IMG/VR virus record: IMGVR_UViG_3300020042_003223
Location: 1 to 31,070 of that record
Source of the DNA: a virus
Lineage: Duplodnaviria > Caudoviricetes
Length of the DNA: 31,070 bases
Strand: one strand, 5' to 3'
Both the position numbers and the translations under genes were made by a program. The notes beneath the pieces are model-generated. The model saw only the letters and a program-made list of their open reading frames with translations. It had not been told where the DNA came from and searched no databases. Positions 1-31,070 of the stretch are shown here, piece by piece (position 1 is the stretch's first letter; each line of letters starts with the position of its first letter).

Positions 1-98
1 TTATTTTGATTCTGTTAATATGTTATCCCGTTATTATATTCGGGAAAACATTAATAGAACATATTAAGAATAAATAAAACTATTAAACACAACACAAC

Positions 99-1373
99 AT
101 GGAAAACACAACACAACAAAAAAGAATTGCATTTAACTCATTGAGGTCAATGTTAATGCTTATCAATTCATCTATTCAAGATGGATATTTAAGACGTGAA
201 TATAAGGATGATAAAATAAATAATTACGAAAATATCATCACCACATATCATGGATATTATGCATTTAAAGATGATTGCATTTTGGCTGAATGTGATTATT
301 TACATGAAACTGAAGATGCAGACGATTATATCTATGACGAAATTGACGAACGATATATTTATGCTGACAATGCAAGTTATGTGGAAACGGGAAGGGACGG
401 ATTCTATACACATGATGACAATTGTTCGGGATGTAATGGAATATATCGTTACAATGATATGTGGATTAATGATGCATACATGGAACGATATGAGTTAGTT
501 CATGATACGCATGGTGACATTAGGAATATAGATGACGTCTATTATTGGGAATCGGATTGCGAATGGCATGATGAACCTGAGGAAAGTAGCGACGAAGATG
601 AAGATGATGATGATGACGATATGGATTCAGCTACAATCAATTCATATTCATACCGACCTTCAATGAAATTTTGTTCACTATCTAATGAGAATTCCAATGC
701 ACCTTTTTTTGGTATTGAATTGGAAGTAGAAAGGAAAAATAGCAAAGGATTGAAGCATAAATATATGGCGGGAATGATTCAGCATGAACATTGGTATTTC
801 AAGACGGACGGAAGTTTAACGGACGGATTCGAAATTGTTACGCACCCAATGACATTCAATTATATTCAACAAAATGAAAAAACATTCACCGATTCCCTGA
901 GATTGTTAGTTGAAAACGGGTATAATAGTTACGACGCAAATACGTGCGGGATGCATATTCACATTAGTAAAAATAATTTCACCACATGGCATTTATATCG
1001 ATTCCTTAAATTCTTTGTAGAAAATAAGGAATTCATTGTGTCTATTTCACAAAGGAAAATGGAAAAATTAAGAAAATGGGCAAACATTGAAGAGGATTCC
1101 GATTCCTCGCTAATTTACAAAGCAAAGAAAAAAGACGGGAATAACGAACGATATGTTGCAATTAACTTACAAAATAAAGCTACATTGGAAATTCGCATAT
1201 TTAGGGGAACATTAAACATAAATTCATTCATGAAAAATATTGAATTTGCACATGCTTTATTCATGTACACAAAAGAGAATAAAGATATTTCATTGGGTGG
1301 ATTCAAATTGTATATTGATTCATCATGTGATTATTCCAATTTAAAAAAATTCATTAACTTAAAAAACTTATAA
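99..1373 (+). CDS. Putative amidoligase (COOH-NH2 ligase, Amidoligase_2-like) with acidic N-terminal extension
   Basis: Motifs FGIELEVE, KTDGSL..GFEIVTHP, CGMHIHIS, RYVAIN, TLEIRIFRGT typical of glutamine-synthetase-fold amidoligases; Asp/Glu/Tyr-rich first ~175 aa. Confidence 0.85.
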   Translation: MENTTQQKRIAFNSLRSMLMLINSSIQDGYLRREYKDDKINNYENIITTYHGYYAFKDDCILAECDYLHETEDADDYIYDEIDERYIYADNASYVETGRDGFYTHDDNCSGCNGIYRYNDMWINDAYMERYELVHDTHGDIRNIDDVYYWESDCEWHDEPEESSDEDEDDDDDDMDSATINSYSYRPSMKFCSLSNENSNAPFFGIELEVERKNSKGLKHKYMAGMIQHEHWYFKTDGSLTDGFEIVTHPMTFNYIQQNEKTFTDSLRLLVENGYNSYDANTCGMHIHISKNNFTTWHLYRFLKFFVENKEFIVSISQRKMEKLRKWANIEEDSDSSLIYKAKKKDGNNERYVAINLQNKATLEIRIFRGTLNINSFMKNIEFAHALFMYTKENKDISLGGFKLYIDSSCDYSNLKKFINLKNL

Positions 1374-1376
1374 ACT

Positions 1377-2111
1377 ATGTGTATTATTGCCATTCAGCCA
1401 TTGGGCGTAAAAATCAAAGAATCAACATTAAAAAATTGTTGGGATGCTAACAAAGACGGGGCGGGAATCATGTACGTTGAAAACGGAAAAATTATTGTCA
1501 ATAAAGAAATGCATTCATTTAATCAATTCATGAAATTGAAAAAACATGCGGACAAAGTGAATTCCAATATCGTCATGCATTTTCGCATTGCAACGTCGGG
1601 CGGTATTAATGACAGAAATTGTCACCCATTTAAGGTAAATAATGACCTATATTTTTGTCATAACGGAATTTTGGATATTGATGTGCCATTGAATTCAAAC
1701 ATTAATGATACGCAAATATTCAATAATTCATTCATGAAAGGATTGCCTGACAATTTTGTGCAAAATGATACGATTATGGGATTGTTAGAATTTACAATAG
1801 GCAACCGAAATAAATTCGTTTTCATGGATGCAACGGGGCAATTTTATATCCTGAATGAGAATGTAGGAAAATGGGATAACGGGGCATGGTACTCGAATGA
1901 AAGTTACAAAAGACAATCTTATTCATATTATCCTACAAAATGGGATTTTTATGGCAAAGAAAAAAAGAACGAAAAATATTCGATTGAGGATAATTTCGAA
2001 TATTGCGAATCATGTAACGAAGTTCATTCATTAGACAATATGGTACATGATAGTTATTTTGATATGTTATTATGTACAAAATGTAGTGAATGGATACTTG
2101 AGGAAAAATAA
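1377..2111 (+). CDS. Class II (Ntn) glutamine amidotransferase with C-terminal CxxC..CxxC zinc ribbon
   Basis: N-terminal Met-Cys nucleophile, NKDGAG, HFRIATSG, NCHPF, FCHNG, NDT motifs; CESC...CTKC at C-terminus; 3 nt after the amidoligase stop. Confidence 0.9.
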   Translation: MCIIAIQPLGVKIKESTLKNCWDANKDGAGIMYVENGKIIVNKEMHSFNQFMKLKKHADKVNSNIVMHFRIATSGGINDRNCHPFKVNNDLYFCHNGILDIDVPLNSNINDTQIFNNSFMKGLPDNFVQNDTIMGLLEFTIGNRNKFVFMDATGQFYILNENVGKWDNGAWYSNESYKRQSYSYYPTKWDFYGKEKKNEKYSIEDNFEYCESCNEVHSLDNMVHDSYFDMLLCTKCSEWILEEK

Positions 2112-2133
2112 TTGTGTGTTTTCTTTTGTGTAT

Positions 2134-2163
2134 GCATGGCCTGAAATATGGCCATGCTTTTTT
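2134..2163 (+). terminator. Intrinsic terminator of amidoligase-GATase operon
   Basis: GCATGGCC-TGAAATAT-GGCCATGC perfect 8-bp stem followed by TTTTTT. Confidence 0.9.
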
Positions 2164-2386
2164 AGTTTATGACCTTATCAATAAATAACGCAAAATAAGA
2201 CGAAATAAGACGATTAAAATTTAAAACAATGGTAATACCTTACAAACATAACAGAAGCCCGTAATTGGGCTAAAAATAGGCAAAGAATTGATTTCTACTT
2301 CGATGTCATGATATGTCATGCAATATCAATCCTTTATTGATGTTGCACCATTGATTGATATGCATGTACTTATCAGTTACCCATGC

Positions 2387-2485
2387 CAAAAACCCGCCAA
2401 AAATCTTCTGTGGTTATAGCCAAAAATCCAGCAAAAACTCCCCAAAAACCTGCCAAAAATCTGTGACAAAAATCTATGACAAAAA
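2387..2485 (+). repeat. Eight CAAAAA units, mostly in 11-bp phase
   Basis: A5 tracts start at 2388, 2399, 2422, 2433, 2444, 2455, 2468, 2481; consensus (G/C/A)CAAAAA(T/C). Confidence 0.9.
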
Positions 2486-2565
2486 CCTTTTTAACAATAA
2501 ATTAACTAAAATAAATTAAATTATAACAAATATTTTATAATTTTACAAAACTAAAACAAAAACAA

Positions 2566-2772
2566 ATGCACCAATTAATTACCTTAACCCATCCAATGAA
2601 GTGTGCCATAACTGGCAAACAGATTGACAAAGGCGAACAAGCCTACTACAATCACGAGACAAAAAACTGCATACATCCACTTGAGTATGAGAAAAACATG
2701 AGTAAAGCTAAGAAAGGCGACCCAAAAACCTACTTTAGTAGATTATCTAAACTAAACACCAAAAATCTTTAG
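2566..2772 (+). CDS. Hypothetical early protein
   Basis: 68 aa ORF with A-rich leader, first of a tightly packed + strand cluster. Confidence 0.65.
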   Translation: MHQLITLTHPMKCAITGKQIDKGEQAYYNHETKNCIHPLEYEKNMSKAKKGDPKTYFSRLSKLNTKNL

Positions 2773-2774
2773 TT

Positions 2775-2909
2775 ATGCCATTTTCTACTTGCTGTAATGC
2801 TCACACTAATTACCCAGACATAAACTTATGTCCAGATTGCCTACAATACTGCGATTGGATAGAAGAAGAGAAAGAAGAGACAATACCAAAAAACCCAAAT
2901 AATGACTAA
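2775..2909 (+). CDS. Small Cys-rich (Zn-binding-like) protein, 44 aa, not in ORF track
   Basis: Manual translation MPFSTCCNAHTNYPDINLCPDCLQYCDWIEEEKEETIPKNPNND; fills the gap between neighbouring genes. Confidence 0.7.
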   Translation: MPFSTCCNAHTNYPDINLCPDCLQYCDWIEEEKEETIPKNPNND

Positions 2910-2927
2910 TCATATCAATCTAAACAA

Positions 2928-3164
2928 ATGAACCAAAAGCTAACCCTTGAGCAAAAGAAAAAAGGTATCAAAGAAGAGTTTACCTATGTGAACAGCAACG
3001 GCAGAATCTCAAAACAATACACCTACAAAGGCATGATTATCAAATGGGATAACATGATACTAAATGGTAAATGGTTTTACTGGAGACATAGCTATTACGC
3101 TTCACTTGATGCTACTATACAAGGAATTGACAGACATCTAAAAATTTATAATCAAAACAAATAA
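2928..3164 (+). CDS. Hypothetical protein
   Basis: 78 aa ORF, tight packing, A-rich leader. Confidence 0.65.
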   Translation: MNQKLTLEQKKKGIKEEFTYVNSNGRISKQYTYKGMIIKWDNMILNGKWFYWRHSYYASLDATIQGIDRHLKIYNQNK

Positions 3165-3166
3165 AC

Positions 3167-3475
3167 ATGGACAATCAAGAATTAGAATTAGTAGAAAAAC
3201 AACTTACACCTATTTTTCCTTGTGAGTGGTGCTTTAAGTTTGGCGATAATGAGCCACAAGTATTCGCAGCAACCAACGAGAAGATAGATGACCAAGAACC
3301 AGCTATTAGATTGTTATTAGCTAACACAGAGGAAACAACAGTAACATTCCAAGATGGAGACAACGCTTTCACATTGTTTTGCAGACCATTAACAGAAGCA
3401 GGACAAGTATTAATTAACCAAAACAACCAATTAAAAGATGATGCAGCAACCGATGGATTACAGAGCAATGCTTAG
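3167..3475 (+). CDS. Hypothetical acidic protein
   Basis: 102 aa ORF, 2 nt after previous stop. Confidence 0.65.
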   Translation: MDNQELELVEKQLTPIFPCEWCFKFGDNEPQVFAATNEKIDDQEPAIRLLLANTEETTVTFQDGDNAFTLFCRPLTEAGQVLINQNNQLKDDAATDGLQSNA

Positions 3476-3641
3476 ACATGGAGATATGAAGAAAATCTGT
3501 GCTATTACTGGGCTTTCACCATACCTATTAAAGACAAGATTAGATAAGCATGACTACGAGACAGTTGAGATAGTAAAAACTTACTATGCAAACAAGTTAG
3601 AAGCACTTAAAAACCAATTAAATGATTACAGCGAAATTTAG
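3438..3641 (+). CDS. Small putative DNA-binding (HTH-like) protein
   Basis: GDMKKICAITGLSPYLL resembles a helix-turn-helix; overlaps both neighbours. Confidence 0.5.
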   Translation: MMQQPMDYRAMLRHGDMKKICAITGLSPYLLKTRLDKHDYETVEIVKTYYANKLEALKNQLNDYSEI

Positions 3642-3996
3642 AACACCAAGACAAAACCTATTAAAGAGAAAGGATTATTTTGTAGACCAGACAATAGTAG
3701 ATAATGTCATAAATAAAGTAGCTAAAGTTTGCGAGATAAGACCAGAATCAATAGTAAAAAAAGGTAGACATAGAGAACAAGTATTAGCACGAAATATGTG
3801 CTTTTACATTCTTCATGTTCACTATAAACAAAAATCTGCTCAAATTGCTCCTTACTTTAAAAGAGACAGAACTACAGTTTTGCATGGCGTAAACACTTTT
3901 GTAAATGATACAGAAGTATTGCCATTGTATATGGAAAAATATCAACAAGCAAGAAAAAAAATAAAAGTACCTAAATCATATTCAGAAACTAAATAA
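3622..3996 (+). CDS. DnaA C-terminal (domain IV)-like HTH protein
   Basis: R.R..VLARNMCFY...IAPYFKRDRTTVLHG matches the DnaA domain IV signature (RDHTTV.H). Confidence 0.8.
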   Translation: MITAKFRTPRQNLLKRKDYFVDQTIVDNVINKVAKVCEIRPESIVKKGRHREQVLARNMCFYILHVHYKQKSAQIAPYFKRDRTTVLHGVNTFVNDTEVLPLYMEKYQQARKKIKVPKSYSETK

Positions 3997-4006
3997 ACAC
4001 AACACT

Positions 4007-4216
4007 ATGTATTCTACATTCCACCAACTACCAGAGCAAGACAAAAAACTATTTGCAGCTAAGATTTTACACGAGGTAAACTATAGCCAAGAATCTTACA
4101 ACCTAATTAGTAAGTTATTAAACTATTGGGAACATAATCAAATAGTAGAAGCATCTTATTTTAATGAACCAATTAACACAACCAAAAAACTAAAATATGA
4201 GCACAGAACTAACTAA
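4007..4216 (+). CDS. Hypothetical protein
   Basis: 69 aa ORF with AAACACAACACT leader. Confidence 0.6.
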   Translation: MYSTFHQLPEQDKKLFAAKILHEVNYSQESYNLISKLLNYWEHNQIVEASYFNEPINTTKKLKYEHRTN

Positions 4217-4892
4217 TCAACCGAGATTTGATTTAATCAACTCGGATTCGATGCTAAACTTATCAAAAGATTTAGCGAAACTTATCAAAGAAAAAGGATT
4301 GTCAAGCAACATTCAAGGAAAGCAATTTGTTAATGTTGAAGGATGGCAATTCGCTGGAGCTTCTTTAGGGTTAATGCCGATTATCACAGAAACTACGGAC
4401 TTAACTCGAAGAGGCACAGAACCTGGTCAAGTAGAAATTAAGTACATGGCTAAATGCGAAGTACGAAATATTAATACTGGTCAATTAGTAGCTACTGGAG
4501 TAGCAATCTGTAGCAACTTTGAGCATAGTAAAAAGAGATTTGATGAGTACGCAATCTTATCTATGGCACAGACAAGAGCAATCGGTAAGGCGTATCGTAA
4601 CTTACTTGCTTGGTTAATGAAAGCTGCAGGATTCGAAGCTACACCAGCAGAAGAGATGGACTTTGCACCAGCAGAGGCACCTAAAAAACCTTCTCAAACA
4701 GTACAAGAAGTTGTAGCAGAAATAGTAGAAGAAGAAGAAATAGATATTGATGCTATAAAAGCAGAGATTGCTAATTGTACTAAAGTGAAACAATTAACTG
4801 ATTTATACTTTGGCTATAAGCAATTATTTGATTCAAATGAGATGTTAAAAAGATTATTGTCAATGAAAAAAGAAAACCTAACCAAAAAATAA
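4197..4892 (+). CDS. Putative single-strand annealing recombinase (Rad52/Sak/ERF-like superfamily)
   Basis: FVNVEGW, SMAQTRAIGKAYR, TPAEEM motifs, linker and helical C-domain; position in replication module. Confidence 0.6.
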   Translation: MSTELTNQPRFDLINSDSMLNLSKDLAKLIKEKGLSSNIQGKQFVNVEGWQFAGASLGLMPIITETTDLTRRGTEPGQVEIKYMAKCEVRNINTGQLVATGVAICSNFEHSKKRFDEYAILSMAQTRAIGKAYRNLLAWLMKAAGFEATPAEEMDFAPAEAPKKPSQTVQEVVAEIVEEEEIDIDAIKAEIANCTKVKQLTDLYFGYKQLFDSNEMLKRLLSMKKENLTKK

Positions 4893-4897
4893 AAACT

Positions 4898-5362
4898 ATG
4901 AGTTTAGAATTATTACCAAAAGTAGAACTAAGTTCTATCGAACCATCAAAGTTTAGCATTGAGTTGCTAAAACAAACTATCGTACAGCATTTTAGAGAGA
5001 CTGGAGACAATCCACTTGAGATGCTTGTTAAAGCAGAGGCTATCATTCAGCTTTTAGATGGCATTAGAGCCGATTTAAAGGAAGATGTGATAGATATCCT
5101 TTCCTCGCATCCTCAAGGCAAAGCAGAGGTCTTAGGTGCAGAAGTTAGTAAGTTTGAATCTGGAGTAAAGTATGCTTATGATGGCGACTATACTTGGCTT
5201 AAAATGAACCAAGAATTAGAAGCTATTAAATTTAGGCAGAAAGAAAGAGAGTCATTACTTAAAACTATTAAAGACCCATTGGTTGACCCAGAGACTGGAG
5301 AAATGATATACCCAGCTCCTAAGTATAGCACAACCACATTTAAAATCTCACTAAAAAAATAA
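4898..5362 (+). CDS. Conserved phage protein next to SSAP (function unknown)
   Basis: 154 aa, VDPETGE..YPAP motif, coiled-coil; follows recombinase. Confidence 0.7.
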   Translation: MSLELLPKVELSSIEPSKFSIELLKQTIVQHFRETGDNPLEMLVKAEAIIQLLDGIRADLKEDVIDILSSHPQGKAEVLGAEVSKFESGVKYAYDGDYTWLKMNQELEAIKFRQKERESLLKTIKDPLVDPETGEMIYPAPKYSTTTFKISLKK

Positions 5363-5363
5363 C

Positions 5364-5522
5364 ATGAACCAACCAACAATGAACAATGAGCAGTTTGCTT
5401 TATGGGTAGCTTTAGGTCAAGGCACAGATAGTAAATTATTTGATAGAGCAGATTTAATATTAACTTGGCTTAACAAAGACATCAAAAAACCTTCAACACC
5501 AATTACCCCTAAGAGCAAATAA
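5364..5522 (+). CDS. Hypothetical 52 aa protein, not in ORF track
   Basis: Manual translation MNQPTMNNEQFALWVALGQGTDSKLFDRADLILTWLNKDIKKPSTPITPKSK; starts 1 nt after previous stop. Confidence 0.6.
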   Translation: MNQPTMNNEQFALWVALGQGTDSKLFDRADLILTWLNKDIKKPSTPITPKSK

Positions 5523-5530
5523 AAACCCCT

Positions 5531-5595
5531 ACCACCTCAAGATACAAATATTAAATAACCTGGTAGTAATTTATATAAACTTGGGGTGGTTTTTT
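5531..5595 (+). terminator. Long stem-loop with U-tail (terminator/attenuator or processing stem)
   Basis: ACCACCTCAAG ... CTTGGGGTGGT 11-bp stem (one G-U) around a 38-nt partly paired loop, then T run. Confidence 0.55.
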
Positions 5596-5601
5596 AATCT
5601 T

Positions 5602-5673
5602 ATGACAATAATTTTAAGCATAGCAATCTGGGAGTTTATTAAATGGTTATTTTATAAAATAATGAATAGATAA
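5602..5673 (+). CDS. 23 aa hydrophobic peptide, not in ORF track
   Basis: MTIILSIAIWEFIKWLFYKIMNR; stop is 1 nt before next ATG. Confidence 0.5.
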   Translation: MTIILSIAIWEFIKWLFYKIMNR

Positions 5674-5674
5674 T

Positions 5675-5890
5675 ATGGGATTAGATTTAGAGCCGAGAGG
5701 ATTTGAGAACTCAATAAAAGTTAAAATGATATACCTTGATACAAAAGAAGAAGAGCAGTTTATATCAATAGCAGCAGCAAACAGAAAGACCAACATTAAC
5801 GCACAGACAATACGAGAAGCACTAAACCCACTACAGAAGAAAAGATTTACCTATAACGATAGATTAGTAGTGTTTCGTATTAAAAAATAA
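5675..5890 (+). CDS. NUMOD1-like small DNA-binding protein
   Basis: EEQFISIAAANRKTNINAQTIREAL resembles the NUMOD1 HTH. Confidence 0.55.
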   Translation: MGLDLEPRGFENSIKVKMIYLDTKEEEQFISIAAANRKTNINAQTIREALNPLQKKRFTYNDRLVVFRIKK

Positions 5891-5894
5891 CCTT

Positions 5895-6494
5895 ATGTCT
5901 CAATTTTACACAACAATAATTCATCCTATAAGGAAACACTTTAGCTTGTCTTGTAACGACTACTGCGTATTAGATACGATTATGCGTATGCAGAATAATG
6001 AATCTAACTGGTGCTATATGTCTAAAGATACTATGGCAAACGATTTAGACCTATCAAAACAAGCTGTTCTTAACATAATCACTAAGTTAGTAGAGAAAGA
6101 CCTTATAGTCAAAAATCCAGCCACTAAACACTTACGCATAGCGTCAGTATTTTTAGAGTATTTAAACGATTACAAAAAGTTTACCGATGGTAAAGAAACT
6201 TTACTTGAACGGTCAAAAAACTTTACCGAAACTGGTAAAAAAACTTTACCTAACAATAATACTAACAATAAGAATACATTTATAAGGCCTACGGCTGAAC
6301 AAATAAATGAATATTCTAAGGAAATTGGATTTACTTTAGATGGCTCACAATTTATAGACCATTACGAAGCAAGAGGATGGTTAATCGGTAAAAATCCTAT
6401 GAAGGATTGGAAAGCAGCAGTAAGAACTTGGAAAAGAAATAGTAGAAGTTTTACTACCATTCAAACACAAACAACTAAAATCAGTCTTAAATAA
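5895..6494 (+). CDS. Phage replication initiator (N-terminal wHTH, C-terminal helical domain)
   Basis: WCYMSKDTMANDLDLSKQAV wHTH; FIDHYEARGW..GKNPMKDWKAAVRTW C-domain; internal iterons; stop overlaps dnaB start. Confidence 0.85.
   Translation: MSQFYTTIIHPIRKHFSLSCNDYCVLDTIMRMQNNESNWCYMSKDTMANDLDLSKQAVLNIITKLVEKDLIVKNPATKHLRIASVFLEYLNDYKKFTDGKETLLERSKNFTETGKKTLPNNNTNNKNTFIRPTAEQINEYSKEIGFTLDGSQFIDHYEARGWLIGKNPMKDWKAAVRTWKRNSRSFTTIQTQTTKISLK
6169..6280. repeat. Probable replication origin: four ~17-bp iterons plus AT-rich tract inside initiator gene
   Basis: GGTAAAGAAACTTTACT (6189), GGTCAAAAAACTTTACC (6211), GGTAAAAAAACTTTACC (6234), degenerate copy at 6169; followed by TAACAATAA x2; lambda O-like arrangement. 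Confidence 0.8.
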
Positions 6495-7831
6495 TGGAAT
6501 TAGTAACACTACCGCAGAGCAGAGAGTTAGAGAAAAGCATACTTGGAGCAATATTGATGGATAAAAGAACATTACCATTGGCAGTCGGACACTTAAAAAC
6601 AGAAGTTTTTTATGATTTAGGTCACCAAAAAATCTTTGACATAGTTAAAAAAATGTATGATGATGGAGTCTATGTAGACATAACTACCCTAAACCAAAAA
6701 CTTAAAGATGATGAGGCTTACAAAGAGTTAGGAGGTGCGTTTTACTTGACAAAGTTAACTGATAATGTAACTGGTTTGCACAATTTCAATACCCATATTG
6801 AGATGCTTATTGAGGTTTATAAGAAAAGAGAAGCATTTATGTTATTTAAGCAAAGCGAATATGAATGCTTAGACAATGATAGTCAAGCTATAGATTTACT
6901 TTCTGCAGTTAATACCAAGCTAATTAGCCTACAAGAGTATGGAAATATCCATGAAAAGACAATAACAGATGTCATTTTATCGTTAAACTATTCAAGAGAT
7001 AAGGCACAAAATGGTGAGTTATTAGGTTATGATACTGGTTTTAAGGAACTGAATAACACATTAGCTGGATGGTGCCGACCAGACTTTGTAGTTATTGCTG
7101 CAAGACCAGGAATGGGTAAGACAGCTTTCATGCTTTCAAGTATTTACCACCTATGTATATCAAATATGATTCCTACGGCCATTTTTAGCCTCGAAATGAG
7201 CTCCGAACAGTTAGTTGAAAGGTTAGAGTCAATTACGAGTGAGATACCCTTAAAACGTCTTAGAATGAATAATTTGAATGATGCAGAAAGAAAGATACTA
7301 CTAAAAACTGATGATAAGATATTACTTTCCCCTCTACATATTGAAGATATGGGCGGTATAAGTATTTCGCAACTTAGAGCAAAGGCAACCATTATGAAGC
7401 AGAAGTATGGCATTAAAGTCATCTTTATCGACTACCTACAGCTTATGAGTGGACAAGGCAAAAACAACCAAAACCGAGAGCAGGAGGTGAGTTTAATAAG
7501 CAGAAGCCTTAAATCCTTAGCAAAAGAGTTACAAGTACCGATTATCGCCCTATCTCAATTATCTCGTAGAGTAGAGGAAAGAGGAGATAAGATGCCACAA
7601 TTATCTGACCTAAGAGAATCTGGTTCTATTGAGCAAGATGCTGATGCAGTTATTATGTTAATGAGGCCTAATTACTATGAGATGACAAACCCAATAGAGA
7701 TTGGTGGAACAGAATATGCTACAAACGATTTAGTTATCTGTAAGGTTGAGAAGAATAGACATGGCACAACAAAAAACTTGCCGCTTAGATTTTTACCAGA
7801 GACAATGACATTTATTGACTATACAAATTAA
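6494..7831 (+). CDS. dnaB: Replicative DNA helicase (DnaB family)
   Basis: AARPGMGKT Walker A, FSLEMS, IDYLQLM, LSQLSR, SDLRESGSIEQDAD, KNRHG. Confidence 0.97.
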   Translation: MELVTLPQSRELEKSILGAILMDKRTLPLAVGHLKTEVFYDLGHQKIFDIVKKMYDDGVYVDITTLNQKLKDDEAYKELGGAFYLTKLTDNVTGLHNFNTHIEMLIEVYKKREAFMLFKQSEYECLDNDSQAIDLLSAVNTKLISLQEYGNIHEKTITDVILSLNYSRDKAQNGELLGYDTGFKELNNTLAGWCRPDFVVIAARPGMGKTAFMLSSIYHLCISNMIPTAIFSLEMSSEQLVERLESITSEIPLKRLRMNNLNDAERKILLKTDDKILLSPLHIEDMGGISISQLRAKATIMKQKYGIKVIFIDYLQLMSGQGKNNQNREQEVSLISRSLKSLAKELQVPIIALSQLSRRVEERGDKMPQLSDLRESGSIEQDADAVIMLMRPNYYEMTNPIEIGGTEYATNDLVICKVEKNRHGTTKNLPLRFLPETMTFIDYTN

Positions 7832-7834
7832 CCT

Positions 7835-8062
7835 ATGACATCAAAAGAAAAAGCATTTGATTTAATAAGATTATACAGAAACATTGAATTTGATAATGGT
7901 GAAAATTGTTATTTAATGATTTCAATGAAAAACGCTAAACAATGTGCATTAATAGCAGTAGATGAGATAATAAAATGTGTAAATAATCCAGATGAGTATT
8001 ATTTAATGGAATATTCAATATTTTATTGGCAAGAAGTTAAAAAAGAAATAGAAGCATTATAG
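7835..8062 (+). CDS. Hypothetical phage protein
   Basis: 75 aa, AKQCALIAVDEI...YWQEVKKEIE; very AT-rich. Confidence 0.7.
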   Translation: MTSKEKAFDLIRLYRNIEFDNGENCYLMISMKNAKQCALIAVDEIIKCVNNPDEYYLMEYSIFYWQEVKKEIEAL

Positions 8063-8434
8063 ATGGGTAAGCATAATGGCTATAGGAACAGACGTAAATT
8101 CGAGATAGAAGAGGCTCGTAATGCTGATGGTACCTATCAAGCTATTAAGTTGTTTGCTAAGAACACTAAGATTTTAGTAATACAAATGCCTACAGCATTA
8201 TTAGATGGTTTTATGTGGTTAGAATATGAGAGAGATGGTCAGCCTTCTGGTATAGCTGATACAAGAGTTGAGTTCTTTGCTATTAACTTTGATTTAAGGA
8301 ATAGGATATACTTTATGAGGTCAGAATTGCTTAGAAAAAAGGCTCGTAGGTACTTTAGAGTCAACTTAACTAAGGTCGAAAATAACGTCAAATATGTCCA
8401 AGTTCCAGTAGATGAGATGATTCGTTATGTATAA
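8063..8434 (+). CDS. Hypothetical protein, possibly degenerate PD-(D/E)XK fold
   Basis: EYERDGQPSGIADT resembles a phage restriction-fold family motif; E-x-K catalytic motif not visible. Confidence 0.55.
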   Translation: MGKHNGYRNRRKFEIEEARNADGTYQAIKLFAKNTKILVIQMPTALLDGFMWLEYERDGQPSGIADTRVEFFAINFDLRNRIYFMRSELLRKKARRYFRVNLTKVENNVKYVQVPVDEMIRYV

Positions 8435-8451
8435 TATATGTAAATAAATTG

Positions 8452-8459
8452 TAACTTTG
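8452..8459 (+). promoter_or_regulatory. Bacteroidota sigma-A -7 element
   Basis: TAACTTTG (TAnnTTTG) in intergenic gap, 4 nt before ATG of 8464 (possibly leaderless mRNA). Confidence 0.55.
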
Positions 8460-8463
8460 ATTT

Positions 8464-8844
8464 ATGGCAACATATAAAACAGCTTCCGAGCTGACCAAAA
8501 TGATGATTGATTATTTAGGACATAGAGGGATGGAAGTATGGAGAAATAATAACCTTGCTGTAAAAGGAAGGGCATTTATTGGGAGGAAAGGAGTTCCAGA
8601 TATTATAGGTTATGATAGGAAACATGGTCAGTTTGTAGGATGCGAGATTAAGAAGTTAGGTGATAGGATTAGCCCAGAGCAGTTGACTTTTTTAACTCAG
8701 TTAGGATTAGCAGGAGGAGCAGCAATGTTATGTAGCCAGACATCAGATGAAACAATAAAATTAGAAATATTTAAAGATGGCGAAAGTAAAATCTGGAAGT
8801 GGAACGAGTCAAAAAAAGAGTTTTGGCAAGAGGAAAATAGGTAG
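8464..8844 (+). CDS. VRR-NUC domain nuclease / Holliday junction resolvase
   Basis: GVPDIIG...FVGCEIK...ISPEQLTFL PD-(D/E)XK VRR-NUC pattern. Confidence 0.85.
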   Translation: MATYKTASELTKMMIDYLGHRGMEVWRNNNLAVKGRAFIGRKGVPDIIGYDRKHGQFVGCEIKKLGDRISPEQLTFLTQLGLAGGAAMLCSQTSDETIKLEIFKDGESKIWKWNESKKEFWQEENR

Positions 8845-8908
8845 AGCAAAGAAATCTTATAACAAACATAGTCCGAAGCCTAAAAAATATAGGGGTCAAG
8901 GGCGATAA
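8777..8908 (+). CDS. Small highly basic protein ending KKYRGQGR, not in ORF track
   Basis: Manual translation MAKVKSGSGTSQKKSFGKRKIGRAKKSYNKHSPKPKKYRGQGR (43 aa); overlaps 3' end of VRR-NUC gene in another frame. Confidence 0.7.
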   Translation: MAKVKSGSGTSQKKSFGKRKIGRAKKSYNKHSPKPKKYRGQGR

Positions 8909-8918
8909 AAATTAAATT

Positions 8919-9104
8919 ATGGAAAACTTAGAATTAGAAAACAAAGAAGAGAAAGTAGTAAAAGCTAATAAGAAAGCTAAAGAGTTTGTATCTAACGAAA
9001 CAATACAGCTTATTGAAGACATCTTGAATGATGGAACTGTAGATTTCAAATGGAGAGAAGCCTTAAAAGCACAAGTAAAAAAATATAAAAAAGATGCAGA
9101 ATAA
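8919..9104 (+). CDS. Hypothetical protein
   Basis: 61 aa charged ORF, tight packing. Confidence 0.65.
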   Translation: MENLELENKEEKVVKANKKAKEFVSNETIQLIEDILNDGTVDFKWREALKAQVKKYKKDAE

Positions 9105-9303
9105 CTACGAGTACGATTCAGTCGTTGAGAATGTTATTAATCGTTTAAAAGATAGAGCAAGGATTGGTTATGAGAAATACGGAACTGACCTTGACAGAAA
9201 TGACCTAATAACAGAACAATGGATTGAACACGCTATAGAAGAGGCATTAGACTTTAGTCTTTACCTCACTAAGTTAAAAGAGCAAATGAAAAAAAGTTTA
9301 TAA
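9094..9303 (+). CDS. Small all-alpha phage protein (MazG/dUTPase-like fold suspected)
   Basis: R...G.EKYGT.LDR.DL...W..H..EE.LD...YL pattern with EExxD acidic motif. Confidence 0.6.
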   Translation: MQNNYEYDSVVENVINRLKDRARIGYEKYGTDLDRNDLITEQWIEHAIEEALDFSLYLTKLKEQMKKSL

Positions 9304-9321
9304 CAATAAAAACCAAACAAA

Positions 9322-9558
9322 ATGTCTAAATCAAAAGAACTCTACCTTGGGAGATGCTTTACACTAACAACAGCATTCGGTAGCTTAAGAAAAATCTCAT
9401 TAGGCCCACAAGACCTACAAAAATTAAATGACTTTGCAGCCGATAACAAAGGATGGGCTAACATCTTAGTAAAGATGAAGAAATCCTTTAATGCTGGTGA
9501 ATCAGATTTCTATGTGGAAATTGACCCATGGAAGCCAGATGGTGAAGTAAAAGAATAA
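9322..9558 (+). CDS. Putative ssDNA-binding protein (in-frame LPF tail lies beyond the stop)
   Basis: Small beta-rich ORF in replication module; TAA is followed in frame by TTA CCT TTC TAA (LPF), the typical SSB C-terminal tip. Confidence 0.55.
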   Translation: MSKSKELYLGRCFTLTTAFGSLRKISLGPQDLQKLNDFAADNKGWANILVKMKKSFNAGESDFYVEIDPWKPDGEVKE

Positions 9559-9580
9559 TTACCTTTCTAAATTAACTATT

Positions 9581-9763
9581 ATGAAAAATATACTTGAAGC
9601 CTTACTTGGAATGATTGCCTTAATGGTAATGTTGTATATACCTTTTGCCTTTTTAGTAGGCGAATGGAATCCAATAATATGGCATATTACTTTTAGAGGC
9701 TTGTATGTACTTTCTATTGCAGCAATAGTTACTTACGCCTTAAAGGAGTATAATAAAAAATAA
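9581..9763 (+). CDS. Small membrane protein (2 TM)
   Basis: Two hydrophobic segments in 60 aa; last gene of + arm. Confidence 0.65.
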   Translation: MKNILEALLGMIALMVMLYIPFAFLVGEWNPIIWHITFRGLYVLSIAAIVTYALKEYNKK

Positions 9764-9791
9764 AGTGTTGTGTTTTGTAGATAAATAGGTG

Positions 9792-9819
9792 GCCCTCCAT
9801 ATTCTTATGGGGGGTTTTT
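9792..9819 (+). terminator. Intrinsic terminator of + arm
   Basis: CCCTCCAT-ATTCTT-ATGGGGGG then TTTTT. Confidence 0.8.
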
Positions 9820-9826
9820 ATTTTAC

Positions 9827-9857
9827 AAAAAAAGCCCCAGATTTTAACCTGGAGCTT
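9827..9857 (-). terminator. Intrinsic terminator of - (late) arm
   Basis: On - strand AAGCTCCAG-GTTAAAAT-CTGGGGCTT then T run. Confidence 0.8.
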
Positions 9858-9893
9858 CCACCAAAACCAACCAAACACCTATGAGAGAGCATC

Positions 9894-10166
9894 TTAATTC
9901 TGTTTATTAGAACTATCATAAAATTTTGTCAATACTGTACCATAAAGCATTGCTTGGTATCTCATCACAAAACTTTCTATTGATTCTTTGACATAGAAGT
10001 AATCTTCGTTTGTCATATACACAAAGCATCTATCACTACCTTCATCATCTGCAGTTACACTTGCAACATAATTTATGTTAATGTAAGCATCTGATTCCTC
10101 GGAATTATCTTGAAAGTCGTAACTCTCATCTTCATCCTCTGTTAGTTGTATAATGTGCATTAACAT
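9894..10166 (-). CDS. Hypothetical acidic protein
   Basis: 90 aa D/E-rich ORF ending just before the - strand terminator. Confidence 0.7.
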   Translation of the reverse strand: MLMHIIQLTEDEDESYDFQDNSEESDAYININYVASVTADDEGSDRCFVYMTNEDYFYVKESIESFVMRYQAMLYGTVLTKFYDSSNKQN

Positions 10167-10287
10167 TTTTAATACTATTTTTTATTACGGTGAGTCTTAG
10201 TTCTCTAACAATTAAATCAAGTTTTGCTTCTAAGTTTGCTTTTTGCTGCATTAACTGGTTAATCTTTAGGTCTGTTTCTTTGTTCAT
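10132..10287 (-). CDS. Small coiled-coil protein (51 aa), not in ORF track
   Basis: MNKETDLKINQLMQQKANLEAKLDLIVRELRLTVIKNSIKNVNAHYTTNRG; heptad pattern; TAAATTTG element directly upstream (10289-10296). Confidence 0.55.
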   Translation of the reverse strand: MNKETDLKINQLMQQKANLEAKLDLIVRELRLTVIKNSIKNVNAHYTTNRG

Positions 10288-10382
10288 ACAAATTTACGAT
10301 TTAATTGATACTGAAATAAAAAGTGCATACCTTATTGATTATCAATACGATACACACTTTAAAAATATATACTAAACTAAAA

Positions 10383-11090
10383 TTACTTCTTAGGTAATCT
10401 TATTATTTTACTGCCTAATGGCATTGGTACAAATATAGCAACTCTTCCGCCATCTAACACCACTCCGCAACCCAATGTTGGTCTTTTGGGGAAAGGTCGT
10501 GAATATTCCATAGCATAAGCATCAATATCTATACCACAGCCTACGTTCATACCAAATATCATATCCTTATCAGATGCACTATAAAGAACACCACCAAAAC
10601 TATGGATATGACCTATAACAGTTGATTGTCTTGCATCTCTTGCTCTGTTGATTGCACCAGCTTGTCCAGAACTACCAGTGCCATGTGTATATAGAACACT
10701 ATCTATTTCCCATTCTAAGGCCCATTTCCAGCCTTTAGGAGCATCCCATGCTTGTTCGTATGATTTGATAAATCTCTCTGGTAAACCGCTTGTTTGAGCC
10801 TTTCTTTTATGTAGGGCTGAGTGGTTACCGATACAGACTTTAACATTTGGGAAAGTCTTGTACCATTTATACATAGCTTCTTGAGCTAAATCAGCTTCTC
10901 TTCCTGCTCCATGTCCATCTGGTTTTGATTCGTGATAAGAGATTGCGTGATTGTCTACTTCATCTCCGATATGTACTACTTCGGAGCACTGAAACTTGTT
11001 AGCCACTTCAAGGCAAAAGTTCCTATAAAGTGGATGACAGAATGGTTCGTGCGTATCTCCTATGACAAGCACATTTTTTTTAGATGCCAT
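10383..11090 (-). CDS. Calcineurin-like metallophosphoesterase
   Basis: GDTH, GDEVD, GNH, THG, GHIH metal-binding motifs. Confidence 0.92.
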   Translation of the reverse strand: MASKKNVLVIGDTHEPFCHPLYRNFCLEVANKFQCSEVVHIGDEVDNHAISYHESKPDGHGAGREADLAQEAMYKWYKTFPNVKVCIGNHSALHKRKAQTSGLPERFIKSYEQAWDAPKGWKWALEWEIDSVLYTHGTGSSGQAGAINRARDARQSTVIGHIHSFGGVLYSASDKDMIFGMNVGCGIDIDAYAMEYSRPFPKRPTLGCGVVLDGGRVAIFVPMPLGSKIIRLPKK

Positions 11091-11109
11091 ATTGGTTGGT
11101 TTGGTTTAT

Positions 11110-11568
11110 CTATTTATAAGGTGCATAGGCAGTCTTGCCGTTAACCTTAATTGCTTTCAAAACTTGCTTTCTATTCTTAGCTCCATTGTAAGAAACATGA
11201 ACCCAGTCTGGATTAGCAGATGTTCCAAACTCCCAAATCATTTGGTCAAAATCAAGATTTAACCTAATATAATCAAATACATCTTTATTAGTAACAGACC
11301 CTACGCCATCCATATCAATATCTACAGCTTTACCTTCACAATGCTGAGAACTTAAAGAACCTCCTATGTAATGATTTAATACTTTGCTTCTGTAACCAGA
11401 TGAGATGTTTATAGGGCCAAACTTTAATCTTATTGGCTCTAATACCTTTTCGCAAAGGACTATGATATTTTCTAAATGTGCAGGACTTGGTTGATTAGAT
11501 ACACCATGTCTTTTAGCTGATTCGCTACGAGTAAATTCTGATAATGTAAAGTTTGCAGTTAGTCTCAT
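11110..11568 (-). CDS. Endolysin, peptidase M15A family
   Basis: SGYRS, SQHCEGKAVD (H-x6-D), WVHVS zinc-peptidase motifs; next to small TM genes. Confidence 0.9.
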   Translation of the reverse strand: MRLTANFTLSEFTRSESAKRHGVSNQPSPAHLENIIVLCEKVLEPIRLKFGPINISSGYRSKVLNHYIGGSLSSQHCEGKAVDIDMDGVGSVTNKDVFDYIRLNLDFDQMIWEFGTSANPDWVHVSYNGAKNRKQVLKAIKVNGKTAYAPYK

Positions 11569-11579
11569 AGAGCACTAAA

Positions 11580-11774
11580 TTAGGATTTTTTATTAAACTG
11601 CTTTTTTAGGAACCCATACATCTGCATTCCTAACCATGCAATAGTCATTAAATAAACTATTGTTTGTAACATTGGATTAAAATTTACAAATCCAAATATG
11701 TTAAGCCAAGATACAGCTGTAAATGTGATTCCTATTGGAGTTAAATCTGTATTCAAATCGTTAAATTGTGACAT
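11580..11774 (-). CDS. Putative holin/antiholin
   Basis: 64 aa, two hydrophobic segments, basic C-terminus, directly upstream of endolysin. Confidence 0.6.
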   Translation of the reverse strand: MSQFNDLNTDLTPIGITFTAVSWLNIFGFVNFNPMLQTIVYLMTIAWLGMQMYGFLKKQFNKKS

Positions 11775-11776
11775 TG

Positions 11777-11977
11777 TTATTTCTTATTAAATATTGTTGT
11801 TACTACACTTGCTGATAATAAAGTGGCAGAGTACATAAGTAATGAATCGAAAGCTGTTTGAGACAATAACGCACAAAAGATGCCAATTATTGCACACAAT
11901 AAAGCTAAAATACCAGCTACTCTTTTTGAGCTAACTTCTTCACTACCAGAAAACATATCCTTTATAAACTTTATCAC
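11777..11977 (-). CDS. Putative holin
   Basis: 66 aa, SSKR followed by two TM segments, basic C-terminus. Confidence 0.6.
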   Translation of the reverse strand: MIKFIKDMFSGSEEVSSKRVAGILALLCAIIGIFCALLSQTAFDSLLMYSATLLSASVVTTIFNKK

Positions 11978-12570
11978 TTCTTACCTATTTTAAAATACAA
12001 GCTACCAGAGTAACTTATATTGTTATTTTTATTAATATTAAGATTAATGCCTATTAGAGCCTTATTTTTGGCATTTAGCATCAAACCAGGACTTAGTACT
12101 TCTAAGCCATTAGATTGGCTAAAATCGCCTCTTATGCCGTAAAAAAGCCTATACTTGGCTTTCTCTGCATAAAATTGCTTAACATAGATGGTTTTATTGG
12201 TAATCTTGGACTCAAAAGACCTCGACTTAATACTATTTTGGCTGATGGTATCATTAATCACAAAGATATTAGAATCTTGTTTAATAGTGTCAGAATAAGC
12301 CCTGCTTACGTTGTAATCGTACATGATAAAAGCAGTGTCATGAGTAGCAATGGTATCTGTAGCTATAATGACAAAAGGGATAGAATCCCCTTTTATGTAC
12401 GTTTTTCTGTACGTTTTTAAGTACACTGTATCATGTATCTCCTTAATCTTATTGTAGTTGCTCATATCACTAAAGTCAGCCTTTTTTTCTGTCTTATGAC
12501 ATGATTCATAGGCAAATACGCCTAAAAAAAAGAATCCAATGATAAGTATATAGTCTCTAATATGTTGCAT
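11974..12570 (-). CDS. Membrane-anchored lysis-cassette protein (spanin candidate)
   Basis: N-terminal TM followed by Cys, DTV/DTI repeats, C-terminal amphipathic beta strands; ATG at 12570 preferred over TTG 12579. Confidence 0.55.
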   Translation of the reverse strand: MQHIRDYILIIGFFFLGVFAYESCHKTEKKADFSDMSNYNKIKEIHDTVYLKTYRKTYIKGDSIPFVIIATDTIATHDTAFIMYDYNVSRAYSDTIKQDSNIFVINDTISQNSIKSRSFESKITNKTIYVKQFYAEKAKYRLFYGIRGDFSQSNGLEVLSPGLMLNAKNKALIGINLNINKNNNISYSGSLYFKIGKK

Positions 12571-12571
12571 A

Positions 12572-12976
12572 TTATACAAATGTAAATGGTGCAGTTCCTT
12601 TTAATGATATAGAATATGAGCCAGGACTTTCCAATGGGCCATTTAAGTCTATAGAAGCTACATAAACATCGGCATTAATAGTTACTGTTCCATCAGCGTT
12701 TACTATTTGGAACTTAACATTTAGCTTAGTTCGAGCAATTTGAGCATCTAATAAGTCCTTGTAATCATAAAAATCTCTTGTAATAAATCCATCAGCACTA
12801 ATATCAAACTCCATGTTCGTAGGTAGAAACTCTTTAAAGTTTCCAGAAACAGCAGTTGTAACCTCGATAAGAGATGAGCTTGTTGTAAATGAACAATTAG
12901 TAGAAGCTCCGTAAACATTATTAGCACCTACTGAATTATTATAAAGAACCATATTTGAACCAGATGTAATAGGCAT
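12572..12976 (-). CDS. Tail-tube-like paralog (tail tip)
   Basis: ASTNCSFTTSSSLIEVTT...FDISADG...YSISLKGT parallels the major tail protein AHSTSCSLSVSTDLPDAST...WSVTTDG...FSASFTGT. Confidence 0.7.
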   Translation of the reverse strand: MPITSGSNMVLYNNSVGANNVYGASTNCSFTTSSSLIEVTTAVSGNFKEFLPTNMEFDISADGFITRDFYDYKDLLDAQIARTKLNVKFQIVNADGTVTINADVYVASIDLNGPLESPGSYSISLKGTAPFTFV

Positions 12977-12988
12977 ATTAATTAATTT

Positions 12989-14938
12989 TTATTTTCTTGT
13001 ATTTATATTTTTGAATACATCAATATTTATTGTAGTACCATTATAGTTTATCTTTTTTAATATACACTCTTGTACTCCTTGTTTAAGATTCCATCTATAA
13101 GATTTTAACAAATAGGTATATGTATTAATATTATCATAAGAATATGTAAACTTACTATTTAGTGAATATCCTATGCTTTTAAATTGACCATCTATTACTA
13201 TTTGATTTTGTACTTGGTCTATTCCTATATCTTCAACAACTAATGTAAATATTTCAGTACTACCAGAACCATTACGACCAAATTGATTTGCAAATCCACC
13301 ATTTAAATCATCTGTGTACATACCAACATAAGAAGATGCTGAAACATCATCTGGCTGATTAGCTACTCTTGCTCCAGAATCATTGTTTTTAAAAATGTCA
13401 TTATACATAAAGCCTAATGAGTAGTTATCAGTTTCTTCTGGTTTAAATTCGGAGTTTTTACTTCCTATTTCTCTATAAGCATCATACGCATAAATTTGTG
13501 ATGAAGGCCCTACGTTTTGGCAGATAAAGTAGTAAAGCTGCAAGAATCCACCAGGATTAATCTGTAATGGTCTATAAATAATAAAATCTATTCTGCCATC
13601 AATAGGTACTAATATTTGTTTTGGAAATCCAACTGGATAACTATTTAAGTAATATGTTGTAGTTGTAAAAGTTCCAGTATTATCTAAATATTGAGCAGCA
13701 CTATTGTCATCTGGTATAATTCTAATCCAATATCTTGGAGTACAATCAAATGAATAATCTGACCATGATATAGTTAAGTAATCACCAGCTTTTACTGCGT
13801 TTCCAAATGACCTAATTGCTCTATTTGTTTCTGTAGCACTTGTGGTTAAATCATCGGTAAATAAACCACCAGAAGTAGCGTCATATTTACTTGCAACCAT
13901 ACCAGTTTCAAGCCAACTATCTACATTGTTAGTTCCAGACCAAGATAAAAACCATCCATTAGATACAAGTTGTTTTACGTTGTATATAGGACTAAACTGA
14001 GTATATGACTTTTGTGCTCTATTAAAGCTAATCATTAAAGACTCTCCTATTTCTTTAAAGTTGTTTCCATCATCTATTCCTACTGTTGTTGTATTATTTA
14101 CAGTTTGTGTGGACTGATAAGTACCAGCACTATTGTAAACATAATAAGCAATAGATGTTTCTCTTGTTAATGCACCGTATGAAGTTAAATACCATTTATC
14201 ATCTTTGTAATAGCATTCCCATCCAAATCTGTTACATAGATATTCTAAAATATTATAATAGCTTAGATATTCTCCATATTGCTCCATTAAATAGTTCTTT
14301 TTCAAGTACATATTTTCTATGTTTCTTGAAGCTATATTAGCTGTTTTGTAATATTCATTTATCCAAACATCTAAACTAAATTCAGTTTTTTGGAAACAAT
14401 CAATTAACAAATCCTTAATACTTACTCTTTCTTCTGCAAAAAATCCAATACCATTAGTAAGGTTAAAGTAATATTTTTTGTTTTTAGTTCTTGATAAACC
14501 ATCAACAAAGGTTAAGCTGAACTCATTAGTTCCGACTGCTGAATATTGAATACTATCAACTGGTAAAAAGAAGCCTCTAAATATAGTTGAAGTCCAAGTA
14601 TAAGTAGAATAGTTATAAGTACCCTTGCTAATAACAATCATAAAATCATTATCATCAGCATTAAAGAAGTCATTTAACAGCTCAAAATAGTTAGTTGCTT
14701 GATTATAGTTCTTTAGTATATTTAAAGTCAACCTTGAAGACATAATAGGGGTATAAGCATTACCTTCTGTATCTATGGTTTCAATAGAAATTGGACTTTC
14801 TGTACCAGTAATAGGATAAATAGTGCCGCTTGAATAACCATCTTTAAATATCTGTGCTCTATACACATTGATTGTTCCAAATGTTGGTTGGAAAACATCG
14901 TTAAATATTAGTTCGTATTTTGGATTTATAAACGCCAT
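12989..14938 (-). CDS. Tail tip / baseplate hub protein
   Basis: 649 aa beta-rich protein directly downstream of tape measure gene. Confidence 0.65.
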   Translation of the reverse strand: MAFINPKYELIFNDVFQPTFGTINVYRAQIFKDGYSSGTIYPITGTESPISIETIDTEGNAYTPIMSSRLTLNILKNYNQATNYFELLNDFFNADDNDFMIVISKGTYNYSTYTWTSTIFRGFFLPVDSIQYSAVGTNEFSLTFVDGLSRTKNKKYYFNLTNGIGFFAEERVSIKDLLIDCFQKTEFSLDVWINEYYKTANIASRNIENMYLKKNYLMEQYGEYLSYYNILEYLCNRFGWECYYKDDKWYLTSYGALTRETSIAYYVYNSAGTYQSTQTVNNTTTVGIDDGNNFKEIGESLMISFNRAQKSYTQFSPIYNVKQLVSNGWFLSWSGTNNVDSWLETGMVASKYDATSGGLFTDDLTTSATETNRAIRSFGNAVKAGDYLTISWSDYSFDCTPRYWIRIIPDDNSAAQYLDNTGTFTTTTYYLNSYPVGFPKQILVPIDGRIDFIIYRPLQINPGGFLQLYYFICQNVGPSSQIYAYDAYREIGSKNSEFKPEETDNYSLGFMYNDIFKNNDSGARVANQPDDVSASSYVGMYTDDLNGGFANQFGRNGSGSTEIFTLVVEDIGIDQVQNQIVIDGQFKSIGYSLNSKFTYSYDNINTYTYLLKSYRWNLKQGVQECILKKINYNGTTINIDVFKNINTRK

Positions 14939-14940
14939 TA

Positions 14941-17088
14941 TTAGAATGTATTTTGGTTATTTCTTCCTGCCTTATTCATTAAAATTAATAAATCATTTCC
15001 ACTTATTCTTGCTTCAAGTGTTCCACCGCCACCTCCAATTAAGGATTTTAACTTATCTAACGGAGCTACAACCTCTGGATTAGATGCTGCACCAGGGTAT
15101 TCACCCATAAGACCCATAGTAGGCCCAGAAATAATACCACCATTAGCAAACTTTTGTGTATTATCCTTACTTAATTTTGATTTCAAGAATGAACCAGCAA
15201 CAATAGCCGCAGTACCAGCTGCAATGGCTGCAATAGCAGTAGGTATTGAAGGTTTTTTAAGCAATGTTAATGCTAATAAAACTGGAAGTGCATAAGCCAC
15301 AAGAGCCTTACCTATGTCAATTAAAGAATCAGCTAAAATTAAAGCTAATCCTTTAAATACTTTTATATTTTCACCAGCTAACGCTTTACCAAGAGATTCT
15401 GCTAAATAATTTATAGAATTTGCAACAAAATCAAGAATAGATTTATTAATACTATTCATTGTATCTGTCCAAGTTATTTTATAATCTTTTAGATTATCTT
15501 GAGAACCTTTTATTTCTCCATCTACTCTTATTAAAGCATCGCTTATCTTATCTAATTGTTCCGCTGTCCATCCACCCATAGAAGCCAAATCATATAAAGC
15601 AGTTTTATATTGCTCTAATATTGCTATTCTTTCAGAAGCTGTACTTTTCCCAGTTGAATTAGCAATTTTCATTGCAACATCAGATTCAATTTTTAAAGCA
15701 TCTAAAGAATTTTGTAATTCTCTATCAGATATTTTTTTATCTTCAGTTTCTTGTTGTTTAGCTAAATTATTTCTAATTGCATAAAGTTGTTTATATACTT
15801 CAGCTGACCTTTTTGCATATTCAATATCAGATATTATTTTTAAAGCAAACATTGCATCATAAGCTGCTTGTTCTTCATTTAATATCTGTATTTGCTCTTT
15901 TTCATCATCTATAGCAAATGCTAATTTTGCATCATAATATGTTTTTGTATAATTAAGTAAATCAAATACTTTTTCTTTTTCTTTTTTTACTGTATCTGGT
16001 TTAGTAATTTGTTGGTCTAATTTTATTGATTCAGACTTTACACCATTTAACTTTTGTCTTATTGCTACAGATTCTAAAGAAGCAGCATTTTCAATAAGTG
16101 ATAGCTTGTTGATTTTAGCTGTATTATCTCTAATTAGATTATTAACTTCATTTAATCTAATTTTAGCTGCAGCATTGCCTTCATCTAATAATTTCATATC
16201 AGATGCAATATTTAATGCATCTGTTTCTTCGCTATTAGTCTCATTTAATAGTTTTATTTTTTCATTAGTAAGAGTAATATTTTCCTTTTGTAATGCAATT
16301 CTATCTCTTTCAGCATCAAGTTGTTGTGTAGTTAATTTACCAACTCTTTCCTCCATAACTCTTGCACGTGCTCTTGCTAAAATAGCATTAGCCACATCAA
16401 AAGTAGCTGAAGCTACATTACCATTTAATATTTGCTCTTTTGATAAATTTCCAAAATATCCAGGATATTCCTTTTGTAGCTTATCTACTGCTATTAATCT
16501 TTTATCCATAGCCTCATTACTACTACCAGCTATTTCAACCAAAGACTTCATTGCGGTAATTTCAGAATATGCATTACCAGTAGATTCTGTTAATGATTTA
16601 GCATATTCATCTTGACTTTCTTTAAGTTTTTTATTTTCAGCAGCAGCTTTTCTTTGAGCCTCATCATAAAATGTAAGACCAGCAACAATAACAGAAAAAG
16701 CTAAATAAGCAGCACCACCAAGACCAGCAACTCCACCTATTAATGCTGGTAAATTGTTTTGAATAGCCCTGAATCCATAAGGTAAATCTTGTATAACTAA
16801 AGCTATATTTGTCCATTGTCTACTTGATTGCCTTAATGGAGCTTCGCCACTACTTAATGATTGTTTCAGCCTATCATAATCACCTTTTAGGTCTAAAATT
16901 CTTTTATCTAAAGGGTCTACTCCATTAACTCTAAGAGCTACCATATACTTTTCAGTAGCAGCTAATTGCTTTTCAGTATTTTTAAGACTTTTACCAAATA
17001 ATTCATTAGAAGCGGTAATAGTATTTATTGTCTTAGTGTATTGGTCTTGTGCCTTAATTATAATATCTACACCTTCGTTATTCGCCAT
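14941..17088 (-). CDS. Tape measure protein
   Basis: 715 aa helical, Ala-rich, hydrophobic stretches, C-terminal FANGGIISGPT..MGE..PEVVAPL motif; follows tail chaperones. Confidence 0.9.
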   Translation of the reverse strand: MANNEGVDIIIKAQDQYTKTINTITASNELFGKSLKNTEKQLAATEKYMVALRVNGVDPLDKRILDLKGDYDRLKQSLSSGEAPLRQSSRQWTNIALVIQDLPYGFRAIQNNLPALIGGVAGLGGAAYLAFSVIVAGLTFYDEAQRKAAAENKKLKESQDEYAKSLTESTGNAYSEITAMKSLVEIAGSSNEAMDKRLIAVDKLQKEYPGYFGNLSKEQILNGNVASATFDVANAILARARARVMEERVGKLTTQQLDAERDRIALQKENITLTNEKIKLLNETNSEETDALNIASDMKLLDEGNAAAKIRLNEVNNLIRDNTAKINKLSLIENAASLESVAIRQKLNGVKSESIKLDQQITKPDTVKKEKEKVFDLLNYTKTYYDAKLAFAIDDEKEQIQILNEEQAAYDAMFALKIISDIEYAKRSAEVYKQLYAIRNNLAKQQETEDKKISDRELQNSLDALKIESDVAMKIANSTGKSTASERIAILEQYKTALYDLASMGGWTAEQLDKISDALIRVDGEIKGSQDNLKDYKITWTDTMNSINKSILDFVANSINYLAESLGKALAGENIKVFKGLALILADSLIDIGKALVAYALPVLLALTLLKKPSIPTAIAAIAAGTAAIVAGSFLKSKLSKDNTQKFANGGIISGPTMGLMGEYPGAASNPEVVAPLDKLKSLIGGGGGTLEARISGNDLLILMNKAGRNNQNTF

Positions 17089-17090
17089 TA

Positions 17091-17408
17091 TTATACTGGT
17101 TTAATATTTTCGTATTTTTTTAAAACTGCCTCTAACTCTTCGTTAGTCATTATCTTAACATTCTTCTTTCTATTCCTCTTATCGCAATCTAACTCTAAAA
17201 GCTCAGTAGGCTTGACCTTCTTACCTTTAGGTAACTGCATATTGACAAGGATAGTAGTTTGCCATCTTGACCTCACCCATTCTTGCTCCTCTTTATGCCT
17301 ATAACCATACCAAATAAAGTCTAATTCAGCCATGGTCATCTCCCAAAACAAATGGGGAAGTATTTGACACTCCCCCATTGTATATCTTTCTATGTCAATC
17401 CATTCTAA
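17091..17408 (-). CDS. Tail assembly chaperone, frameshift-extension (gpT-like) part
   Basis: -1 frame from the A10 run reads KLEWIDIERYT into MGECQILPHLFWEMT...; classic G/GT arrangement before TMP. Confidence 0.8.
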   Translation of the reverse strand, partial: LEWIDIERYTMGECQILPHLFWEMTMAELDFIWYGYRHKEEQEWVRSRWQTTILVNMQLPKGKKVKPTELLELDCDKRNRKKNVKIMTNEELEAVLKKYENIKPV

Positions 17409-17776
17409 TTTTTTTTTTCTTCACCAGCCTCTGTTGACGTAGAACCAGGTTGCTCTAATCCACTACTCATGCTTTCTGATAGTGCAGCCATGATTTCTTG
17501 GAACTGAGTTCCAGCGATACCACCCATGTCATCTATCCAATCGCATACATCAATCTCCTTAAAATCTGGCGTTCTACCTTCTTTGTAAAAAGGGTATTCA
17601 GCAGCAGACCTTACTAAATTAACGATAGCATCTAAAGCAGATTCACCGCTTAAAGCTGTTCCTATCTCTGTTGGGCCTATACCTTGTAACTGACAGAATC
17701 TCTTTAAAGACCATGTGCAGAAACGCAGCGGTATTACCTTACCATCAGAAAGTGATAGGTTAAATTGTCCTCTCAT
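17405..17776 (-). CDS. Tail assembly chaperone (gpG-like)
   Basis: Between tail tube and TMP; ends GAA AAA AAA AAT TAG slippery site. Confidence 0.85.
   Translation of the reverse strand: MRGQFNLSLSDGKVIPLRFCTWSLKRFCQLQGIGPTEIGTALSGESALDAIVNLVRSAAEYPFYKEGRTPDFKEIDVCDWIDDMGGIAGTQFQEIMAALSESMSSGLEQPGSTSTEAGEEKKN
17409..17418 (-). other. Programmed -1 frameshift/slippage site (A10)
   Basis: A AAA AAA heptamer within A10 joins 17776 ORF to 17091 ORF in the -1 frame with no intervening stop. Confidence 0.85.
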
Positions 17777-17792
17777 ATATTTGGTTTTTAGT

Positions 17793-18212
17793 TTATGCGT
17801 TGGTAGTCATCACTAATGCTCCAGTTCCAGTGAATGATGCAGAGAAAGTAGCTGGAGATTCCATGTCACCAGTAAAGTCTAAAGACTCAACCGCTGCAGT
17901 TCCAGTCCAAATCTTGTCACCACTTACGAAAGTAGAGAAAGTCAAAGTTACATCAGTTCTTGAACTTACAGAAGAAAATAAATCTTCTACGTTAATACCA
18001 GCAGCAGCAGATTCGATAACCGCTAAGCCATCTGTTGTTACTGACCAAGAACGCTGTCCTTGAATTTGAGCTGCCCATCCACCGCTATCTTTTGTAGAAG
18101 CGTCTGGTAAGTCTGTTGATACTGATAAAGAACAAGATGTAGAGTGAGCTACAGCTACTCCACCTATCTTTACTACGAGTAAAGTTCCGTTAAAAATTCC
18201 GCTTGTGGCCAT
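17793..18212 (-). CDS. Major tail tube protein
   Basis: 139 aa, STKDSGGW...G.RSWSV..DG and ATFSASFTGTG typical of TP901-1-like tube proteins. Confidence 0.9.
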   Translation of the reverse strand: MATSGIFNGTLLVVKIGGVAVAHSTSCSLSVSTDLPDASTKDSGGWAAQIQGQRSWSVTTDGLAVIESAAAGINVEDLFSSVSSRTDVTLTFSTFVSGDKIWTGTAAVESLDFTGDMESPATFSASFTGTGALVMTTNA

Positions 18213-18247
18213 ATTATTTATTTTTTATATGTTTAAAATCCTATTTG

Positions 18248-18880
18248 TTAATTAATTATAATCTTATTTTGTCTTCTTAGTCTTTTAAAGTGACCATAAC
18301 TTATTCCCATCTTCACACTTGCCTCTAATCTACTCTCAAATTCTCCCACAAATGTACCATTATCTCTATAAACCATACATCGCTTTTTAAGATTGTCATT
18401 ACCTCTTAATATAGCAGATTCTGACATTTTCTTTTTAGCCTCTTCACTTACTATCTTGCCTTTTTGAGCTTTTGCGTAAGTATTACCTATCATCCTTTTT
18501 CTTATAAGATTTACCTCATTTTCTGTCTTTGGTCTACCCATACCAGCCAATGATATCTTTTTTTTAGTCTCTTCAGAATGTTTAGTATTTAAACCACCTG
18601 GTCTAATGTTATATCCGAAGTTTCTATCTGTTGCTCTTAGAATCTTAATGAACTGCTCTTCGTAAAGATTAAGACTTTCTAAGTCATCAGTTTTTAAGAT
18701 GGTATAGAACATAAAGGAATCTATGCCATGTTTGTTAAAAGAACGCTGAAGGTACTCGTTGTCGTGAGTACCTTTCTTTAGCCTTTGAGTATGGTAACCA
18801 AACCTTATCTCTGGCTTATTAATTGTTTGTCCGATATAAGCCTTCCCAGTATTCTTGTTCAGTATCTTATATAAGTACAT
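18248..18880 (-). CDS. Free-standing GIY-YIG homing endonuclease with NUMOD3/NUMOD1 motifs
   Basis: YLY-x10-YIGQT, HSEETKKKIS and SEEAKKKMSES repeats, C-terminal GEFES..EAS. Confidence 0.9.
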   Translation of the reverse strand: MYLYKILNKNTGKAYIGQTINKPEIRFGYHTQRLKKGTHDNEYLQRSFNKHGIDSFMFYTILKTDDLESLNLYEEQFIKILRATDRNFGYNIRPGGLNTKHSEETKKKISLAGMGRPKTENEVNLIRKRMIGNTYAKAQKGKIVSEEAKKKMSESAILRGNDNLKKRCMVYRDNGTFVGEFESRLEASVKMGISYGHFKRLRRQNKIIIN

Positions 18881-18881
18881 A

Positions 18882-19310
18882 TTATAAAGTTTGAGTTACA
18901 AAGTGGTCTACCACTATAACTCTTCTAAAAATATATGTTTCTTCTACATAGTCAAAAGTAGCCTGGTTTGACACCATATTCCTTGTAACTATGTTAAAGT
19001 TTGGAGAAGCATCTGGGTAATCTGCAGGAGCTACTCCTATGATTTCCAATAAGCCATTGGCCCATTCATCTACGGCTTTTTGACCTACCTCTCCAGACTT
19101 AAATGTCCTATACACTATGTCAAACTGTATGCTTACATCAAAGTTATAGCTTGTTTTGTCACTATTCTCTACTGATGTCTGTGAGCTTATCAACAAGAAT
19201 GGAGGCTCGGCACTATCTGGAGCTATGGTATCAAATACCGATAACTCGTAGTTGTTAGCATTTATCTTGTCGAAATAAGCCTTTCGTATAGCATATCCAC
19301 AGTCTTTCAT
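18882..19310 (-). CDS. Tail terminator / tail completion protein
   Basis: 142 aa, VFD..P....PF pattern, position between neck and tube genes. Confidence 0.7.
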   Translation of the reverse strand: MKDCGYAIRKAYFDKINANNYELSVFDTIAPDSAEPPFLLISSQTSVENSDKTSYNFDVSIQFDIVYRTFKSGEVGQKAVDEWANGLLEIIGVAPADYPDASPNFNIVTRNMVSNQATFDYVEETYIFRRVIVVDHFVTQTL

Positions 19311-19471
19311 TATCCTTCTACCTCTACTTCTTTAACTTCCGTTTGTTGGCCATTTTGAGCCTCATTTAGCTCACCAAAGAACTTAATAAGGGGTAAGCCA
19401 TACTTTGTCGGTAACTCTTGAAAAAAGCCATCTAATTGCTTAATTTGCTCTGCGTTTAATGTTATTGTCAT
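19310..19471 (-). CDS. Small protein downstream of fibre (53 aa), not in ORF track
   Basis: MTITLNAEQIKQLDGFFQELPTKYGLPLIKFFGELNEAQNGQQTEVKEVEVEG; TAATG overlap with next gene. Confidence 0.7.
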   Translation of the reverse strand: MTITLNAEQIKQLDGFFQELPTKYGLPLIKFFGELNEAQNGQQTEVKEVEVEG

Positions 19472-19481
19472 ATTTGGTTAT

Positions 19482-19495
19482 TTTTTACAAATTTA
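19482..19495 (-). promoter_or_regulatory. Promoter, TAnnTTTG + TAAAA
   Basis: TAAATTTGTAAAAA on - strand, intergenic, upstream of tail genes. Confidence 0.65.
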
Positions 19496-19502
19496 GGTAA
19501 AA

Positions 19503-22500
19503 TTATTTAGCTTCCAATATTGCTATTTTAGTTTCTAAAGTTTCAATCTTAGTCATAGCCTCTTGAAGTGCCTTAATAGTATAATAACTAATATCTGCCT
19601 CGTAAACTCCTTTATATGTAGTACCATCTTCAGCTAATGTACCCCATCCATCTGGTTCAATTAATTCTGGAGCTATTTGTTCAACTTGTTGTGCAATAAC
19701 ACCCATATTAAAATCATCATGAGTTTGGTCTTTAAATTTATATTTTACTATTTCAATATTCTTTATTTTATCCCAAACTGATTCTAATGGAGTTATATCT
19801 TTTTTTAATCTTTCATCTGATAAAATAACATTGTTTGTTGCATAGTTTGCTATACCTCCATTTGAATAAACATAAAATCTTCCCGTAGAACTATCACCGA
19901 AATATGTGAAAAAACTTGTAGTATTATTAGGTGCTTGATTTTTAAAGTTTATGTAACTACCATATACTGGTCCAGATGAAGCCGTATTTTCAACATAATG
20001 AATCCAGTTTGCATTTGATTGTGATAATTGAAATAATGCTCCACCAGCATCACCGCTTAAAGAACTTCTATTAATTAATAAGCTACCCCCCGATGTGATT
20101 GCCATTGCAGCAGTACTTGCTGGTGTTGTACCACCATTTGTAGTTGATTGTATAAATTCAAGTCCTCCTCCTATATTGTAATTACTTGAAATAAACCAAG
20201 TTTTACCACTAGATATTCCAGCCAAATTAAGTAAAGAACCTCCACTTACAGAACCATCTCCTATTGTAACTCTTGCTGTTCCACTTGGAACAATAGAACT
20301 TATTTGATTTGCTTGTAAACTACTTGAGAATGTAGCAGCACCAGTAGACAAAACAATACTTAAACCTTTTGCACCCGTTGTCCAATCTGTTAAATATAAA
20401 GTTCCGTTTGACTCGCCAACTCCTAAAAATCCATCCGCCGAGCCTTTTAACCTTATATTTCCATTTGCAAGACCGGCTATTAAAGTTCCGTTAGAGGTTA
20501 CGCTTCCGGTAAAAGTTGCACTTGTACCACTTAATCCTCCAAAGAAAGTTATATTAGCACTACCACCAGCTCCAAAATCAGCTACTTGTGTACCACTATT
20601 TGCATTGATGCTTAAACCAGCACTTGTTGCAGCTTTTACTTGTGGGGTAGTTAAAATTCCACTAAAAGTTCCAGTAGTTCCACTTAATCCACCAGTCAAA
20701 GTACCACCAGTTAAATTAAGTTTACTATTTAATTGAGTTTGAACAGCACTTGTAACACCGCTTAAATATCCTAATTCAGTATCAGTAGTTCCAGAAGAAA
20801 CTAACTTTCCACTTGCATTTGAAGCTACTGCTCTTGATGCAGTTAAATCAGTAGTTAATACTGTTGAAATAGCACCAGTTAAATAAGCCGCTACTCTTCC
20901 AGTAGTAAAGTATTGATTACTACCTTCTGCAATATCTGTAGTTGTTAAAACTACTGTTCCTCCAGCACCGTTTACGGATGTAACTGGGAAAGTAATGTTT
21001 GTATTAGAAGCACTTGTGATTCTACCTTTGCTATCTACAGCGATTGTAGGTACAGCAGTAGAAGTTCCATAAGTTGTTGCAGTAACGCCAGTATTAGCTA
21101 AAGTTAAAGCAGATGATACGTTTGCAGAGCCATTAAAGCTAACTGACCAAGTAGCATCACCACTTGCGGCTATTGTTCTTGCAGTAGATAAGATGTTTGC
21201 AGCGTTTGCAGTACCATTTAAGTTACCATCTACGTTAGCAACTAAAGTTGCAACTGTATAACCAGTTCCAGTAGTGTTAACTACGTTTGTAGGCTCATCT
21301 ACTAAACCAGTAAATATCTTAAACTTACCAGCATCAGAAGCATCTCTGAATAAACCAGTAAACTCTACTCTTTCTTGAACAGCATCATAGTATCTACCAT
21401 AATATCCGATGTCAACCGCATCTGTTGTATTGTTAGTATTAGCTACCTCAAACAATGGGTCTTTAGAAGATATTGATTCTGTGTTTACAAAGGTTGCAGT
21501 ACCATTGATAGTTAAATTACCACTTACAACTAAGTTGTTTGGCATTGTAACATCATTAGTAAATGCAACTGTTGTTGTATTACCTACAGTTGTTGTTGCT
21601 ATTTGATTAGCAGTTCCGTTTATTGTTGTTATACCTTGGTCAGTCCAAGTTGCTGTTATTACATTGGCATCTTGTTGAGTTAGGCTTAAAGTCTTTGTTG
21701 ATGTACCACTTACTGCAGCAGATACGATAGAACGATTGTAAGCTATATCGTATTGGCCTAATTTAACCGTAGTAGGAATCGCATAACCAGCAGTTAAGCT
21801 GAATACACCACTATTGTTAGCGTAAGTTAAACCAGTCGCAGATGATGATAATGCAAGTCTTGCACGAGCATCTGTGTAATATAAGTTTGTGCCTTCTGCT
21901 AAGTCTGTAGTAGTCTTTGCAGCTAAAGCACTATTGAATCTTGCTTGTGTATAGTAAAGGTTAGTTCCTTCAGCTAAATTAGTTGTACTCTTATTGCTAA
22001 AAGCAGTATCAAATCTTGCTTGAGTGTAATATAGATTTGAACCCTCTGCTAAGTTAGTTGTAGTTGATGCAGCTAAGTTTGTTGTGAAATTAGCATTACC
22101 TCTCGCTTCTGTCCAATATAAGTTAGTTCCTTCACCAATGTTTGTAGTAGTCAAAGTAACTGTGCCACCTAATGATACCGCTTGACCATTAATTGTAATT
22201 GAGCTATTAGTTAAACTTGCGTTAGGAATAGCAGCTAAGTTAAATACTCCAGTTGTGTTATTGTAAGCAATACCAGTTCCTGCTGTAATACTTAAAGCAA
22301 GTCTTGCTCTTGCATCAGTAAAGTACAAATTTGTACCTTCTGGCAAGTTAGTAGTTGTCTTAGTCGCAAAGTTAGTTGCAAAGTTTGCGTTACCTCTTGC
22401 TTCTGTAAAATAAAGATTACTTCCTTCTGCCAAGTTCGTTGTGCTCTTAGCAGCGAAAGCTGAATCAAATCTACCTTGAGTATAGTATAAGTTAGTTCCC

Positions 22501-22838
22501 TCTGGTACAACAGTTGTAGTTCCAGTAAAGTTACCAGTTAATGAGGCTGCACCATCATTGTAAGTCCATGTAATACCAGTACCATTCTTAATTAAAGCAG
22601 CAACCGTATCATCAATTAATTCTTTAATCTCTATGCCACCTCCAGTAATAATCAAATCACCAGTTATAGTTAAGTTACCATTAATAGTTGCTGCAGCAGT
22701 AGAAAGTGATAAAGCTGTATTTACTCCAGCACCATCTTGAACTGGCTGTAAACTACCACTTACTCCAACATTATTAGCACCAATCTGTAATACTTGTCTA
22801 TATGTATTTTTTACCGCTTTACCTTGAAGAGTAGCCAT
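19503..22838 (-). CDS. Fibre protein with EG(T/S)NLY repeats and C-terminal peptidase S74 chaperone domain
   Basis: T/G/A/S-rich 1111 aa; SDERLKKDI...GVIAQQVE..PE intramolecular chaperone motif. Confidence 0.88.
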   Translation of the reverse strand: MATLQGKAVKNTYRQVLQIGANNVGVSGSLQPVQDGAGVNTALSLSTAAATINGNLTITGDLIITGGGIEIKELIDDTVAALIKNGTGITWTYNDGAASLTGNFTGTTTVVPEGTNLYYTQGRFDSAFAAKSTTNLAEGSNLYFTEARGNANFATNFATKTTTNLPEGTNLYFTDARARLALSITAGTGIAYNNTTGVFNLAAIPNASLTNSSITINGQAVSLGGTVTLTTTNIGEGTNLYWTEARGNANFTTNLAASTTTNLAEGSNLYYTQARFDTAFSNKSTTNLAEGTNLYYTQARFNSALAAKTTTDLAEGTNLYYTDARARLALSSSATGLTYANNSGVFSLTAGYAIPTTVKLGQYDIAYNRSIVSAAVSGTSTKTLSLTQQDANVITATWTDQGITTINGTANQIATTTVGNTTTVAFTNDVTMPNNLVVSGNLTINGTATFVNTESISSKDPLFEVANTNNTTDAVDIGYYGRYYDAVQERVEFTGLFRDASDAGKFKIFTGLVDEPTNVVNTTGTGYTVATLVANVDGNLNGTANAANILSTARTIAASGDATWSVSFNGSANVSSALTLANTGVTATTYGTSTAVPTIAVDSKGRITSASNTNITFPVTSVNGAGGTVVLTTTDIAEGSNQYFTTGRVAAYLTGAISTVLTTDLTASRAVASNASGKLVSSGTTDTELGYLSGVTSAVQTQLNSKLNLTGGTLTGGLSGTTGTFSGILTTPQVKAATSAGLSINANSGTQVADFGAGGSANITFFGGLSGTSATFTGSVTSNGTLIAGLANGNIRLKGSADGFLGVGESNGTLYLTDWTTGAKGLSIVLSTGAATFSSSLQANQISSIVPSGTARVTIGDGSVSGGSLLNLAGISSGKTWFISSNYNIGGGLEFIQSTTNGGTTPASTAAMAITSGGSLLINRSSLSGDAGGALFQLSQSNANWIHYVENTASSGPVYGSYINFKNQAPNNTTSFFTYFGDSSTGRFYVYSNGGIANYATNNVILSDERLKKDITPLESVWDKIKNIEIVKYKFKDQTHDDFNMGVIAQQVEQIAPELIEPDGWGTLAEDGTTYKGVYEADISYYTIKALQEAMTKIETLETKIAILEAK
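21850..22520 (-). repeat. Intragenic protein repeats TTNLAEG(T/S)NLY(Y/F/W)TxAR
   Basis: Seven copies here plus an eighth (TTDIAEGSNQYFT) near 20895-20945. Confidence 0.9.
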
Positions 22839-23299
22839 TATATTTTAATTTTTTTTATTTTATTAACCATTGTATATAGTTCTTCTGAAGCCGATAAGAA
22901 TAAGAATGGTCTATGGGGCAAATTTACTAAATTTCCATTACTCCGTTTAAAACTTAATGCATAGCCCTCAAGTTGATTCATATTTAGGTTTCTATACACT
23001 GGAATTTGAAAATCATTACCAGTACCAAACTCTACAAAAGGAGAGTAATTAGACCTTCTACCCATAGTACCACGAGAACCAACTCTTGCTCCTGCATTCA
23101 TATTGTAAGGCGTACTATAGATTGAAGCCTTTAATTGACCAGTTTTACCTAATGGTGCCCTTGCTCTTGCATTATTCTCTATAGTTTTTACAGACTCATT
23201 GATTATTTTCTGCACTTGCTGAGTAATAACATGAGGTGCCTCTTTTAACCTTTTTGATAGGTTAGTAATACTTGCTGTTTTATTTATAGTAAATGACAT
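22838..23299 (-). CDS. HK97 gp10-like neck/tail component
   Basis: ARARAP..TGQLKASI, YSPFVEFGT, HRPFL motifs; ATG at 23299 overlaps upstream stop (TAATG). Confidence 0.85.
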   Translation of the reverse strand: MSFTINKTASITNLSKRLKEAPHVITQQVQKIINESVKTIENNARARAPLGKTGQLKASIYSTPYNMNAGARVGSRGTMGRRSNYSPFVEFGTGNDFQIPVYRNLNMNQLEGYALSFKRSNGNLVNLPHRPFLFLSASEELYTMVNKIKKIKI

Positions 23300-23685
23300 T
23301 ATACTGTCTCCCAAGTTTTACTAATATTCTCCCAGAATGCTGTAATACTATCCCAAGTATCAACTCTCTTTAAAGTAGCACAAGTGATTCTCAAGTAGTT
23401 ATTAACATCTAACTCATCTATAACGCTGCTAATCAAGTAGATATTACCTTCAAAAAGTATAGTAAGGTCATTAGAAATTGATATACTTTGAGCATCCCTT
23501 ATTCTAAAAACTATATTATCTGATAAAGAATCTTTACCAGCTATGTTTGTCTTATTTTGATTCTCCCTAAATACCTCAGCCCAACAAGTATAGTACTCAA
23601 CATCCGTTAAGACTTGACCACCAGCACCGTCAGATTCTGATACTTTAGATTGAAAAGTAATTCTATTTTTAAATCTACTTATCAT
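23299..23685 (-). CDS. Head closure/stopper protein (SPP1 gp16-like) with Trp-repeat tail
   Basis: RITFQ...DGAGG...WAEV...FRIR...YLI.SV pattern; extra WDSITAFWENISKTWETV C-terminus. Confidence 0.85.
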   Translation of the reverse strand: MISRFKNRITFQSKVSESDGAGGQVLTDVEYYTCWAEVFRENQNKTNIAGKDSLSDNIVFRIRDAQSISISNDLTILFEGNIYLISSVIDELDVNNYLRITCATLKRVDTWDSITAFWENISKTWETV

Positions 23686-24230
23686 TAGAAAATTATGCTT
23701 AGGCGTTTAAATGGCTTCATTAATTCGTATGCAGATGCTATATTAGCATTTGGTTTGCTGTCCTCTACAGAAGATTCTCTGTAATCATATAAATCAGCAA
23801 GTATCTTGTAGATAGCTGTTTTCATAACTGCAGGAGTTGTAGCATAACCGCAAGTATAAGTAAATCTAAACTCATTGCGACTAATAGAGTTAAAATAAAT
23901 CTTCTTGTAAGTTGTACCTAAGATATTGTATGCTGGTATTGTAATTTCTATCCAGCTATCGTTATTCCAATATTCAACTTTAGTGATATTGTTAAGTGGT
24001 GCGTATGGTAGTTCTATAAACTCATCCACATAAGCTACAACTTGTAAAGTACGAGCTGTTATAGCCACACCAGCATATTTCTCTAATCTAATCCTTGCTG
24101 AAGTTATCAAAGAGGAAATTAAGTCGTTATCATCATCAAAATCAACCTTTAGATAGTTCTTAGCTTCGGCCAATGTTATTGGTTCTGAAACTGGCTCTAC
24201 TGTGGTTGTGACATCCCTTATAATCTGCAT
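23685..24230 (-). CDS. Head-tail adaptor (HK97 gp6 / phiE125 gp8-like)
   Basis: EPITLAEAKNYLKVD..DD..LI..LI..AR...E, TCGY..TP, LYDYRE. Confidence 0.9.
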   Translation of the reverse strand: MQIIRDVTTTVEPVSEPITLAEAKNYLKVDFDDDNDLISSLITSARIRLEKYAGVAITARTLQVVAYVDEFIELPYAPLNNITKVEYWNNDSWIEITIPAYNILGTTYKKIYFNSISRNEFRFTYTCGYATTPAVMKTAIYKILADLYDYRESSVEDSKPNANIASAYELMKPFKRLSIIF

Positions 24231-24239
24231 ATACCATTA

Positions 24240-24253
24240 TTTTTACAAAAATA
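24240..24253 (-). promoter_or_regulatory. Promoter, TAnnTTTG + TAAAA
   Basis: TATTTTTGTAAAAA on - strand just after the MCP terminator and upstream of neck genes. Confidence 0.65.
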
Positions 24254-24272
24254 ACTAAAATATAGTAGACAT

Positions 24273-24302
24273 AAAAAAGGGGTAGCTTTTGGCCACCCCT
24301 TT
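24273..24302 (-). terminator. Intrinsic terminator after major capsid gene
   Basis: AAAGGGGTGGC-CAAAA-GCTACCCCTTT then T run on - strand. Confidence 0.88.
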
Positions 24303-24322
24303 GTATTTTAGTTAATCTAAGA

Positions 24323-25489
24323 TTAAGCTACGTTACCGAAATCACCATATACAAACGCATTGTTGTAATAGATAGGGAATGCAATACGAGCTTCAACTCT
24401 CACAGTAATCAAGTTCTTTTGGAAGTTATCGCTATCCATTTCAGAGAACTGAACAGAAATACCTTGATTTTGCATGATTTGAGCACCCATTGACCAGTCA
24501 CCTACTAAGAACTTATCAGCAGTGATTGCTGTAGATTGGAACACTGGAATACCAGCGATAGTTAAGCTACCGTCAGTTGTTACAACTGTAGAACCTGGAA
24601 GGCTATAAGCAGCGTTAGTATTCTTAGTGTTCATGATATTAGCCCAATCACTTGGGTTAATCAAAATACCATTTGCAGAATAGTTAGTAGCAGAAACTTG
24701 TGCAATAGCTTGTACTAATTGCTCAACGTCTACAGTTGCAGCACCAGTTGGAGCAGAAGCATTTACAGTCAAACCAGTCAAGTTTGGAGCACTACCATTA
24801 CCAAATAATAATTGAGAATCTTCAGCTAATAAATATTTCTCTAACAAACGAGCTTGTAAGAAAGAAGTCATAGCAGGTACATCATCTAACATTTGACGAG
24901 AGATTCTTACGAAACCAGCGATGTACTGAGCAGGAGCATCAGTCATTGTGATATCGAAATCGATTTGTGGTTTAGTAGAACCTTGAGTTTGTGGTCCTGC
25001 TTCGCCTTCACCACCAGTTTCCTTAGGGAAAGTAAATAAACCAGTAGAGATTGTACCGATTGGTAACAAACTTCTAACGTGTACTTTACGATTAGGAAGA
25101 GCATATACTTGTGGAGCATATTGTCTTGGGATGTCACCAGTTAAGTTAACTGCTTCAGTCATGTTACCTACTGCCTTAGTGTCTAAGATAAAGCCAGAAC
25201 GCTTCTGCTCACCACGACCTAATTTTGCGATACTGTCAGCATTCTTTTCGATTGCTTCAGCAAGAGTTGCATTGAACCCTTTTACTTGATTTTCGTTCAT
25301 TGTCTTACGATTGTTTTTTGCCTCTAATTTGTCAGCAGCATCTTTAACTACTGAAATTTGAGATTTTAATTCTTCTAATTCTGATTTTAAGCCATCTACC
25401 GCTACTGCGTTATCAGCTTTTAATGTTTCGATAGCACCGTTTACTTCGATTTTAACGCCTTCGAAAGCACTTTTAATTTCTTCTACCAT
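24323..25489 (-). CDS. Major capsid protein, HK97 family, with N-terminal delta (scaffold) domain
   Basis: Coiled-coil first ~105 aa, EG..KPQ, ISRQMLDD, GNGS...LTG, GDW, F.KNL...RVE.R. Confidence 0.95.
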   Translation of the reverse strand: MVEEIKSAFEGVKIEVNGAIETLKADNAVAVDGLKSELEELKSQISVVKDAADKLEAKNNRKTMNENQVKGFNATLAEAIEKNADSIAKLGRGEQKRSGFILDTKAVGNMTEAVNLTGDIPRQYAPQVYALPNRKVHVRSLLPIGTISTGLFTFPKETGGEGEAGPQTQGSTKPQIDFDITMTDAPAQYIAGFVRISRQMLDDVPAMTSFLQARLLEKYLLAEDSQLLFGNGSAPNLTGLTVNASAPTGAATVDVEQLVQAIAQVSATNYSANGILINPSDWANIMNTKNTNAAYSLPGSTVVTTDGSLTIAGIPVFQSTAITADKFLVGDWSMGAQIMQNQGISVQFSEMDSDNFQKNLITVRVEARIAFPIYYNNAFVYGDFGNVA

Positions 25490-26259
25490 TAGTTAAAAAT
25501 TTTAAATGATTGTAAATATTTGCTTACCTCAATTTCAATGGAAATCATCGGGTCTTCTTCTTCTTCCAATGCCATTTCTGATTCACCTTCTGGTTGCAAC
25601 TCAGTTGGTAATTCTACTGGCGGTTGTTCTTCTGAAGCGACTGATTCTTCATCTTCCATCTCTACGAGATATTGTTGTAATTGTTTAAGTTTTAATTCTA
25701 ACAAACCAAAAGTTTCATCAGTATAGAAACCATTTCTCAATGACTTGATAGTTTTAGCTATCTCATCAATTATAGTTGATTTGATTTCAGATTTAACCAT
25801 AACGGTTGGCGTATTAGAATTAGCTCCCCATAAAACTGAAGAACCTTCAAACAATTTAATTTCTTGTATTTCGTTATATCCAGATTTAGCTTGAGACTTT
25901 ACAGTTTGGAATCCAATGCTATGTTCTGTGATATGACCGTCTTTATACAACTCATAAGTATCTCTACCTAAAGTTGTATTAGGCATCTTAACGATTGCCT
26001 TTAAACCAAAAGCATCTTCAACCAATTCCTTTGGCTTAGATACTGGTTTGTCTGTAGAGTGATTAAACAAGTGCCAGATTCTATTCTTTGCTTGTGGGCC
26101 ATTCTCTTTAATAGACTTAGTAAATGAGCCTGGCATAATCACATCGCCATCGCTATCTACATTACCAAACGCAGAATAGTAAACCTCAATGGTTCTTGTG
26201 TCATCAGACATATCCACTGGTGCACCACTTACTGCCTTTTTGTTATAAAAATTACTCAT
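25489..26259 (-). CDS. HK97-type prohead protease
   Basis: YSAFGNVDSDGDVI..GSF, LFNH, SIGF, LFEGSSV.WGAN; acidic C-tail; ATG at 26259 preferred. Confidence 0.92.
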   Translation of the reverse strand: MSNFYNKKAVSGAPVDMSDDTRTIEVYYSAFGNVDSDGDVIMPGSFTKSIKENGPQAKNRIWHLFNHSTDKPVSKPKELVEDAFGLKAIVKMPNTTLGRDTYELYKDGHITEHSIGFQTVKSQAKSGYNEIQEIKLFEGSSVLWGANSNTPTVMVKSEIKSTIIDEIAKTIKSLRNGFYTDETFGLLELKLKQLQQYLVEMEDEESVASEEQPPVELPTELQPEGESEMALEEEEDPMISIEIEVSKYLQSFKIFN

Positions 26260-26269
26260 ATATATTTGT

Positions 26270-27109
26270 TTAAGCAATAAACACAGTACAACATCTACAG
26301 TTACAATTATTCATTGCACCTCCGTTTGCATCATGTGCGTATTGCATCTCAATTACTCCTCTTTTTGGCATATTCACAAGGAACGGCTGATTAATCGGTA
26401 TTCTTACTCCTCCAGCATCTGGATTGGTTTGTCTATCCAATGCCCTATGCCAATCTCTGTACCTATTATTCTTTGCAGGATAATCTGCTGCCACCCATTG
26501 CTTCAGCAAAGGTATGTTAACAAAATTAACTGCACCCATCATACCAGCACTTAATGCTTGATGTGATTCCGTTCTTGCAATCAGCAGACTTCTTGCGTTG
26601 TTAATTTTACTATCTTGTAAGTTTTTAATCGCAAGTGAATTAACCTCGTTTAGACTCAAGTTATTTTCTTGTCCGTATCTAATAGAGCCGTTCAATATCC
26701 TTGTAATCTCATTCTTGGTAGTATTTTCAATTCCAAACATTTTAGTTCCGCTATAGGTTGTCCAATAAGACAACATAAAAGCCAACCATTCATCCATAAT
26801 GTTCAGAGGGTCTAAATCTACTGATTCATCTTTTTTATACTTGTCAAATATCTTTTGGTACGTCATGGCAGTATATCCACCAGTCGTCTCGTACAAAGTT
26901 CGTAAAATATTATTAATCTGTTTGCCGTCAAATAAGGCATTCTGATTATTGATAGTTTGCTGTGCTCCGTAATCTTTAACCAACTGAGCTGCTCTGTCAA
27001 AGTCGGATTGTAAAGCAGCCAATATTTTAGGCTGATACACTCTTACTGACTTCCTTGCAATCTTTTGCTGCAAAGCGAACTGCTGAGAAGGAGTAACTAT
27101 TTTAGCCAT
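26270..27109 (-). CDS. Minor head protein (MuF / SPP1 gp7 family)
   Basis: IARTE, K.W, R.WH, PF.V, NCRC C-terminal motif. Confidence 0.9.
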   Translation of the reverse strand: MAKIVTPSQQFALQQKIARKSVRVYQPKILAALQSDFDRAAQLVKDYGAQQTINNQNALFDGKQINNILRTLYETTGGYTAMTYQKIFDKYKKDESVDLDPLNIMDEWLAFMLSYWTTYSGTKMFGIENTTKNEITRILNGSIRYGQENNLSLNEVNSLAIKNLQDSKINNARSLLIARTESHQALSAGMMGAVNFVNIPLLKQWVAADYPAKNNRYRDWHRALDRQTNPDAGGVRIPINQPFLVNMPKRGVIEMQYAHDANGGAMNNCNCRCCTVFIA

Positions 27110-27510
27110 TATTCTTTTGCGTCTATAGCTTCAATCATTTTTCCTGCAGCCGCATAAATTGAGTTCATATTGTTTTGAGCTGCGTATTGTCTTATAGCTG
27201 ATAATCCTCTTCTGTCTACATTTTTAAAGTCGGAAGTATAGATATAGCCATAATGACCTTTGGTGTCTTCACCAAGCTCTGGGTCTACACCAAGAAACCA
27301 TAGACAGTATTTATCATATCCATTTTCTTGTAAATACGCATTTTCCATTTCAGCCGTTGGTCTTACCCAAGATTCTGGTCTAATTATATCTCCAGATGCT
27401 ATAAGTTTATTTGCATGAGCAATACCCTTAGCATTTTTCTCAGTTAACCTTTTTAATTCTAAAAGATTGCTAATTGTTTTTTCTAAAACATCAAATGATT
27501 TAAGTTCCAT
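27109..27510 (-). CDS. Uncharacterised head-module protein
   Basis: 133 aa from ATG 27510; WFLGVD...DTKGHYGY..TSDF..VDRRGL.AI...AAQ motif; between portal and MuF. Confidence 0.75.
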   Translation of the reverse strand: MELKSFDVLEKTISNLLELKRLTEKNAKGIAHANKLIASGDIIRPESWVRPTAEMENAYLQENGYDKYCLWFLGVDPELGEDTKGHYGYIYTSDFKNVDRRGLSAIRQYAAQNNMNSIYAAAGKMIEAIDAKE

Positions 27511-27515
27511 AGTTT

Positions 27516-29261
27516 TTATTTTGATGGGTCGTAGGCCCAATTTTTAAGTGATATATCTCTTTTAGAAGGGCATCCTTCTGATGCTGGTTCTCCTTGTTCT
27601 GCTCCTCTCATTCTGCTTACAAAGCTGATTGTTCTGTTAGCATCTTCCATGTCCTTAGATGTCCAATCTTCTTTGCTCTTAGACAACAATCTTAAATTCC
27701 TTTCTATCGGTGCTCTGTCTAAAGATGCTTTCTTTGAACATTCTGTCTTAGACCATGCTTCTAATTCTGCATAACCCATATTCGTCACAGACTTGTACTT
27801 AGAATAAACCTCATCTAATCTTTCACTCTTGCTCAAAAAAAAACCTTCGTTCTTCACTGGCGGTATATTGTAATCTCCTTGCTGTTGTGCATCTCTTGGG
27901 TCTTGTAACATTGTAAGCTCATCGATAGGTAAATAACCAGCAGGGATAAAGATTTCATCCATAACTGAATCATCTGATGTATCGTAACGCATAGCTGCTC
28001 TTTTCTCATTAGGAGTAATCCACCAAGATTGAGATAAGATAGCAGAAAGCTCCTTCATGTCCTCTTGTAATTCTGGGAACACAGTAATATCAAAATCGAT
28101 ATAGTAGCCATTACCAATCTCAACTGCAAAGAATCTATTGAAAGCATCACGAAGTACTACTAATTCTGGAAGCACTACTTGCGTAAGCATTTCCTTTTTA
28201 GCTTCTTTCATGTTATTATAAGTCTTGTTATCTGGGTCATTAAACAACGCAGAGTTTACACCGTACACATTACAAAGTTCTCTAAGGGTAACTTTCTCAG
28301 ATTCTAAAAGTTGAAGGTCGATAGGAGATAATCCCATGTTAACCCATCCTAACTTGGCACCAGCAATCAAAATCTTACCAGCGTTCTGAAGGATTTGTCC
28401 TTGATTCTTAGTTCCATATTGATTGTAGAAATCTTCTTTTAACTTGCCAGCTTCTTCTTGGCCAAAGTTATTTGACTCATCGGCATATAAGATACCTTTA
28501 GGCCCTTGATTCTGTAACATACCAACAGATGTGTCTTTCGCATCATTAGAACGCTGAACAGTTCTGTAAGCAGCTTGTAAAGGGCTTAATCCGTATAGTT
28601 GATTACCGTTAGTGTCAAAGTAAGGGTTGAAGTATTTTAGATGGATTACGTCTTTCGCATCTAAGAAATCCCATCCAACAAGTGTAAAAGAATAACCTTC
28701 AACCCCATTGATAGTACCATCAGAGATGATGGCCATGTATTGTGGAGGGAGCACGACTAATTCTTGTACTTTACCGCTTTCTAATCGGTTAGCCCAAACA
28801 TAAGAATTGCCGCAAATAAGTTTATAACCAATAACGCTTTCAATAAATTCGGAAAGAGATTGATATGGATTTGGTTTTTCTAATAAATCGTTCAATGGGG
28901 AATCTGCAATCTCGCTAATCGCTTTTACTCTTATCAACTCAGCTTTAGCCAAGTCTTGAGTAGTAATCGAGTTTTTAGTCATTGAGGTATAACGGTTAAG
29001 AGCTTTCTTATCCTTTACCTTGTAAACGTAAAATGGAACAGTAGATACAGTTTTTGAGATACGCTTAATGATGGCGTACACTTCACTATTGTTAATGTAG
29101 TCATTTACGAATTTTCTTTGATTAAGTTCTGGATATAAAGTTCTTCCAACAAGTAATCCTCCAAAATCAGCAAATGGGTTATTAACATTTATCATTCCGC
29201 CTGGCACTGTTGCCTTTTGTTGAAAAGGATTAATTGCACTTAATATGTCATTTAATTTCAC
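27516..29261 (-). CDS. Portal protein (HK97 family) with C-terminal DUF3140-like extension
   Basis: LL..PNPYQS, GNSY, VIHLK, GLSPL, TPNEKR portal motifs; last ~105 aa NMGYAELEAW...SLKNWAYDP resemble DUF3140. Confidence 0.92.
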   Translation of the reverse strand: MKLNDILSAINPFQQKATVPGGMINVNNPFADFGGLLVGRTLYPELNQRKFVNDYINNSEVYAIIKRISKTVSTVPFYVYKVKDKKALNRYTSMTKNSITTQDLAKAELIRVKAISEIADSPLNDLLEKPNPYQSLSEFIESVIGYKLICGNSYVWANRLESGKVQELVVLPPQYMAIISDGTINGVEGYSFTLVGWDFLDAKDVIHLKYFNPYFDTNGNQLYGLSPLQAAYRTVQRSNDAKDTSVGMLQNQGPKGILYADESNNFGQEEAGKLKEDFYNQYGTKNQGQILQNAGKILIAGAKLGWVNMGLSPIDLQLLESEKVTLRELCNVYGVNSALFNDPDNKTYNNMKEAKKEMLTQVVLPELVVLRDAFNRFFAVEIGNGYYIDFDITVFPELQEDMKELSAILSQSWWITPNEKRAAMRYDTSDDSVMDEIFIPAGYLPIDELTMLQDPRDAQQQGDYNIPPVKNEGFFLSKSERLDEVYSKYKSVTNMGYAELEAWSKTECSKKASLDRAPIERNLRLLSKSKEDWTSKDMEDANRTISFVSRMRGAEQGEPASEGCPSKRDISLKNWAYDPSK

Positions 29262-29272
29262 GCTATATGATA

Positions 29273-29286
29273 TTTTTACAAAAGTA
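29273..29286 (-). promoter_or_regulatory. Promoter, TAnnTTTG + TAAAA
   Basis: TACTTTTGTAAAAA on - strand between terL and portal. Confidence 0.65.
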
Positions 29287-29299
29287 ACAAATTTTTAGC

Positions 29300-30436
29300 C
29301 TACACTACCCAACCCCTTTTCGGTTTGGCAAATTTTGAGTATATGGCATACCTCATGGCATCCATCAAGTGGTCTCTAAACTTAACTGGTTCATCCAAAG
29401 TATTGCCATCGTTATCGGTTTTCCATTTATAGTTTTTAAACTCATCCAACAAATCTAAGGAATCGCTTTTAACTATCAGCGGAAATGACTTTACTTTGTT
29501 AATACCAGCAAAAACATCTTTAACGGCAGGTTTAAGGCTAAATCCAGCCTTATTAATCTCAGCTATGGTCTTGGGTTCAGCGGCATCAGCGAATATCTCA
29601 GTTCGCTTGTCAAAGCCAAAAGACTTTAACCTATCGATAAGTAGTGATGTAGACATTTTAGTTTCGTAGATGAGTTGCTCCACAAACATCTCATTGTCGA
29701 AGTGTTTGATTCGCACCAGTGCGGTTTGATTGTTGTAGCCAAAATCCAGTCCATAAAATATTTCCCCTCCTTCTGGGAAGTTTCGTCTGCGTTTCCAATG
29801 GGTATAAATAGTTGCTTCTGATATTGCTCTTTCACCTAAACCATAAACTCTCCAATATTCATGGTCGGCATCCTTTAGTCTCTCAATCTCCTCCACCAAA
29901 GATTTGTCAAGGAATGGATTGTCTTTGTAGGTAGTGATGGTAAAGTCCGCATCTTCTCTGGTAATTACCTTGTCATATATCCAAGAGTAGTAATCTGAAG
30001 GGTTATAGTCAATTACAATCTTATCTGTGGTTCTTAGGGCTAACTGCATCCAAGATTCGTAGTTTACCTCGTTGGCCTCGTTAATAAACAGATAGTTTCT
30101 TTTACGGCCTCTTATTTTTTGTGGCTGGTCTGTAGAGACAAACTCTACGGTGTTGCCTCCTAAGAAGTAAAGATTTTCTGACTTGTTGTGCTTTTCTTCT
30201 GAGTATAGGCCATATTTCGACAGAATTTCTATAAAGTCTCTCATTACTGAGCCTTTTATGGATGGCAACGATGAACGGCAGATAGTTAGTGTCTTCCCTT
30301 TTTCTTGTAACAATTTTACGATAAACCAGGTCAATACATTGTAGGTTTTGCCAGACCTTGTTCCGCCTTGCATAACAGATATTTTTTTTTGGCTGTTTTG
30401 CAGTATTTCGAAAACGATGTTGGTGGTTACGTTCAT
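29300..30436 (-). CDS. terL: Terminase large subunit, PBSX family
   Basis: QGGTRSGKT Walker A, FINEANE Walker B, GLDFGY and DHLMDAMRYA nuclease motifs. Confidence 0.95.
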   Translation of the reverse strand: MNVTTNIVFEILQNSQKKISVMQGGTRSGKTYNVLTWFIVKLLQEKGKTLTICRSSLPSIKGSVMRDFIEILSKYGLYSEEKHNKSENLYFLGGNTVEFVSTDQPQKIRGRKRNYLFINEANEVNYESWMQLALRTTDKIVIDYNPSDYYSWIYDKVITREDADFTITTYKDNPFLDKSLVEEIERLKDADHEYWRVYGLGERAISEATIYTHWKRRRNFPEGGEIFYGLDFGYNNQTALVRIKHFDNEMFVEQLIYETKMSTSLLIDRLKSFGFDKRTEIFADAAEPKTIAEINKAGFSLKPAVKDVFAGINKVKSFPLIVKSDSLDLLDEFKNYKWKTDNDGNTLDEPVKFRDHLMDAMRYAIYSKFAKPKRGWVV

Positions 30437-30538
30437 AGGACATTGGAGAAAAATTAAAAAATTGGCTTTGGTAAAGCGAAACTAATACTTTTTGGTTTTA
30501 TAGAGGGTAGGCCCCTAAAAGTTTACTAATAGAAAACT

Positions 30539-31069
30539 TTACTCCTCAAACTCATCTTGGTCGTTCATATCTAACAACTCACCCTTATCATGGTCATATA
30601 ATGGAATCTCTGGTATCTCGGAAGCCAATGTGGCTGGAACAGTAAAGCTGTTATCTTTCTGAGTATCGAAGTTCATTATATTCTCATCTCCATCGAGCTG
30701 CTTGTGCAAGTTAGGTAATTCCGATGTCTTCACTACGTTCACCGTAATCTGCTTCACCACATCTCCTTCATGAGCCACCTCAGTCTTTTCAATGTACCCT
30801 CTTCTCTTGCCCTTAGTTTTAAGTAAGAACATGGTTGCCAAAGTATCACCCTTAGTAATCCTCTCCATCAACTTGTGCTCCCCCCAATCAAGCATAATCT
30901 CTTCTGGCTCTATCTCAGCTAATGCCTTCTTAAACTCATTATCATTCTTCATCCAATTCTGATACATAGTCCTACTAATCCCACATGCTTGACAAGCAAT
31001 GGTAATATTTCCAAAATTCTCCCTATAAGCAATGATAAATGCTTCTTTCGTTATATCCTTAAACTCTGC
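30539..31069 (-). CDS. terS: Terminase small subunit (5' end beyond window)
   Basis: Frame stays open to window edge, adding AEFKDITKEAFIIAYRENFGNITIACQACGISRT (HTH) before MYQNW; ATMFLLKTKGKRRGY motif; upstream of terL. Confidence 0.85.
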   Translation of the reverse strand, partial: AEFKDITKEAFIIAYRENFGNITIACQACGISRTMYQNWMKNDNEFKKALAEIEPEEIMLDWGEHKLMERITKGDTLATMFLLKTKGKRRGYIEKTEVAHEGDVVKQITVNVVKTSELPNLHKQLDGDENIMNFDTQKDNSFTVPATLASEIPEIPLYDHDKGELLDMNDQDEFEE

Positions 31070-31070
31070 G

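Follow-up and report, generated by a model that had tools for sequence, protein, structure and literature searches.

The left end of the genome of an uncultured lake phage is strongly depleted of the trinucleotides CAG and GAG (5'-SAG, S = C or G) on both strands. In its first 2.4 kb 25 SAG were observed where 63 were expected, with about 60% of the CAG and GAG triplets gone from the zone, whereas the backbone contains 1163 versus 1086 expected (1.07). The depth of the deficit depends on both cargo and position: a mild layer is tied to a fixed landmark beside the gene of the small terminase subunit (terS), and a deep layer is specific to a cassette encoding an amidoligase and a glutamine amidotransferase (GATase)-like hydrolase. 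We give an even chance to the explanation that the leading end of the genome avoids a diverse, shifting pool of asymmetric m6A sites of the IIG type, an avoidance that is read in the DNA as loss of the SAG core.

The stretch of DNA that was analysed, here called the window, is one entire contig of 31,070 nt (IMG/VR IMGVR_UViG_3300020042_003223). The phage that carries it is an HK97-fold siphophage whose relatives near completeness measure ~34 kb. Since the cultured phages closest by capsid and terminase (34-37%) are Flavobacterium, Cellulophaga and Bacteroides phages and the family was found mostly in freshwater or aquatic samples, where a habitat is on record, its host is likely a member of the Bacteroidota, as judged from these matches. 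The window contig lacks ~1 kb of DNA that would lie between position 1 and terS and that includes a G-rich landmark. The features referred to below are the following:

1..2400, no strand: SAG-depleted zone (CAG/GAG, either strand), not CG-depleted; in relatives it extends left past the contig end
99..1373, plus strand: amidoligase (PF12224) with a glutamine-synthetase/YbdK/PafA-like fold; SAG 17 observed/41 expected
1377..2111, plus strand: class II GATase-like hydrolase (PF13230) with an N-terminal Cys; SAG 8/21
2134..2163, plus strand: hairpin and T run, intrinsic-terminator-like (z = -3.4), closing the cassette
2385..2490, no strand: phased A-tract repeats with 11-nt spacing, which follow most slot types
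2538..2545, plus strand: conserved promoter-like motif ahead of the core early operon
2566..2772, plus strand: first conserved core early gene, the right border of the cargo slot, with AG again at backbone level
29300..30436, minus strand: large terminase subunit (terL; PF04466, TIGR01547, PBSX family), SAG-normal
30539..31070, minus strand: terS, incomplete at the contig edge; in relatives it forms the slot's left border

The sequence-only reading of the window had noted a shortage of AG and CT at the left end by hand counting, and its counts hold: positions 1381-1980 contain 7 CT and 16 AG, positions 1-600 contain 12 CT and 20 AG (given earlier as about 19), and positions 4201-4800 contain 34 CT and 59 AG. 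In the eight intervals starting at 1-2101, strand-symmetric rho(AG) ranges from 0.33 to 0.67, and in every later interval it is 0.93-1.50. When amino acids were held constant and codons were drawn from the remainder of the genome, the deficit stayed, with z values in the two cassette genes of -5.7 and -4.4 for AG and of -5.4 and -4.5 for CT. Change points were located at 2611 (2566-2679) for AG/CT, at 2373 (2312-2666) for SAG, at 2096 for CT alone and at 2018 for CG, which places the end of the deficit, at ~2.3-2.7 kb, within or just past the non-coding element at 2134-2560, where it had been seen by eye. The CG depletion typical of the genome is absent from the zone (rho(CG) 1.03-1.32 versus mostly 0.2-0.9 elsewhere).

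The codons favoured in the cassette, GAA/CAA/AAA and TTA/TTG, could reflect optimisation for rapid early translation, as reported in a study of plasmid leading regions (PMC13478746). Arguing against this possibility are an equal deficit at the codon junctions of the two cassette genes (AG 31 versus 60 expected, CT 10 versus 27 expected), on the non-coding strand and in non-coding DNA, and a major capsid gene that is CT-rich (89 versus 65); as an account of the deficit, codon optimisation is scarcely credible.

Resolved to triplets, the deficit is graded and polar. The window zone contains 79 WAG of 115 expected, AGG is spared, and all four triplets of the SAG core lie at 0.30-0.48 of the backbone level, in frame and out of frame. 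Over 11 alleles of the cassette the observed/expected (O/E) ratios are 0.32 for GAG, 0.45 for CAG, 0.61 for TAG, 0.79 for AAG and 1.12 for AGG, the last being spared in two of three allele clades. In 14 family cassettes SAG O/E follows the number of G/C in the three bases upstream (0.73, 0.29, 0.17 and 0.26 for 0, 1, 2 and 3) and is flat with respect to G/C downstream (0.37-0.45). The upstream gradient was found in each of the three allele clades and also in the window alone; other cargo shows a weak polarity in the same direction (1.01, 0.80, 0.75, 0.77), the backbone baseline is much shallower (1.16, 1.14, 0.94), and SAT and SAA, analysed in clade A, have no such gradient. A single long motif as the target was discarded, as the reduction extends over many SAG 4- and 5-mers, which are not the same ones in each clade.

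Asymmetric m6A restriction sites ending in S-A-G would produce a deeper loss with G/C upstream and none with G/C downstream, as found, and in this respect both the polarity and the SAG core would fit such sites. Sites of the MmeI family have just a penultimate methylated A in common (PMC2731913). Table S4 of Blow 2016 was tallied by eye over 118 of its 133 IIG rows, the last 15 rows and the Type I/III rows being left out; in this part of the table, G follows the methylated A in 56 of 108 m6A motifs, of which 31 have SAG, 17 AAG and 2 TAG. A local mutational bias, for example where the DNA is terminal, single-stranded for a time or repaired differently, might instead remove AG unselected, and it would agree with the involvement of both strands and with the positional boundary. 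However, mutation would hardly produce an effect of G/C that acts from two to four bases upstream and is absent downstream, and the depth of the deficit varies among cargo at one position, so that we regard a mutational origin as very improbable.

In relatives, terS and the gene at 2566 flank a slot of 2.6-4.5 kb with exchangeable cargo; this hypervariable early cargo comprises ~80 protein clusters, among them Gp88, a TreK-like protein and C5 methyltransferases. Ten of 46 distinct slots contain the amidoligase-GATase pair and 36 other cargo, a proportion that is no frequency, since the amidoligase slots were retrieved via an amidoligase query. One locus (L082) resembled non-family loci and was left out of the family bins used for the 2-kb coding comparison and out of one cargo pool, but was kept in the other slot counts. 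The G-rich landmark was located upstream of terS in 39 of the 46 slots (10 amidoligase, 29 other). At the landmark the raw SAG O/E steps down, from 0.93-0.95 on the left to 0.50-0.51 over the adjoining 400 nt on the right; both slot types show this step, and irrespective of the cargo a mild deficit (~0.8) begins there. In the genomes with other cargo, SAG within genes falls to 0.81-0.84 over the first 2 kb, compared with 1.05-1.16 towards terS. At the corresponding place in 27 loci of a sister family it is 0.67-0.78, with the terS-proximal genes low too (0.83).

The deep layer is a matter of cargo. In all ten amidoligase slots rho(AG) is 0.47-0.62, versus 0.74-1.17 in the other slots, and SAG is 0.45-0.49 in the amidoligase cassette versus 0.83 pooled for other cargo; the pooled alleles are kin, and pooled counts therefore overstate their independence. 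One imported cargo pair is fully SAG-rich (1.16 and 1.05), which shows that the purge is not obligatory, and position alone as the whole cause was dismissed because the depth differs between cargo types in the same slot. A tie to a fixed position whatever the genes applies to the mild layer at the landmark and not to the deep one. A cargo protein of locus L033 showed no significant similarity to the amidoligase.

The amidoligase-GATase pair is widespread among the loci fetched. Other phage pairs of Amidoligase_2 and class II GATase resemble that of the window in the adjacency of PF12224 and PF13230 genes and in the glutamine synthetase (GS)-like fold, and differ from it in that the window clade has its own acidic N-terminal domain and a strong SAG deficit. 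All 25 family cassettes are deeply depleted (SAG O/E 0.14-0.68), whereas the median over the 197 non-family amidoligase cassettes is 1.04, with 191 at 0.7 or above and 6 below. Simple horizontal transfer, the alternative raised at the outset, according to which the depletion would follow the amidoligase genes everywhere, is contradicted by these 191 cassettes. MEP401, the Manatee Spring phage and Marvin have no SAG dip at their amidoligases. In the unrelated phages L132, L292/L298, L120, L126 and L125 the depleted zone takes in adjacent small genes; it fades downstream in L132, L298 and L125, where the flank is present, and its polarity in L298/L292 is not clear.

Within the family the depletion persists between alleles that differ at 29-74% of their four-fold sites. 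Alleles with 51-60% protein identity are equally or more depleted (0.14-0.66), with no decay with divergence, and 26 alleles have 181 distinct SAG positions, on average 23 per allele, none of which occurs in 80% or more of the alleles. All 26 full-length IMG/VR alleles of at least 51% identity reside in this slot of this phage family. Persistence across near-saturated alleles, all in one slot, argues for an ongoing local force that would maintain the depletion, unless the divergence arose in an unseen donor pool.

Such a pool is implied if the cassette is a relic that was taken, perhaps repeatedly, from SAG-poor donor phages and is incompletely ameliorated. Donor-like genomes exist, as shown by the Flavobacterium phage FpV9, which is poor in SAG along its whole genome (14 of 15 bins at 0.12-0.43) and whose profile correlates with that of the window cassette (0.68); the palindromes described below would also fit a foreign origin, and parsimony on the tips counts 141 SAG gains versus 41 losses. 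However, parsimony overcounts gains of rare states and does not separate amelioration from selection, and FpV9 is unlike the cassette in detail (TAG 0.22, AGG 0.31, little polarity, and no CATG, which occurs 23 times in the cassette). No donor genome with the same signature and these genes was encountered among 222 distinct cassettes, nor did a scan of 16 of the 64 parts of the metagenome collection yield a donor context. The confinement of the 26 alleles to one slot, the persistence of the deficit near synonymous saturation and its start in shared non-coding DNA also speak against import, which we judge unlikely.

Palindromic sites show the reverse distribution. The backbone is devoid of GATC, GCGC, CGCG, AAGCTT and GAATTC, and CTAG is nearly absent. 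GAATTC occurs four times in the window cassette (689, 1029, 1559, 1691) versus none of 8 expected in the backbone; TCAGG/CCTGA occurs four times versus 1 of 37 in the backbone. In the cassettes of 12 relatives 136 GCGC and CGCG were counted versus 4 in the remainder of those loci. GATC and CCGG are missing from the window cassette too. The 21 other cargo clusters contain 0-2 each of GCGC, CGCG and GAATTC, so that the cassette alone escapes the purge. It follows that the segment is not generally restriction-silent, since palindromes lost by the backbone are retained there. A phage C5 methyltransferase had been considered as the cause of the GCGC/CGCG loss in the backbone, the cassette being exempt through never having been linked to it; this idea was weakened by three amidoligase loci (L096, L097, L099) that carry that methyltransferase family too.

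A segment that is merely more exposed would not be exempt, and the retention of palindromes is therefore the main support for a regime linked to the cassette: the pair would alter the defences met by its carrier, and only DNA permanently linked to it would record the change. Protection against palindromic Type II enzymes, a shift in host range or DNA modification at SAG are routes by which this might occur. The depth of all 25 family cassettes and the acidic N-terminal domain peculiar to the clade agree with it. This domain belongs to no named family, its structural look-alikes are found solely in unnamed viral proteins, and the Atlas feature search returned no usable match for it. The structure model of the amidoligase (pLDDT 82) has a GS/YbdK/PafA-like fold, and the PF12224 domain retains the ExE, E, H-x-H and E-x-R residues. 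Against a cassette-linked regime are the predicted fold, which is of the peptide/amide ligase type and has no DNA-binding match, the mostly normal composition of amidoligase cassettes elsewhere, the lack of even a partial SAG loss in the backbone, and the same polarity in the non-coding leader and in non-amidoligase cargo without the cassette. By itself this reading is unlikely, if a serious contender; it can coexist with avoidance at the leading end, of which it would explain the extra depth.

In the model of leading-end avoidance, the host enzymes that select against SAG would be Type IIG/I/III/BREX-like, with sites ending in S-m6A-G. Since such enzymes switch specificity often, purging the shared three-letter core would pay and purging single sites would not. 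The landmark would be a fixed genome end from which packaging is directed away from the slot; the slot would then be the first to exit the capsid. That the segment is the first DNA into the cell is likely, on the strength of this predicted entry end. Later DNA may be spared because these enzymes are blunted by something that the slot expresses or by a rapid takeover, and the amidoligase cassette would be purged deepest because, unlike other cargo, which turns over, it has long resided in the slot. Transcription may pace the entry; a hard stop like that of T5 would be unnecessary under leading-end avoidance.

The sequence-only reading had taken the segment for a restriction-stealth region delivered first. 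What survives of this claim is the amino-acid-controlled deficit, its onset, for every type of cargo, at a fixed landmark next to terS, a 5' polarity and SAG core that fit asymmetric m6A sites, and a related GAG deficit in DNA of T5 and My1 that enters in the first step; what does not is the attribution to position, to which most of the depth does not belong, and general silence towards restriction, given the retained GAATTC, GCGC and CGCG. Leading-end avoidance has points against it as well: AGG is spared although GAGG-type motifs occur among the IIG rows of Table S4 (Blow 2016) that were tallied, and cargo other than the amidoligase cassette is only mildly depleted.

PBSX-family terminases mostly package by the headful mechanism. 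The terL of the window thus argues for headful packaging, which would blur a leading end. The sharp step at the landmark and the normal SAG content of terS and terL would fit a fixed genome end better. Contigs from four runs span the landmark, and molecule ends are absent from these assemblies; the contig ends of relatives are scattered upstream of terS, with no common position. PMC12455610 states that early-region avoidance should not hold for headful phages.

Phages of known entry order give a mixed picture. In the first-step genes of T5, SAG amounts to 236/327, versus 414/416 after the stop, and the GAG/CTC loss affects both strands and is bounded by the terminal repeat. The terminal repeat of My1 has a GAG level of 0.32-0.63 versus 0.99-1.38, again on both strands, out of frame too and with upstream polarity. 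No leading deficit was found in the T7 early genes, the SPO1 repeat, the HK97 right end or phage 11b. The raw trinucleotide profile of the cassette correlates with that of T5 first-step DNA at 0.37 and with that of other cargo at 0.29; correlations of shifts are higher (0.60, 0.81), but one subtracted term enters both sides of them, and values of 0.45-0.51 were reached by 3 of 27 control blocks from the backbone, so that after the raw-profile controls the shift correlations with T5 were discounted as evidence. The likeness to the first-step region of T5/Tequintavirus otherwise lies, by composition, in a leading segment with GAG-type loss on both strands and in variable cargo that is bounded at its end by non-coding DNA rich in repeats (bioRxiv 866236). 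Unlike T5, the phage of the window is a siphophage of 34 kb with an HK97 fold and a terminase of the PBSX family, its zone loses both CAG and GAG, and more deeply, and among 47 window and 50 cargo proteins no PHROG or Pfam match to A1/A2-like genes was obtained.

Published work bears on avoidance at the leading end from several sides. In T5-like phages, sites in the early region decide the sensitivity to Type I/II enzymes and outweigh later sites (PMC10644984). In Murciavirus, early-region sites decide Type I sensitivity, by experiment; the first-entering region is likewise variable, and the decisive motif includes GAG with a methylated A. That case concerns one named site, a T7-like phage and escape mutants, whereas here a whole class of sites would be avoided via a three-letter core (PMC12455610). 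At genome scale, Type I and IIG sites were not found to be avoided (PMC6286503); the backbone of our phage likewise loses palindromes, and its SAG signal is regional and at the level of the shared core. In plasmids, targets are not systematically depleted from the leading region (PMC13478746). The concept of a leading region is known, and an AG or SAG deficit was not found in print in the literature searched, which covered few subscription papers.

A broader interpretation is offered tentatively and is more likely wrong than right. Phages that cannot purge the fast-switching IIG/I/BREX sites singly would purge the shared SAG core, and only from the DNA that enters first; the amidoligase-GATase pair would be an early device against restriction or for host range, whose own DNA records that enzymes at SAG are not blocked whereas those at GCGC, CGCG and GAATTC are. 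No match to an anti-restriction family was obtained in Pfam, PHROGs or NCBIfam for the proteins of the window and cargo. If true, entry polarity could be read from sequence alone through the deficit, a marker that T5-like phages and uncultured small siphophages would share, and the entry end of uncultured phages could be predicted cheaply. Avoidance that is regional, at core level and with the polarity of IIG/I sites would explain why none was reported at genome scale (PMC6286503). It would also provide the first functional lead for a widespread gene pair without a known substrate.

The boundary between the slot and the core early operon contains the terminator-like hairpin, 14-nt repeats and the phased A-tracts, which are weaker in some slots. 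The promoter-like motif at 2538..2545 may correspond to the Bacteroidota-type consensus; a promoter scan gave no excess over shuffles (24 versus 25.7). The phased A-tracts are a candidate origin, bent promoter DNA or entry pause.

In the first-step DNA of T5 (L324, positions 1-9200) and My1 (L325, 1-11600), GAG/CTC stands at about half of its expected frequency on both strands and returns to normal past the terminal repeat; no published account of this deficit was found in the literature searched. GCG/CGC is enriched in T5 first-step DNA (1.97 versus 0.81). AG is scarce throughout the genome of Flavobacterium phage FpV9 (L328, KT876725.1), where the observed/expected ratio of SAG (CAG or GAG on either strand) lies between 0.12 and 0.43 in 14 of 15 bins, the exception (0.78) being the bin with the gene at 5444-8755. 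Across the whole FpV9 genome TAG is at 0.22 and GAG at 0.18, CGCG does not occur (132 expected), and CATG occurs twice (280 expected).

The backbone of the window (2566-31070) contains no GATC, GCGC, CGCG, AAGCTT, GAATTC, CAATTG, CATATG or ACAGG, and CTAG and TCAGG are almost missing. Avoidance of GATC, AAGCTT, ACAGG and TCAGG differs between sub-lineages, a hint of different hosts. The amidoligase cassettes of clade L096-L102 in addition avoid 5-mers containing CATC/GATG and show a two-fold enrichment of CG at codon junctions.

The following features lie in or around the slot, the variable cargo region, or elsewhere in the window.

Window 2342-2355: near-palindromic 14-nt motif
L004 7647-7700: the same motif
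Several slots, immediately right of the landmark: the same motif
L033 5222-7781: two-gene alternative cargo, a 537-aa unknown protein and an M42-like peptidase
Window 3622-3996: stand-alone DnaA C-terminal helix-turn-helix protein (PF08299), early operon
Window 18248-18880: homing endonuclease, one profile match being GIY-YIG

The L033 cargo, whose 537-aa protein has an acidic C-terminal region, is extremely poor in CG (0.08-0.13) but not in SAG and is therefore probably a recent import. The 14-nt motif lies next to the G-rich landmark and again downstream of the cassette, there in some cases as tandem copies, and is possibly an operator or an exchange site. Directly 5' of the first slot gene, all eight slots checked (L002, L004, L009, L015, L030, L034, L053 and L086) carry a promoter-like TTTR...TAnnTTTR motif, a putative Bacteroidota-type consensus. 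The PF08299 protein, encoded 1.1 kb from the phased A-tract array, may bind that array. The homing endonuclease gene is an insertion that separates the major tail gene from that of the tail terminator.
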